Shown: positions 1-64,000 of the stretch, piece by piece
How positions within the stretch are numbered: the first letter of the stretch is position 1
Layout: each line of letters starts with the position of its first letter
Assembly (NCBI GenBank): GCA_965224245.1
Contig: OZ245046.1
Span: forward strand, 2,176,001 to 2,240,000
DNA from: Candidatus Eiseniibacteriota bacterium
Lineage (GTDB): Bacteria > Eisenbacteria > RBG-16-71-46 > CAZAMP01
Direction of reading: 5' to 3'
Length of the DNA: 64,000 bases
Made by a program: the position numbers and the translations under genes
The notes under the pieces: generated by a model
The model's input: the letters and a program-made list of their open reading frames with translations, nothing else
Told to the model about the DNA's origin: nothing
The model's database searches: none

Positions 1-1
1 C

Positions 2-298
2 GACGGCAGCGGACCGGTCATCGATGCCGCGGAAGCGGCGGCGGCGTTCGTGGCCCAGCTCACGCAGTACACCTCGGTGACCGGCGCGGTCTCCACGACG
101 CGTGACGCCACGTACAAGTACGGTCCGTACCTGAAGGTCGGGATGCCGGAGAACCCGTTCAACGACCTCTCCACCGTGCTGTGCGACATCGCGACGACCG
201 ACATCTCGGCCGTCGCCAGCGACGGCACGACCGGCTGGAAGTTCTACACCGAGACCGGGCGACTGTTGGCCAACGACGGCGCGCACGACTCGCACTGA
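2..298 (+). CDS. C-terminal part of a major pilin/pseudopilin (GspG-like); 5' end lies outside the window
   Basis: Frame is open from the window edge. Contains YGPYL..MPENPFN and GWKFYTETG-type motifs typical of GspG-like pseudopilin C-termini. First gene of a pilin cluster. Confidence 0.65.
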   Translation, partial: DGSGPVIDAAEAAAAFVAQLTQYTSVTGAVSTTRDATYKYGPYLKVGMPENPFNDLSTVLCDIATTDISAVASDGTTGWKFYTETGRLLANDGAHDSH

Positions 299-320
299 CC
301 GATCGGGACACGCGCGTCGG

Positions 321-824
321 ATGACCCACGCGAACGGCGAGCGGCCGGGGCACCTCGGGGCGGACGGCTTCACGCTGACCGAGGTGCTCTTCGTCGTCGG
401 CGTGCTCGGCATCCTGGCCGTCGTGGCCGTGACCGTCTTCGGGAGCGCACACACGGACGTGTCTCTCGAGGAGGCTGCCGAGCGGCTGGGTGCCGACATT
501 GAGTACGCACGCGATCGGGCCGTGGCGAGGGGTCATGCGCAGGTCCTTCGCTTTTCCGATTCCGGACGGCGCTACGAGATCGCGGACGCGAAGGGAACCC
601 TGATGCACCCCGTCTCCCGAGACGCGTTCCAGGTCGGGATATCGGAGCTGGTCGGAGGACACCCGATAACCGTGTCGATCAGCGGCCTCCCCGGCGACAG
701 CCTGTCCTTCGACACCGACGGGCTCCCCAGCGCCGGGGGCACGATCGACATCGAGAGCGGATCGTCGCGATGGCGGGTCGAGGTCGCCAAGTCGACGGGC
801 CGAGTGACGGTCGGTCGAATGTAG
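321..824 (+). CDS. Minor pseudopilin, GspH/FimT-like
   Basis: Class III prepilin site G|FTLTEVL followed by a hydrophobic helix, then YARDRAVA and FDTDGLP motifs typical of GspH/FimT. Confidence 0.85.
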   Translation: MTHANGERPGHLGADGFTLTEVLFVVGVLGILAVVAVTVFGSAHTDVSLEEAAERLGADIEYARDRAVARGHAQVLRFSDSGRRYEIADAKGTLMHPVSRDAFQVGISELVGGHPITVSISGLPGDSLSFDTDGLPSAGGTIDIESGSSRWRVEVAKSTGRVTVGRM

Positions 825-845
825 CGCGCATCCAGGACGGCGAAG

Positions 846-1952
846 ATGGTGGTGATGTTCGCGGAGCGACCTCGAAATGGCTTCACGCTCGTCGAGCTCC
901 TCTTGGCCGCGAGCATCACGGCGATCCTCGTTCTGGGTGTCGTGTCGGTCCTCCGGACGAGCATCTGGTTGACCGACGCCGTGGATGCCGACCGCGATCT
1001 CCAGGAGACGGCGCGACTCCTCACCACGCGCCTCGGAGCCGACCTCCGGGCCACGACGATCGTCGCCTCCACGAGCCGCGCGCTCACGCTCGTCGAGTCC
1101 GCCTCCGGCGACACCATCCGCTGGCAGTGGTCGGGCACGGCCGGTGATCCGATCACCCGCCGGGTGGGCACGGGCGCGCTCGTGGCCCTCGCCGACGCGG
1201 CGGACGGCGTCGTCTTCACGTCCACCAGCCTCCAGCGCACGGTGGACTCGGAGATCGTCCAGGAGGCCGTCTCGGACACGCTGGCGGCCTCGTTCACGTC
1301 CGCCGACTGGTCGGCCCTGGTGGACTCCACCGCGTGTGCGTACGACACGCCGCGCACCTACCGGATCGATGGACAGAGCTGGGCGGCCGAGGAGTTCCTG
1401 ACCCCACGCTCGATGACGGCGATCACCGAGGCCAAGCTGCGCATGGCCTCGATCGGCAGCCTGCGCCCGGCGGTGGATCTCCTGGTCGAGATCCGCCGGA
1501 GCTCCGCCTCGATCGACCAGCCCGGGGCGCTCTACGCGGAGGGCACGCTCTCCCGGATGACCGTCGGCGGGACGTGGGCCGATGTCCCGGTGACCTTCAC
1601 GCCGGTGGACGACGCTCCGCTCGGGTTTCAGGAGCCGCTCTGGCTCGTGTGCCGCGGCAAAGGCACGGCGCTCGACTACGCCGGCAGCGTGCAGGTGACG
1701 CAGCTCACCGGATGCGGCCACGGAGAGCACCCGAGCGACTCGAACTGGTTCCGGGAGACGAGCGACTCGGGCGCCTCCTGGTCGGCCCGCAACCGCGACG
1801 TCGAGATGACCTTCTCGGTCCGCGGCCAGTACACGACACCGTCGGTCGTCGACACCACCGAGACGCTGACCCACACGACCGGCGTCGGCTACGACATCCA
1901 GCTGAGCGAGGGGGAACATGCCGTTCGGCGTGCCGGATACATCGCTCAGTGA
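846..1952 (+). CDS. Large minor pilin (GspJ/PilW-like) with an inserted extra domain
   Basis: Prepilin site G|FTLVELL; 368 aa. Start may be the ATG at 855. Confidence 0.8.
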   Translation: MVVMFAERPRNGFTLVELLLAASITAILVLGVVSVLRTSIWLTDAVDADRDLQETARLLTTRLGADLRATTIVASTSRALTLVESASGDTIRWQWSGTAGDPITRRVGTGALVALADAADGVVFTSTSLQRTVDSEIVQEAVSDTLAASFTSADWSALVDSTACAYDTPRTYRIDGQSWAAEEFLTPRSMTAITEAKLRMASIGSLRPAVDLLVEIRRSSASIDQPGALYAEGTLSRMTVGGTWADVPVTFTPVDDAPLGFQEPLWLVCRGKGTALDYAGSVQVTQLTGCGHGEHPSDSNWFRETSDSGASWSARNRDVEMTFSVRGQYTTPSVVDTTETLTHTTGVGYDIQLSEGEHAVRRAGYIAQ

Positions 1953-1953
1953 G

Positions 1954-3195
1954 GTGCCACGGGGAACCCGAGGCAGCATTCTCGTGACGACGGTGCTCTT
2001 GACCTGTCTCGTCACGACCGTCCTCACCGCAGCCGCCTACCGCACGAGCCTCCGGGTCCGGGCCCGGCACGAGGAGAACGACGGCGCGTCGGCCCGCGCC
2101 TACGCGGTGGGCGCCCTCGAGGCGGGCGTTCGACGGGCCGCGGATCTCGGCGACTGGCGCAACACCATCACGACCGACACCTGGGTCGGCGACTACCCCT
2201 TCGGCGACGGCGCGTTCTTCATCCGGGCGTCCGATCCGACCGACGGCATCGTCCTCGCGAACGGGGTCGGCGGCTCCGCATCGACCGATACGCTGCTGAT
2301 GGAGGCCCGCGCGACCTGCGGGGACGTCGAACGCGCGGTGGCCGCACGCTACGTCCCCCTGCCCCATCCGGCGACCGCGTCGGCGATCTTCGCCGACGAC
2401 CTGGTGACGCTCCAGGGCGGTCGCATCGAGGGCGACGTGCGCGCGAACTCCCACGTGACCGATCCCACCGGTACCGCCGTCGTCGTCGGCGACATCACGA
2501 CGGTGACCGGAAGCACGGTCTCTCCGATCCTCGACGATGGGGACACCGACGTCTTCTACGAGGCGAGCAAGCTCGTGCCGCCGTACGTGACGCCGGCGTG
2601 GTTTCAGGCCGTCGGGGAGGAGATCACGTTGCCCGCCGACGGGGGTCTCCGCAACGTGACCATCACGCCGGAGTCGAACCCGTACGGATCCCCGAACCCC
2701 GAGGGCATCTACTGGATCGACGGCGGCGGCGGGACCATCACCCTGGAGCAGACCGTCATCGTGGCCTGCCTGGCCATCGTGAACGTCAGCGACGTTCTCG
2801 TCCGGGAGGATCTGTTCAGCACGTCGGATCCCGGAACGAGCTTCTATCTTCGTTCGCCCGAGCCGGAACGGCTACCGGCGCTCGTCGTCGACGGCCGCAT
2901 CGACATGGCGATCCACGGCGGTGAGCCGCTGTCCTACGAGCTCGGTGGCCAGACGCACTACGTGACCTCGGAGATCGTCGGCGTGATCTACGCCTCCGAT
3001 CGCTTCCGGGGCCCGCAGAAGAACGGCAGCGGATCGCTCGAGATGTCGGGCGCGATCATCGCGTCCGAGGTGCAGATCTGGTCGACCGACTTCACGCTCA
3101 GACACGACCCCGCCCTGAACACCTCGGCCCTGGTCGAGCTCGAGAGCAGCGAGCTCCGGCCCGTGCCGGGGACCCTGCAGGATACGACGCCATGA
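1954..3195 (+). CDS. PilX/GspK-like minor pilin with a beta-solenoid-like C-terminal region
   Basis: RG|SILVTTVLL (no Glu5, as in PilX/GspK) and an ARAYAVGALEAG motif. GTG at 1954 chosen just after the upstream stop; the ORF track starts at 1918. Confidence 0.7.
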   Translation: MPRGTRGSILVTTVLLTCLVTTVLTAAAYRTSLRVRARHEENDGASARAYAVGALEAGVRRAADLGDWRNTITTDTWVGDYPFGDGAFFIRASDPTDGIVLANGVGGSASTDTLLMEARATCGDVERAVAARYVPLPHPATASAIFADDLVTLQGGRIEGDVRANSHVTDPTGTAVVVGDITTVTGSTVSPILDDGDTDVFYEASKLVPPYVTPAWFQAVGEEITLPADGGLRNVTITPESNPYGSPNPEGIYWIDGGGGTITLEQTVIVACLAIVNVSDVLVREDLFSTSDPGTSFYLRSPEPERLPALVVDGRIDMAIHGGEPLSYELGGQTHYVTSEIVGVIYASDRFRGPQKNGSGSLEMSGAIIASEVQIWSTDFTLRHDPALNTSALVELESSELRPVPGTLQDTTP

Positions 3196-3740
3196 GCCCG
3201 CACGTCCCGAGACCGGGCGGAGGGGGCCCGGGCGATGCCGGCCTGACCCTGATCGAGGCCGTCACCACGACGGTGATCGCGCTGGTGCTGGCGGCGGCGG
3301 TCGGCACGGCGGCTCACGTGATCCTGAGCGCCGACGAGGACGCGAACACGCAGACGATCGTCGGCGAGATCGGGCTCGCGCTTCTGGAGGAGGCGCTGAC
3401 CCTGCCATTCGAGGATCCGGAGGCTCCGAGCGCGACGCTCGGGCCGGAGGCGGGCGAGTTTCCGACCGTGTCGCGCGCGCTCTTCGACGACGTCGACGAC
3501 TACGCGGCCTGGGACGGCACCGCCACGCTTCAGACCAAGGACGGCAAGCCGATCGCGTCGCCCTATCGCCGTCGCGTGGACGTGACCTACGTGACCCCGG
3601 ACTCGTTCACGGTGACGTCGCTCACGCCGACCAACCACAAGCGTGTCCTGGTCACGGTCACCGACACGCTCGGCGTCGAGCAAGAACACTTTCAGGCGCT
3701 ACGTGCGCGGGGAGGTCGCGTTGTCGACGTCCCGTTCTGA
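3192..3740 (+). CDS. Minor pilin, PilV/GspI/MshD-like
   Basis: G|LTLIEAV prepilin site, FDDVDDY motif, and ATGA overlap with the upstream gene. Confidence 0.8.
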   Translation: MSPHVPRPGGGGPGDAGLTLIEAVTTTVIALVLAAAVGTAAHVILSADEDANTQTIVGEIGLALLEEALTLPFEDPEAPSATLGPEAGEFPTVSRALFDDVDDYAAWDGTATLQTKDGKPIASPYRRRVDVTYVTPDSFTVTSLTPTNHKRVLVTVTDTLGVEQEHFQALRARGGRVVDVPF

Positions 3741-4779
3741 TCCGGCTCCCGAGGCCCGCTCTCGACAGGCCGGAGATCTCGGGCGACTCGGGCGCGGAGC
3801 GCTGGCTCTCCGGCAGCTGGCCGCCGCGGTGGGCATCGCCGACCGGTCTCGTCTCGTGGGAATGGAGCTCAGCGAGAGCTGGATACGGCTGGCCGAGCAG
3901 GTCGACGGCTGCTGGCACTGCCATCACATCGTCGTCGACGAGTCCGGCCACGCGCGCGATCCGCGTCCCGCCGCGCGGCGCGCTCGACGCGAGGGTGGGG
4001 CGGTGCTGGCGTCTCCGACGCTGGACATCTTCCCGATGACCATCCCGTCGCACTCCGATCGCCCCGTGGACGCGCTCGTCGTGGAGCACGCACAGGGCCG
4101 CCTCCGCTACCCGCTGGCCGATGCCGTTCTGGACTACGCGCGGATCCCGACGCGCTTCCGTCGCCCGGGCGAGTCGGGACTCGCGGTGCTGGTGTACGCG
4201 GCGGAGCGCGAGCGGGTCGACGCGCTCCTGGACGCCGCCCAGAGCGTGGGCCTCGACGTCTCCGAGCTGACGTCGCCGGCGATCGCGTTCGCATCGCGGC
4301 TGTCGGCGCACGACCGGGCGCCGCGGCTTTTGATCGCGACCTCGGAGACGACGACCTCCATCGCGGTCGTGGCGGAAGCCCACGTGCTGTTCGAGCGCCT
4401 TCTGCCCATCGGCGAACGGGACGTGCTGGCCCGGGTGTCCAAGGTCCTGGAGATCAACACCCGCCAGAGCCGGCGGCTCCTGCGCGAGAAGCGACGGGAC
4501 GCGATGACCGGCGCGCTCCGCGACATCCTCGGGCCCACCCAGATCGAGCTCACGCGAGAGGCGCTGGGCTGCCTGGACTACTGCACCAGCTTCCTCCATC
4601 ACCCGTCGATCGCCGAGGTGATCCTGACCGGCCCCCTGGGGATCGTCGACGGCCTCGCCGAGGCGATCGGCGACGGGCTTTCGCTGCCCGTGATCGCCCG
4701 CGCGGGCGCCGAGGACGTGGCGCCCGAGTACGACGCCGCGGTCGCGGCCGCGCTCGCGTCGAGGGAGGCTCGGGCGTGA
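3721..4779 (+). CDS. PilM-like (actin-fold) pilus assembly protein
   Basis: LVGMELSESWIRL N-terminal strand, VLDY, VLVYAA and VILTG motifs; lies directly before a pilN-like gene. TTG start preceded by GGAGGT is tentative. Confidence 0.7.
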   Translation: MSTSRSDPAPEARSRQAGDLGRLGRGALALRQLAAAVGIADRSRLVGMELSESWIRLAEQVDGCWHCHHIVVDESGHARDPRPAARRARREGGAVLASPTLDIFPMTIPSHSDRPVDALVVEHAQGRLRYPLADAVLDYARIPTRFRRPGESGLAVLVYAAERERVDALLDAAQSVGLDVSELTSPAIAFASRLSAHDRAPRLLIATSETTTSIAVVAEAHVLFERLLPIGERDVLARVSKVLEINTRQSRRLLREKRRDAMTGALRDILGPTQIELTREALGCLDYCTSFLHHPSIAEVILTGPLGIVDGLAEAIGDGLSLPVIARAGAEDVAPEYDAAVAAALASREARA

Positions 4780-5354
4780 GCGGGATCAACCTCGTCCCCA
4801 GCGAGCGGCTGCAGCGCCGGGCGGCCGAACGACGGTTCGTGGCCTGGGGTCGCGCGATCGCGATCGTCGTGCTGGTCCTCGTCCTCGCCCATCTCGGGGT
4901 CCGGAAGCTGGCCTCGGACGCCGACGGGCGTGTCGCGGCGTTGCGCCAGCGCTACGCGCTCCTCACGGAGGACATCCGCCTGGCCGAAAACCTGATCAAG
5001 GAACGCGATCGCCTGCTTCGCCGAAAGGCGGCCATCGCCGAGATCTCGAGCGAGCCGCGCGCGACCGAGTTCCTGGAGACCACGGGCCACGCGTTGACGC
5101 CCCAGGCGCATCTCAGCCTCCTCCAGCTGGCCCGCGAGCGGGACGCGGTGGAGGCCGCGCTGACCGGAGACGCGACGCTGGTCGTGCGCGGGGTGGCACC
5201 CGACATCGGGGAGGTCGGTTTGATCCTGCGTCAGATGCGCATGGCGACGCTGTTCTCGGACGTCACGTTCATCGGCTCGGGCGAGCGCGGGCGTGGCGGG
5301 CGCGACGGAATCGCGTTCGAGCTGGCCTGTCGTTCGGAGCGGGAGATCCCATGA
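4776..5354 (+). CDS. PilN-like protein
   Basis: N-terminal INLVP motif (PilM-binding), one TM helix, coiled coil, ferredoxin-like C-terminus. Confidence 0.8.
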   Translation: MSGINLVPSERLQRRAAERRFVAWGRAIAIVVLVLVLAHLGVRKLASDADGRVAALRQRYALLTEDIRLAENLIKERDRLLRRKAAIAEISSEPRATEFLETTGHALTPQAHLSLLQLARERDAVEAALTGDATLVVRGVAPDIGEVGLILRQMRMATLFSDVTFIGSGERGRGGRDGIAFELACRSEREIP

Positions 5355-5896
5355 CGCTCGAGACGAGACGGATCGATCAGATGGGCGCGGGCGTGGCGAT
5401 CCTCCTCGTCGCCGCGTTCGCGGTGCTCACGTGGGTGAGCGGCATCACCCCGCTCCGCGAGGCGGCGTACGCCGAGCACACGCTCGAGCAGGCGGTGGCC
5501 ATCCTCCACGACGCCGAGGCCGGTCTGTCGGGCCTGGACGACGAGATCGCCGACGTGAGCGCCGCCCTCGCCGCGAGCGAGGCGGCCCTGCCGGCGTCAC
5601 TCGACCTGGAGGGGTTCCTAGCCTACGTGCAGACGCTGGCCGCCGGGAACGCCGTTCGCATCGAGACCCTGACGCCCGGCGCCGGCCACGACCGGGCCCT
5701 CTACCACGAGCGGCGGGTCACGATGCGGCTCGTGGGACACTTTCTGGACGTCTACCGGTTCCTGCGCGCGCTCGAGGACGGCCAGCGGCTCGCGCTCGTG
5801 GACCACCTGAACCTGGTCGGATCCCCGAGCACGTCCGAGTGCGCGGCCGACCTCGAGATCGTCCTCTACACCTCGCCGGAAGGACCGACCTCGTGA
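5351..5896 (+). CDS. PilO/GspM-like protein
   Basis: TM helix, coiled coil ending in LP, and GHFLDVYRFLRALE motif; ATGA overlap with pilN. Confidence 0.8.
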   Translation: MTLETRRIDQMGAGVAILLVAAFAVLTWVSGITPLREAAYAEHTLEQAVAILHDAEAGLSGLDDEIADVSAALAASEAALPASLDLEGFLAYVQTLAAGNAVRIETLTPGAGHDRALYHERRVTMRLVGHFLDVYRFLRALEDGQRLALVDHLNLVGSPSTSECAADLEIVLYTSPEGPTS

Positions 5897-6420
5897 CCGC
5901 GCCCGCGACGCCCGCCGCCGTACCGGTGGCCCGGAAGCCGTTCCTGATCGGCGGCGCGGCGACCGCCCTGCTGATCGCGGTCCTCGCGCTGCCCGAGCGG
6001 CAGGACGCGGCCGGATCGGTGACCGGGGATCCCGCGGGCGAGGCGCAGGAGATCTATCAGGCCTTCGTCGAGAAGGTGACGCAGTCCTCGCGCCTGCCCG
6101 AGGCCACCTCCCGAACGCGGCCCGAGCTGCCGCCTCTCACGCGGGACATCTTCAGCTCGGTCGCGCCCCCCCCGCCGGCGGCCGCCGCGGCCGAGCCGTC
6201 GGTCGCGGGCGACGCGCCCGACGCCGAGACGGAGCCCGAGCCGCGCTACCAGGGAACCTATCGCGAGGCCGGACGGCGCTTCGTCTTCCTCGACGGGCTC
6301 CGCATCGCGGTCGGCGACTCGGTCGGGACCCGGTGGGTCGTCGACGCCGACGCGACGCACGTCACCCTCTGGAGCGAGGCCGAGGGATACACCCGCATCG
6401 AACGGAGTCCGGGACGATGA
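5893..6420 (+). CDS. PilP/GspC/MshK-like protein
   Basis: GTGA overlap with pilO. TM helix, RDIF motif, Pro/Ala linker and a small C-terminal beta domain (YQGTY...FLDG..IAVGD). Lies between pilO and the secretin. Confidence 0.6.
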   Translation: MTAPATPAAVPVARKPFLIGGAATALLIAVLALPERQDAAGSVTGDPAGEAQEIYQAFVEKVTQSSRLPEATSRTRPELPPLTRDIFSSVAPPPPAAAAAEPSVAGDAPDAETEPEPRYQGTYREAGRRFVFLDGLRIAVGDSVGTRWVVDADATHVTLWSEAEGYTRIERSPGR

Positions 6421-7997
6421 CGCCAGCGTGCCTTCGAACACCGGCGGTTCCCACTCGTGGCGGGATCGTCGCAATCGGTCCGGCGACCGTGCGGCTCGGG
6501 CGGCTCGTTCCCGTCCTGGTCGCGCTCGGAGTGCTGCTGTCGACCGGAAGCGGGACGGTCTCGGCAACCGAGCGCCCGGCGGTCGATCGGGCGCCGGATC
6601 CGATCCCCTCCAGCGTCGAGGCCCCGGTGAGCATCTCGATCACCGACGTTCCGCTGAAGACACTCGTCCAGATGTGGTCACGCGAGCGGGGCGTCAACAT
6701 CGTCTGCGCCGACGACGCCGGCGGCACCGTCAGCCTGGAGCTGACCAGCGTCCCGTTCGACGACGCCCTGCGCGCGGCGGCCGGCATCGCCGGCTTCGAG
6801 GTGATCAAGCGGGGTACGATCTACTACCTGCGCGCCACCGGCGACGATGCCGACGGCTCGAGCGAGCTCCTCGACGCGAGATCCTATCGCCTGAACTTCG
6901 CGAACCCGGCCGAGCTCGAGCCGGTGGTGACCGACATGCTGAGCCCCTGGGGCTCCGCGACCAGCTACCACCCCATGCGCGCGATCGTGGTCGAGGACAT
7001 CCCCTGGGTGCTCGAGCGCATCGCCGGCGTCGTCGAGGCCCTCGACCAGCCGCCGCGGCAGGTTCTGATCGACGCGAAGGTGCTCGAGGCACGCCTGGCG
7101 GACAACTCCTCGATCGGGATCGACTGGAGCGCGGTCTTCGGCGGCGACGACGAGGGCGTCGTCGGACAGTCCGGCTTCGCCGGCTCGACCGGCGAGACGT
7201 TCTTCGTGAGCTGGGACGACGTCGACGTGTCCGCCGCGCTGGACGCGGTGGAGGGCGTCGACGAGCTCCGGAGCCTCGCGAGCCCGCAGCTCCTCGTGAC
7301 CGACGGACAGGAGGCCCGGCTCATCATCGGCGGGCAGCTCGGATTCCGGGTCCGGAGCACCGTCGAGAGCACGGTCTTCGAGTCGGTCGAGTTCCTCGAC
7401 GTCGGCACCCAGCTCATCGTGACCCCGACGATCACCGACCACGGCTGGGTGCAGCTGGCCATCCACCCCGAGATCTCCGACGGCCAGATCCAGGAAGGGC
7501 TGCCGTCGAAGACGACCGCCGAGGTCACGACTACGGTGCTCCTGCGTGACGGTCAGACGATCCTGATCGGGGGGCTCATGCGCGATCGCGACGAGCGGAC
7601 GCGCCGGGGGATTCCCCTCCTGCGCTCGCTGCCGCTCATCGGGGCCCTCTTCGGCCGGACCACGTCTTCGAGCACGCGCAACGAGATCATCACGCTGATC
7701 CGGGTGCGGATCGTGCCGCTCGGCAGCACGCCCCCGATCGACGCGCACGCGCTCCTGGACGACGCGGAGCTCGGTGGGCCGGGCACCGGAGAGGAGCCCG
7801 ACGCCGGCGAAGAACGCGACCCGGGCGGGGACCCCGGCGCCGGCGCGAACTCGGGCAGGCCGCCCGACATCGGCGCGGAGCCCGATGCCGGCGGCGAGGC
7901 CGATGCCGGCAGCGAGGCCGATGCCGGCGGGGAGGCCGAAACCGGCGGCGAGACGCCATCCCCGCCGGAGATGCCGGGAGACGGCTCACCGCTCTGA
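6417..7997 (+). CDS. Secretin (PilQ/GspD family, short form) with an acidic low-complexity tail
   Basis: STN-like domain, one N3-like domain, QVLIDAKVLE, SPQLLVTDGQEA, GIPLLRSLPLIGALF motifs. ATGA overlap at 6417. Confidence 0.9.
   Translation: MTPACLRTPAVPTRGGIVAIGPATVRLGRLVPVLVALGVLLSTGSGTVSATERPAVDRAPDPIPSSVEAPVSISITDVPLKTLVQMWSRERGVNIVCADDAGGTVSLELTSVPFDDALRAAAGIAGFEVIKRGTIYYLRATGDDADGSSELLDARSYRLNFANPAELEPVVTDMLSPWGSATSYHPMRAIVVEDIPWVLERIAGVVEALDQPPRQVLIDAKVLEARLADNSSIGIDWSAVFGGDDEGVVGQSGFAGSTGETFFVSWDDVDVSAALDAVEGVDELRSLASPQLLVTDGQEARLIIGGQLGFRVRSTVESTVFESVEFLDVGTQLIVTPTITDHGWVQLAIHPEISDGQIQEGLPSKTTAEVTTTVLLRDGQTILIGGLMRDRDERTRRGIPLLRSLPLIGALFGRTTSSSTRNEIITLIRVRIVPLGSTPPIDAHALLDDAELGGPGTGEEPDAGEERDPGGDPGAGANSGRPPDIGAEPDAGGEADAGSEADAGGEAETGGETPSPPEMPGDGSPL
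7878..7949 (+). repeat. Four tandem 18-bp units encoding E(P/A)(D/E)(A/T)G(G/S) in the secretin tail
   Basis: gagcccgatgccggcggc / gaggccgatgccggcagc / gaggccgatgccggcggg / gaggccgaaaccggcggc. Confidence 0.85.
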
Positions 7998-8080
7998 TCA
8001 CGCCCGCGTCCCTCCCCGAGACGCGGCGGTCCGGCGACGCCCAGCGGCGCCGGCGCCGCGGATGACCCCGCGGGCGACGC

Positions 8081-9529
8081 TCAGACCGCGGTCTCGGCCA
8101 CCCGCATCAGGTTCTCCGCGAACGTTCGCCCGTAAGAGGCATGTCCGAGAACCGATTCCAGGAGTCGCGCCCCGATCGCGGCGCTCTCCGCCGGCGGCAT
8201 GCAGAACCCCATCTGCGAGAACGCCGCTCGCCGCCGGGCCACCTCGTCGGCCACGTCCCGGTCGCGTATCACGACGTCGGCCACGAGCTCCGCGAGGGGT
8301 CCGAAGTCGTCCTCGCGCATCCCGAAGCGCGTCATCTCCTGGACGCCGATCCGGATGCCGGACGACTCGACGAAGCTCGTGTCGTCGGGCAGCGCCTGGT
8401 AGTTCACGACGACGTTGTTGCGCTCGAGCCGATGCGCGATCTCCTCGCCGATGCCGTGTGCCCGCACGCGGACGATCACCTGGTGGGTCTCGGTGAAGTC
8501 GTCCGCGGGATCGCCCTCGACCGCCAGCCCGGCGCCCGCGAGCGCACGCGCGAACGCCTTGGCGTTGGCGCGCACCTGACGCTGATAGGGCTCCTTGAAC
8601 GCGTTCATCTCGTACGACGCCGCCAGCAGGCCCAGGAGCGTGCCGAGGTGATGGTTCGAGGTGGAGCCCGGGAAGGCGCGGCTCCGGATCTCGATCCAGA
8701 GCTTCCTGAGAGGGTGTCCCTTTGGCAGGTTGGCCGCGATCACCCCGCGCTGAGGCCCGAAGAACGTCTTGTGCGTGGAGCCGGTGACGAGATCCGCGCC
8801 GTCCTGGAACGGGGTCTGGAATGCCCCGTACAGACCCAGCACGTGCGCCATGTCGAACATCAGGACCGGGCGACGATCCTCGCCCCATCCGGCCACCGCC
8901 TCGGCGACCTCCCGCACCGGCTCGGGGTACAGGAACATGCTCTTGCCGAAGATCATCAGGTTGGGGCGCACGTCGTCCAGCATGTCGATGAGCGCCGAGA
9001 CGTCGGTCCGGTACGGGTTGTCGGACCGGATCGGGAAGTTCGTGACCTGCTCCTTGCCGGTGTCGGAGTCGAGGTTCACGAAGTTGAAGAGCGCACCCAT
9101 CGGCTGGGCCGACAGGTGCCCCCCCTTGTTCAGGTCGTTGTTCATGACCCGGGGGATGCGCGTGGCGGGGTCGCCGGACGACTTGGCCAGGTGCTTGACC
9201 ATGGCCTTGAAGACAATCTCGTTGGACATCTGCCCCGAGATGGGCCTGAGCTCCACCTCCGAGCACCCGAAGTACGTGCGGAGCTGGGCGGCGCACTCCT
9301 GCTCCACCTCGCGGATGAAGTCGACGCCCTGGTAGTAGTAGATCTCGTTGCCCTTCTGCGAGCGATGCTCGGCGTATCGCCCGGCGGGATCGGCGATCTC
9401 GAACATCTTCACCAGCAGGCTCGGTGACTGCTCGGAGGGAATCAGGTTGAAGCACCGGCGCTGGCGCCAGAGGTTGTTCGCCACGGCCCGATCGGCCAGC
9501 GATGCGAGCTGGTCATGCAGTTCCGACAC
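8081..9529 (-). CDS. glyA: Serine hydroxymethyltransferase-family PLP enzyme, archaeal-type sequence
   Basis: LIPSE, RYAEH..YYQG, GGHLS, DMAH, GSTHKTFFGPQRG (PLP Lys), FPGSTSNHH, SGIRIG motifs. Confidence 0.75.
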   Translation of the reverse strand: MSELHDQLASLADRAVANNLWRQRRCFNLIPSEQSPSLLVKMFEIADPAGRYAEHRSQKGNEIYYYQGVDFIREVEQECAAQLRTYFGCSEVELRPISGQMSNEIVFKAMVKHLAKSSGDPATRIPRVMNNDLNKGGHLSAQPMGALFNFVNLDSDTGKEQVTNFPIRSDNPYRTDVSALIDMLDDVRPNLMIFGKSMFLYPEPVREVAEAVAGWGEDRRPVLMFDMAHVLGLYGAFQTPFQDGADLVTGSTHKTFFGPQRGVIAANLPKGHPLRKLWIEIRSRAFPGSTSNHHLGTLLGLLAASYEMNAFKEPYQRQVRANAKAFARALAGAGLAVEGDPADDFTETHQVIVRVRAHGIGEEIAHRLERNNVVVNYQALPDDTSFVESSGIRIGVQEMTRFGMREDDFGPLAELVADVVIRDRDVADEVARRRAAFSQMGFCMPPAESAAIGARLLESVLGHASYGRTFAENLMRVAETAV

Positions 9530-9532
9530 GGT

Positions 9533-10120
9533 TCACTCTCCTTCGCGGTCCGCATCTTCGCGGCCTGCGTCCCCGCGGCCTGTGTCCCCGCGGCCTGCGT
9601 CCCCGCGGCCCGCGTCCTCGCGGCGCGCGTCGCGGGCGGCCTGGTTGATCGCCTCGCGGATCGCGGGATAGGCCCGCTTCAGGTGGCGTTCGATGATCGC
9701 GTAGGCGCGGCGGTAGTCGTTCACGTCCCCGCCGATCGGATCGAAGATCGTCAGATCCAGCGCGCCACCGGACTCCAGGTCGAGATTGTAGCCACCCAGG
9801 GGGTGCGTCTTGTGCTCGGCACCGGGCGCGATGCGGAGCACCTCGTAGATGTGATCGGCCTCCATCGTCAGCACGAGGTCCGCGCGTTCGATGAGGTCGC
9901 GATGCAAGAGCCGCGCACGGTGACCGGACGTGTCGATGCCGTTCTCGGCCGCCACGCTCACGCCCAGCGGCGAGGCCGGGGCACCGTCGTTCGCGTACGT
10001 GCCCGACGAGGACACCTCGACCCCGGTGACCATGTCGCGCTCCAGCCACCACCGCAGCATCCCCTCGGCGAGCGGACTTCGGCAGACGTTGCCGGTGCAG
10101 ATGAACAGGACGTGAAACAT
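9533..10120 (-). CDS. Low-molecular-weight protein arginine/tyrosine phosphatase (YwlE/PtpB-like)
   Basis: P-loop CTGNVCRS, ADLVLTM and IFDPIGG motifs. Confidence 0.9.
   Translation of the reverse strand: MFHVLFICTGNVCRSPLAEGMLRWWLERDMVTGVEVSSSGTYANDGAPASPLGVSVAAENGIDTSGHRARLLHRDLIERADLVLTMEADHIYEVLRIAPGAEHKTHPLGGYNLDLESGGALDLTIFDPIGGDVNDYRRAYAIIERHLKRAYPAIREAINQAARDARREDAGRGDAGRGDTGRGDAGREDADREGE
9545..9619 (-). repeat. Five tandem 15-bp units encoding (E/G)D(A/T)(G/D)R at the phosphatase C-terminus
   Basis: + strand units gcggtccgcatcttc, gcggcctgcgtcccc, gcggcctgtgtcccc, gcggcctgcgtcccc, gcggcccgcgtcctc. Confidence 0.85.
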
Positions 10121-10231
10121 CGATGTCCTCCCCGCCTGGCGCTCAGCCCGGCGGCGATTTGCGAACGTCGGTCGTCGTCGAAATCAGGCGCGGAGCCGGA
10201 CCGCGTCCGCGGCGCGAGCCCCTCCCCGGCC

Positions 10232-10714
10232 TCAGACTCGCTGCCCGTCGGCCATGCGCGCCTTCAGCGCCGCGAGCCGGTCGGCGAGCGCCGCGTCGGA
10301 CAGGGCCAGGATCTGGGCGGCGAGGATGCCCGCGTTCTTCGCCCCGGCCTTTCCGATCGCGACCGTGGCCACCGGCACCCCGGGCGGCATCTGCGCGATC
10401 GACAGGAGCGAGTCCATGCCGGACAGCGGGGATCCGTCGATCGGAACGCCGATCACGGGCAACGTCGTCAGCGCGGCCACCGCCCCCGGCAGCGCGGCCG
10501 CCATGCCCGCCCCCGCCACGAAGACCCGGATGCCGCGATCCGGAGCGCCCCGCACGAATTCGGTGACCTTATCCGGTGTCCGATGGGCAGATGCAACGAG
10601 CATCTCATGCCCGATCTCCAGCGATTCGAGGATGGCGGCGGTCGCCTCCATCGTGGTCCGGTCGGACTCCGATCCGAACACGATGGCGACCTTCGGGGAA
10701 CGAGATGTGGACAT
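10232..10714 (-). CDS. purE: N5-carboxyaminoimidazole ribonucleotide mutase
   Basis: GSESD, ASAHRTP, AGAGMAAALPG, PVIGVP and QMPPGVPVATV motifs. Confidence 0.95.
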   Translation of the reverse strand: MSTSRSPKVAIVFGSESDRTTMEATAAILESLEIGHEMLVASAHRTPDKVTEFVRGAPDRGIRVFVAGAGMAAALPGAVAALTTLPVIGVPIDGSPLSGMDSLLSIAQMPPGVPVATVAIGKAGAKNAGILAAQILALSDAALADRLAALKARMADGQRV

Positions 10715-10759
10715 GGATCTTCCGTTGGAAAGGGCCGGCGTCGAGTTGGCGAACGCGTG

Positions 10760-10788
10760 AGTCTAGGAGCCGTCCGGACCGAAAGCAA
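10760..10788 (-). promoter_or_regulatory. Candidate sigma70 promoter for purE-ptp-glyA
   Basis: TTGCTT-N17-TAGACT on the minus strand in the larA-purE intergenic region. Confidence 0.55.
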
Positions 10789-10814
10789 GCGCCCCGGCCA
10801 CCACCCCGGCCGAG

Positions 10815-12104
10815 TCAGCTTCGCCGGGGATCGATCACGTAGCGCGTCGAGAGCGGCGATCGGAGCACGTAGCCGACGGCTCCGGGCGGGAGCCCGTCGG
10901 CGATCGAGCCCAGCGCGTCCGCCAGCGTGACCTCGCGACGCACCCCGATGCGCCGGCACACGTCGGCGGGGAGCTCGGTGACGAGACGGACGTCCAGACG
11001 TTCGGCCTGCCGCCGCCACGACAGCGCGGTGTGCGCGTTCAGGGTGTACTCGGCACGCATCGCCTCGGCGATCTCGCTCACGGACCGCCCGTCGAACCAG
11101 CGGAGGAACGTCTCCGACCCGATCCCCTCCGGACACGCCGCGACCAGGATCAGGCGCGCGCCATCCTCCAGCACCGGCGCCAGATGAACCAGGGCCTTGT
11201 GGGTCTGCACGAGATCGATGTCTCGCGGGTGGCCGCCAGCGTCCGCCACGACGACGGTCGCGCAGGCCGCGAGGTGCGTGGCGTGGACCCGCGCGTAGTC
11301 GTCGCAAGCGCGCGCGTGGGATTCGACCAGATCCCCGCAGCGGACGTCCTCGATGCCACCGGTGGCGTCGGTGAGCACGTGCACGCCGAACACCGGCACC
11401 GGCAACAGCGCGGCCGCCTCCAGCGCGTCCAGGTGGATCGGATTGCCGGCGAGCCTTCCGGGCGCGCAGGCCGCGGCGAGGCTCTCGCCGCTCGACTCCG
11501 AGAGGATCAGGCGGTGGTTCTGGCGAATGGACTCGTAGCCGCCGAGTCCGGGAAAGATGGCCTTCCGTCCGCCCGAGAACCCGGCGAAGTAGTGATAGGA
11601 GACGCCGCCCACCGCGACGATCCGATCCTGCTCCGGAAGCTCCCGGTGAAGCGTCACGTCGGTCCCTCGCGAGGTGCGCCCCATCGGGACGAGGGACGCC
11701 GGATCGCGCGCGTCGTGCAGCCGGATGCTCGCGCGGGCCGCAAACGCCGCCGGCAGATGATCGGTGACGACCGAGGCGTCCCCCGGACGATGCGTGCCGC
11801 CGCCGACGAAGATCGTGACCTGCGCGTCCGGGACGACCCGGTCCAGCGCGTGCGCGAGCGCGGGAAGGACGCGCTCGAGACCGGCCGGTCGTGTCCGGTC
11901 GGGCACGACGACACCGACGCGCGAGGCTCCGGCCAGGAAGCGGTCGAGCGGCTCGGCGCCCTCGGGTGACGCGAATCGCGCGAGGGGATCGACGGGCCCC
12001 CTCCCGCCGGCCGGCGGGTCGGGCACCGGCCGCCAGTCGATCCCCGGGGGCAGCTCGGCGTGGAGAACGGACGCGCCGTAGCGGAGCGTCGCCGGCGCGC
12101 TCAC
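10815..12104 (-). CDS. LarA-family nickel-pincer-dependent racemase/epimerase
   Basis: PDRTRP, GGGTHR, HYFAGFSGGRKAIFPG (cofactor-binding Lys), QNH and AACPEGIG motifs. GTG start overlaps the purD stop (GTGA). Confidence 0.85.
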   Translation of the reverse strand: MSAPATLRYGASVLHAELPPGIDWRPVPDPPAGGRGPVDPLARFASPEGAEPLDRFLAGASRVGVVVPDRTRPAGLERVLPALAHALDRVVPDAQVTIFVGGGTHRPGDASVVTDHLPAAFAARASIRLHDARDPASLVPMGRTSRGTDVTLHRELPEQDRIVAVGGVSYHYFAGFSGGRKAIFPGLGGYESIRQNHRLILSESSGESLAAACAPGRLAGNPIHLDALEAAALLPVPVFGVHVLTDATGGIEDVRCGDLVESHARACDDYARVHATHLAACATVVVADAGGHPRDIDLVQTHKALVHLAPVLEDGARLILVAACPEGIGSETFLRWFDGRSVSEIAEAMRAEYTLNAHTALSWRRQAERLDVRLVTELPADVCRRIGVRREVTLADALGSIADGLPPGAVGYVLRSPLSTRYVIDPRRS

Positions 12105-13372
12105 ACGGCCTCGAGCGCCTTGGCGGCGATGTCGCGCCGGGCGTGCTTGCCGGCGAAGGCGATCCGGTCGGCCGCGTCGTAGGCGCGATCGCGGGCCGCC
12201 TCGATCGTGGGGCCCAGCGCGGTCACCGCCAGCACACGACCGCCCGCCGTGGAGAGCACTCCGTCCGATCCGCGAGCGGTGCCGGCATGAAACACGAGGA
12301 CGTCGTCCGCGGCCACCGCCTCGTGGCCGGAGATCGGAACGCCGGTCTCGTACGATCCGGGATAGCCGCCGGACGCGAGCACCACCGACACCGCGGCGCC
12401 GTCGCGGGCCACGCGGGCCGTCGGATCCAGCTCGCCGCGGGCCGCCGACATCAGGAGCCCCAGCGCCCCATCGGCGTGGAGCGGCAGCACGACCTCGGTC
12501 TCGGGATCGCCGAAGCGGCAGTTGAACTCGACGACACGCGGTCCGTCGTCGGTGACCATGAGACCGGCGTAGAGACAGCCCTGCATCGGAAAGCCCTCGG
12601 CCGCCATGCCCGCGATCGTCGGCTCCAGGATGCGGCGGCGGACCTCGGACTCGAACGTCGCGTCCGTGCGGTGCCACGGCGCGTAGGCGCCCATGCCACC
12701 GGTGTTGGGGCCACGATCCCCGTCGAACACCGGCTTGTGATCCTGAGACGGCGTCCAGGACACGATGCGGTGGCCGTCGGTGATGCCGAACACGCTCACC
12801 TCTTCACCGACCAGGCACTCCTCGATCAGCACCCGGCGTCCCGCATCGCCGAACACGCCGCCGTCCAGCATCGAGGTGAGGGCCGTCTCGGCCGTCCGGC
12901 GATCGTGACACACCACGACGCCCTTTCCCGCGGCCAGTCCGTCGGCCTTGATCACGCAGGGCAGGCCCACCTCGTCCAGATGCGCGAGCGCCGGACCCAG
13001 TGCGTCGAACGAGGCGAACCGGGCCCCGGGGATGCCGTGACGGACCATGAACTCGCGCGCGAAGCGCTTGCTCGACTCCATCCGCGCGGCCGCCCTCGAG
13101 GGACCGAACACGGCGAATCCGTCGGCCCGCACGCGATCGGCGACCCCGGCGGCCAGCGGCGCCTCGGGGCCGATCAGGACCATGTCGGCTCCGACGTCGC
13201 CGGCCACCTCGGAGACACGATCCGCGTCGGTGGGCGCTCCGGTCCGACAGTCACCGATCGCGGCCAGGCCGGGATTCCCCGGCATCGAGACCACCCTGGC
13301 ACCGTCCCTCGCGCACGCCCATCCGAGGGCGTGCTCGCGGGCCCCGCTCCCGACGATCAACACGGTGTGCAT
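12101..13372 (-). CDS. purD: Phosphoribosylamine--glycine ligase
   Basis: GSGAREHAL, KADGLAAGKGV, GPNTGGMGAY and EFNCRFGDPE motifs. Confidence 0.95.
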   Translation of the reverse strand: MHTVLIVGSGAREHALGWACARDGARVVSMPGNPGLAAIGDCRTGAPTDADRVSEVAGDVGADMVLIGPEAPLAAGVADRVRADGFAVFGPSRAAARMESSKRFAREFMVRHGIPGARFASFDALGPALAHLDEVGLPCVIKADGLAAGKGVVVCHDRRTAETALTSMLDGGVFGDAGRRVLIEECLVGEEVSVFGITDGHRIVSWTPSQDHKPVFDGDRGPNTGGMGAYAPWHRTDATFESEVRRRILEPTIAGMAAEGFPMQGCLYAGLMVTDDGPRVVEFNCRFGDPETEVVLPLHADGALGLLMSAARGELDPTARVARDGAAVSVVLASGGYPGSYETGVPISGHEAVAADDVLVFHAGTARGSDGVLSTAGGRVLAVTALGPTIEAARDRAYDAADRIAFAGKHARRDIAAKALEAV

Positions 13373-13425
13373 GTCCGGGCCCCCGCCGGTCCCGATCGCC
13401 GGACGCGCCGCGACCGGGTCCGGTG

Positions 13426-13608
13426 TCACTCGAGCCGCTCGGCTCGAAACCACTCCAGCGCCGACCCGTCGCTCTGGAACGCGATCTGGATCGGCCGACA
13501 GCATACCTCGCAGTCCTCGACGTACTCGGCGCGCCCCTCGCCGAGATCGAGGACCATCGAGATCGTCTCCCAGCAGCTCGGGCATCGAAAGGCGTGCTCG
13601 ACGGTCAC
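13426..13608 (-). CDS. Small CPXCG-motif cysteine-rich (zinc-binding) protein
   Basis: CPSCWE...YVEDCEVCCRP; GTG overlaps the uvrD stop. Confidence 0.8.
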   Translation of the reverse strand: MTVEHAFRCPSCWETISMVLDLGEGRAEYVEDCEVCCRPIQIAFQSDGSALEWFRAERLE

Positions 13609-15893
13609 GCCCCGGTGTCGTCCTCGGCGTCGAGGAACTTCGCGACGATCTTGCGCGTCATCTGCCCCATGAATCGCACCTCGCACTTCGCGCTCTCGCC
13701 GGTCCCGTCCTGCTTCAGGACGACCCCGCGGCCGTACTTCGCGTGCCACACGATTCGCCCCTCGAGGCCGGGCTGAACCCGATCGTCGTTCACGTCGATC
13801 GACGGCTCCTCGTACGTGACCGGCACCGACGCGGACGCCGGCGGGCGATGGCGCCGCACCGCGCCGTGCGCGGTGTCCGATGCGCCGGAGCCGCCCGTGA
13901 ACGGCGTGGTGCGCCGGGCGCGCTTCACCCGCGCCGAGAAGCGTCCGCTGGACAGCCCGAGCCCGAACGGGTCCTGTTTGCGCAGGAGGGTCTCGGGAAT
14001 CTCGTCCACGAAGCGCGAGGGCGTGGCCGCTTCGAACCGGTTCATCCGGCGGCGTTCGATGGCCGCACTGACGAAGGCCTGGTGCCTGGCCCGGGTGAGC
14101 GCGACGTAGAACAGTCGGCGCTCTTCCTCGACGTCCTCGGGCGAATCGAGCGACGAGCCGTGTGGAAACAGCCCCTCTTCGAGGCCCGCCACGAACACGA
14201 CGTCAAACTCGAGGCCCTTCGCGTTGTGCACGGTCATCAGGGTCAGGCAGTCCTCGCCGGGATCCCAGGCGTCCAGATCGGTGCGGAGCGCGGACTCCTC
14301 CAGGTACGCGCGGAAGCCCGGCGTCTCGGCCCGGAGCGCGAAGTGCTCGGCGCTGGAGACCAGCTCCTCGACGTGCTCGCGGCGTGAGGCCGACTCGGCC
14401 CCCTGGTCCACGAGTCCCTCCCAAAGGCCGCTCTCGCGCACGACGAACTCCAGGACCTCGTTCGCCGCGACGGTCTCGTCGAAGGCCTGGATCCGGGAGA
14501 TCAGGTCGCCGAAGCGGCGGAGCTCCTCGGCGGCCTTCCCGCTGACCGACGCGGCCACCGGCGCCTCGACGCACGCCCGGACGATGTCACCTTCGAAAGC
14601 CGCGGCCTCCCGGAGCACGCGCTCCAGCGAGACCTTGCCGATGCCGCGCCTGGGAACCCCCACCGCCCGCTCGAACGCGATCGCGTCCAGCGGATTGGCC
14701 GCGAGCTTGAGGTAGGCGATCACGTCCTTGACCTCGCGACGCTGGAAGAACGCCACTCCGCCCACGATGCGATACGGGATGCGGTGGCGCAGGCACACCT
14801 CTTCGAGCGGCCGGGACTGGGCGTTGGTGCGGTAGAGCACCGCGATGTCCCAGTACGAGACGTTCTCGTGCCGGTTGAGCTCGCGCGCCTTGCGAATGAC
14901 CTCCTCGGCCTCGCGCTCCTCATCGGGGGCGACGGTCAGGGTGACCAGATCGCCCGCCGGGTTCTCGGTCCAGAGCGTCTTGGGCTTTCGTCCCTCGTTG
15001 TGCGCCACGACCGCGTTGGCCGCGGAGAGGATGTTGCCGGTCGAGCGGTAGTTCTGCTCGAGCCGGAGCACGGTGGCGTCGGGGTACACCGACTCGAAGT
15101 CGAGGATGTTGGTGATGTCAGCGCCGCGCCATCCGTAGATGGACTGATCGTCGTCGCCCACCACGGTCAGGTTGCGGTGGTGGCTCGCCAGGGCGCTCGT
15201 GAGCTCGAACTGGACCTTGTTCGTGTCCTGGTACTCGTCCACCAGAACGTACCGGAAGCGGCGCGCGAACGCCTCCCCCACCTCGTCGACCTCGGTCAAC
15301 AGGCGGAGCGCCCGCACCAGGAGGTCGTCGAAGTCGAGCGCGCCCTTCTCTGCGAGCTCGGACTCGTACGCGGCGTACAGGTCGGCCAGGAGATCGTCCC
15401 AGCGCGTCTGGGCCGACGCGCGGAGCTCGGCCGGCGTCACCAGCGATCCCTTGGCCGACGAGATGCGCTCCAGCACCGCCCGCGGCCGGAACTCCTGATC
15501 GCTGAGGTTGTGCGCCCGGACGACGCGCTTGACCACGGTGATCGAGTCGTCGCGATCGTAGATCGAGAAGCCACGGCGGAGCCCGGCCGCCTCGGCGTGC
15601 TGCCGGAGGATGCGCACGCAGGTCGCGTGGAACGTGCCGATCCACAGGCCGGTGGTGGCGCCGCCGAGGAGCCGCGCGATGCGCTCGGCCATCTCCGAGG
15701 CCGCCTTGTTCGTGAACGTGAACGCGAGGATCGCGTGACGGGGAACGGATCGATTCTCGATGAGATGCGCGACCTTGTGCGTGAGCACCCGCGTTTTGCC
15801 GCTGCCGGCGCCAGCGAGGATCAGGAGCGGCCCCTCGGCCGTCTCCACGGCGCGGCGCTGGACGTCGTTCAGCGTGGACAGCTCGATCGTCAT
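13605..15893 (-). CDS. uvrD: ATP-dependent DNA helicase UvrD/PcrA
   Basis: LAGAGSGKT, VDEYQDTN, LEQNYRS, AKGLEF and EERRLFYVALTRA motifs, plus C-terminal Tudor-like HAKYGRG. Confidence 0.95.
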   Translation of the reverse strand: MTIELSTLNDVQRRAVETAEGPLLILAGAGSGKTRVLTHKVAHLIENRSVPRHAILAFTFTNKAASEMAERIARLLGGATTGLWIGTFHATCVRILRQHAEAAGLRRGFSIYDRDDSITVVKRVVRAHNLSDQEFRPRAVLERISSAKGSLVTPAELRASAQTRWDDLLADLYAAYESELAEKGALDFDDLLVRALRLLTEVDEVGEAFARRFRYVLVDEYQDTNKVQFELTSALASHHRNLTVVGDDDQSIYGWRGADITNILDFESVYPDATVLRLEQNYRSTGNILSAANAVVAHNEGRKPKTLWTENPAGDLVTLTVAPDEEREAEEVIRKARELNRHENVSYWDIAVLYRTNAQSRPLEEVCLRHRIPYRIVGGVAFFQRREVKDVIAYLKLAANPLDAIAFERAVGVPRRGIGKVSLERVLREAAAFEGDIVRACVEAPVAASVSGKAAEELRRFGDLISRIQAFDETVAANEVLEFVVRESGLWEGLVDQGAESASRREHVEELVSSAEHFALRAETPGFRAYLEESALRTDLDAWDPGEDCLTLMTVHNAKGLEFDVVFVAGLEEGLFPHGSSLDSPEDVEEERRLFYVALTRARHQAFVSAAIERRRMNRFEAATPSRFVDEIPETLLRKQDPFGLGLSSGRFSARVKRARRTTPFTGGSGASDTAHGAVRRHRPPASASVPVTYEEPSIDVNDDRVQPGLEGRIVWHAKYGRGVVLKQDGTGESAKCEVRFMGQMTRKIVAKFLDAEDDTGA

Positions 15894-15980
15894 CGGGAGA
15901 ACGCTCCGGTGCGCGGGGGTCGGGACGACGGGATCGGCGACACGAGAGGGGCCGGATGGCGGGACATCAATGCTCCGGGG

Positions 15981-18900
15981 TCAGTACTCGAAGTTGAGAC
16001 GAAGATCCAGATTGTAGCGCCCGCCGACGTCGCCCGACGTCCCGACCTCTTCACGGAGGACACCGCCGGACAGCACGACGATGCGCGACAGACGCGCCTC
16101 GATCGAGAGCTCTTGATCGGGATTGCGCGAGACGCCGGTAGTATAGCCAATGGTCAGTTCGTCGCTAAGGCTTTTGACGATTCGGAACTGCCGCGCCTCC
16201 TCGCCCGTGATGACCTCGACGTAGTCGACGTACGGAAACAGATAGGCGAGGTCCTGCGTCAGGAGCTTCAGCAGAATGTCCGCGGTGGGCTCGAGTCCGC
16301 CGGCCGCGTCGCCGCTGCCCACGTAGCGACCGATGGTCAGGTACTCGATGATCTCGGACTGGCTCAGCCCCAGATCGTCGGGCTCGGTGCGGAGCTCGAT
16401 CACCGGTTCCTGGAGCGTGCCCGTCACCCTCGCGATGATCTTCGTGTTGACCGCGTCGTAGCCGCGTTCGCGGGCGTACGCGCCCCCCAGCTTCGTCTCG
16501 GCCTCGATGTCCAGCTCGGGGTTCACGCCGTCCAGCTCCAGGAAGTTGAGCTCGCCACGCGTGATGCGGAACTGGTTGCCGTACACGGTCGCGCTGCCCT
16601 CGAGCACGTGGAGCTGTCCGCCCAGACGGAGGGCCTCGGGATAGTTGCGCACCTGCAGCTCGCCATCACCCATCAGGATGTTCGTCGAGGTCCGAAGCTC
16701 GTTCGTGTTCACGTAGATGCGCCCGACCTCCACGTCGATGTCGTAGAGCGCGGGGATCTCATCGGGCGTGATCTCGCGCCGGACGGGCGTCCACTGGAAG
16801 ATCTCCGCCTGGCGAAGCTGCGCGATGCCGTCCACCCGGGGCAGGAGCCGCCCCGCGGTCAGCGAATCGGGGCTCACGTTGAGGACCCCGTCCACGAGAC
16901 CCACCATGCCGCCCTCGACGAACGAGAAGTCGGTCACGTCCACCTGGAACCGGTACTCCGAGGGCGAGCGAAAGCGCCCGGTGGCGCGCACGACGCCATC
17001 CCGGCCCGCGTAGCCCACGGCCTCGCTCACGAGGAGCCCCGAGCTGGCCAGGTTGATCGTCGCGGTCACGTCACGGATCGTCTCGGTCCGGCCGAACCAG
17101 CGGGCCTCACCCCCCGCGAGAAGGAACCGTCCCTCGGCGTCGGGCTGCCCGGGCGTGCCCTCGATCGTGCCCGATCCCGTGAGCGTCCCCTTGGCCACGA
17201 TGAGCTCCGGGAACACGAACGACAGCAGCCATGCCGGAGATTCGGCCAGATCGATCGACACGAGCATCGGGCGATCCAGGAGCGCCACACGGCCCGCGGC
17301 CAGGTCCACCGAGCAGGGCAGGAAGCCCGAGACCTGGGCGTGGCGGCCATCGGCGGTGACGTCGCAGCGGCTGATGGTCAGAAGGTTGTCGTCGTACACG
17401 CCGGCCAGCGTCGTGGCCTCGATCATCAGGTCGTCACCGACCCCGAGGGGTCCGGTGTCCAGCTCGGCGCGCATGGTCGGGTCGGACAGCGGACCGGTCA
17501 CCGACAGCCACCCCGAGGCACGGCCCGCGACGTCACGCCAGAGATCGAGCGAGCGCTCGATCACGACGATCTCTCCCTCGTCGGGCTCGGGCTCGACGAC
17601 CTCGGGCCGGACCAGGGCGCGTACCCGCCCCGGAAGACGCGTGTCCAGCCCGGTCCCCTCGATCTCGAGCGACACGCGGGTGTCCGGACGCACGAGGGCG
17701 CCGCGGGGATCGGGCGAGAAGAGCCCGCGGACCGGGCTCGACTCCGCGTGCAGCACGCCGTGACCGGCGAGCCGCCCGTCCCCGATCGTCACCGTGGCCG
17801 ACGACACGCGGAGCGAGTCGGCGGCGCCGTCCCATGCGACGCGGAGCTCGTCCAGGACGAGCTCGTCGAGCGCGACGTCACGAACCGTCGCCTCGCCGGA
17901 GAACCGCGGCGTCTCGGGATCGTCGACGTAGACCAGCGACACGTCGGCGGGCGCTCCCGACGCCCCCGGCAACGTCGGCAGGGTGACCACGTCCAGGAGC
18001 GGCACCCCCCGGGCGTCGACGTCGATCCGCGGCGATCGCCCGTCCGGCTCGGTCCGGATGCGAAGATCCACGGCCCCTCCCGCCAGCACCAGGTGCGCCG
18101 GTCCCAGCGACCAGGCCCCGTTCGAGCCGATCGCCAGCGGCGCGGGCTCCCGGAGCGACGTCGTGGCGAACGGCAGCGTCCCCTCGAACGCGAGGACCTG
18201 CCCGGACAGGCCCTCCGGCACGGCCACCAGGCGACCTCGGGCCGTGAACGTCGAGTCGCTCCGGACGAGCCGGACCGTGTGTACGTCGATCGTGTCCGAG
18301 ACGGATGCCCGCCCCTCGAGCGACTCGAACGTCCACGCGGAGAGGTGGCCCGACTCCGCCTGAAACGACAGCTCCGCATCGAAGGGCACGAGACGGCCGG
18401 CGACGTCGGGCACGACCACCCGCTCCAGACCGAGACTCCCGAACGCGAAGCCCTGGACGAGCGCCTCGCCGGCGAACGACGGGGTGAGCACGTCGCCGGT
18501 GATGGTGCCCCCGAACGTGGCATACCCCGACAGCTCGTCGGAGCGGGTGAGCGGCGCGAAGAGCGCGAGCGGCACGCGCACGCCGGCCACCGCGACGTCA
18601 CACGTGCGCTCGGGCAGGATGTCGCCCGAGGCCCGCCAGCGCGCACCCGCCTGACGCACGGCCATCGACTCGATGCGCACCGTGTCGCCCGGAATCAGGG
18701 TGAGCTCGGCTTCGAGGGAATCGAACGGCACCCCCAGGTACGTCGACGGCCCCAGCGCGGCGCGCACGTTCATCGTGGGGAACGGTGCCTCGTAGTCCAC
18801 GCCCTCCAGTCGCACGTGTCCGTTGAATCGATGCTCGTGCAGGACGACCAGCGTGTCCTGGATCGGCACGTCGGTCAGATCCACGTTCTCGATGTCGATC

Positions 18901-20020
18901 TCGGCCAGGTAGCCGAACGGGGGCTGGAGATCGATGTCCAGCGCCCCCGAGACGCGCGCACCCATCGCGTCGGCCGCCATGTCCGTGGACCAGAAGCGCT
19001 CGAGATTCACGTATCCGGAGCCGCGGAGCCGATCGATCGGGTCACCGTTCAGGACGCCCTCGAGATCCCAGGACAGCTGGGCCGCGCCGGGAACGCTGGC
19101 CACGGTCATCGTTCCCCGGAGCTGGCCCTCTCCCAGCACGTCCCCGAGCTCGACGATCTTCCACGCGTCGGCGGTCTCCACGTGACGCAGCTCGACCGAG
19201 AATCCGACGTCGAGCTCGCCGGCCACCGACACGTACCCGCGGCCCTCGAGGAGACTCTCGCCGATCTCGGCCCTCAGACCGCGGAACCGGATCCGGTCGT
19301 CGGCCAGCACCCCACGGCCGGTCAGCGTGCGCGGCTCCGCGTCGACCACCGGCACGCGGCCGCCGCTACGGGCGATGATCAGGTGGATCCCGCTCGCGTC
19401 GGTGAAGACGCGCCCGTCGAGCGCATAGCGGGACGTCAGCGAATCCACGCGACCCTCGGGGTTTCGCAGCGTCACCGTGGCCGCGGCGATGCTGAGGGAA
19501 TCGATCCCGTAGTCGCGCGGTCCCGGCCGCGAGACCGTCTTTCGCTCCGGGGCACGCCACGGCAACCGGAGTCCGCCGCCCTCGTTCTCGACCAGAGCGA
19601 CGTGGATCGAGTCGATCGCCAGCTCTCGCAGGCGAAGCTCGCCACGCAGTCCCCAGGTGACCGGGTAGCGCAGCCGGATCTCGTTGGCGGCGAGCACGGT
19701 GTCACCGCCGGCGTGCGTGAGCCGCACGTCTGCGAGGATGATCTCGTGCAGCGGGCTCCCGACGATGTCGCCGATCCGAATCGAATGCGCCTCGTCGAAC
19801 ACCTCGTCACTGAGCCTGACCGACACGTACCGCGCCAGGTACTCACTCTCGTACTTCCAGAAGAACGCGGCGAGGGCGATCGACAGGAGCAGCAGCGCCC
19901 CGAACACGATCGCCGAGAAGCGCAGGAGACGCAGGACGAAGATCAGCCCCGAGGCGCGCCGGCGTGCGGGGGGCTCGCCGACTGGATCGGCGGTCTTTTC
20001 GTCGTGGTCCGATGGCCCGG

Positions 20021-20024
<4 letters not shown>
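15981..20024 (-). CDS. tamB: Translocation/assembly module TamB-family protein
   Basis: N-terminal TM anchor, long repeated beta-taco-like region, DUF490-like C-terminus (NPELDIEAE...VTGTLQEP...LSQSEIIEYL) ending in FEY. TTG overlaps the stop of the Omp85 gene. Confidence 0.8.
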
Positions 20025-22499
<2,475 letters not shown>

Positions 22500-23875
22500 C
22501 GCTCGGGGCCTCCACCGGGTCCACCTGCTGCTCGGCACGCTGTCGCTGGACGAGCTTGCGTCCGTCGTTCGCCACCGCGTACGTCATGAGCGCCAACAGG
22601 AACACCATCCCCACCCGGTAGATGGCCACGTGCACGCGCGGGGCCAGCGGCCGCCGGCTCACGCCCTCCACCAGCGCGATCGCGATGTGTCCGCCGTCGA
22701 GCACCGGGATGGGCAGGAGGTTCATCACCATCAGCGCCACGGACACGAGCATCAGCCAGCGCAGGAGGTCGGTCCGGCTCCGCTGCGCCTGCGTCGCCGA
22801 CATCTGCATGATCGCGATCGGTCCGGCCAGGTTGTCCCCGATGTTCTGGGGACGCGAGAAGATCTTGGGCAGCTGCGAGACGAAGAGGCCGGTCATGCGC
22901 ATCGCATAGTCGGTGCCGCGCGGGATGGCCTCGGCGAGCCCGAACCGCTCGACCCCGGTCTCGTAGGTGACCGGGGCGATTCCCACGCGGCCCACGCCGT
23001 CCTCGTCCGCCGGGGTCATCGCGCGCTGGAATCGCTGCCCGTCGCGCTCGTACACCACCAGGATCTCCTGGCCCGGTCGAGCGGACACGACGTCGACGAG
23101 GTCCCACCAGTCGCGAATCGGCGTGTCATCGATGCTCACGATCACGTCGCCCTCGCGAAGCCCGCCCTGGTAGGCTGGATACCCGACGGTGAGCTCGCCC
23201 ACCTCGGCCGGGATCTCGGGGACCAGCGCCTCATCGAGCGCGGACACGCGGGCCGGCGGGACGACGATGTCCTGCGTGCGGGCGTCGGACTCCACCCGCA
23301 GCGTCAGGCCCCGCTTCGCGTCCCTCGCGGCCACGACCGCCTGGCGCACGTCGTGCCAGTACGTGACCGGCTCGCCGTCCGCCGCCGTGATGCGCTCTCC
23401 CTGAACGAAGCCCAGATCGGCGATGGGGCTCGTGTCGGCGATCCGTCCCACGACGTTCGGCTGGAGCGGAAACTCGATGCCGGTGGCATAGAGCAGGATG
23501 CCGCAGACCACGGTCATCACGAGGTTGGCCAGCGGACCGGCCACCGCGATGAACGCCCGCTCGTACCATCGCCGGGAGAGGAACTCGTCGGATCGCCCGC
23601 TGCGCTCCTCCTCGATGTTGTCGCCGGCCATCTTCACGTAGCCGCCCAGAGGCAGGAGGCTCAGGCGATAGTCGGTGTCCCCGCGGCGGACTCCGTACAC
23701 GCGCGGGCCGAAGCCGAGGCTGAACACCGAGACGCGAACGCCGACGAGGCGCGCGGCCACGAAGTGCCCGAGCTCGTGCACGAACACGATGATGCCGAGC
23801 ACCATCACGCCGAGCACGATCATCTGCAGAAGTCCGGTCACGTCCATCGTCGAGTCGTCTCCGTCCCCGGGCGCG

Positions 23876-25054
23876 TCAGCGGCCCCTCCGAGTGACCGCG
23901 GCGCGCGCGTGGTCGCGAGCCCAGGCGTCGGCCTCGGCGATCGCATCGAGGTCGAGGGGCCAGCCCCGGTCGTAGTGGTCGAGCGCGTCCGAGACTACCA
24001 TCGGAATCTCCGTAAAGCGAATGCGGCCGCCGAGATACCCCTCGACGGCCACCTCGTCGGCGGCATTCAGGACCGCCGGCGCGACCCCTCCGGCCCGCAG
24101 CGATGCCTCCGCCAGCGCCAGGCACGGAAACCGCTCGCGATCGGGGGCCTCGAACGTCAGTTCGGCCGCTTCGGCCAGATCCAGCGGCGCGAACCGCCTC
24201 GGCGGCGCATCCGGCCACGACAGCACGAAGTCGATCGGGAGTCGCATGTCGGGCCGGCTCAGGTGCGCGATCTGCGAGCCGTCCGAGAGCGTCACGAGCG
24301 CGTGAACGATCGACTGGGGATGCACGACGACGTCGATGTCGTCGGGCGCCACGCCGAAGAGCCAGTGCGCCTCGATCACCTCGAGACCCTTGTTCATGAG
24401 CGTCGCGCTGTCCACGGTGATCCGGGGTCCCATGTCCCAGGTGGGATGGGCCAGCGCCGCCGCCGGATCGAGCGCGTCGACCTCGGTCAGCGAGCGCGCG
24501 CGAAACGGTCCGCCGGATGCGGTCAGGACCAGCCGGTGGACCGAGCCCGGCGGTCGACCGAGTAAACACTGGAAGAGCGAGCAGTGTTCCGAGTCGATGG
24601 GCACGATCTGAACGCCGCGATCGCGCGCCCGGGCGGTCACGATCTCCCCACCCACGACCAGCGTCTCCTTGTTCGCCAGTGCCAGGGTGCGCCTCTCGTC
24701 GATCGCGGCGAGGCTCGGACCGAGCCCGGCCGCCCCGACCACGGCGTTCACGAGCACGTCGGCTCCGGGCCATCGCGCGAGCTCCTCGACACGGTCGGCA
24801 CCGTCGAGCACGCGAACCGGGTGGTCACGGAGCCGGGCCGCGAGCGCGCGGTTGGCCTCGTCGTCGGCCAGGCACACCGCCTCGGGGCCGAGCTCGCGCG
24901 CCGCGCGCTCCAGCGCATCCACGCGACGGTGCGCCATCATGGCCACGATCTCGAAGCGGTCGGGGCGATGGCGCACGACGTCCAGCACGCTCTCGCCGAT
25001 GGACCCGGTGGCACCGCAGAGCACGATGCGCTTCGCGGGAACCGGGCCGCTCAC
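23876..25054 (-). CDS. dxr: 1-deoxy-D-xylulose-5-phosphate reductoisomerase
   Basis: GATGSIG, LANKE, PIDSEH, LTASGGPF and MNKGLEVIEA motifs. GTG overlaps the cdsA stop. Confidence 0.95.
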   Translation of the reverse strand: MSGPVPAKRIVLCGATGSIGESVLDVVRHRPDRFEIVAMMAHRRVDALERAARELGPEAVCLADDEANRALAARLRDHPVRVLDGADRVEELARWPGADVLVNAVVGAAGLGPSLAAIDERRTLALANKETLVVGGEIVTARARDRGVQIVPIDSEHCSLFQCLLGRPPGSVHRLVLTASGGPFRARSLTEVDALDPAAALAHPTWDMGPRITVDSATLMNKGLEVIEAHWLFGVAPDDIDVVVHPQSIVHALVTLSDGSQIAHLSRPDMRLPIDFVLSWPDAPPRRFAPLDLAEAAELTFEAPDRERFPCLALAEASLRAGGVAPAVLNAADEVAVEGYLGGRIRFTEIPMVVSDALDHYDRGWPLDLDAIAEADAWARDHARAAVTRRGR

Positions 25055-25890
25055 GGTGCGCGATCCACGACGATCCGGAACAGATAGTAAGCCGTGGGGG
25101 CGGTCAACAGCATCCCGTCGAAGCGGTCCAGCATGCCCCCGTGACCGGGGATGAGCCGCGACGTGTCCTTGATCCCGGCCTGGCGCTTGAACAGCGACTC
25201 CACGAGATCCCCCACCTGACACACGATGCCGAGGATGGCGCCGAGGAGGACGATCGTCGACCGCGAGGTCGGGAGCCCGAAGATCGCGTGAGCGAGGACC
25301 GCCGCCAGCACCGACGCGATCAGCCCCCCCGCCGCGCCCTCGAGGCTCTTGTTGGGGCTGACCATCGGCCAGGGCCGGTGCCGTCCGATCGCGCGTCCGA
25401 CGGCGTACGCCCCGGTGTCGCAGGCCCACGTCATCAGAAACACCGTCAGCACGGCGTCGGCGCCGGCCGCGCCGAGGGGCTCGGCACGCATCAGCACCAG
25501 GTGGCCCAGGAGCAGCGAGACGTACACGATTCCGAAGAGCCCGTACGCGACTCGGGCCAGCGAGGCGTCGGCTCGTCGATAGAGACCGTTCATGACCAGC
25601 AGCACGGTCGCGATGGCCAGGATGGGGCTCACGCAGTCGGCCCCGAACCGGTGCAGGGCCAGCGGGACCAGAAACGACGTCCCCACCAGGCTCGGCGTGG
25701 GCAGGGCGACGCCCGCCCGCCGGACCAGGTGCGCGTACTCCCAGGTTCCGATCGCCGCGAGCACCGCGATCAGCCCGGCGAAGACCCAGCCCCCCAGGAT
25801 CGCGGCCCCGACGAGCGTGGGCACGAACAGCACGCCGGTCGCGGTGCGGCGCGCGAGGGAGCTGGACGCCGGCGCCTGGTCGGTCGACAC
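25051..25890 (-). CDS. cdsA: Phosphatidate cytidylyltransferase
   Basis: WACDTGAY, SPNKSLEG and GDLVESLFKRQAGIKD..LIPGHGGMLDRFD motifs. Start uncertain (25890 or 25917). Confidence 0.93.
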   Translation of the reverse strand: MSTDQAPASSSLARRTATGVLFVPTLVGAAILGGWVFAGLIAVLAAIGTWEYAHLVRRAGVALPTPSLVGTSFLVPLALHRFGADCVSPILAIATVLLVMNGLYRRADASLARVAYGLFGIVYVSLLLGHLVLMRAEPLGAAGADAVLTVFLMTWACDTGAYAVGRAIGRHRPWPMVSPNKSLEGAAGGLIASVLAAVLAHAIFGLPTSRSTIVLLGAILGIVCQVGDLVESLFKRQAGIKDTSRLIPGHGGMLDRFDGMLLTAPTAYYLFRIVVDRAP

Positions 25891-25900
25891 GGCCAGTGCC

Positions 25901-26728
25901 TCAGTCGATCCGGCCAAATCGACGATCCCGACTCTGATAGTCGATCAGTGCCTCGTAGAAGTCGACCTCGTCGAAGTCGGGCCACAGCACGTCGGTGATG
26001 TGGATCTCGGCGTACGCGAGCTGCCACAACAGGAAGTTGGAGATGCGCTTCTCGCCGCTGGTGCGGATCAGGAGATCCGGATCGGGGAGGTCGCGCGTGT
26101 AGAGCGCGTCGGCGAGCATGCGCTCGTCCACGTCGGATGGCTGGAGCGCGCCCTCGGCCACGCGCGTGCAGAGCGCCCGGGTGGCGTCCACGAGCTCGCT
26201 CCGGCCGCTGTACGAGAGGGCCAGGTTGATCACCAGGCCGTCGTTGGAGGACAGGAACGCGATCGTCTCGTCCAGCGCGGCCCGCACGCCGGCCGGCAGG
26301 TCGTCCAGGCGTCCGATGGCCGTCAGACGCACGTTGTTGGCGTTCAGCTCGTCGCGCTCTGCCAGAAGGGTCTCTTCGAGGAATCGCATCAGCGCCCGCA
26401 CCTCGGCCCGCGGGCGATCCCAGTTCTCGGTCGAGAAGGTGTACAGCGTGACCAGCTCGAGCCCGAGCCGCACACCCGCCTCGACCACCGCGCGCACCGG
26501 GCGGCGCCCGGCGCGATGTCCGTGCAGGCGTGCCAGCCCCTGCTTCTTCGCCCAGCGCCCGTTGCCGTCCATGATGATGGCGACGTGACGCGGGAGATTG
26601 CCCGCGGCCACGATCCGCGTCGCGAGCGCCTCCGGATCGACGTCGGCGCGCGGGCCGTCGGCCCCGGCCGCCTCGGGTTCGACCGCGGAGGCGGCTTCGC
26701 GCCCGCTGTGGCCGCTTGGGAACGCCAC
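25901..26728 (-). CDS. uppS: Undecaprenyl diphosphate synthase (isoprenyl transferase)
   Basis: HVAIIMDGNGRWA, FSTENWDRP and IRTSGEKRISNFLLWQ motifs. Confidence 0.96.
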   Translation of the reverse strand: MAFPSGHSGREAASAVEPEAAGADGPRADVDPEALATRIVAAGNLPRHVAIIMDGNGRWAKKQGLARLHGHRAGRRPVRAVVEAGVRLGLELVTLYTFSTENWDRPRAEVRALMRFLEETLLAERDELNANNVRLTAIGRLDDLPAGVRAALDETIAFLSSNDGLVINLALSYSGRSELVDATRALCTRVAEGALQPSDVDERMLADALYTRDLPDPDLLIRTSGEKRISNFLLWQLAYAEIHITDVLWPDFDEVDFYEALIDYQSRDRRFGRID

Positions 26729-26730
26729 GC

Positions 26731-27291
26731 TCAGATCTCCAGGATTTCGGCTTCTTTCGCCTTCAGAATCTCGTCGATGTCCTTGACGTTCGTGTCGGTC
26801 AGCTTCTGGATCTCGTCGTTGAGCCGATGCGCCTCGTCCTCGGAGACGTCCTTGTCGTTCGCCGCCTTCTTGACCTGATCGTTGGCCTCTCGACGGAGCT
26901 GACGCAGCGCCACGCGCGACTGCTCGCCGATGTGCTTGGCCTTCTTGACCAGCTCCTTGCGGCGCTCCTCGGTCAACGGCGGGATGGGGACGCGAACCAC
27001 GACGCCGTCGTCGGTGGGGTTCAGCCCGAGCCCGGCGGACTGGATGGCCTTGGACACCGCGCGGACCATGTTCTTCTCCCAGGGCTGAACCACGATCAGG
27101 CGGGCCTCGGGGACGTTGATCGACGCGACCTGCTGCACGGGCACCATCGAGCCGTAGTACTCTACCTGGACCGGATCCAGCAGCGATGCGGACGCCTTGC
27201 CGGCGCGCAGCCCCGAGAGCTCGCGCTCGAGCGCCGAGAGGGTCTTCTTCATCTTCTCCCGGGTTTCCTTTAGCACGCTGTCCGCGCTCAT
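26731..27291 (-). CDS. frr: Ribosome recycling factor
   Basis: LRAGKAS and PPLTEERRKEL motifs. Confidence 0.96.
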   Translation of the reverse strand: MSADSVLKETREKMKKTLSALERELSGLRAGKASASLLDPVQVEYYGSMVPVQQVASINVPEARLIVVQPWEKNMVRAVSKAIQSAGLGLNPTDDGVVVRVPIPPLTEERRKELVKKAKHIGEQSRVALRQLRREANDQVKKAANDKDVSEDEAHRLNDEIQKLTDTNVKDIDEILKAKEAEILEI

Positions 27292-27295
27292 CGTG

Positions 27296-28048
27296 TCACT
27301 CTCCTCCTCGGGGTGTGGACGCCATCGACTCCGCGTCCCCCACCCACGTGCAAAGGGCCTCGCCCGTCACCGCGTTGGCGAAGTTGCCCGGCTCGGTGAT
27401 CCTGAACACGACGATCGGAAGGCCGTTGTCCATGCAGAGCGCCACCGCGGTGGCGTCCATGACCTGCAGGTTGTCGTCCAGGACACGTCGGAAGCTGAGC
27501 CGATCGTATCGCGTGGCGGCCGGGTCTTCCATCGGATCGGCGCTGTAGACGCCGTCGACCTTGGTGCCCTTCAGGAGGACGTCGGCCCCCAGCTCGACCG
27601 CGCGGAGCGCCGCGGCACTGTCGGTGGTGAAGTAGGGGTTGCCGGTGCCGGCGGCCGAGATCACCACCCGGCCCTTTTCCAGATGCCGGACCGCACGCCG
27701 CCGGATGTAGGGCTCGCAGATCTGCGGCATCTCGATCGCCGACATCACCCGCGTGGGCATGCCCGCGTGCTCGAGACGATCCTGCAATGCCAGCGCGTTG
27801 ATCACCGTGCCCAGCATGCCCATGTTGTCGCCGGTCACGCGCTCGACGCCCCGGGACGTTCCGGACATGCCACGGAAGATGTTGCCCCCGCCGATGACGA
27901 TGACCACCTCGACCCCGAGTGCGTGCACCGCGGAGACGTCCGCCGCGATGGACTCGAGCACCTGGGGATCGAACCCGAATCCGCGGGAGCCGGCAAGGAT
28001 CTCGCCGGAGGCCTTGAGGACGACACGTCGATAGAGAGGTTCGGCCAC
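27296..28048 (-). CDS. pyrH: UMP kinase
   Basis: [24 protein letters not shown] and KVDGVY motifs; GTG start with AGGAG RBS. Confidence 0.96.
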
Positions 28049-28216
28049 GCTGCATCTCCTCGAACGTCGAGTCGTCACGCCCGCGGGCGGCCGGTCGTCG
28101 CGTGGCCGCGCACTCACGTGGTCATGCATCGACCGGGGCTCGTGGAGGGATCCACGAACCGGCGGGCGACGTGTACACGCGACCCGGGATCGCGACGACC
28201 CCGGGCACCGAGACGA

Positions 28217-28810
28217 CTACCGACCGAGCTCGTAGCGGACGAAGCGTCGGATCTTCATGTTCTCGCCGACCTTGGCGATCAGCGCCGTCAGGTGGTCCCC
28301 CACGGTGAGCTTGGGCTCCTTGACGAAGGGCTGATCGATCAGGCACACCTCGGAATACCACTTCTCCATCATGCCGTCGACAATCTTGTCGAGAACGTTC
28401 TCGGGCTTGCCCATCTCGCGGGCCTGCGCGAGGAAGAGCTCGCGTTCCCTCTCCACGCGCTCGGGCGTGAGGTCCTCACGCGAGACGACCTCGGGCGACG
28501 CCGCCGCGATGTGCATGCAGACGTCCTTGACGAACTGCCCGAACTCGTCGTTGCGGGCCGAGAAGTCGGTCTCGCAGTTGACCTCGAGCATGACGCCGAT
28601 CTTGTCCCCGGGGTGAATGTAGGTGCCGACCCGGCCCTCGGCGGTCTCACGGCCCGCCTTCTTCGCGGCCTTCGCGATGCCCTTCTTCCGAAGCGCGTCC
28701 GCCGCGGCCTGCATGTCGCCGCCGGTCTCGGTGAGCGCTGTCTTGCAGTCCATCATGCCCGCGCCGGTCATGTCTCGCAGCGCTTTGACTTCTTTGGCGC
28801 TGATCGTCAT
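28217..28810 (-). CDS. tsf: Elongation factor Ts, short (197 aa) form
   Basis: LRDMTGAGMMDCK and EVNCETDF motifs. Confidence 0.96.
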   Translation of the reverse strand: MTISAKEVKALRDMTGAGMMDCKTALTETGGDMQAAADALRKKGIAKAAKKAGRETAEGRVGTYIHPGDKIGVMLEVNCETDFSARNDEFGQFVKDVCMHIAAASPEVVSREDLTPERVERERELFLAQAREMGKPENVLDKIVDGMMEKWYSEVCLIDQPFVKEPKLTVGDHLTALIAKVGENMKIRRFVRYELGR

Positions 28811-28883
28811 CGGTCGTGTGCTCCCTTGAGGTCTACTCGTCGACGCACCGGTATCGGGCGCCTGGCGTCGTTCGGATACAGAA

Positions 28884-28903
28884 GCGGCGCACGCGTGCGC
28901 CGC
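28884..28903 (-). terminator. Hairpin/attenuator between rpsB and tsf
   Basis: Perfect 20-bp palindrome gcggcgcacgcgtgcgccgc followed by TTCTGTAT on the minus strand. Confidence 0.5.
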
Positions 28904-28949
28904 CGTCTCACTCGAATTCCAGGGGGGCGGGCGCGAGGCCCGGCCCGGT

Positions 28950-29705
28950 CTACGACTGAACCGGTGCCGTCGCCGCCGGCGCCTCGGGCGTCGCCGCGGC
29001 CTCGTCGTCGCCCGCCTTCTGCTTCTCTTTCTGCGACTCGAGGACCACGTCCGCCACGGCGTGCGCGAAGAGGCGAATGGAGCGCAGCGCATCGTCGTTG
29101 CCCGGGATCGGGTAGTCGATCACGTCGGGATCGGAGTTCGTATCGACGATGCCGATGATCGGAATGCCCAGGCGGTTGGCCTCGGAGACGGCGATCTTCT
29201 CGCGCCGGGTGTCGACGACGAAGACGGCGGCCGGGAGCGTGGACATGTTCTTGATGCCGGAGAAGATCTTCTCGAGCCGCGCCTGCTCCTTGGCGAGCCG
29301 CACCTGCTCCTTCTTCACGCGGCCCTGGAACTCGCCGCTCTCGAACCCCTTGTCGATGTCCTTGAGCCGATTGATGCTCGTGACCACGGTGCGGAAGTTG
29401 GTCAGCATGCCGCCGAGCCAGCGCTCGGTGACGTAGTGCTGGCCGCAGCGGGCCGCTTCTTCCTGGATGATCGACTTGGCCTGGGTCTTCGTGCCCACGA
29501 ACAGCACCGGCTTGCCGCCGGCGACGAGCTTGCGCAGCTCGGCCAGCGCGTGCTCCAGGCACACCTGGGTGCGCCTGAGGTTGATGATGTGGACCTTGTT
29601 CCGGGAGCCGAAGATGTAGCGCTTCATCTTCGGGTTCCAGCGCTGGGTCTGGTGCCCGAAGTGAACGCCCGCATCGAGCAGGTCGCGCAGCGTGATCTGA
29701 CTCAT
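28950..29705 (-). CDS. rpsB: 30S ribosomal protein S2
   Basis: [19 protein letters not shown] and PGNDD motifs. Confidence 0.97.
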
Positions 29706-29835
29706 GTCACTTCCTTCGTGTTTGGTTGTGCCACCGCCCCGCTCATCCCCCGGCCTCCAACCGCACCGGTCGCGGACACACCGCGCCAGAAAAAGCGGCA
29801 CCGAGGAGGCGAGGTCCCGGAGCGTGTGGGGTCGT
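29706..29835 (-). promoter_or_regulatory. Probable rpsB (S2) autoregulatory leader RNA
   Basis: Structured rpsI-rpsB intergenic region with CACAC...GGUGC...GUGG..AACC elements resembling S2 leaders. Not tested against a covariance model. Confidence 0.4.
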
Positions 29836-29839
29836 CGGT

Positions 29840-30235
29840 CTAGCGCTTGGAGAACTGGAAGCGCTTGCGCGCCTTCGGCTGCCCAGGCTTCTTTCGCTCG
29901 GTCACGCGCGGATCGCGGGTCAACAGGCCGTCTTCACGGAGCTGTCCCTTGAGCTCGGGCTCCGCCTTGGCCAGCGCGCGCGCGATACCCAGGCGCGTTG
30001 CGCCGGCCTGACCGGCCTTGCCGCCGCCGTCGACGCGAACCGTCACGTCGTACTGCTCGGTGCGCTCGGTCAGCGTGAGGCCGCGCTCGGCCAGCATGAC
30101 CAGCGTGTCGCGTGTGAAGTACGCCAACGCGCCGAGGCCGTTGACGGTCATCTTGCCCGATCCCGGCTTGATTCGGACGCGTGCCGTGGCTTCACGCCGT
30201 CGGCCCATCGCCCACGTTTCTTCTCGAGCACTCAA
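29840..30235 (-). CDS. rpsI: 30S ribosomal protein S9
   Basis: [20 protein letters not shown] and C-terminal FQFSKR. Confidence 0.97.
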
Positions 30236-30249
30236 CGCTCGGTGTCCCC

Positions 30250-30708
30250 CTACCGGTCACGTCCCGCGAGCACACGCCCTTGGGAGCCCAGCTCGTGCAC
30301 GATGGGCTTCTGCGCATCGTGCTGGTTTTCGTACGGTCCGTCGTAGATCTTCAGCTTCGTGATCATCTGGCGACCGAGCCTCGTCTTGGGCAGCATGCCG
30401 CGGACGGCCAGCCGCACGACGTCCTCGGACTTCATGCGCGAGATCGGCGTCAGGCTCTCGCCGCCGGGGTAGCCCGAGTGGCGGAAGTAGGTCTTCTGGG
30501 AGGCCTTGTTGCCGGTCAGCTTCACGCGCGAGGCGTTCACCACGATGACGTGGTCGCCGCAATCGACGTGCGACGTGTAGTGCGGCTTCCACTTGCCACG
30601 CAAGACGGAGGCCACTTCGGACGCCAGTCGACCGAGCGGCTGCCCCTCGGCGTCGACGACGTACCAGGATCTCACGATGTCGGACGTCTTGGCGGAAACG
30701 GTTCTCAT
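30250..30708 (-). CDS. rplM: 50S ribosomal protein L13
   Basis: [30 protein letters not shown] and AVRGMLPK motifs. Confidence 0.97.
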
Positions 30709-30808
30709 TGCGGTTCTTTCCTCGTCTCGGCCGGCGGTGGGAGCGCCCGCGGCTCCGCCGCGCGCCGGCGCGCGCGTTCGTGTTCGACCATGAAAGCAAA
30801 GGGTGGGG

Positions 30809-30837
30809 AGTGTAGGGCCGAGCCGGGATCGGGTCAA
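30809..30837 (-). promoter_or_regulatory. Sigma70 promoter for the rplM operon
   Basis: TTGACC-N17-TACACT on the minus strand. Confidence 0.7.
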
Positions 30838-30961
30838 GCCCCAAGATGAGGCCGCGCGGGGGCTTGCGTCCGCCCGTGGGGACCCGCCGGTCCCCTCTCT
30901 GGCACCCCTGAGGGCCCCGTGGACGATCGACCGCTCGGGGGCGCCTCCCGGGTTTCGGCGG

Positions 30962-32014
30962 TCAGCCGCCCGGCCGCGGCGGGGACGGGCGTGGGGCCGC
31001 GGCCCTCGCCAGATCGGAGTACGGGGGCCTGAACACCCCGCGTTCGGTGATGATGGCGGTGATCAGGGAGGCCGGGGTGACGTCGAACGCCGGGTTGTAG
31101 ACGTCCACGGCCGACGGGGTGCTCGCGGAGCCCGCGAAGCGACGGACCTCGTCGGCCCCCCGCTCCTCGATGACGATGTCGGCCCCCGTGAGCGTGGTGG
31201 GATCGATCGTCGTGCCCGGCGCCACGACGTAGAACGGGACCCCGGCCTCGCGGGCCGCGAGCGCCACCGCATAGCTCCCTATCTTGTTGGCGGTGTCCCC
31301 GTTGGCGGCGATCCGATCCGCGCCGATGAGGACCGCGTCCACGTCCTGGGTCAGGAGCGCCCACGCGGCCGCCCCGTCGGCGAGAACCCGGACGGGGATG
31401 CCGGCCTTCTCGAGCTCCCAGGCCGTCAGCCGGCCACCCTGGAGCAAGGGGCGTGTCTCGTCCGCCAGCACCTCGGGGTCCTGGCCGCTCTCCTTGGCCG
31501 CGTACACCACGCCGAGGGCGGTCCCGAGGCCTCCCGTGGCCAGCCCGCCGGTGTTGCAGTGGGTCAGCACCCGGGGATGGTCGGGCAGGAGCGCCGCCCC
31601 GTGCCGCCCCATCGCGCGGCTCATCTCCAGGTCCTCGGCCAGGATGGCGTCCGCCTCGCCGACGAGCGCATCGACCAGGGTGGCCGGATCGTCGTGGGTC
31701 TCCAGGCGATGCGTGATCCGATCGAGCGCCCAGAACAGGTTGACGGCGGTGGGGCGCGCCGTCCGGAGCTGGCGCGCGCCCCGCCGAGCGGCCTCCCGGC
31801 CCCCGTCGCCCTCGTCGCGGCCCAGCCACGCCGCGAGCACCACGCCGTAGGCCGCGGTGATTCCGATCGCCGGCGCGCCGCGCACGCGCAGCATCCGGAT
31901 GGCCTCATGCACGGCGTCGACGGTTCGCAGCTCCAGGAAGCGCTCCTCGGCGGGCAGGAGCGTCTGGTCGACCAGGCGCACCGCACCGTCGCGCCAGCGT
32001 ACGGTTTCGATCAT
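30962..32014 (-). CDS. mtnA: S-methyl-5-thioribose-1-phosphate isomerase
   Basis: [31 protein letters not shown] and ANKIG motifs. Confidence 0.95.
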
Positions 32015-32021
32015 GGGACGT

Positions 32022-32049
32022 ATTCTGACCGATGGAGAAGCCCGGTCAA
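32022..32049 (-). promoter_or_regulatory. Candidate sigma70 promoter for mtnA (possibly leaderless)
   Basis: TTGACC-N16-CAGAAT; the -10 box ends 7 nt before the ATG. Confidence 0.4.
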
Positions 32050-32134
32050 CCGGAATGCGACGGCGCCGGGCCGGACGCACCCGGGACGCGGGATCCGTCG
32101 ACGCGCGGCACCCTCACCGTGGCCGCGCCTCGTC

Positions 32135-32752
32135 TCACCGCTCCCGGACGAGCGCACGCAGCCGCGTGATCGGAAGCCCCATGACGTTGTAGTAGCACCC
32201 GCGGACCTCGGCCACGAACGCCCGGCCGAGCGCCTGCACGCCGTAGCCGCCGGCCTTGTCGTAGGGCTCGTCGGTCGCCACGTAGGCGGCGATCTCACCG
32301 TCGTCGAGCGGCCGGAAGCGAACCTCCGTGATCTCGTCCCCCACCCGGATCACGCCCCCCACCGCCACCGCGACCCCGGTCACCACCCGATGCACGGCAC
32401 CCGAGAGCACCCGGAGCATGCGTGCGGCATCCTCGCGCGAGACCGGCTTGCTCAGGGGCCCCTCGTGGGTCAGCACGACGGTGTCGGCGGCCACGACGAG
32501 TCGATCGGGATGGGACCGGGCGACCACCTCCGCCTTCTCGCGCGCGAAACGAGCCGCCTGAGCGCGCCCGGGCTCACCGGGCTCCGGCTCCTCGTCCACG
32601 TGCGCCGGCACCACGTCGAGCGCGACCCCCAGCATCTCGAGGATCTCCCGCCGCCTGGGGGATGCCGACGCCAGCACGATGGGCTCCGGCCCCAGGCCGA
32701 GCGCACGCTGGGCGAACACCGACGTCTCCCGCGCCCCACCGAGCGGCGTCAC
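32135..32752 (-). CDS. maf: Maf-family nucleoside triphosphate pyrophosphatase (YhdE-like)
   Basis: [23 protein letters not shown] and NVMGLP motifs. Confidence 0.92.
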
Positions 32753-33243
32753 GACGACCGGCCCTCTTCGGTGCGGGACGCGGCCGGCGGCGCGGTCGCG
32801 TGTCGCTCGGGCGAGTCGACGATCAGCGTCACCGGACCGTCGTTCACGAGCTCGACCGCCATCATGGCGCCGAACTCACCGGTTCCCACGGTGAGCCCCG
32901 CCGCGCGGACGTGCCCGACGAACGCCTCGTAGAGCGGGATCGCCCCGGCCGGCGGCATCGCGCGGTCGAACGACGGCCGCCGTCCCTTCCGGCAGTCGCC
33001 GTGGAGCGTGAACTGGCTGACCACGAGAACGTCGCCCCCGAGATCCACCACCGACCGGTTCATCTTCCCTGCGTCGTCCTCGAAGATCCGCAGCGACGTG
33101 CACTTCGCGGCCAGCCACTCGGCGTCGCCCGCCGTGTCGCCCTTGCCCACGCCGAGCAGGATCAACAGCCCGCGCGCGATGGCCGACGTGCCGCCGGACC
33201 ACGTGACCGACGCGCGGGACACACGCTGAATGACGGCGCGCAC
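32749..33243 (-). CDS. dtd: D-aminoacyl-tRNA deacylase
   Basis: VIQRV, SQFTL and NDGPVT motifs. Confidence 0.95.
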
Positions 33244-33247
33244 GCGC

Positions 33248-35449
33248 TCAGCCCGCCCACTTCGCGTCGTTGGGATCGGCGTCGGTGGGCATGAGCTCGC
33301 GCACGACCTCGGTGACGCCACGCACCTTCTTCACCGCGCGCATGACCCGCTGGAGGTGCTTGACGTTCTGGACCTCGACCAGGAACACGCCCCGCGCGTC
33401 GGAGCCGTACGACTCGATGTCCGCGCGCCGGATGTTGGTCTTGGTGCTGGAGATCGCATTGGCCAGATCGGCCAGGAGGCTCTGCCGCTCGCTCCCGTAG
33501 ATGACCAGACGCGCCAGGAACGACGGAAACCCGTCCACGTCCCATTCGATCTCGACGCGACGGTCGGGCCCCACCCGCTCCTCGAACGCGTTCGGACAGT
33601 CGGCGCGGTGCACGCTGATGCCCCGCCCGCGGGTGATGACGCCCACCACGGGCTCGCCGGGAATGGGGCTGCAGCATCGGGCGACCCGGAACATCAGGTT
33701 GTCCATGGACTCGAACCGGATGCCGTGGCCGGGTCGGAACGGCCGGCTGTCGCGGATCTTCTGAAGACCCTCCTTGAACCGGCCCGTCTTCTCCTCCGGC
33801 GGATACAGCTTGTTGGCGACCTGCTGGGCGGAGACGTCTCCGGTGCCGAGCGCCGCCAGGAGGTTCTCCCTCGAGGGATACCCCAGCGCCTGCGCCACGT
33901 CGTCGAGCTCGCGGTCGCGCGGGAGCTTCTTCCGTTCCTTTCGAAGGTGCTTGTCGATGAGCTCGCGCCCCAGCTCGATCGACTCGTCCCGGAGCCGCGC
34001 GCGCACGGCCTGTCGGATCTTCGTGCGAGCCTTCGGGCTCTTGACGACGTTCAGCCAGTCGCGGGACGGCTGTGACGCCTTCGACGTGATCACGGCGACG
34101 GTCTCCCCGTTCCGGAGCTCGTAGCGCAGCGGCACGAACCGGCCGTTCACCTTCGCGCCGACCACGTGATCGCCGAGGTCGGTGTGGACCGCGTAGGCGA
34201 AGTCGATCGGGGTCGAGCCGGCCGGGAGCTTCATCAGATCGCCCTTGGGCGTGAACACGAACACCTCGTCTTGATAGAACGACGTGCGCAGCGAGTCCAT
34301 CACCTCCTCGGGATCGCTGGTCTCCTCGATCGCCTCGCTCGCCGCCTTCACGATGCCGGCCAGCTGCTCGGTGATGCCCGGGTCCGCGTCTCCGCCTTCC
34401 TTGTACGAGTAGTGTGCGGCCACGCCGAACTCGGCCACGTGATGCATGCGCCAGGTCCGGATCTGGACCTCCACCATCCGGTGCTGCGGCCCGTACACCG
34501 TCGTGTGGAGCGACTGGTACAGGTTGCTCTTCGGCGTCGCGATGTAGTCGTCGAACCGGTCGCCGACCGGCGTGAAGAGCCCGTGGATGATGCCGAGAAT
34601 CCGGTAGCAGTCGGCCGTCTCGGTGGTGATGATGCGGACGCCCAGGAGGTCGTGCAGCTCGTCGTAGGGGATACCCGTGCGCTTCGACTTGTTGTAGATC
34701 GAGTAGAAGTGCTTGGGACGACCATAGACGTCGGCCTCGATCGACGCCTTCCCGAGCTCGGCCTCGATGACGCCGCGGAACTCGGCGATCAGCTCCTCGC
34801 GGACCGCGCGCTTGGCGTCGACCTTGGACGCGATCTCCTTGTATGCGATCGGATCCAGGTACTTGAGGGCCAGATCCTCGAGCTCCCACTTGATCTTCCC
34901 GATGCCCAGGCGATGGGCCAGCGGCGCGTAGATCTCGCGCGTCTCGCGCGCGATGACCCGCTGCTTCTCGGGAGACATGTACTGGAGCGTGCGCATGTTG
35001 TGGAGCCGGTCGCAGAGCTTCACCAGGATCACACGCAAGTCGGCCGACATGGCCAGGATGAGCTTGCGGAAGTTCTCGGCCTGCTGCGCCTCGGGGTTCG
35101 TGAACGACAGGCCGCTGAGCTTCGTGACCCCGTTCACCAGGGACGCGACCTCGGGGCCGAACTCCTTCTCGAGGTCCCGCACCGTGACGCCGGTATCCTC
35201 GATCGTGTCGTGGAGAAGCGCGACGCACACCGCGACCGTGTCGGTCCGCTGCTCCATCAGCTCGATCACGCCGAGCGCGACCTCGAAGACGTGAATGACG
35301 AACGGTTGTCCCGACCGACGGGTCTGGCCGTGGTGGGCGTCGATCACGAACGTGCACGCCTTGCGGACGACGTCCATGTCGACGGCGGCGCCCTGCTCGG
35401 CGAGGGCGGCGAGGAACTCGTCGCGCTTGGTCAGTACGGTTGGATCCAC
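33248..35449 (-). CDS. rel: Bifunctional (p)ppGpp synthetase/hydrolase (long RSH)
   Basis: Intact HD (LLHDTIEDT), [14 protein letters not shown] and EVQIRT motifs, plus TGS, ZFD and ACT domains. Confidence 0.95.
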
Positions 35450-35453
35450 GTCG

Positions 35454-37163
35454 TCAGTCCGTCTTCAGATCCTTCACCTTCAGCTGTACCGATTCGCGAC
35501 CGCGATAGCGGTTGATCGTCGGTACGAAGACCAGCGAGAAGTGCTGCCCGGGCTGCGAGATCGACTCGGCGCGGTCGCCGAGTCCGAACGCGATGCACTC
35601 GCGCGTGTGCCCCTCCTGATAGGCGGTCAGGCGCAGGTGCTGACCCTGGTCTCCCGTTCGGCGCGGCGGCTCGAGCAGCTGCAGCTCGTGGCACACGAAC
35701 ATCGGCTCGGGATTCTCGTAGCCGAACGGTGCCAGACGTTCGCACAGGAGCGCCAGCTTGCGATCGCTGTCCTTGAGGCGGACGGCCTCCTCGATGTGCA
35801 GCCGCGGCCGGCGGTCCAGCTCCGAGAGGGGGCCGCGCGCGTTCGCGATGAACCGCTCCCGGAACGTCTCGAGGTGGGTGGTGCGGATGGTCAGACCGGC
35901 CGCGTACTTGTGTCCCCCCCACTCCTCGAGGAGATCGTTGCAGCCCGAGAGCGCCCCCACGAGATCGAAGCCGGAGATCGATCGGCCCGAGCCGCGTCCC
36001 TCGCCGTCGTCGACGGCCATCAGCACCGCCGGCACCCGGTAGCGCTCGACGAGGCGCGACGCCACGATCCCCAGCACGCCCGAGTGCCAGTCCGAGGACC
36101 ACAGGACCAGGGGCTCGGCGCGGTCGCTGCGGCCCAGCGCCTCGACCATCCCGATCGCCTCCTCGAGCATCGCCTCGTCGATCTTGCGCCGGTTCACGTT
36201 GTTGCGCTCGAGCGTCGCGGCCAGCGTCTTGGACTCCTCGGCGTCCTCGGAGAGCAGGAGCCGGATGCCGGTCTCGGAGTCCCCGAGACGCCCGGCCGCG
36301 TTGATGCGGGGCGCGATCACGAACGCGACGTGCCCCGAGTCCACGCGCCGGCCGCCGAGCCCGACGGCGTCGAGCAACGCGCGCACGCCCACCTTGTCCG
36401 AGCTCGACAGCCGCTCGAGCCCGATCTGCGCGAGCACGCGGTTCTCGCCCTGAAGCGGTACGACGTCGGCGATGGTCCCCAGCGCGACCAGGTCGAGATT
36501 GTCGTGCAGCGTGCGGGTGGCCGACTCGTTTCCGGTCACCAGCGCCTCCAGGAGCTTGAAGGCCACGCCGACCCCGGCGAAGTCCTTGAACGGGTACTCG
36601 CAGTCCGGCCGTTTCGGATTGACCACCGCGATCGCGTCGGGCATCGAGGCGCCCACCTCGTGGTGATCGGTGACGACGGTGTCGATTCCGTGCGTGTTCG
36701 CGTAGGCCACCGGCTCGAGCGCGCCGATGCCGCAGTCCGCGGTGATGATCAGCGAGACCCCCTTCGAGCGGGCGTAGTCGATCGCGCGGTTCGACAGCCC
36801 GTAGCCGTCGCGGATGCGATGGGGGATGAAGTGCTCGACGCCGGCTCCGAAGCTCCGGAGCACCCGGACGAGCAACGCGGTCGCCGTCGTACCGTCCACG
36901 TCGTAGTCGCCGTGCACGAGCAGACGCTCGCCCGATTCGAGCGCGCGCCGGACGCGGTCCACGGCACGGTCGAGGTCCTTGAGTCCGCTCGGGTCGGCGA
37001 GGTTGGCCAGATCGGGGTACAGGAACGAGGTCGCGGACGCGGGCGTGTCGAAGCCTCGCCGCACGAGCAGCCGGGCAAACTCGGCGGGGACCTCCAGCGC
37101 CCCGGCGACCGTCGCCGTCGCCGCGGGATCCGGGGGGTCGGCTACCGTCCACGCGGTCTCCAT
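35454..37163 (-). CDS. recJ: Single-stranded-DNA-specific exonuclease RecJ
   Basis: GDYDVDG, TDHH, GTIADVV, PRINAAGR and GGHKYAAG motifs. Confidence 0.95.
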   Translation of the reverse strand: METAWTVADPPDPAATATVAGALEVPAEFARLLVRRGFDTPASATSFLYPDLANLADPSGLKDLDRAVDRVRRALESGERLLVHGDYDVDGTTATALLVRVLRSFGAGVEHFIPHRIRDGYGLSNRAIDYARSKGVSLIITADCGIGALEPVAYANTHGIDTVVTDHHEVGASMPDAIAVVNPKRPDCEYPFKDFAGVGVAFKLLEALVTGNESATRTLHDNLDLVALGTIADVVPLQGENRVLAQIGLERLSSSDKVGVRALLDAVGLGGRRVDSGHVAFVIAPRINAAGRLGDSETGIRLLLSEDAEESKTLAATLERNNVNRRKIDEAMLEEAIGMVEALGRSDRAEPLVLWSSDWHSGVLGIVASRLVERYRVPAVLMAVDDGEGRGSGRSISGFDLVGALSGCNDLLEEWGGHKYAAGLTIRTTHLETFRERFIANARGPLSELDRRPRLHIEEAVRLKDSDRKLALLCERLAPFGYENPEPMFVCHELQLLEPPRRTGDQGQHLRLTAYQEGHTRECIAFGLGDRAESISQPGQHFSLVFVPTINRYRGRESVQLKVKDLKTD

Positions 37164-37268
37164 CGTCGATCCCTTCGGTGGCGAATCCGATGCGGGGCCA
37201 CCCATGGAAGGACGTCGGCGGCAGCCCCTCCTTTTCTGGAAAAGGCCTCGAACTCTTTGTGTGACAGG

Positions 37269-37298
37269 ACGCTATCAGGGAGCGAGGAAACGTGTCAA
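37269..37298 (-). promoter_or_regulatory. Candidate sigma70 promoter for recJ-rel-dtd-maf
   Basis: TTGACA-N18-TAGCGT with TGn extension; the -35 overlaps the upstream stop codon. Confidence 0.55.
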
Positions 37299-38632
37299 CG
37301 CCGCTCGTCTGGCGTCCCGGCCGCCGCGTTGCCACCCGGCGCCGGCGTCCGAGGTGGAACGCGCGCCGGCGAGCCCCCGACGACCACGCGAAACGGCTCG
37401 GCGAGCGAGACTTTCCGCTGATCGCCGCTCGCCGGGTCGAGCCGATAGAGTCGCCCGGCCTCGGGCACGGCGACGAAGAGCGCTCCGGTCGACCGGTCCA
37501 CCGCGATCGAGGTCGCCGCACCGACGCCGGACACGGTGTCGGTGATCGACAGATCCGTCGCGCGACGGCGGATCGTCTCGCGCCCCTCGACGACCCAGGC
37601 GCCGTCACCGTCGGCGCACATCGCCAGTGGGCCGTCGATCACGCTGCGCCGCGCGGTGATGGTCGACGTGGCGAGATCGACGGCAATCAGCTCGTGGTCG
37701 ACCGAATCGCCCACGATCAGGGTCTCGCCGACCCGCGCCAGCATCATGCCGCTGAACGAGGCGTCGAGGACGGTGACGCTGTCGGCGTCGACGTCGGCGA
37801 CGCCGACTCCGTGATTCACGCCCAGAGCCACCAGGACGCGGTCGCGGACCGGATCGGCGACCAGGTCCCGCACCTCGGGAGACGCCTCGAGGGTGAGCTC
37901 GATCCCGCCGGCATCGGTCGCGATCAGGTCGGGCGTGCGACCCGGATACCAGCTCCCGACCCAGACGACGTCGTTCGAGGTGGGCGCGATCCGGTACGGC
38001 AGATCCACGCGGCGTCGCTCCATGATCTCGCCGTCGCGGTCGAGCCGGAGGATCTCGTCTCCGTAGAAGTCGGCCACCCAGACCGCGTCTCCGTGGGTGA
38101 CCTCGACGTCGAAGTACGGGCTCGGGGCCCCGGTCCGGAACCGGAGGGCACGGCCGTCGGGCGTGGTTCGGACCAGCCCGAACGGTGCGTTCTCCAGCAC
38201 CCAGGGTACCGCAGGCCCCGGCGTGGCCGGCTTCTCGGGCAGCGCGATCACGTCCCCCCCGTCCAGCCGGAGACGGAGCTCGTAGCGAACCGTGAGTCCG
38301 TTCACGAGATCCGTGTCGCGAGCCGCGGTCACCGACGTCTCGAGCTCCGACAGAAGCGCGAAGTCCGCCTCGTCGACCGCGCGCCAGAGCTCGAAGCGCG
38401 TGAGCCCCTCGGTCGGGAGCGCCGCCCAGCTCACGTCGACCGCCGCGTCGTCGGCCCGCGCGCGCAGCACGTCGGGCCGACCGGACGTGTCGGGGTTGCC
38501 GGGGTCGAGCGGGTTGGTCCGCTCGCGGTCGTCGCACCCCGCGATCGAGATCGCGAGCGCCAGCGCCAGCGCGGGGCAGAGTGCCCGGCCGCGACGGGAC
38601 GACCGGCCGTCATCCGGTGTCAGTAGCGCCAT
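37295..38632 (-). CDS. Putative lipoprotein with an FN3-like domain and an NHL/Vgb-like beta-propeller
   Basis: Lipobox IAGC followed by NPLDP; VDVSW...FELWR...D..L.NG..YEL FN3 pattern; repeated VWV(A/G) blades. Confidence 0.7.
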   Translation of the reverse strand: MALLTPDDGRSSRRGRALCPALALALAISIAGCDDRERTNPLDPGNPDTSGRPDVLRARADDAAVDVSWAALPTEGLTRFELWRAVDEADFALLSELETSVTAARDTDLVNGLTVRYELRLRLDGGDVIALPEKPATPGPAVPWVLENAPFGLVRTTPDGRALRFRTGAPSPYFDVEVTHGDAVWVADFYGDEILRLDRDGEIMERRRVDLPYRIAPTSNDVVWVGSWYPGRTPDLIATDAGGIELTLEASPEVRDLVADPVRDRVLVALGVNHGVGVADVDADSVTVLDASFSGMMLARVGETLIVGDSVDHELIAVDLATSTITARRSVIDGPLAMCADGDGAWVVEGRETIRRRATDLSITDTVSGVGAATSIAVDRSTGALFVAVPEAGRLYRLDPASGDQRKVSLAEPFRVVVGGSPARVPPRTPAPGGNAAAGTPDERR

Positions 38633-39561
38633 TGGAGCCCGATCCCGGTCCGATCGCGCGAGCGATCGAGAACCGGCGTGACGTCGTCCCGGAGGAAATG
38701 CCGGGTCAAGAGCCAGGCGCTGACGACCAGCCCCGTCTCGGCGGCGGCCCAGGCGATCGCCGCGTATCCGTCGTATCGATCGGCGCGGTCCAGGAGCCTC
38801 GACATGTCGGCCGGGATCGCCGACCGCTCGTACCCGGCATACGCGTCGTCCGCGACGTCCTTGTAGTAGATGGCGAGCCCGACACTGGCCGCGCTCGCGC
38901 CCAGTATCATCCAGTTCGTCAGCGACAGGCGGGCGCTCCCCACCGACGTGACGGGACCCGCGGGCTGAGCGGCGTCCACCGGACGCAGCGTGAACACGAC
39001 GTCTCCACCGCCCCGGAGCCGCTCGGCCGTGGCCGACTCGGCGTGGTATCCGTCCTTGCGGATGCGAACCCCTTCGCGGTCGCGCTCGCGCCAGCGCGTG
39101 ATGAGCGGCGTGTGCCCGATCACCCGCCCGTTCTTGACGATCTCGGCGTCCTGGGGGTCGGAGTCGAGTCGCACGAGGGTGCCCAGACGCTCCTCGACGA
39201 GCAGGGTATCGCCCGCCGCGACGTCGATCGTCCGCTCGGGCACCGGCTCGGGCTCGAACGCCATCGGCGGCATCGACCGGAACCAGACCCGATGCGGCCC
39301 CACCTCCAGCGGGCCCGACGTGATCGGCGTCAGGCCGAGGAAGCTCCCGTCCACGTAGACGTATGCACCCGAGGGCACGCTACGGAGGACGAGCACGCCC
39401 GATCCGTCGGCCGTCCCCTCGACCGCTCCACCCTGGTCCGGATCGGCGGCACTCGACGCACACGCCGGCGCCGCGAGCGCGCCCATGGCCAGCGCACACG
39501 CGATCACCGGCGTCCAGGCTCGGACGCGAGCGCGATCAGGAGTTCGACGATTCGTACGCAT
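38620..39561 (-). CDS. PEGA-domain envelope protein
   Basis: Two PEGA repeats (SVPSGAYVYVDG..LGLTP; SDPQDAEI..NG..IGHTP), a hydrophobic helical hairpin, and C-terminus GIGLQWRY. Confidence 0.8.
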   Translation of the reverse strand: MRTNRRTPDRARVRAWTPVIACALAMGALAAPACASSAADPDQGGAVEGTADGSGVLVLRSVPSGAYVYVDGSFLGLTPITSGPLEVGPHRVWFRSMPPMAFEPEPVPERTIDVAAGDTLLVEERLGTLVRLDSDPQDAEIVKNGRVIGHTPLITRWRERDREGVRIRKDGYHAESATAERLRGGGDVVFTLRPVDAAQPAGPVTSVGSARLSLTNWMILGASAASVGLAIYYKDVADDAYAGYERSAIPADMSRLLDRADRYDGYAAIAWAAAETGLVVSAWLLTRHFLRDDVTPVLDRSRDRTGIGLQWRY

Positions 39562-40702
39562 AGACGTGTCCCGCGTCGTCGACGGCGATCAGCACGTGTC
39601 CGGACACGAGCGCCGCCGTCCGAACCGGACGCTTCAGATCGACCGTGTGAATCACCCGGCGCGCCGACCGCGACACGATCTGGCACGTGGCCGTCATCGT
39701 GGTCACGATCACCGCATCGCCGGCCACCGCAGGCTTCGACCGGGAGACTCCGCGCAGCTGAACGCTCCAGGACAGCTCCCCGGTGTGCCGGTCCAGCACG
39801 TGGAGCCATCCGGCGGATCCGGTCACGAACACCTCGTCTCCGTCGATCACGACCGGCGCCCACACGTGCGTGTCGAGCTCCCGCCGCCAGTCGGCTGCGC
39901 CGGTGGCCACGTCGAGGGAGACGATCGTGCCGTCCAGCGACGGCGCGATGACCCGATCGCCGGCGAGCGTCGCCCCACCCCGGCTGCCGGATTCGAGAGG
40001 GACCTGCCACACGAGCGCGCCGTCCGCCGTGGCGTACGCGGCCACCGTGCTCGATTCGCCGGTCACGACGACCACGTCGTCGTTCGCGGCGAGCGGCGCG
40101 CCCCACCGGTCCTCGAGCTCCACCGACCACCGGGTCTCGCCGGTGTCCACGTCGAGCGCCATCAGGCCGTCGGTGCGATCGGTGACGTACAGCACCCCGC
40201 CGCGCACCACCGGTCCGCCGTACGGCACGAGGTCACGGCGCCACCAGGACTCGGCGCCGTCCTCGATCCCGAGCGCGAGCAGCCCGGGGTCGGGCAACGC
40301 GTGTCCCACGATCACCCGATCGTCGGCGACGATCGGCGCGGTCGAGGGCGCGCCCTTCAGCTTCTTCTTCCAGAACCCGCCCCCGTTGGCGAGATCGAGG
40401 TAGTGCACGCTCAGATCCGTCGAGGCGACGAGCACGCCGTCGCCGGCCAGACAGGCGTCGAAGTCGGGGCCGCGACCCGCTCGACGCTCCCACAGGAGGT
40501 ACAGCGGCGGCTCGAGGGACGTCGACCCGACGGCCCCCGTTCGCCTCGCGTCGCCCCCGACCCCCGGCCAGTCGGGCACGGTCGAGGGGGGCGTGCGAAG
40601 CGCGTTCGTGCCGCAGGACAGCCAGAGGCACGTCGCGGCCGGCAGCAGCATCGCGATCCACCGCGGGTGCCGCACGGGCGGCCTTCGACCGGGCGCACGC
40701 AT
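39536..40702 (-). CDS. BamB-like PQQ-repeat beta-propeller lipoprotein
   Basis: Lipobox-like WLSC and multiple ALD..TG...W PQQ-like repeats; ATG overlaps the stop of the upstream Omp85 gene. Confidence 0.8.
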   Translation of the reverse strand: MRAPGRRPPVRHPRWIAMLLPAATCLWLSCGTNALRTPPSTVPDWPGVGGDARRTGAVGSTSLEPPLYLLWERRAGRGPDFDACLAGDGVLVASTDLSVHYLDLANGGGFWKKKLKGAPSTAPIVADDRVIVGHALPDPGLLALGIEDGAESWWRRDLVPYGGPVVRGGVLYVTDRTDGLMALDVDTGETRWSVELEDRWGAPLAANDDVVVVTGESSTVAAYATADGALVWQVPLESGSRGGATLAGDRVIAPSLDGTIVSLDVATGAADWRRELDTHVWAPVVIDGDEVFVTGSAGWLHVLDRHTGELSWSVQLRGVSRSKPAVAGDAVIVTTMTATCQIVSRSARRVIHTVDLKRPVRTAALVSGHVLIAVDDAGHVYAYESSNS

Positions 40703-43530
40703 CAGTAGTTCCATCCGATGAAGAAGTCGCTCCGCGTCTTGGTCTCGAGCGACGTGAAGTCCGTGCGCCGGGCGAAGTCGAGCCGGAACACCAGGTAGCC
40801 CCCGAAGCTCATCCGGAGCGACGTTCCCACGCTGCCGAGCGGCGGCCAGGGCACGTCCTCGCCCGCGTTGAACAGCCAGCCCGCGTCGACGAAGAACGCG
40901 CCCTCGACGCCCGGGAACTCGACCGCGCCGAACGGGAACCCGATTACGAAGCCGTTGATGACCGGGAAGCGATACTCGTTGTTGACCAGGAGCGCCCGCG
41001 TTCCGAACAGCGACCGCCGCGGATAGCCGCGCAGGCTGTGGCTTCCGCCGAGCGTCCAGTAGCGGGGATCCGATCCGGTCGCGTACCGGCCCTGGATGCG
41101 CGTGGCCCACGTGGAGCGCTGCCGGACGCGATGATACCGACGCCAGTCGGCCAGGAGCTGCACGCTCTCGACGTCCGCCCGCGGGATGTCCACGGTGAGC
41201 CCCACCGACGCCTTGATCCGCGTTCCGTCGATCGGTCCGGTGGGCACCCAGAGCGAGTTGTCGTGCACCCACGAGAGGTAGTTCGTGGCGACCCACGCGC
41301 GCCGATCGACGCCGGTGGACTCGTTCTGCTTGTCCGAGTAGGCCAGCCCGATCGACGACTCCAGTCGCTCGAACTTCGAGAACGGGTAGTTGGCCAGGAG
41401 GCTCGCGCCGGCGCGCCGCTCGAAGAAGATGAAGTCCCGGTCGTCCCGGAAGTCGCCCGCGATGTGGTAGACGCTGTACCCGACGTTGAGGCGCTTTCGG
41501 AGGTTGAGATAGCTGAGACCGATGTTCATGCGCTTCAGGAAGTTCGAGCCTCGTTCGGAGGTGTTCCCGATCTGCGCGTACACGGCCTCGTCTCCCAGCA
41601 TGTCGGTGAACGCGAGCTGGGCGCCCTGCGCGTCGGTCAGGAGCGGATCGAACACGACGCCGCCCGCGGCGAAGTCCAGCGAGAAGCTCCGCCGGTAGCG
41701 CGCGGCCTCGGCCTTGCCGACGATCGCCGGATCGGTCCACCACCAGCCCGGCGCGACGTCGGCGTCTTCGAGGGCGACGACGTCGGTCGCGGTGCTCGAG
41801 TCGGCCCGGGCCTCCTCGAGCTCCAGCGAGTACACGTGATAGGTGCCCTTGGAGTAGCCGGTGAACAGAAGCGACTCGCCGTCGGCGGTGGGCCAGGGAT
41901 CCATGGCGCCGGTCAGGAACCGGGTCAGTCGACGGCCGTCGCCGTCGAGGTCCACCTCGTAGAGATCGGGAGAGCCCTCGCGCGTGGAGCTGAAAAACAC
42001 GCGTTCGCCGTCGGCCGAGCAACGGGGAGCGCTGTCGGTCCACGGTCCGCGTGTGAGGTAGCGTAGCTGGTGCGTCTCGACGTCGAGCACGAAGAGGTTC
42101 TTCGCGTCGTCCTCACCGTACTCGGTGCGATCGGACGAGAACACGACCGTGCGATCGTCCGACGCGAAGTCGGGGTCGGTGTCCTGATACACGTCGTGGG
42201 TCAGCCGCGAGAGCGTCTGCGTGTCGATCGCGAAGAGATAGAGATCCGAGTACGCGTCGTCCGAGAGCCCCTCGAACACGACGAGGCGCCCGTCGCGCGA
42301 CCAGGCCGGAGAGGCCAGCCCGAGCAGGTGATCGAACTGGTAGCGTCCGACGAGCCGGTGGGTCGTCAGGTCGAACACCATCAGCGCGTCGCGTTCGTGC
42401 CACTTCGAGACGAACGCCAGGCGCCCGTCCGCCGACACGTCCACCTTGCTGACGAAGGGATGGAGCGACTCGAACTGCGCATCGCGCTCGCCCTCGACGA
42501 CGATCTCGACGTCCTTCTCGGGTGCGTCGAAGGACGCGCTGTAGATGTTCGTGTAGCCCGAGCGCGGCGACACGAACAGGAGCCGTCGCTCGTCTCCCAG
42601 GATGCCCGCGGGCACCTCGATCGGCTTGAAGTTCACGCCCTTCTTGGTGAGCGCGCGCGCGGAGAGGGGGATCGACTGGCGCTCCTGGACGCGCGGGTAG
42701 AAGCTGCGCCGCTCGTGGAGATGCCAGCGCTCGGAGATCTCGGACACCGGATCGCCGGTCACCCACGCGAGCACGTCGGTGAACTCGGCGCTGATCCAGA
42801 GGTTGTCGTAGATGCGACTGATGACGTCCTCCCCGTACGTCTCGGTGAGGTAGCCCACCAGCCGCTGCCCGAGCTTGTAGAGCGTGAACGTGCCGTTGTA
42901 ACGCCAGAGCTGCTGGATCGGCGGGAGCCGGCCGTCGATCACGAAGTCGGCCAGGATCATCTCGCCCACGCCCGACCAGCGCTCGGACAGGTAGTCGGCC
43001 ATGCCCTCGGAGAACCACAGGGGGACGTGCGCGATGTTGTACCGGAAGTACTTCGTGTAGACGTTGCCGGTGAGCGCGAGCTGGAACACGTGGACGAGCT
43101 CGTGGTGGAGCGTGGTGCGGAACTGCGAGTACGAGCCGTTGAAGGGCATCAGCACCCGACCCTTCATGAACTCGGTGAGACCGGCCACGCCCTCGGGCAG
43201 GAAGAACGGCGTGACGTTGGTTTGCTGGAAGTCCTGGTGACTCGAGTACACGATCAGCGGAATGCGCCGCACGACCTCGGTGCCGAGCTGGTCGGCGAGG
43301 GCGGCATAGCTCTCCTCTGCCCACGCGAGCGTCCGGCGCGCGAGTTCCTCCTCGGCGGGGTAGAAGTAGAGATCGAAGTGGTCGGACTCGAGGACGTGCC
43401 ACTCGAAGTCGGTGTACTGGACCTTGTTCTTCCCGAACGCCGTGAACTGCGCGCCGGCGGTGGACACCAGCGCGCAGGCCGCGACACCCGTCGCGAGCAC
43501 GATCCAGCCGAGAGAACGGAAGGAGGCCAT
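40702..43530 (-). CDS. Omp85-family protein with N-terminal MA-clan zincin and TolB/PD40 beta-propeller domains
   Basis: Signal peptide then FGKNKVQY; HELVH...WFSEGMADY; PD40 repeats (SPAWSRDG, DPDFASDD); barrel with LGGSHSLRGY; aromatic C-terminus FFIGWNY. Start uncertain (43530, 43557 or 43500). Confidence 0.85.
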   Translation of the reverse strand: MASFRSLGWIVLATGVAACALVSTAGAQFTAFGKNKVQYTDFEWHVLESDHFDLYFYPAEEELARRTLAWAEESYAALADQLGTEVVRRIPLIVYSSHQDFQQTNVTPFFLPEGVAGLTEFMKGRVLMPFNGSYSQFRTTLHHELVHVFQLALTGNVYTKYFRYNIAHVPLWFSEGMADYLSERWSGVGEMILADFVIDGRLPPIQQLWRYNGTFTLYKLGQRLVGYLTETYGEDVISRIYDNLWISAEFTDVLAWVTGDPVSEISERWHLHERRSFYPRVQERQSIPLSARALTKKGVNFKPIEVPAGILGDERRLLFVSPRSGYTNIYSASFDAPEKDVEIVVEGERDAQFESLHPFVSKVDVSADGRLAFVSKWHERDALMVFDLTTHRLVGRYQFDHLLGLASPAWSRDGRLVVFEGLSDDAYSDLYLFAIDTQTLSRLTHDVYQDTDPDFASDDRTVVFSSDRTEYGEDDAKNLFVLDVETHQLRYLTRGPWTDSAPRCSADGERVFFSSTREGSPDLYEVDLDGDGRRLTRFLTGAMDPWPTADGESLLFTGYSKGTYHVYSLELEEARADSSTATDVVALEDADVAPGWWWTDPAIVGKAEAARYRRSFSLDFAAGGVVFDPLLTDAQGAQLAFTDMLGDEAVYAQIGNTSERGSNFLKRMNIGLSYLNLRKRLNVGYSVYHIAGDFRDDRDFIFFERRAGASLLANYPFSKFERLESSIGLAYSDKQNESTGVDRRAWVATNYLSWVHDNSLWVPTGPIDGTRIKASVGLTVDIPRADVESVQLLADWRRYHRVRQRSTWATRIQGRYATGSDPRYWTLGGSHSLRGYPRRSLFGTRALLVNNEYRFPVINGFVIGFPFGAVEFPGVEGAFFVDAGWLFNAGEDVPWPPLGSVGTSLRMSFGGYLVFRLDFARRTDFTSLETKTRSDFFIGWNY

Positions 43531-44016
43531 AAGCCGAGTTCTGTTAGGGTTTTTCATGACCCCGGCGATCATTTGTCTCGAAGCGCCGTTACCGACGCCC
43601 TCGTCGGACCCCGCGCGAGCGCACGAGATCCACTAGCGACCTACCCGAGGGTCCAGCGAGACGGGCCGCCTCTTCCCTCCTATTTGGTCTTGCTCCGGAT
43701 GGGGTTTGCCGAGCCGCCGAGGTCGCCCCCGACGCTGGTGAGCTCTTACCTCACCGTTTCACCCTCACCGGCCGACGGACCCCTCACGGAGCTCACGCCC
43801 CGAGCGGGCCCGGAGGGCCTCCTCGCACGAAGCTGGAGACACTCGACGCAACCTAGAATTACGTCACGGCTTAGGCGGTCTACTCTCTGTTGCACTTTCC
43901 GTGGGATCGCTCCCCCTGGCCGTTAGCCAGCATCCTGCCCTGTGGAGCTCGGACTTTCCTCACCGGCGTTCGGGCGCGAACGCCCGCCACCGGCGCGATC
44001 ACCCGGCCTCCTTCCG
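43517..44016 (-). ncRNA. rnpB: RNase P RNA (bacterial type A, with expansions)
   Basis: GAGGAAAGUCCGAGCUC, GAAAGUGCAACAGA, GGGUGAAACGG..GGUAAGAGC, GGCAAACCCC and ACAGAACUCGGCUUA universal motifs. 12-bp P1 helix cggaaggaggcc/ggccuccuuccg. Confidence 0.97.
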
Positions 44017-44028
44017 AAACCAGTCGCG

Positions 44029-44057
44029 AGCATAGCGACGATGGGGCCCCTTCGCAA
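44029..44057 (-). promoter_or_regulatory. Sigma70 promoter of rnpB
   Basis: TTGCGA-N17-TATGCT, 12 nt upstream of the P1 5' strand. Confidence 0.7.
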
Positions 44058-44311
44058 AGCGAAGCCGGGAGTCCCCGCCGCTGCACGCATGGTTGTGGTA
44101 ACCGACGGCCGAGCCTGGAGTTCCGCAGAGTCCCGTCCGGTCGGTCCGACCTCACCTCATTGTCGGGCGCTCGCGGGGCGATCTCGACCTCGCAGCGCCC
44201 CGGGGCGCGACGTGCGGTCCGGGGCGATGCCCCCGTTCCCCTGATGACGGCTCGACTCCCATCCGGTCCGCGGAGAGCGCCGTACACGACCCGAAAACGA
44301 AGGAGTTCGAC

Positions 44312-46132
44312 GTGACGTCAGGGACATCGATTGCTCGTCTCGCGCCGGCCCTCGGCCTTTTCGCCGGCACCGCCGCCGCCGCCGCGCCGATCTCACCGAT
44401 CGTCGAGTTCCTCGGCCAGCGGTTCTACCTCTCCGATGCCGGCATCCCCGCCTCGCAGGACATCGCGTTTCGCCGATCCGACCAGACGATCCTGACCGGC
44501 GCGGGCCACGTGATGGTCTGCGGTGGCGCCGCGTCCGCGGCCCAGGGGGACCAGGGCATCGCGGTGGATCCCGTCACCGACGAGTTCTGGTTCGTCACCA
44601 ACACCGGGGACGTCCGGCGCATCACCGACGAAGGGGGCATGTCATTCGCGAGCGAGCGCGTGTTCCTGATCCCCGACGAGTTCACGGTTCCCGGCGTCGG
44701 CGTGCAGACCGTGCACTCCCCTCGCGGGCTGGCGCTGGACGACACACACGTGTACGTCGTGGACGCGGGACCCGACCTCGGCGAGCCGACCTCGAACGCG
44801 TGGTTCAAGTTCGAGCGGGACGGAACGCCGGTCAGCTCCAGCGCGCTCACCGACTTCACCGACCATCTCGACTTCGGCTTCGACTCGGTCGTCGACGGAA
44901 TCGCCTGGCTGCCGCCGGACGCGCCGTACGCCGCCGGGCTCTTTCTCGTCGCCGTCGAGCACAGCGGGATCGTCGTGATCGACGCGGACGGGTTCTTCGT
45001 CACCCGCATCGACTGGGACGAGGTCGGACTGCCGGCCGGCGTGATCCCGTTCGCGTTCTCGGGCGTGGCGATGGATCCGGACACGGGCGATCTGTACCTG
45101 GTCGAGAACGCAGGCAGCCTGTGTCAGGTCTGGAACCGCCTGCCGTCCGAGCCTGTCCCGGTGCTGTACGCCGCCGGCGGCGGACGCCTCCAGGTGTTCG
45201 GCCCGGACGCTCGTTGCCGCCGGAGCCTCAGCTACCCGGTTCCCGAGGACCCGGTGTTCGGCCTCGCGTATCAGCCCGAGAGCGGCCTCCTCTTCGCGGC
45301 CGCGTACAACACCGGCGAGATGTTCGCGGTCGATCCGCGCGCCGGGATCTCCACGAGCGTCGGCACGAGCATGATCAACGTCTGGGGACTCGACTGGGAT
45401 CCCTCGCGCGAGGTGTTCTTCGCCGCCCGCTCGGGTCAGCTGTACACGATCGATCCCGTCACCTACGTGGCCGACCCCCTCCCGTCACCGATCGGGTACT
45501 TCACGACCGACATCGCGTACAACCCCGACACCGATCGGCTGAACGCGATCGTGTTCATCCCGGCCCGCGACGACGCGCGCGGCGGCGACACCTGGCTGAT
45601 CGAGATCGACCCGGTGACCGGCGCCGGAGCGCCGGTCGTGACCACCGTGTCCGGTGATGGGATCGCCTACGATCCGGACTCGGGCAGCCTGATCACGATC
45701 GTCAGGGGATCCTCACACCAGTTCCACGCCGTGGATCCGTCGTCGGGTGTCGCGATGCCGCTCCCGCAGTACGGGACGCCGACGTACTGGGAAGCGCTGG
45801 CCATCGTGCCCGGCGAGAGCACGCTCCTGGGGACGCCCTCCGTGACGCCGCCGACGTCGCGCGTGACCGCCGTGCGCGCGATCCCGAACCCGACCCGCGC
45901 CGCCACGTCGTTCCTGATGCCGCCGTCGCTTCGCGGGCCCGTGCGGATGACGATCGTGGACGCCGCCGGCCGGCGTGTCGACGCCGTCGGGGTCTCACGG
46001 GTCGATGGACGCGGCTCGGTGACGTGGGACGCGCGTGACGCGGGCGGCCGGCCGATCCCGTCGGGCATCTACTACGTCGACGTCGCGACGCCGGGGGGCC
46101 GGGCCCGGGGACGCGTCATGGTGCTGCGATAG
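44312..46132 (+). CDS. Secreted double beta-propeller protein with a C-terminal FlgD-Ig/T9SS-like domain
   Basis: AAGGAG RBS, signal peptide, repeated G(I/L)A(Y/W)DP blades, C-terminal PNP...IVDAAGRRV...WDARDAGGRPIPSGIYY. Confidence 0.8.
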   Translation: MTSGTSIARLAPALGLFAGTAAAAAPISPIVEFLGQRFYLSDAGIPASQDIAFRRSDQTILTGAGHVMVCGGAASAAQGDQGIAVDPVTDEFWFVTNTGDVRRITDEGGMSFASERVFLIPDEFTVPGVGVQTVHSPRGLALDDTHVYVVDAGPDLGEPTSNAWFKFERDGTPVSSSALTDFTDHLDFGFDSVVDGIAWLPPDAPYAAGLFLVAVEHSGIVVIDADGFFVTRIDWDEVGLPAGVIPFAFSGVAMDPDTGDLYLVENAGSLCQVWNRLPSEPVPVLYAAGGGRLQVFGPDARCRRSLSYPVPEDPVFGLAYQPESGLLFAAAYNTGEMFAVDPRAGISTSVGTSMINVWGLDWDPSREVFFAARSGQLYTIDPVTYVADPLPSPIGYFTTDIAYNPDTDRLNAIVFIPARDDARGGDTWLIEIDPVTGAGAPVVTTVSGDGIAYDPDSGSLITIVRGSSHQFHAVDPSSGVAMPLPQYGTPTYWEALAIVPGESTLLGTPSVTPPTSRVTAVRAIPNPTRAATSFLMPPSLRGPVRMTIVDAAGRRVDAVGVSRVDGRGSVTWDARDAGGRPIPSGIYYVDVATPGGRARGRVMVLR

Positions 46133-46180
46133 CCCGGCGCCCGGCGAAGCCCACGACTCGGCGCGCGGTCGATCGTCGCA

Positions 46181-46663
46181 TCAGGCCGCGCGCCCCCGGG
46201 ACGATCGGTCGCGAGCCACCGCCGACAGCAGTCCCTCGACCCGTCGTCCGATCTCGTCGCGCATCTCGCGAGCCAGGATCCAGCGTTCGTCGGGCGTCCC
46301 GGTCAGCGACGCGAAGTCGCGAACCGCCCACGCGTGACGGACGGCCCACGACCGGTACAGAGCACCCACGTGGGCCCGGAACAGCGGGCAGATCACGTGG
46401 ATGGACGCGCTGCACATCGTGACCACGTGATCGAAGCACTCACCGCGGCGGAAGCGCTCGAACACCTGAGGAGGAGGCTCGGTGTCGACCTCCTGGCCGA
46501 TCTCTCGCATCAGGCGTGACGGCAGATCCCCGATGGGTCCCGGCTCGAACGATGCGCTCTGGGCGCGGATCGCCTCTCCGCCCAGTGCCTCGGCGAAGCT
46601 CTGCGCGATCATGGCCCGTGCGCCCCGACGCGAGCAGACGAAGAGGATTCGCGACGGTGTCAT
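46181..46663 (-). CDS. Divergent ArsC/LMW-phosphatase-fold protein
   Basis: ILFVCSRRGARA (CX5R), MREIG, FDHVVTMC..(x7)..CP and MRDEI motifs. Confidence 0.75.
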   Translation of the reverse strand: MTPSRILFVCSRRGARAMIAQSFAEALGGEAIRAQSASFEPGPIGDLPSRLMREIGQEVDTEPPPQVFERFRRGECFDHVVTMCSASIHVICPLFRAHVGALYRSWAVRHAWAVRDFASLTGTPDERWILAREMRDEIGRRVEGLLSAVARDRSSRGRAA

Positions 46664-46864
46664 GACGGCGCCCTCCCGGCTCTGAGGACTCGGATTGGGC
46701 ACACGTGTCTCAATAGCTCGGCCGGCGGAGGCAGCCGACCCAGACCGATCCCCGGGACCGGCCGAGGCCGACCGCCCGAGAGGCCGTACCGGCCGTCGCC
46801 ACCCGTTCGTGCACCGAGGGCGCGGCGGTGACGCACCGGAGCGGGTGTCGATCGGGCTGGAGGG

Positions 46865-47554
46865 CTACCGATAGAGCCCCTTCACGAACGCCCAGCTCCC
46901 GTGGTGGATCGGCACCACGCTGTCCTCGTACAGCAGAAACGCCGACTCGTACGGGACGCCGAAGACCTCGTCGTTCGGAACGAAGTCGGGCCAGCCGAAG
47001 AACTCCGACTTGAAGAGACCCTGCATGCCGTTTCCGTCACCGGTCGACTCACCCCACTGCGGCGGGAAGCAGAAGATCGCCTGGAACCCGACGAAGTACC
47101 TCTGACCGTCCGCGATCGTGAAGGGGTCGAAGTTCGCGCAGTACCCGTTGGGATCACCGAGCGTCTCGTTGTAGTCGGTCGTCGTCACCTCGTACACGAG
47201 CTCGCCGGGCACGCCACCGGTCACGCTCTCCGGGTAGATCTTGATCCGGAACGCGTCGGGTGGCAGTGGGCTCCCGCCCCAGTACACACCCCACCAGCCC
47301 GTGCCGACGAGGTCGGACCCGGCGCCGAGGAAGTCGTCGACGACCTCCGAGACGAACGGGTAGCAGACGTCGTCCTGGGACGACAGCCCGCTGAGACCGT
47401 TCGGAGGCTGCTCGTAGTAGATCTCTCCGAAGCAATCGAACGCGTCGAGTCCGTCCGACGTGACCGTGTATGGCCCCGATGCCACGCCCGGCGTCTCCGC
47501 CGCCGCAGGAAGCACGATCACGATGCACGCCACGATGCCGATCAGCTGCCTCAC
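46865..47554 (-). CDS. Secreted jelly-roll-like protein with a C-terminal SWAFVKGLYR motif
   Basis: AAGGAGG RBS before GTG 47554; signal peptide ending AAA; VVDDF...GWWG...FRIKIY...GVPG. Confidence 0.8.
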   Translation of the reverse strand: MRQLIGIVACIVIVLPAAAETPGVASGPYTVTSDGLDAFDCFGEIYYEQPPNGLSGLSSQDDVCYPFVSEVVDDFLGAGSDLVGTGWWGVYWGGSPLPPDAFRIKIYPESVTGGVPGELVYEVTTTDYNETLGDPNGYCANFDPFTIADGQRYFVGFQAIFCFPPQWGESTGDGNGMQGLFKSEFFGWPDFVPNDEVFGVPYESAFLLYEDSVVPIHHGSWAFVKGLYR

Positions 47555-47900
47555 CGGTGCACCTCCTTCGAGTTGTCGGACCTCGGGCGGAGGCGCACGC
47601 GGCCGCCGCCGCGACGCTTCCGGTCGGGGTCGATGTCGAACCGAAAGGCGGGCCCTCTGCCGGAGTGCCCGTCGAATGGGAGATTCAAGCATCTCGGCGG
47701 GTCTCCGGCGATGATGCATCGGCATCATGAGGGACCGTGCCCACCGGTCGTGGGATCAAGCGCCCGCCGGGGTCCATCGGGGCGGTCACCGCTTCCGGGG
47801 CTGCGACGGTCGTGCGTCCGGGGTAGACTCGCGCGGTCGTGCCACTGCTTCCCGCCGCTCGGCGCGATGCCGACGGCGCCGCTCGAGAGGACGATTTCGG

Positions 47901-48911
47901 GTGATTGCGTCACGTCTTGGGCCGCGCCTCGGCCCGCTGGTCGCCGGTGTGGCCGTCCTCACCTGCTCCTGCTCCCACGCCCCGCCGGCGACATCGGACG
48001 TCGAGCCCGGCGCCATCGAGGGCGAAGCCGCCGCACGCCTCACGGACGCGCACTCCACCGGCGAGCACGGCCCCGCCCCTCGCGATACGACCGCGTCCGG
48101 CACGTTCGTGTTCGCGGCGTTCGAGGACATGGCGTGGTCACTCCGCGTGGCCGATCGCCACGGCGAGGAGGTCACGCGGATTCCCTTCGGCGGCGACGAG
48201 ATCCTCCTGGTCGGCGTGAGCGACGACGGTCACATCCTCTACTCCGACACCGCGCGATCGAACCTCGTGGCGATCGACGACTCCGGTCGCGTTCACTCGG
48301 AGTGGACCGCCGACGAGCTCGCCCGTCGGCTCGGATACCGCTGGGGCTACTCCGGCGACCCGGGGGCCGATCGCGCGGATCGGCTGACGCCGATGCGCGC
48401 ATTCCTGCACCGGGACGGCCGGCTCGAGCTGCTCGTGAAGTGCCGGATCCCCGAGCGCGCCACGACCCGTGACGGGGCGGAGTCGGAGACGTACCGCTAC
48501 GACACGATCCTCGTCCACTGGGACGCCGGCGGGCGCGAGCGGTGGCGATCGCCCGGCGGACGGATCGTGGACTTCGCGCCGTCGCCCGGCGGCGGCACGA
48601 TCCTCGCCTTCGACGTCGGTGTCCTCGAGCTCGACGACGACTCCCGACTCGTGCGCCAGGTGTCTCATCCCGCCGGCATCCGGACCATCTCGGTGTCGGT
48701 CGACGACGACGGTCGGCTCCTGGCCTGCCTCGCGATCCCCGACGGGGCTCCCGGCTTCGACGAGGCCCACGTGAGCCCGGGCAAGCCCGGCCGGATCGCC
48801 CGCGTGGGCGAGCTCGACTGGAACGGGCGATGGACGTGGTCCTTCCCGCATCCGTGCCCCGAGAGCATCCAGTCGATCCCGGGGGATCGGCTCCTGGTGG
48901 GCGGGGGCTGA
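47901..48911 (+). CDS. Hypothetical lipoprotein, possible partial beta-propeller
   Basis: GAGAGGA before GTG 47901; hydrophobic N-terminus ending in CSC; D.G...W blade-like repeats. Confidence 0.55.
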   Translation: MIASRLGPRLGPLVAGVAVLTCSCSHAPPATSDVEPGAIEGEAAARLTDAHSTGEHGPAPRDTTASGTFVFAAFEDMAWSLRVADRHGEEVTRIPFGGDEILLVGVSDDGHILYSDTARSNLVAIDDSGRVHSEWTADELARRLGYRWGYSGDPGADRADRLTPMRAFLHRDGRLELLVKCRIPERATTRDGAESETYRYDTILVHWDAGGRERWRSPGGRIVDFAPSPGGGTILAFDVGVLELDDDSRLVRQVSHPAGIRTISVSVDDDGRLLACLAIPDGAPGFDEAHVSPGKPGRIARVGELDWNGRWTWSFPHPCPESIQSIPGDRLLVGGG

Positions 48912-49134
48912 AGCGAGACCGCGGCCGAGTTCGGTCGCGACGGGACGCGGGTCCGGGACTTCGACGACGCCACCGGCGGCATCGTGTTCCGGGCGCCAGT
49001 CCCGCCGGTGCGGTGAGGCCGTTGCGGTCGGTCCGTTCGGGACGGGCGCCGACCGGTCCGACGGCCAGCCGCGTCTCCGGAACGAAGCCCGAGGGGTGAC
49101 GCTCGAGCCTCCTCCAGGTCGTGTCCCACGAAAC

Positions 49135-49163
49135 CTGACGGTGCGACCTCCCCCTGATAAGAT
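49135..49163 (+). promoter_or_regulatory. Candidate extended -10 promoter of the ECF gene (leaderless)
   Basis: CTGACG-N17-TAAGAT with TGn; ATG lies 7 nt after the -10 box; no SD sequence. Confidence 0.55.
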
Positions 49164-49170
49164 CCCCGGC

Positions 49171-49767
49171 ATGGACGATCAACGCCCACGGTCCGACGAT
49201 CCCGCGCTCGACGCCACGCAGCTCCTCGTGCGCATCGGAGACGGAGACACGGCTGCGATCGACGATCTCCTGCCTCTCGTCTACGATCAGCTCCGCGCGA
49301 TCGCGGCCCGCTCGTTTCGCGGTCAGCCGGCCGAGCACACGCTCCAGCCAACCGCGCTCGTCCACGAGGCGTTCCTGAAGATGATCCGGAACCCCGACGC
49401 GCAGTGGAAGAACAGCGGTCACTTCTTCGCGGTGGCGGCCACCGCCATGCGGCAGATCCTGACCGACCATGCGCGCGGCAAAGCCCGCGCCAAGCGCGGC
49501 GGTGACGCGGAGCACGTCTCGCTGGGTCAGGTCGAGTCGCCGTCGGGCAACGAGCGCCTCGACATCCTGGACCTCGAGCGGGCACTGACCCGACTGGCCT
49601 CGTTCGACCCCCGACAGGCCCGGATCATCGAGCTCTGGTTCTTCGCCGGGCAGACCGTCGAGGAGATCGCCGGCATCCTCCAGGTGTCGAGCCGCACGAT
49701 CCGCCGCGACTGGATGCACGCCCGTGCGTGGCTGAACCGCGAGCTCGCTGGAACCGGACCTGCATGA
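49171..49767 (+). CDS. ECF sigma factor of the kinase-associated type (ECF43/TIGR02999-like)
   Basis: LLPLVYDQLRAIA, HTLQPTALVHEAFLK, HFFAVAATAMRQILTDHAR and RDWMHARAWL motifs. Confidence 0.92.
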   Translation: MDDQRPRSDDPALDATQLLVRIGDGDTAAIDDLLPLVYDQLRAIAARSFRGQPAEHTLQPTALVHEAFLKMIRNPDAQWKNSGHFFAVAATAMRQILTDHARGKARAKRGGDAEHVSLGQVESPSGNERLDILDLERALTRLASFDPRQARIIELWFFAGQTVEEIAGILQVSSRTIRRDWMHARAWLNRELAGTGPA

Positions 49768-52376
49768 GCGCCGACGAACGCTTCGCCGAGGTCAAGGCGA
49801 TCTTCGATGCCGCGCTCGATCTTCCGGCCTCCGAGCGCACGGCGTTCCTGCGTGAGCGGTGCGGAGCCGACGACGCGCTCCGCCGCGACGTCGAGTCGCT
49901 GCTCGCGTTCGAGGAATCGGGCGACGGGTTCCTCAAGGACGCGCACCGCGGCGCGGGCCCCGCGATGCTGGCCGATGAGATGGCCATCGCATCCGATGCC
50001 AGCATCCCCGATCGGATCGCCCAGTACCGGATCCTGCGCAAGATCGGCGAGGGCGGGATGGGCGTGGTCTACGAGGCCGAGCAGGAGAGCCCGCGACGGC
50101 GCGTCGCGCTCAAGGTGATCCGCTCGGCGTTCCTCACCGACGAGGTCGTCAAGCGCTTTCGCCACGAGGTGCAGCTGCTCGGACAGCTCGACCACGCCGG
50201 CGTGGCCCACATCTACGAGGCGGGCACGGCCACCATTCGGGACAGCTCGTGGCCGTTCTTCGCGATGGAGCTCGTGGACGGTCGCCCCCTCGACCACCAC
50301 GCGACCTCGGTCGGTCTCTCGGTCGAGGAGCGGCTGGAGCTCCTGGCCCGCGTGGCCGATGCCGTCCACCACGCTCACGCGAAGGGCATCGTGCACCGCG
50401 ATCTGAAGCCCGCCAACGTGCTCGTGAAGTCGGTGCGAAGCGACGAGACCACCTCGCCCACCGGAGAGCCGGATCGGATCGGTCAGCCCAAGGTCCTCGA
50501 CTTCGGCGTGGCCAGGGCCACCGACGCCGACATCCAGATCACCACCGTGCAGACACACGCCGGGCAGATCGTGGGGACCCTCGCCTACATGAGCCCCGAG
50601 CAGGTCGAGGGCCGGCGGGACATCGACCGGCGATGCGACGTGTACTCCCTCGGCGTGATCCTGTACGAGCTGCTGGCGGGTCGACGGCCGTTCGACCTGA
50701 CGGGGCGGCCGGTGGCCGAGGCGGCCCGGATGATCGTCGACGACGATCCGACCTCGCTCGGCGACGACGTGCCATCGCTTCGCGGAGACGTGGCCACCAT
50801 CGTGGCCAAGGCGATGGAGAAGGACCGCGCGCGCCGCTACGACTCGACGGCCGAACTCGCCGAGGACATCCGCCGCTTCCTGCGCTCCGAGCCGATCAGC
50901 GCCCGCCCCGCGAGCCGCTCGTATCGCGTACGGCGCTTCGTCCGGCGGAACCGTCCGCTGGTGGCCGGACTCGCTGCCGCGTTCGTGGCGCTCGCCGCGG
51001 GGCTCGTGGCCACGACGGTACTCCTGTTGAAGACGCGCGAGGAGCGGGACGCGAAGGTCGCGGCGCTCGAACGCTCGGACGCGGTGACCGAGTTCCTGTC
51101 GGACATGCTGCTCGCGGCGGACCCCGGCCTCGAGGGCCGTGACGTGACCGTCCTCGAAGTGCTCGACCAGGCGAGCGCGGACGTCGGCGTGCAGTTCGCG
51201 GACCGGCCCGTTCTGGAGTCGGATCTCCGCGGCGTGATCGGCAACACCTACAACTCCCTCGGCGAGTACGCCCGGGCCGACTCGCACCTGACGGTCGCGC
51301 TCGCGCTCGCCACCGAGCACATGAGCCCCGACGACCCGCGCATCTACGAGATCAGCTCGATCCTGGGGGCGGTACGGTACTTCCAAGGGGATTACGAGTC
51401 GGCCCTCGAGTACTTCAACCACCATCTGGACGGATACGAGCGGGGCGCCCTGGAGAGGGACGGGTCCTACTCGGTCACCGTGCAGAACGTCGCGTTCCTG
51501 ACCATGAGCCTCGGGCACCTGGACGACGCGCGCGAGCTGTTTCAGACGGCTCTCGACTACTCCACCGAGCACGACGGTCCGGACGCCGAGGCGACCATCA
51601 CCATCGGCGCGAATCTCGCGATGCTCGAGCATCGCGCGCGGCGCTACGACGAGGCCGAGCGAATCTATCTCGACGCCATCGAGCGCTCGCGCCGGGTGCG
51701 CGGAAACGACCACCCCGAGACGCTTCTGCTGGTGGCCAACCTCGCGTCGCTGTACGGGCGCGTCGGACGGGAGGCCGAGGCGCTCCCGCTGCTCCAGGAG
51801 ACGTTGACCCAGCAGGAGTCGGTGTTCGGCCCCTCGCATTCGAAGACCCTGATCACGCTCGGCAACCTGGCCCAGTCGCTGGCCCGGGTCGGACGGACCG
51901 ACGAGGCGCGCACGCTCGTCGACGACGGGCTCGCGCGCTCGATCGAGGCCTATGGCGAGGGTGAACGCAGCACGCTCTTGATGACGGCCGCCAAGGCCGG
52001 CGTGCTGGATGCGTCGGGCGACCACGAGGGGGCGATCGCGCTCCTCGTCCCGAACCTCGCCGCGGTGCGAGCAACGATGGGCGACGGGTCGGACGCCGCC
52101 CGCCGCGACTGGTTCTCGATCCTGGCCGCCTATCGCGCGCTGGGCCGCGCCGACGACATCATCCGGGTGAGCCGGGAGTACGCCGACGCGATGGCGGCCG
52201 AGTTCGGCGAGGCGCACCCTCGAACGGTGGAGGCCCGGGTCACGCTCGCCCGCGCCTACCGCGACGACGATCGGCCCGAGCTCGCCGAGCGTGAGCTCGC
52301 CACGGCCCGGGCACAGGTCGGTGAGGCCACCGTCGACTCGGTGAACCGAGCGCTCGACGAGCGCCGCCACCGCTGA
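49764..52376 (+). CDS. Membrane Hanks-type Ser/Thr kinase with extracytoplasmic TPR repeats
   Basis: GEGGMGVVY, VALK, HRDLKPAN, DFG and YMSPE motifs, one TM helix, then G.DHP.T-type TPRs. ATGA overlap with the ECF gene. Confidence 0.95.
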   Translation: MSADERFAEVKAIFDAALDLPASERTAFLRERCGADDALRRDVESLLAFEESGDGFLKDAHRGAGPAMLADEMAIASDASIPDRIAQYRILRKIGEGGMGVVYEAEQESPRRRVALKVIRSAFLTDEVVKRFRHEVQLLGQLDHAGVAHIYEAGTATIRDSSWPFFAMELVDGRPLDHHATSVGLSVEERLELLARVADAVHHAHAKGIVHRDLKPANVLVKSVRSDETTSPTGEPDRIGQPKVLDFGVARATDADIQITTVQTHAGQIVGTLAYMSPEQVEGRRDIDRRCDVYSLGVILYELLAGRRPFDLTGRPVAEAARMIVDDDPTSLGDDVPSLRGDVATIVAKAMEKDRARRYDSTAELAEDIRRFLRSEPISARPASRSYRVRRFVRRNRPLVAGLAAAFVALAAGLVATTVLLLKTREERDAKVAALERSDAVTEFLSDMLLAADPGLEGRDVTVLEVLDQASADVGVQFADRPVLESDLRGVIGNTYNSLGEYARADSHLTVALALATEHMSPDDPRIYEISSILGAVRYFQGDYESALEYFNHHLDGYERGALERDGSYSVTVQNVAFLTMSLGHLDDARELFQTALDYSTEHDGPDAEATITIGANLAMLEHRARRYDEAERIYLDAIERSRRVRGNDHPETLLLVANLASLYGRVGREAEALPLLQETLTQQESVFGPSHSKTLITLGNLAQSLARVGRTDEARTLVDDGLARSIEAYGEGERSTLLMTAAKAGVLDASGDHEGAIALLVPNLAAVRATMGDGSDAARRDWFSILAAYRALGRADDIIRVSREYADAMAAEFGEAHPRTVEARVTLARAYRDDDRPELAERELATARAQVGEATVDSVNRALDERRHR

Positions 52377-52629
52377 CGTCCAACGCCACTCGCCGGTCGC
52401 CCCACACAACCGAATTCTCCAAAACACCTTACGCGATTCGAAGCCCACCGCGGTCGAGCCTGATCGATCGTCGATCGACTTTTTTGGCCACTCGCTCCGG
52501 GAAACGTCGTGAACCGGGAGACGACCCGGGCCAGCCCGCCCGGATTCTCCCACGGCAGCGACACCGGCCCCGCCCGACGCGACCTCGAGGCCGCGAACCC
52601 CGGACGGGACCGGACCAGGAGGGAACACG

Positions 52630-55600
52630 ATGTTGGTACCGCACCGGATCCGGACCGGGCCCGCGCTCATCGCCGGCCTCGCCGGGCTCCTGATCGCGGC
52701 CGCCGCAGAGGCGGCCCCACGCTCGATGGCCGAGGTCCCCGAGGAGCTCCGGCCCTACTTCGAGGAGGTGGAGACGCCCGAAGGCACGTCCGCCGAGTTC
52801 CGCAGCGCGGCGGCGTTCGCGGTCAGCGCGACGTCGGGGGTCTACGAGGATCGCGTCGAGGTCACGTGGACCGCCGCGCCCGATCTCGACGTGTACTTCG
52901 TGGTCTCGCGCGACGGTGAGGATCTCACCTGGCTGTCCTCTCAGGATTCCGTGTACGCCGATACCGACACCGAGCCACTGCGCTCACACGACTACGCCGT
53001 GGTCATGGTCCACCTCGACTTCGGTCCCATCGAGGTGGGTCGCGACACCGGGTACATCGGCTTCTTCGCCCCCGCCAATCTCGTGGCCACCGACTATACC
53101 GACCTGACCGGAGTGTCCCTCACCTGGGAGGACCGCTCCTCCATCGAGCACGGCTATCTCGTACGCCGGGACGGCGTGATCATCGATTCGCTCGCCGCCG
53201 ACACCGGCATGTATCACGATGCGACCGCCGACCCCCTGGCCACCGCGGAGTGGTGCGTGACCGCGTATCGCACCGACGGCACCGAGACCGCCCAGCTCGG
53301 CTCGGTGAGCACGGGCTCGTCGCCATACCGCGTGGCGGTCGAGGACTGGCCGGCATCGTTCGGTGAGGGGAGCCCCGGCGTCTACGCGTTCACGGTGGAT
53401 AGCGCCGGGTTCAACGTGTTCGACGTCGTCGATCCCACGAACCCCGTCCACATGGGCTCGGCCGCCGTCCCCGGCGTGGACGTGGCCCAGGGCGCCGACG
53501 ACTTCGGCTACGTCGTCGACGGCGCCGGCATGCTGACCGTACTCCACGTCTACGACCCGATGGCACCGGCCGTGTTCGCCACCGAGATGACGCCGGGCGA
53601 TGCCCTGGGCGTCGTGGCCATCGCACCCCCGGGGGAGGTCGGAACGGAGTACGTCGCGGTTGCCGACGGCAGCGCCGGCGTGAGCTTCTTCTATGTGGGC
53701 AAGGGATCCTCGTTCCTGACCCAGACCGTGCCGACGTTCGGCAGCGCAAACGCGGTCTACCAGCACCACGGTCTTCTGTACGTGGCCGACGGCATGGGCG
53801 GCGTCACCATCATCGACGTCAGCGATCTCAACTTCGCGGGACCGTCGATCGTGGGCAACCTCGGACTCTTCGACATCGTCGACGTCGCCGTCTACGGCGA
53901 GCGCGGCGTGGCCATCGACGGCGGCGGCGCGGTGACCGTCATCGACGTCTCCGATCCGACCAGCCCATCTGTCGTCATTACCACCGTCGGGCCGGCGGAC
54001 GACGTCGAGATGTACGGTACGCGCGCCTTCGTCAAGGGGGCGGGCACGGGGCTGCGGATCATCGAGACCGCGGGCGGCGTCGAGGTCAGCACGCTGCCCA
54101 CGGCGTACGAGGTGCAGGGCTTCTCGCGTCTGGGCGACCTCCTGTACGTCGCAACCGGAGACGGCCTGTCCGGTGAGCTCCTGGTGTTCGACCTGCCGTT
54201 CGCGGTGACCTCGGGGTCGACGTGCGACCTCGGCGTCGCGGGCACGATCGAGCCTCCCTCTGACATCTCGGCCACCTACGGCCGCCATCTCGACCGCACC
54301 GTCATCAGCTGGACCGACAACTCCGAGATCGAGCTGGGCTTCAGGGTCCAGAGCGCCGACCTGGTCGTCGACGTGGACCTGCCGCCCGACACCGAGAGCT
54401 ACGAGGACTTCGCCCCCAGCGGTGGTGCGGAGCGTGAGTACGCCGTGTACGCGCTCGATCCCGACGGGAACCCGGTCCTGGGCGGCACGGCCACCGGAAT
54501 CTTCGGAGGCGGCTTCCTGCCCGCCCCCACCGGCGTCCTGGCCTCCGACCTCGAGGACTCCGACGAGTACGTCCGCGTGACCTGGAACGACACCGACGAC
54601 GAGGATTCCTACGTCATCTACCGCAAGCTCATCGACTTCCCCGGCGATCCGGACAGCGTGGGCGTGGTGAGCGCCGGCGTCACGACGTTCGACGACACCA
54701 CGGTTCCGGCGGAGATGCAGTACGACTACACCGTCGTGGCCCGTACCGACGACGGCGGTTACTCCGTGCACAGCGACGCCGATGCCGGCGAGCGCGAGGA
54801 CATTCTGCCTCCGGCCAACGTCAGCGCCACCGACGGCGACCACGAGACCCACACCACGATCACCTGGGAGAACCGCTCGGCGAAGACGGTGCTCTTTCGG
54901 ATCCTCCGAGATGGCGCGCCCATCCAGACCGTGACCGGCACCGCGACCTCGACCGAGGATCCCCTCGGCGTCCCGGGCCAGGAGTACATCTACCGCGTCG
55001 AAGCGGTCTCCGCGACCGGCATCGCGTCGGGTCACGAGGACCTCGGCTCGCGCGTGCTGATCGCGCCCACGAACGTCTCGGCCGAGGACGGCGTGGCCGA
55101 GAACCGGATCCGGATCGACTGGCAGGACCACTCGAGTGCGGAGTCGGGATACCGGATCTACCGGGACGCCGTGCCGATCGCCACCGTGGGCGAGAATCGC
55201 ACGACGTACACCGACCTGACGGCCGTCCCCGGCACGTCGCACACGTACGACGTGGCGGCCTACGACGCGCTCGGAGAGTCGGAGTACGGCACCGACACCG
55301 GATTCCGGAACCTCGTCCCACCGGCCAACCTCTCGGCCTCGGACGGCACGTCGGAGACCGAGGTCATTCTGACCTGGGACGACGTGTCGGGGGCCGAGAC
55401 CGGCTACCAGATCCGGCGCGACGGCGTGCTGATCGGGAGCACCAGCGCCTCCACCTTCATCGACCTCGGAGGGAGCCTCGGGACGACGTACTCGTATGCG
55501 GTGGTCGCGTTCGACGCGTACGGAAGCTCCGACGAAGCGACGGACGACGGCTACACGGCCATCCTCGCGCCCGGATCGCTGTCGGCGAGTACGACCTACT

Positions 55601-58600
55601 CCGACCGCATCGTCCTCAGCTGGACCGACGAGTCCGATCTCGCCGACGAGTACCGGATCTACCGGGACGGCTTGCTGCTCGCCACCCTCGGCGGCAACTC
55701 CATCTACTACGAGGACACTGGCCCGCCGTCGTCGGACGTCACGTACACCTACTGCGTGACCTCCCACGACAACCCGACCGGCGCCGAGGCCACGGCGTGT
55801 GCGGACGGCATCATGCCGTCGACCGCGCTCACCTTCGGCACGATGGCCGTCGCCGCATCGAGCGGCGACTACGACAACCGCGTCCGGGTCGAGTGGACGA
55901 GCGGCGACCCCGGTGGCCTCGACGAGTTCGAGATCTACCGGGACGGCCAGAAGATCGAGACCGTCGGCGCCACGGCGTCGTCCTACAACGACTTCGACGC
56001 AGTGCCGGGCGCCGCGCACCGCTATGGCGTGGCCGGCGTGAACTCGTCGGGCACGTTCCTCGAGTCGGGTGAGGATCCGGGCTGGATCCCCGCCGACGGC
56101 GCGATCAACGGACGCATCACCACGCGGGCCGGCTCGCCGGTCGACGGCGTGGACGTGTGCCTGACCCCGTCGCTCGGACAGGCCATCTCGCTCGACGGTC
56201 GCGAGGGCCACGCAGAGATGCCGTCGCGGTCCGACCTGATCGAGGCCTTCACGGTCGAGTACTGGATGAAGAGCAGCGAGACGAGCCTCGGCGGCTCGGT
56301 CTTCTCGTACGCGACCTCGGCCTACGCCGACCAGGTGGTCATCCGCCGGCAGACGAGCGGTAACCCGTTCGCCGTCACCATCCGCGGCATCACCGCGAGC
56401 TACGACGTGGATCCGTATGACGGGGACTGGCACCACGTCGCGGTGGCCTGGGACGGCACGGCCAATGGCGCGGGCCCGAACCTCTGGGTCTACATCGACG
56501 GCGTGCTGGAGGGCCAGGGCTCGTTCCACGACGGTGCGGTCCTGAACTCCCCCGGCACCACGATGTTGGGACAGAACCACAACTTCGACGGCTCGCTGGT
56601 GGCGGGAACCGCCTATCGCGGCCTCCTCGACGAGGTCCGGGTGTGGAACGTCGCGCGGCCCCAGGACGACGTCGTCGCCGACATGGACCGGTCGCTCACG
56701 GGTACCGAGGACGGTCTCGTCTACTTCTGGCCGATGAGCGAGGGTGGCGGCACGGCCATCGCCGACCTGACCGGCAACGGCGTCGACGGTGCGCTCGAAG
56801 GCGACGTCGACTGGACGACGGCGGCCGCCCCGCTGACCGTCTGCGCCGCTTCGGATCTCGACGGCAACTACGCCCTGACCGGGATCCGCTACGGCGCGGC
56901 CACCGACTTCCGGGTCACGCCGTCGGGTGACGGTCGTGCGTTCGACCCGGCGTTCACGAACATCACGCTCGACACGCAGAGCCCGGTCGCGAACGAGATC
57001 AACTTCAACGACGTCTCGGCGTTCACGCTGAGCGGACTCATCTCCTACGACCTGGCCTCCTCGTGCGGGCAGCCGGACGTGCCGCTGTACGTGGACGACG
57101 TGCTCGTGGGGACCTCGCGCGCCGACGGGACGTTCGCGGTGACGGTGCAGCCAGGCGACCACGTCCTGGAGCCACGACTGGACGGACACACGTTCGACCC
57201 CGCCACCTACGAGGTGAGCGTCAGCGCAGGCCTGGCCGGTCTCGACTTCTCGAACACGACCACGCGTACGCTCACCGGGCGAATTGGTGGCGGCTGCGAC
57301 GCCTCCATCGGCGAGTGGCGCTTCGATCTCGCGACCGAGAACGGGTGCTTCGCCACCACGATCCAGGCCGACGGCGCGTTCGAGCTCCAGCTTCCGCCGT
57401 TGCCGCTGGTGGCCACGGTGGATCAACTGACCGGCGTGGTACCGCCGCCCCTCGACGAGGCGGACGTCCTCCAGTTCTTCCAGAACGTGGGCTCGTACGA
57501 CGTCGACCTGACGTCGGGTGACCAGGATCTCGAGCTCGTCTACAAGGCGCCGCTCACGATGCAGGTGACGGGCTTCCCCGCGGCGTGCGGCGAGTTCTAC
57601 GACCCCGAGAGCGGCGTGACCGCGACCGCGGCACCCGTCATCGCACAGCTCACCTCGGTGCCGCTGACCATCAACGTGTTCGAGGACTACGGCACCGTGC
57701 AGTGCCCGGTGGACTCGGGAACGGTGACCATCTACGACGAGATCAAGGACGTGGCGGACACGCCGGTCGTGCTCGCCATCGTCGACGGCGTGGCCAGCTA
57801 CACCACGATCGGCAACAAGCCCAACGTGAGCCCCGGCCGGCGGGACGCACAGGGCAACGACCGCTCGTTCCAGAAGGCGATCACGTTCGCCGCCGAGGTC
57901 ACGGGACAGCCCGCGCTCGTGCAGACGAAGTGGGCGCTCGTCACCGGTGACCGGCCGCGGACGGGGACGTTCGTGACCGCCACCAGCGAGGAGATCCCGC
58001 TCTTGATCCTGCGTGACCCGCCCGGGGACGGCTCGGTGTCGACGCTCGAGCAGGAGACCACCTACAGCTACAACCTGGGCGGCATGATCCTCCGCTCGAT
58101 CACGGGCTCGATCGAGACCGCGATCAAGGCCGGGTTCGAGTTCGAGGCGGGGACGCTGTTCTTCTCCACCGAGAACGAGGTCGAGGTCGAGACCAGCCGC
58201 GGCTTCGAGATCGGCGCCTCGGCCAGCGCCTCGGGCGACCTGGAGTTCACGGTGACCACCACCGAGGAGTTCTCGACCTCCGACGAGCAGGTGTTCGTGG
58301 GACCCGACGCCGATCTGATCCTCGGCGTGGCCATGAACCTCCTGTTCGCCAAGACCGACGTGCTCGAAGTGGATCCGGCCACCTGCCAGATCCAGCGCTC
58401 GCAGACGGTGCGCTTCGGTGCGGACGCCGACAAGCCGTTCGAGACCGTGTACCTGTACACGACGTCCCACATCGCGAACGTGGTCATGCCGCAGCTCGAG
58501 GATCTGGCCGAGCTGGAGCCGGATCGCGCGTTCGAGTTCCTGAGCTACCGGGACAACTGGCAGGATCACCTGGATCTGAACGACGCGCTCCGTACCGAGG

Positions 58601-61600
58601 CGCTGGAGAACCCGACCGCGAACCGCACGTTCAGCGCGGGCGCCGAGTACGCGTACAGCCACACCACCACCAACACCCAGTCGTACGCGTGGGAGGTGAA
58701 CGTCTACACCGAGGACACGTTCTCGACCCAGATCGGGTTCGAGATCGCGGGCAGCGGCGCCACGACGACGCTGACGGCGGCGTTCCGATCGGAGCTCTCG
58801 CTGGGTGGCGGCGGCTCGACCGAGGAGTCGATCACGGTGGGCTACTCGCTCGCCGACGACGACCCGGGCGACTCGTTCACGTTCGACGTGGCCAACGATC
58901 CCCTGTACGGAACGCCGGTGTTCGGCGTCCGGAGCGGGCGGAGCTCGTGTCCCCTCGAGGCCGGCACGCAGGAGCGTGACGCGGTGTCGATGAACATCGA
59001 GCCTCCGTTCGTGGAGGCGCCCGACGGCGGCGTGGCCGAGTACGTGCTCTCGATCACGAACGACAGCCCGTCCGACGACGCGCGCGAGTACCAGCTCCGC
59101 GCCATCCAGACCTCCAACCCGGGCGGCGCGGTGATCCGCGTCAACGGCTCGCCGCTCGACAACTCGGTGTCGTTCTTCATCGATCCGGGCCAGACCCACA
59201 ACGCGACCCTCACCGTGGAGCGCGGCCCGTCGCAGTACTTCTACGAGGACCTCCAGGTGCAGGTCGTGGCTCCGTGCGAGTACGAGCTCTGGGAGGCCGG
59301 CGGCACGCTGGCCGTGGCGGACACGGTCAAGTTCAGCGTGGCCTTCGACTCCCCATGCTCGAACATCTCGCTGATCTCGCCGTCGTCGGGCTGGTCGTTC
59401 GACCTGGCCGAGTCCGCGGCCACGAGCGACACGCTGAGCCTCCTCCTCGACAACTTCGAGCTCGCGATCTCCGAGACCGACTCGATCCAGTCGGTGGGCG
59501 CGGAGTACCGGCGGGTCGACACCGACACCTGGTTCATCATCGACGAGGTGGCCGCGGCCGACGTTCCGGTGTACCCGGGCGGTCACGCGCTCGAGGGCGA
59601 GCCCAAGAGCGTGTCGATCCCCTGGGACGTCTCGGGCGTCGTGGACGGCCAGTACGAGGTGCGCGCGTTCACGCGCTGTGAGGGCGGACGCGTGTCGAGC
59701 TTCGCGGCCACCGGCCGCATCGACCGGGCGGCGCCGCAGCTCTTCGGCGATCCGTACCCGGCCGACCTCGTGTTCTCGCTGGGTGATCGGATGGGCTTTC
59801 GGTTCGACGAGGCCATCGACTGCGAGACCGTGAACGCGACCTCGATGACGCTGGAGGTGGTCGAGGCCGGCGGCGACACGCCGGTCGCCGTCCAGACCAC
59901 GTGTAGCGGCAAGACGATCCTGATCACGCCGACGAACCCGACCATCGGCGAGCTCGAGGGCAAGACGCTGCGGGCCACCGCCCGCGCCACGCTGGCCGAC
60001 CTCGCGGGCAACCCGCTGGGGACCGACCAGACGTGGACGTTCACGGTCGCGCAGAGCGCGTTCGCGTGGCGCGACGCCTCGGTGTTCGAGGCCGTCCCCT
60101 ACCGCGCCGGCGGCACCGTCGACGCGTCGCTCGTGAACGGCCTCGAGGACGACCGACCGTACGAGCTCCGGAACGTGGCCGAGTGGCTGACCCCGGATGC
60201 GCCGGCGGGAACCGTGGTCGCGGGTCAGGAGTCGCTGGTCAGCTTCTCGATCGCCGACTCGCTCCAGGTGAGCACGACCTACACGGACACGCTGGAGGCG
60301 GTCTCGCCGAGCATCGCCGATCCCCAGATCGTGACCCAGCTCATCGTCCGCGTGGACGTGGGCTGCGTGACGCCCCAGTGGGAGATGACGGCCAGCGGCT
60401 TCGAGTACTCGATGACCGCCGTCGTGGAGCTCGTGATCGACTCGCAGATCTCCGACGACGGGAACGATCTCGTGGCCGCGTTCGTGGGCGGCGAGCTCCG
60501 GGGACTCGGAAGCCCCGTGTACGTGCCCGGCCTGGATCGACACCTCGTGTTCATGAACGTCTTCTCGAACCGCGCCGCGGGCGAGAACGTGAGGTTCCGG
60601 ATCTACGACGACTCGGACTGCCGGCTCTACCCGTCGGCGGACAACTTCCTCCGCTTCGAGTCCGATCGCCGTCACGGCACGCCGGAGACGCCGATCGTGC
60701 TCGCGGCGGTCGAGTCGCTTCCGTCCGACATCCAGGCCATCCCCGTGGGACCGGGCTGGACCTGGTTCTCGCTGAACCTGTTCGACGACCTCGACATGAC
60801 GGTGGTGTCGATCCTGGGCGACCTCAACGCCACCGACGGCGACGTCATCAAGTCGCAGGCCGGCTTCGCGCAGTACGACGACGGTCTCGGCTGGACGGGC
60901 TCGCTCACCGAGCTCGACGTGATGCGGAGCTTCGCGATCGACGTGGCCGAGTCGGGCACGATCCTCCACGTGGGCGATCCGGCCCAGGCCGACATCCCGA
61001 TCGCGATCGTGGACGGCTGGAACTGGGTGGGCTACCCCGCCGCGACCGGCCAGGACGTGGACACCGCGCTCTCGAACCTCGTGGCCACCGACGGCGACGT
61101 GATCAAGAGCCAGTACGGGTTCGCGGAGTACGTGGCCAGCCTCGGCAGCTGGGTGGGCACGCTGACCACGATGGAACCCGGCCTCGGCTACAAGCTCCAC
61201 GTGGACGACGCGCTCCTGTCCGGCGGGTGGCTCATCTACCCGATCCCGACCGCGCCGGTGGCGCGTCCGTTCGCGGCGGTGCCGACGGTGTCGATCTCCT
61301 CGAACGGCGCGACGGCGTCCAAGGAATCGAAGGGATCGACGGCATCCGCAGCGTCCGCGGCGTCCACCGCTTCGACCGGGATCACCGTTCGTCCGGCCGG
61401 CGGCGACGTCGCGAAGGCCGGGGCGCATCTCGACACCGGAAGCCGTCCCGACTGGCGACTCACCGAGGGACGCCAGTTCAACATGACGATCGTGGCCCGG
61501 GTCTCGATCGACGACGCCGTGGTCGACACCGAGGGCGGCGTCGTCGGCGCGTTCGTCGGCGACGAGCTCCGCGGCGTGGGCGAGGTCCAGTACGTGTACG

Positions 61601-62076
61601 GGCTCGGCGAGCACGTCGCGTTCGTGATGGTGCACAGCAACAGCGTGGCCGGTGAGGAGGTCACCTTCCGCTACTACGACGCCGGGACCGACGCGGTGCT
61701 CGACGTGCTCGAGACGCTCAGCTTCGAGGCCGACCTCTCGCTCGGCAGCCTCCACGAGCCGATGGCGCTCCGGGCCGTCGGCGAGGAGGATGCGGCCCCG
61801 GTGGGGCCGGCGGCGTTCGTGCTGTCGCCCCTGGCACCGAACCCCGCGCGCGGGGGCCTCGTGCAGATCCGCTGGGCGATGCCCTCGGAGTCGCGCGTCG
61901 TCGTCCGCATGTACGACGTGAACGGACGCGACGTGGGCACCGTGGTCGACGAGGTGCTGCCCGCCGGGTGGTACTCGCGCGAGGTCGACACGTCGCGGAT
62001 GGCCAGCGGCGTCTACTTCACGCGGATGCAATCGACCGGCTTCTCGCAGATGCGAAAGCTCCTGTTGATCAAGTAA
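52630..62076 (+). CDS. Giant secreted multidomain protein (3148 aa): FN3 repeats, LVIVD propeller, LamG, ILRDPPG core, Ig-like domains, T9SS/FlgD-like CTD
   Basis: Signal peptide; nine FN3-like repeats; LYVADG..G..IIDVSD LVIVD repeats; FTVEYW...WHHVA...LDEVRVWN LamG; C-terminal PNP...YDVNGR.V...SGVYF.R...KLLLIK. Confidence 0.9.
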   Translation: MLVPHRIRTGPALIAGLAGLLIAAAAEAAPRSMAEVPEELRPYFEEVETPEGTSAEFRSAAAFAVSATSGVYEDRVEVTWTAAPDLDVYFVVSRDGEDLTWLSSQDSVYADTDTEPLRSHDYAVVMVHLDFGPIEVGRDTGYIGFFAPANLVATDYTDLTGVSLTWEDRSSIEHGYLVRRDGVIIDSLAADTGMYHDATADPLATAEWCVTAYRTDGTETAQLGSVSTGSSPYRVAVEDWPASFGEGSPGVYAFTVDSAGFNVFDVVDPTNPVHMGSAAVPGVDVAQGADDFGYVVDGAGMLTVLHVYDPMAPAVFATEMTPGDALGVVAIAPPGEVGTEYVAVADGSAGVSFFYVGKGSSFLTQTVPTFGSANAVYQHHGLLYVADGMGGVTIIDVSDLNFAGPSIVGNLGLFDIVDVAVYGERGVAIDGGGAVTVIDVSDPTSPSVVITTVGPADDVEMYGTRAFVKGAGTGLRIIETAGGVEVSTLPTAYEVQGFSRLGDLLYVATGDGLSGELLVFDLPFAVTSGSTCDLGVAGTIEPPSDISATYGRHLDRTVISWTDNSEIELGFRVQSADLVVDVDLPPDTESYEDFAPSGGAEREYAVYALDPDGNPVLGGTATGIFGGGFLPAPTGVLASDLEDSDEYVRVTWNDTDDEDSYVIYRKLIDFPGDPDSVGVVSAGVTTFDDTTVPAEMQYDYTVVARTDDGGYSVHSDADAGEREDILPPANVSATDGDHETHTTITWENRSAKTVLFRILRDGAPIQTVTGTATSTEDPLGVPGQEYIYRVEAVSATGIASGHEDLGSRVLIAPTNVSAEDGVAENRIRIDWQDHSSAESGYRIYRDAVPIATVGENRTTYTDLTAVPGTSHTYDVAAYDALGESEYGTDTGFRNLVPPANLSASDGTSETEVILTWDDVSGAETGYQIRRDGVLIGSTSASTFIDLGGSLGTTYSYAVVAFDAYGSSDEATDDGYTAILAPGSLSASTTYSDRIVLSWTDESDLADEYRIYRDGLLLATLGGNSIYYEDTGPPSSDVTYTYCVTSHDNPTGAEATACADGIMPSTALTFGTMAVAASSGDYDNRVRVEWTSGDPGGLDEFEIYRDGQKIETVGATASSYNDFDAVPGAAHRYGVAGVNSSGTFLESGEDPGWIPADGAINGRITTRAGSPVDGVDVCLTPSLGQAISLDGREGHAEMPSRSDLIEAFTVEYWMKSSETSLGGSVFSYATSAYADQVVIRRQTSGNPFAVTIRGITASYDVDPYDGDWHHVAVAWDGTANGAGPNLWVYIDGVLEGQGSFHDGAVLNSPGTTMLGQNHNFDGSLVAGTAYRGLLDEVRVWNVARPQDDVVADMDRSLTGTEDGLVYFWPMSEGGGTAIADLTGNGVDGALEGDVDWTTAAAPLTVCAASDLDGNYALTGIRYGAATDFRVTPSGDGRAFDPAFTNITLDTQSPVANEINFNDVSAFTLSGLISYDLASSCGQPDVPLYVDDVLVGTSRADGTFAVTVQPGDHVLEPRLDGHTFDPATYEVSVSAGLAGLDFSNTTTRTLTGRIGGGCDASIGEWRFDLATENGCFATTIQADGAFELQLPPLPLVATVDQLTGVVPPPLDEADVLQFFQNVGSYDVDLTSGDQDLELVYKAPLTMQVTGFPAACGEFYDPESGVTATAAPVIAQLTSVPLTINVFEDYGTVQCPVDSGTVTIYDEIKDVADTPVVLAIVDGVASYTTIGNKPNVSPGRRDAQGNDRSFQKAITFAAEVTGQPALVQTKWALVTGDRPRTGTFVTATSEEIPLLILRDPPGDGSVSTLEQETTYSYNLGGMILRSITGSIETAIKAGFEFEAGTLFFSTENEVEVETSRGFEIGASASASGDLEFTVTTTEEFSTSDEQVFVGPDADLILGVAMNLLFAKTDVLEVDPATCQIQRSQTVRFGADADKPFETVYLYTTSHIANVVMPQLEDLAELEPDRAFEFLSYRDNWQDHLDLNDALRTEALENPTANRTFSAGAEYAYSHTTTNTQSYAWEVNVYTEDTFSTQIGFEIAGSGATTTLTAAFRSELSLGGGGSTEESITVGYSLADDDPGDSFTFDVANDPLYGTPVFGVRSGRSSCPLEAGTQERDAVSMNIEPPFVEAPDGGVAEYVLSITNDSPSDDAREYQLRAIQTSNPGGAVIRVNGSPLDNSVSFFIDPGQTHNATLTVERGPSQYFYEDLQVQVVAPCEYELWEAGGTLAVADTVKFSVAFDSPCSNISLISPSSGWSFDLAESAATSDTLSLLLDNFELAISETDSIQSVGAEYRRVDTDTWFIIDEVAAADVPVYPGGHALEGEPKSVSIPWDVSGVVDGQYEVRAFTRCEGGRVSSFAATGRIDRAAPQLFGDPYPADLVFSLGDRMGFRFDEAIDCETVNATSMTLEVVEAGGDTPVAVQTTCSGKTILITPTNPTIGELEGKTLRATARATLADLAGNPLGTDQTWTFTVAQSAFAWRDASVFEAVPYRAGGTVDASLVNGLEDDRPYELRNVAEWLTPDAPAGTVVAGQESLVSFSIADSLQVSTTYTDTLEAVSPSIADPQIVTQLIVRVDVGCVTPQWEMTASGFEYSMTAVVELVIDSQISDDGNDLVAAFVGGELRGLGSPVYVPGLDRHLVFMNVFSNRAAGENVRFRIYDDSDCRLYPSADNFLRFESDRRHGTPETPIVLAAVESLPSDIQAIPVGPGWTWFSLNLFDDLDMTVVSILGDLNATDGDVIKSQAGFAQYDDGLGWTGSLTELDVMRSFAIDVAESGTILHVGDPAQADIPIAIVDGWNWVGYPAATGQDVDTALSNLVATDGDVIKSQYGFAEYVASLGSWVGTLTTMEPGLGYKLHVDDALLSGGWLIYPIPTAPVARPFAAVPTVSISSNGATASKESKGSTASAASAASTASTGITVRPAGGDVAKAGAHLDTGSRPDWRLTEGRQFNMTIVARVSIDDAVVDTEGGVVGAFVGDELRGVGEVQYVYGLGEHVAFVMVHSNSVAGEEVTFRYYDAGTDAVLDVLETLSFEADLSLGSLHEPMALRAVGEEDAAPVGPAAFVLSPLAPNPARGGLVQIRWAMPSESRVVVRMYDVNGRDVGTVVDEVLPAGWYSREVDTSRMASGVYFTRMQSTGFSQMRKLLLIK

Positions 62077-62084
62077 GCCCCAAC

Positions 62085-62119
62085 CGGCGAGCCGGGCGCC
62101 CCGCGCGTCCGGCTCACCG
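62085..62119 (+). terminator. Strong stem-loop after the giant gene (terminator or mRNA stabiliser)
   Basis: 15-bp stem cggcgagccgggcgc/gcgtccggctcaccg with one mismatch and one G-U; no U tract. Confidence 0.4.
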
Positions 62120-62141
62120 CGCTCGAACACGGAGAGACGTC

Positions 62142-63158
62142 ATGCTGAAGACACGACGACACCGAGCGGGACGCCGGCGGGGGCTCCCCTTCGCGATCGC
62201 CGCCACGGCGATGTGGCTGGCCTCGGGATCGACCGTGGCCGCGGGATCGGCCCTGGCCGCGGACGGGCCCGCGGTGACGCCGACGGAGAAGGGCATCGGC
62301 ACCGCCGATCAGTCCCAGCGCGGCGAGACCTGCACGACGACGATGCAGAACCACGACGACACGTTCGAGAACGCCTACGCGTGGGTCTACGGCGGTGTGG
62401 CCGCCCCCACCTGGGGCGCCTTCGCCGAGCCCTTCGAGGGCTCGTTCGAGATCTGCGAGGTGCAGCTCTTCCTGACCCAGATCGGCAATCAGGCCGGACA
62501 GACGATGGACGTGTTCGTGTGGCGCGACGATCGCACCGGCAACCCGGGCGCGGTGGTCGCGCAGGTCCTCGACGTGGATCCGGGTCCGATCACGACGTGG
62601 CCCGAGGTCACGCGCGTGGACGTGCCGGTGTCGGCCATCGTCGACGACAACTGGTGGGTCGGCTGGTGGGGCAACTGGCCCGGCGCCCAGGCGGGCTGGC
62701 TCGCCGCGGCGGACGAGGACGGCGTGGACGTCGGTCCGCGGACACGCATCAACTCGGGGCTCGGCTATCCGGCGGGATGGGATCATCCCAACGTGGTCCT
62801 GTCCTGGGCGAATGCGAAGAGCCTCGGGATCCAGGTGGCCGGAGCGGAGATTCTCGGGGCGGGCGATGCGTCGGTGACGCCGCCCGTGGTGCTCGGGGCG
62901 CCGAGGCCGAATCCGTTCGGGGCGTCGACGTCGATCGGGTTCTCACTGGAGGCCGAATCGACGGTGCGGCTGGCGGTCTACGACGGGGCCGGTCGGCTCG
63001 TGCGGACGCTCGCGGATGGGTCATTCCCGAGCGGCGGGCACCGCGCGTCCTGGGACGGGGTGACCGAGGCGGGTCGCCATGCGGCGCCGGGGGTGTACTT
63101 CGTCCGGCTGGAGGCCGGAACGACGCGGTCGGTGCAGAGGCTGGTGCTGGCCTGGTGA
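62142..63158 (+). CDS. Secreted protein with a jelly-roll-like domain and a C-terminal FlgD-Ig/T9SS-like domain
   Basis: GGAGAG RBS; Arg-rich signal peptide; PNPF...VYDGAGRLVRTL...WDG...G....PGVYFVRL. Confidence 0.85.
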   Translation: MLKTRRHRAGRRRGLPFAIAATAMWLASGSTVAAGSALAADGPAVTPTEKGIGTADQSQRGETCTTTMQNHDDTFENAYAWVYGGVAAPTWGAFAEPFEGSFEICEVQLFLTQIGNQAGQTMDVFVWRDDRTGNPGAVVAQVLDVDPGPITTWPEVTRVDVPVSAIVDDNWWVGWWGNWPGAQAGWLAAADEDGVDVGPRTRINSGLGYPAGWDHPNVVLSWANAKSLGIQVAGAEILGAGDASVTPPVVLGAPRPNPFGASTSIGFSLEAESTVRLAVYDGAGRLVRTLADGSFPSGGHRASWDGVTEAGRHAAPGVYFVRLEAGTTRSVQRLVLAW

Positions 63159-63174
63159 CGATCCGGCAGATCGT

Positions 63175-63209
63175 GGCCCGGTTCCTCCCGTTCGGGGAGT
63201 GACCGGGCC
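63175..63209. terminator. Hairpin between the convergent FlgD-domain gene and tRNA-Val
   Basis: ggcccggttcctccc-gttcg-gggagtgaccgggcc inverted repeat. Confidence 0.5.
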
Positions 63210-63244
63210 TTCGTCGGTGAGGCGTGCCGACCGGCGAGTGCAGG

Positions 63245-63321
63245 TGGTGGGCGATACTGGACTCGAACCAGTGACCCCTGGCTTGTGATGCCAGTGCTCT
63301 AACCAACTGAGCTAATCGCCC
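63245..63321 (-). tRNA. tRNA-Val (anticodon CAC), CCA encoded
   Basis: GGGCGAT/ATCGCCC acceptor stem, D arm GCTC/GAGC, anticodon stem CTGGC/GCCAG with loop ATCACAA, T loop TTCGAGT; 77 nt. Confidence 0.97.
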
Positions 63322-63333
63322 ACGAGGCGGAAG

Positions 63334-63363
63334 GTTGTACCATGCGGCGGGCCGCCCGTGCAA
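63334..63363 (-). promoter_or_regulatory. Candidate promoter of tRNA-Val
   Basis: TTGCAC-N18-TACAAC with TGn, 12 nt upstream of the tRNA. Confidence 0.4.
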
Positions 63364-63471
63364 CTGTCCCCCGCCGGGCCGTCAATCGGCCGTCTCGCAA
63401 TGGATTGAGACGCGCCGGACGGGCTATCATCGCCCGCGATCATCACCTCCACCACCCCAGCCGGAGCGCCC

Positions 63472-64000
63472 ATGCCCCGACAGGCCGTCCTCGTGGATCT
63501 CGACGACACGCTCTTCGACCACACCGAGACGACCCGGGCCGCGCTGGAAGCGCTGGGCCGGACCGAGGCCTCGCTCCGGCACGTCCCCGGCGACGAGCTT
63601 CACGCCGAGCACGCGCGGATCCTCGAGGAGATCCATCACACCCGGGTACTGTCGGGGCACGCGACGATCGACGAGGCGCGGATCGAGCGGTTCGCGCGCC
63701 TCCTCGAGTTCGCGGGATCGCCGCGTGCCGATCGCGACGAGGCGGCTCGACTCGCGGCGTCGTACCGGCAGGCCTATCTCGACAACGAGCGGGTCGTGCC
63801 CGGCGCGATCGAGCTGCTCTCGGCGCTCCGGGGCCGCGCGACGGTGGCCGTGGTCACGAACAACCTGCACGACGAGCAGGTGCAGAAGCTGCGCCGCCTG
63901 GAGCTCACACCGCTCGTGGGCGCATTGATCACGTCCGAGGCGGTCGGGGTGGCCAAACCCGAGCCCGAGATATTCCGGCGGGCGCTGGACGCGGTGGACA
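63472..64000 (+). CDS. HAD-superfamily hydrolase (YjjG-like), truncated by the window end
   Basis: Translated by hand (not in the ORF track): MPRQAVLVDLDDTLFDH...VVTN...SEAVGVAKPEPEIF. Confidence 0.9.
   Translation, partial: MPRQAVLVDLDDTLFDHTETTRAALEALGRTEASLRHVPGDELHAEHARILEEIHHTRVLSGHATIDEARIERFARLLEFAGSPRADRDEAARLAASYRQAYLDNERVVPGAIELLSALRGRATVAVVTNNLHDEQVQKLRRLELTPLVGALITSEAVGVAKPEPEIFRRALDAVD

Follow-up and report, generated by a model that had tools for sequence, protein, structure and literature searches.

Toxins of the aerolysin, ETX-MTX2 and monalysin type enter membranes with one insertion hairpin per protomer, set between Ser/Thr-rich flanks, and carry lectin-type targeting domains, whereas MACPF/CDC proteins and gasdermins use two neighbouring hairpins per protomer, a four-stranded unit that rises from one core. 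A giant protein of a different kind has been described from the FCB group of bacteria: as presented in the available part of a preprint, GhpA is a multi-Ig surface protein exported through Sec and T9SS, and its 52 Ig-like repeats bundle the chains into a heptameric T9SS grappling hook (bioRxiv 10.1101/2024.01.29.577165). Here we consider a locus in which features of these systems meet. The window (the whole 64,000-nucleotide stretch that was analysed) encodes a giant T9SS cargo protein with a conserved module in mid-chain, and this module, with its two long amphipathic hairpins, looks built to enter a membrane, a putative function that we weigh below against its alternatives.

A giant T9SS cargo protein

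The gene and the domains that frame the module are as follows.

52630..62076, + strand: coding sequence of the giant T9SS cargo, 3148 aa (open reading frame list, translation, Pfam domains)
52630..52713, + strand: residues 1-28, a probable Sec signal peptide (AEA/AP after a basic start and a hydrophobic run; judged by eye from the translation)
56194..56673, + strand: LamG/pentraxin-like lectin-fold domain, residues 1189-1348 (Pfam Laminin_G_3, E 2.9e-15; Pentaxin, E 6.3e-10)
58978..59349, + strand: Ig-like (macroglobulin/PapD-like) domain after the module, residues 2117-2240 (VIA)
61837..62061, + strand: T9SS type A C-terminal sorting domain, residues 3070-3144 (about; Pfam Por_Secre_tail, TIGR04183)

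The C-terminus identifies a T9SS type A cargo, scoring 29.3 bits with PF18962 (Por_Secre_tail; cut-off 27) and 24.6 bits with TIGR04183 (cut-off 23). The same genome encodes SprA of a T9SS translocon (a 2363-aa open frame matches SprA_N at 80.7 bits) and holds 66 Por_Secre_tail matches. From its sequence, the protein is predicted to leave the cell through Sec and T9SS and to be displayed on the outer surface. NCBIfam recognizes only the sorting domain, and Pfam finds LVIVD, fn3, Laminin_G_3/Pentaxin, Big_5 and Por_Secre_tail, so that lectin-fold and adhesion domains share a chain with the module; residues ~1400 to 2380 are without any Pfam model. The sequence-only reading had placed an unannotated region within a giant secreted FN3/LVIVD/LamG protein, and these domain assignments agree with it. 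The Ig-like domain at residues 2117-2240 superimposes on the MG domains of C3 and C4 (VIA Z 10.4) and on domain III of HAP2 (Z 10.3), with an rmsd of 2.4-2.8 over ~100 residues.

The module and its family

The module and its conserved landmarks are listed here in both nucleotide and residue positions.

57988..58965, + strand: conserved unannotated module, residues 1787-2112 (domain numbering 1-326); no Pfam/NCBIfam model, 1991 representatives, AF2 model, no fold match
58006..58035, + strand: motif 1, ILRDPPGDGS, at the root of hairpin 1 (family consensus ILRDPPGDxS)
58840..58890, + strand: motif 2, GYSLADDDPGDSFTFDV, at the exit of hairpin 2 (consensus GYxLSDDDxGDFFSVDV)
58942..58953, + strand: SSCP of the conserved SSCPWE motif (Cys co-occurrence)

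Positions 58006-58863 (+) encode residues 1793-2078, and their translation contains ILRDPPGDGS, both Ser/Thr/Gly/Glu-rich segments and the AGTLFF and FEIAG turns just as they had been quoted from the sequence. The module itself is ~325 aa long; no Pfam or NCBIfam model lies over it, and 0 Pfam families match it at E<=10. Its family comprises 1991 representatives at E<=0.001, each standing for a cluster at 50% identity, and is always found in large T9SS proteins of FCB-group bacteria (Bacteroidota, Eisenbacteria, Gemmatimonadota, Calditrichota, Cloacimonadota and relatives). We found no complete module-bearing protein below ~1500 aa; the eight shorter matches inspected read as fragments, in which the signal-peptide-like start, the sorting tail or both are missing. 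Current labels for these giant proteins are only 'LamG', 'Ig-like' or 'hypothetical'. The carriers are environmental bacteria, in which giant proteins of this kind are usually read as adhesins.

Two motifs bracket the hairpins. In motif 1, which also served as a search pattern, D, P, P, G and S are invariant across 60 sequences; in motif 2, D290 and D295 are invariant and G285, D292, G294 and F297 are present in at least 90% of 78 sequences. The Cys of SSCPWE is matched by the Cys of a PCEY motif in the next domain, and the two columns co-occur in 66 of the 69 and 66 sequences that have them.

Two long beta-hairpins on a compact core

58066..58251, + strand: hairpin 1, residues 1813-1874 (domain 27-88), arms 42-54 and 61-79, tip AGTLFF (coupling register, Cys pair, alternation, column composition)
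58462..58602, + strand: helix-turn-helix of the core, residues 1945-1991 (AF2 helices 206-223 and 225-252 in query numbering, pLDDT ~84-95)
58648..58851, + strand: hairpin 2, residues 2007-2074 (domain 221-288), arms 235-253 and 258-270, tip AGSG, Ser/Thr-rich base (AF2, coupling register, span)

AF2 builds the core as a compact beta-sheet plus helix-turn-helix. The 'helical spacer' proposed between the two segments thus survives as the helix-turn-helix, but not as helix alone, a beta-sheet being there as well. Confidence is high in the core (pLDDT 84-95) compared with the hairpins (~30-70). In both models the hairpins are mainly beta-strand, with one short helix (293-296) in the full-context model, and the domain-only model draws the arms of hairpin 2 as strands E221-253 and E256-288; the conformation of hairpin 2 differs between the two runs.

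Covariation within the family also defines the hairpins. Couplings follow a single register from base to tip in hairpin 1 (i+j=115) and again in hairpin 2 (i+j=509), and the top coupling of all, 27-88, sits at the base of hairpin 1, where Cys27 and Cys88 co-occur in 115 of 115 cases and never singly (n=221). Hairpin length is nearly fixed: of 221 proteins, 180 have a hairpin 2 of 74-75 aa, 99 have a hairpin 1 of 81-82 aa and 73 one of 85-86 aa, in contrast to the helical hairpin, which ranges from 38 to 83 aa. Couplings 17-287 and 19-285 place the two bases next to each other. Both segments are therefore real, long beta-hairpins of ~60-70 residues that leave the core side by side.

An amphipathic pattern that belongs to the family

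The sequence-only reading had staked its case in advance on an amphipathic pattern that persists in homologues, and it does persist: in a 60-sequence family alignment (A2), strict alternation of hydrophobic and polar residues runs longest in the four hairpin arms (20, 21, 20 and 16 residues), and the next-longest runs anywhere are 9, 8 and 7. In the single sequence, 15-residue alternation windows reach 2.12-2.13, values that ordinary strands elsewhere in the protein equal and that lie below the mean shuffle maximum of 2.51. The alternation is, in other words, beyond chance at the family level and not in the single sequence. Across 221 family proteins, charged residues occupy 4.3% of the oily face and 38.8% of the polar face, a contrast that is partly circular since the face positions were picked on an alignment (A3).

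The hairpins have the highest column entropy in the module (2.7-2.8 bits versus 1.2-2.0 elsewhere); their arms are its most variable part in sequence, yet nearly constant in length. Near the core the arms are polar and Ser/Thr-rich, the distal 13-19 residues are strictly amphipathic, and the tips are Gly-rich and almost uncharged, that of hairpin 1 being aromatic as well. Gly makes up 23% of tip 1 and charged residues 5%, compared with 9% and 21% in the background, and the core of this tip is free of charge in 245 of 294 sequences. What one looks for in a beta-pore former, namely amphipathic hairpins of bilayer-spanning length with a conserved pattern, is found here (arms of 13-19 residues; profile runs of 16-21), and a polar base, an amphipathic distal part and an uncharged tip make a layout suited to a stem.

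Searches against known pore formers and fusogens

Does the module belong to a known family? Among the 25 of 34 Pfam families listed for 78 members, no pore-former family appears at a significant E-value; MACPF and thiol-activated cytolysin models are absent from them at E<=10, as are PF01117 and PF03318 (Aerolysin and ETX-MTX2), and no family for protective antigen or binary toxin B occurs there or among the fold-search matches listed. A sequence search of the PDB gave best E-values of 0.36-0.79, which are not significant and vanish with the family profile, including those of bacterial gasdermin chains by single-sequence phmmer (0.68 and 0.79). Structure searches with the central domain were similar: Foldseek returned 0 PDB matches at E<=0.001, the best VIA scores (Z 4.0 and 3.1) were no fold match, and neither gasdermin nor GhpA is among the matches listed. 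No MACPF/CDC chain was found at VIA Z>=2.8 or Foldseek E<=0.04, though a missing match does not exclude the fold; astrotactin-2 came just short of the Foldseek limit (E 4.3e-2, TM 0.10). The aerolysin pore (Foldseek E 1.2e-2, TM 0.12, VIA Z 2.0) and the lysenin pore (Foldseek E 2.1e-2, VIA Z 2.6) align over the hairpin only.

A protein-language-model search ranks Aerolysin, ETX_MTX2 and monalysin closest among the named clusters of the Atlas, at 0.87-0.89 and so below the 0.9 mark, with 87-112 shared features against the 170 or more usual in true members; this closeness is a weak lead only. Class II fusogens appear among the Foldseek matches of a 501-residue model with TM-scores of 0.13-0.17, and these matches rest on the generic Ig-like domain (VIA Z 8.5-10.3), none arising for the central domain alone.

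The module is thus outside detectable membership of MACPF/CDC, gasdermin, aerolysin and protective antigen. The sequence-only reading of a two-hairpin pore-forming domain keeps its two long, conserved amphipathic hairpins, while kinship to those families finds no support in the Pfam, PDB sequence, Foldseek and VIA searches, which gave no significant match.

What the module may do

We regard a membrane-inserting device that resembles a beta-pore-forming toxin as the most likely reading, at a probability of roughly 0.4. In the resting protein, the oily faces of the hairpins would be buried; the LamG, FN3 and propeller domains would hold the protein at its target membrane; on contact with that membrane, the hairpins might extend and insert tip first; and neighbouring copies could then build a joint beta-barrel pore to which each protomer gives four strands, as MACPF/CDC and gasdermin protomers do, the outcome being a contact-dependent cytolysin or a membrane anchor. 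A bolder version is more doubtful. Here the protein would be the founding example of a beta-barrel pore-forming family not recognised before, with its own fold and roughly 2000 clusters across the FCB group; sitting mid-chain on giant T9SS-displayed proteins, the module would serve as a cytolysin that attacks prey, competitors or eukaryotic hosts on contact, each protomer supplying two disulfide-stapled hairpins (four strands). In favour of membrane insertion we count the alternation seen across the family, a pattern and length kept while the sequence varies, hairpins that coupling and the Cys pair show to be long and real, the stem-like layout, the low-confidence, shifting hairpins in AF2 beside a confident core, the weak language-model lead, and the export signals on a chain with lectin-fold and adhesion domains. 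Against it we count the lack of significant sequence or fold likeness to any known pore former in the searches above, the failure to find a complete carrier protein below ~1500 aa, the usual adhesin reading of such giant proteins in environmental bacteria and the unremarkable alternation of the single sequence. The module also has Ig-like domains on either side, ~1790 residues ahead of it and ~1040 behind, a position that would make ring assembly harder, and hairpins packed against one another or against the core would be expected to have an oily face too.

Such packing is the substance of the main rival, which is quite possible if short of probable and accounts for the same pattern nearly as well. 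Here the module would be a soluble beta finger, a rigid, elongated two-layer projection whose oily faces pack on each other, on the helix-turn-helix or on a long core strand, serving as a spacer, joint or binding surface in a fibrillar adhesin; its tips, Gly-rich and partly aromatic, would do no more than touch a ligand or membrane surface in the manner of fusion loops, with no pore. By coupling, all four arms (A to D) are in mutual register, as two hairpins lying alongside each other would be: A-D sums fall at 301-308, A-C and B-D offsets are constant, and, of the 11 B-C pairs that reach the 99th percentile, 8 have sums of 314-318. A few couplings also tie hairpin 2 to helix 1 and the core strand (167-251, 173-244, 118-264), the arms are ordered strands in the full-context AF2 model (pLDDT 55-80), and the Ig-like flanks and domain architecture are those of an adhesin. 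However, the strongest A-D pairs in the arms (39-269, 43-261) are at polar-face positions, which would point apart if the hairpins were stacked face to face; sequence is usually constrained where surfaces pack together, yet no part varies more than the arms; AF2 reaches no one settled packing; and a spacer needs no polar bases, oily distal halves or charge-free tips.

An assembly role is improbable in our view. The hairpins of several copies would form a beta-barrel or collar away from any membrane, bundling the giant proteins into a multi-chain surface fibre with a purpose like that of GhpA. It draws on the fact that A-D and B-C neighbour registers are both seen, which a single open four-stranded sheet cannot satisfy, and on the heptameric state that giant T9SS cargo can adopt, as the available text on GhpA describes; according to that same text, GhpA bundles through its Ig-like repeats instead (bioRxiv 10.1101/2024.01.29.577165). 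Moreover, a barrel with oily faces outward would be insoluble and one with oily faces inward would be too wide for its interior to be filled, and the couplings, which are weak, may arise from shared depth or level instead of contact. That the segments are ordinary Ig or beta-sandwich strands with alternation by chance in one sequence is hardly tenable and already contradicted: single-sequence windows are no stronger than other strands or shuffles, but family-level runs are 2-3 times those of the flanking Ig-like domains, the hairpin registers and Cys pair are recovered, and the Ig-fold match is restricted to residues 2117-2240 with none for the central domain.

Relation to known systems

If the module inserts into membranes, it would be a structurally new family among beta-pore formers and a new pore scaffold; a domain in about 2000 protein clusters would gain a function, and contact-dependent killing or membrane anchoring would look to be common in environmental FCB-group bacteria. 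If it is instead a soluble finger, it is still a widespread unannotated domain without a fold match in our PDB searches, and merits a family model and a solved structure.

Aerolysin, ETX-MTX2 and monalysin toxins resemble the module in their long beta-strands, in an amphipathic hairpin (of insertion in the toxins, putatively so in the module) set between Ser/Thr-rich tracts, and in sharing a chain with lectin-type targeting domains; those toxins, with an elongated beta-sheet fold in the aerolysin type, have one hairpin per protomer, whereas the module has two plus a helix-turn-helix. With MACPF/CDC proteins and gasdermins it shares two neighbouring hairpins, four strands rooted in one core. 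In MACPF/CDC, however, two helical clusters beside a bent, four-stranded central sheet refold into the hairpins, which in the module are modelled by AF2 mainly as beta-strand, and the module shows no cleavable inhibitory domain. Class II fusogens (HAP2, EFF-1, archaeal Fsx1, viral Gc), which have a three-domain fold with domain I and II topology, likewise extend two long beta insertions from a core as a finger; the tips are uncharged, Gly-rich and in part aromatic, and an Ig-like domain comes next in the chain. The 3148-aa protein differs in having no transmembrane anchor, because its C-terminus is a T9SS sorting domain. The available part of the GhpA description mentions no module of this kind, but both proteins are, on that account, giant, Sec- and T9SS-exported, multi-Ig and displayed on the surface of FCB-group bacteria (bioRxiv 10.1101/2024.01.29.577165).

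A conserved module in the giant protein

The 3148-aa giant protein carries, at residues 1787–2112, a module of ~325 residues (domain numbering 1–326) that is widespread and unannotated, matched no fold in our PDB searches and bears the hallmarks of membrane insertion. It contains two long hairpins: hairpin 1 (domain 27–88, tip AGTLFF, outgoing arm A and returning arm B) and hairpin 2 (domain 221–288, tip AGSG, arms C and D). The text quoted from this region by the sequence-only reading is an exact translation of window 58006–58863 (+) and corresponds to residues 1793–2078 of the product of ORF 52630..62076. The N-terminus of that product looks, judged by eye, like a Sec signal peptide; Pfam finds the domains listed here and has no model between residues ~1400 and 2380, and the sole addition from NCBIfam is a T9SS sorting domain.

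Domains of the giant protein outside the module (protein residues)
~382, LVIVD (Pfam)
812–886, fn3 (Pfam)
1089–1137, RGI_lyase-type beta-sheet (Pfam)
1189–1348, Laminin_G_3/Pentaxin (Pfam)
2382–2472, Big_5 (Pfam)
~2578–2705 and ~2927–3057, two copies of a ~125-aa domain (window ~60361–60744 and ~61408–61800; seen by eye and through cross-matches in the neighbourhood comparison)
3070–3144, Por_Secre_tail sorting domain (Pfam)

The sorting domain, together with the SprA translocon and 66 Por_Secre_tail matches encoded by the same 6.9-Mb genome, marks the giant protein as predicted T9SS cargo. The nearest named relatives are genomes assembled from metagenomes and carry the labels Candidatus Eisenbacteria and Gemmatimonadota. 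The ~125-aa domain near the C-terminus (AAFVGGELRG...VFMNVFSN...RFRIYD) is covered by no Pfam model in either copy.

Surroundings of the giant gene (window coordinates)
49728–52376 (+), Ser/Thr protein kinase with TPR repeats, directly upstream
52984–62130 (−), 3048-aa antisense open frame across the whole giant gene
62139–63158 (+), small gene directly downstream, ~340-aa product that begins like a signal peptide (MLKTRRH...) and ends in a T9SS domain of FlgD_ig type

Homologues of the body of the ~340-aa protein directly follow two giant paralogues in one related genome (loci L097 and L101), and none directly follows the giant gene in the four other loci checked; the protein may be a partner of the giant protein. 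Similar kinases adjoin homologous giant genes at two of six related loci (L098 and L101), an adjacency that could be chance in kinase-rich genomes. The antisense frame is most likely an artefact of the ~70% GC content of the window; the other antisense frame tested, 49527–52670, has no Pfam match.

Family and distribution

A full-library phmmer search with residues 1740–2240 matched 1991 cluster representatives (50% identity) at E ≤ 0.001, 578 of them at E ≤ 1e-30, and a word-indexed search returned 343 proteins of 1731–5509 aa, almost always with LamG-type domains and in many cases with a T9SS tail. With one genome scanned for each species, at least 538 module loci were confirmed. Among the matches listed, carriers include Saprospiraceae, Rhodothermales, Cytophagales and others within the Bacteroidota, and additionally Calditrichota, Eisenbacteria, Krumholzibacteriota, Latescibacterota, KSB1, Fibrobacterota, Cloacimonadota, Marinimicrobia, Ignavibacteriae and Chlorobiota. 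Cultured, non-pathogenic species among the carriers are Neolewinella aquimaris, Flavilitoribacter nigricans and Phaeodactylibacter xiamenensis. In the sample of the window's own phylum, the module is present in 11 of 201 genomes, a few of which carry two or three copies, and the window's own genome has one. Among the carriers that look complete, the shortest encountered has 1503 aa. As for stand-alone short forms, each of the eight hits examined below ~1200 aa is missing its sorting tail, its signal-peptide-like start or both, and we read these hits as fragments. Literature searches by chosen terms yielded no description of the module.

A conserved frame of motifs surrounds the hairpins: ILRDPPGDxS precedes hairpin 1; TTxExFSTS, LNxxFAxTD, HIxxxLIPQL and NRSFSAGA come next; and GYxLSDDDxGDFFSVDV...YGTPVF...SSCPWE follows hairpin 2. 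A thioester, isopeptide or autocleavage role for the DPPGD, DDDxGD and SSCPWE motifs was considered only as a speculative reading. The core motifs also occur in P0118, a protein assigned by its source to the green alga Edaphochlamys debaryana, at residues ~1049–1954 (LLILRDPPGDGS ... FYLSDKDAGDAF ... GRSRCPHEPGT), where hairpin 1 is replaced by an Ala/Lys-rich, probably helical insertion of ~400 aa and ~120 extra residues stand ahead of hairpin 2; gene transfer and contamination are both possibilities.

Predicted structure and fold searches

An AF2 model of residues 1740–2240, built with the 60-sequence family alignment (pLDDT 82.7, pTM 0.77), covers an incomplete Ig-like domain, then the module, then a confident Ig-like domain (residues 2117–2240). 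This last domain resembles macroglobulin, PapD-like and HAP2 domain III folds, each with Z ~10. The module core, made of a helix-turn-helix and several strands, one of them 20 residues long, is predicted at pLDDT 84–95; the hairpins are of low confidence, with the tip of hairpin 1 below 50. When the module was modelled alone with its 78-sequence alignment (pLDDT 70.7), hairpin 2 became, unlike in the 501-residue model, a single extended hairpin whose arms, each 33 residues long, have pLDDT ~30. A homo-oligomer prediction for three copies of the 326-aa module with the same alignment scored 0.01 against a mark of 0.42 and is uninformative either way.

Fold searches with the 501-residue model returned Ig-like domains throughout (TM < 0.2, or residues 378–501 only) and are thus uninformative for the module. 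For the module alone, Foldseek gave no PDB hits at E ≤ 0.001, its weak rows being long-hairpin look-alikes (bovine ultralong CDR H3, aerolysin and lysenin pores); VIA gave a best Z of 4.0 over 48,161 chains and of 3.1 in a second look at 999 chains, with none at Z ≥ 5 in either; and the BFVD viral library gave no hits at E ≤ 0.001. In these searches the MACPF/CDC, gasdermin, aerolysin-family, protective antigen, TULIP/BPI and class II fusogen folds reached no meaningful scores, a result that, by the search tool's own caveat, leaves membership of a fold possible. PDB sequence searches with a single sequence and with a profile found nothing significant, the PD-1 hits (E ~0.6–1.6) falling within the Ig-like tail, and Pfam at E ≤ 10 gave only noise across the 78 members, for example CEL_III_C in three (best E 0.78) and Toxin_10 in two (best E 0.22).

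Alternation and architecture of the hairpins

Judged on the single sequence, the alternation does not rise above chance: over 15 residues, the period-2 hydrophobic moment of the two segments is 2.12–2.13 versus a mean shuffle maximum of 2.51, and ordinary strands elsewhere in the giant protein equal it. At the family level the pattern exceeds chance; overall, the observation of the sequence-only reading is borne out and sharpened. The four longest runs of strict alternation in mean hydrophobicity over the 60 sequences are the four hairpin arms (query numbering 83–103, 106–127, 281–301 and 302–318, to which 1739 is added for protein numbering), with lengths of 20, 21, 20 and 16 residues; the next longest anywhere in the alignment, flanking Ig-like domains included, are 9, 8 and 7. 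The reading of the segments as ordinary Ig strands was rejected.

No segment varies more in sequence than the hairpins (column entropy 2.7–2.8 bits versus 1.2–2.0 elsewhere). Columns of the oily face are 60–95% hydrophobic and at most ~5% charged, and alternate positions are 40–76% charged; in 221 further family proteins, charged residues make up 4.3% of the oily face versus 38.8% of the polar face, a comparison that is partly circular since the positions were chosen on the 78-sequence alignment. The oily face, to which domain positions 46, 48, 73, 75, 249, 251, 262 and 266 belong, is limited to the distal 13–19 residues of each arm, and the bases are Ser/Thr-rich with both faces polar. The tip of hairpin 1 has 23% Gly and 5% charged residues, the background values being 9% and 21%. 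The core of this tip is charge-free in 245 of 294 sequences and holds at least one aromatic in 191 of the 294; the tip of hairpin 2 has at least two Gly in 180 of the 294. Among the 221 proteins, drawn from the best-scoring hits rather than from all 1991, hairpin 2 spans 74–75 aa in 180, hairpin 1 spans 81–82 aa in 99 and 85–86 aa in 73, and the helical hairpin is anywhere between 38 and 83 aa long.

Cysteines at domain positions 27 and 88 (Ser1813 and Thr1874 in the window's protein) come only as a pair, in 31 of 31 cases within the module alignment and in 115 of 115 among the 221 further proteins, which implies that roughly half of the family probably has a disulfide closing the base of hairpin 1. 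The same pair ranks first in a mean-field coupling analysis (294 sequences, effective 261), which recovered the register of hairpin 1 (i+j=115, with 7 of the 14 top arm pairs exactly on it) and that of hairpin 2 (i+j=509) from base (222–287) to tip (252–257). Strong couplings 17–287 and 19–285 set the root of the outgoing arm of hairpin 1 beside that of the returning arm of hairpin 2, and weaker, register-consistent couplings join all four arms (A–D sums 301–308; B–C sums 314–318 in 8 of 11 pairs; constant A–C and B–D offsets). So the two hairpins would run side by side along their full length, with couplings at this effective depth fitting an in-plane four-stranded sheet, face-to-face stacking or inter-protomer contacts alike.

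There are two further cysteine observations. Cys2107 (SSCPWE; window 58948–58950) and Cys2216 (PCEY, in the following Ig-like domain; 59275–59277) are found in 69 and 66 sequences of the module alignment and together in 66, which suggests an inter-domain disulfide. Cys1919 is 95% conserved, with no obvious partner within the aligned region.

Interpretation

The layout of the module is what a beta-barrel stem needs, namely a polar stalk, a distal amphipathic zone of bilayer-crossing length and uncharged tips, and further stem-like traits are a pattern kept without sequence conservation, a fixed length and unsettled AF2 conformations. This layout, carried by a secreted protein that also has lectin-fold and adhesion domains, leads us to rank a membrane-inserting, beta-pore-former-like mechanism first, as a putative function with a probability of about 0.4. 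That the module forms a true pore is somewhat less probable. The main rival, which we hold to be a real possibility, is a soluble finger: its two hairpins would either shield one another's oily faces or rest on the core. The register shared by the four arms agrees with this rival, as do a few couplings between arm and core; couplings between polar-face positions of different arms, and the high variability of the arm sequences, agree with it less. A bundling collar is improbable. As for the proposal of a pore-forming domain, the unannotated two-hairpin module with insertion hallmarks stands, and demonstrable kinship to known pore formers, by sequence or by fold searches, does not.

Comparison with known families

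By sequence searches of the PDB and Pfam, the module is not a member of the MACPF/CDC or aerolysin/ETX-MTX2 families; for gasdermins and protective antigen the searches gave no significant match, a less clear outcome than for the first two. In a protein-language-model search the nearest named clusters were Aerolysin, ETX_MTX2 and monalysin at 0.87–0.89, scores too low to be taken for anything beyond a lead. The likenesses are of layout: aerolysin-type toxins share the Ser/Thr-flanked amphipathic hairpins, MACPF/CDC proteins and gasdermins the two adjacent hairpins per chain, and class II fusogens the two-insertion finger followed by an Ig-like domain.
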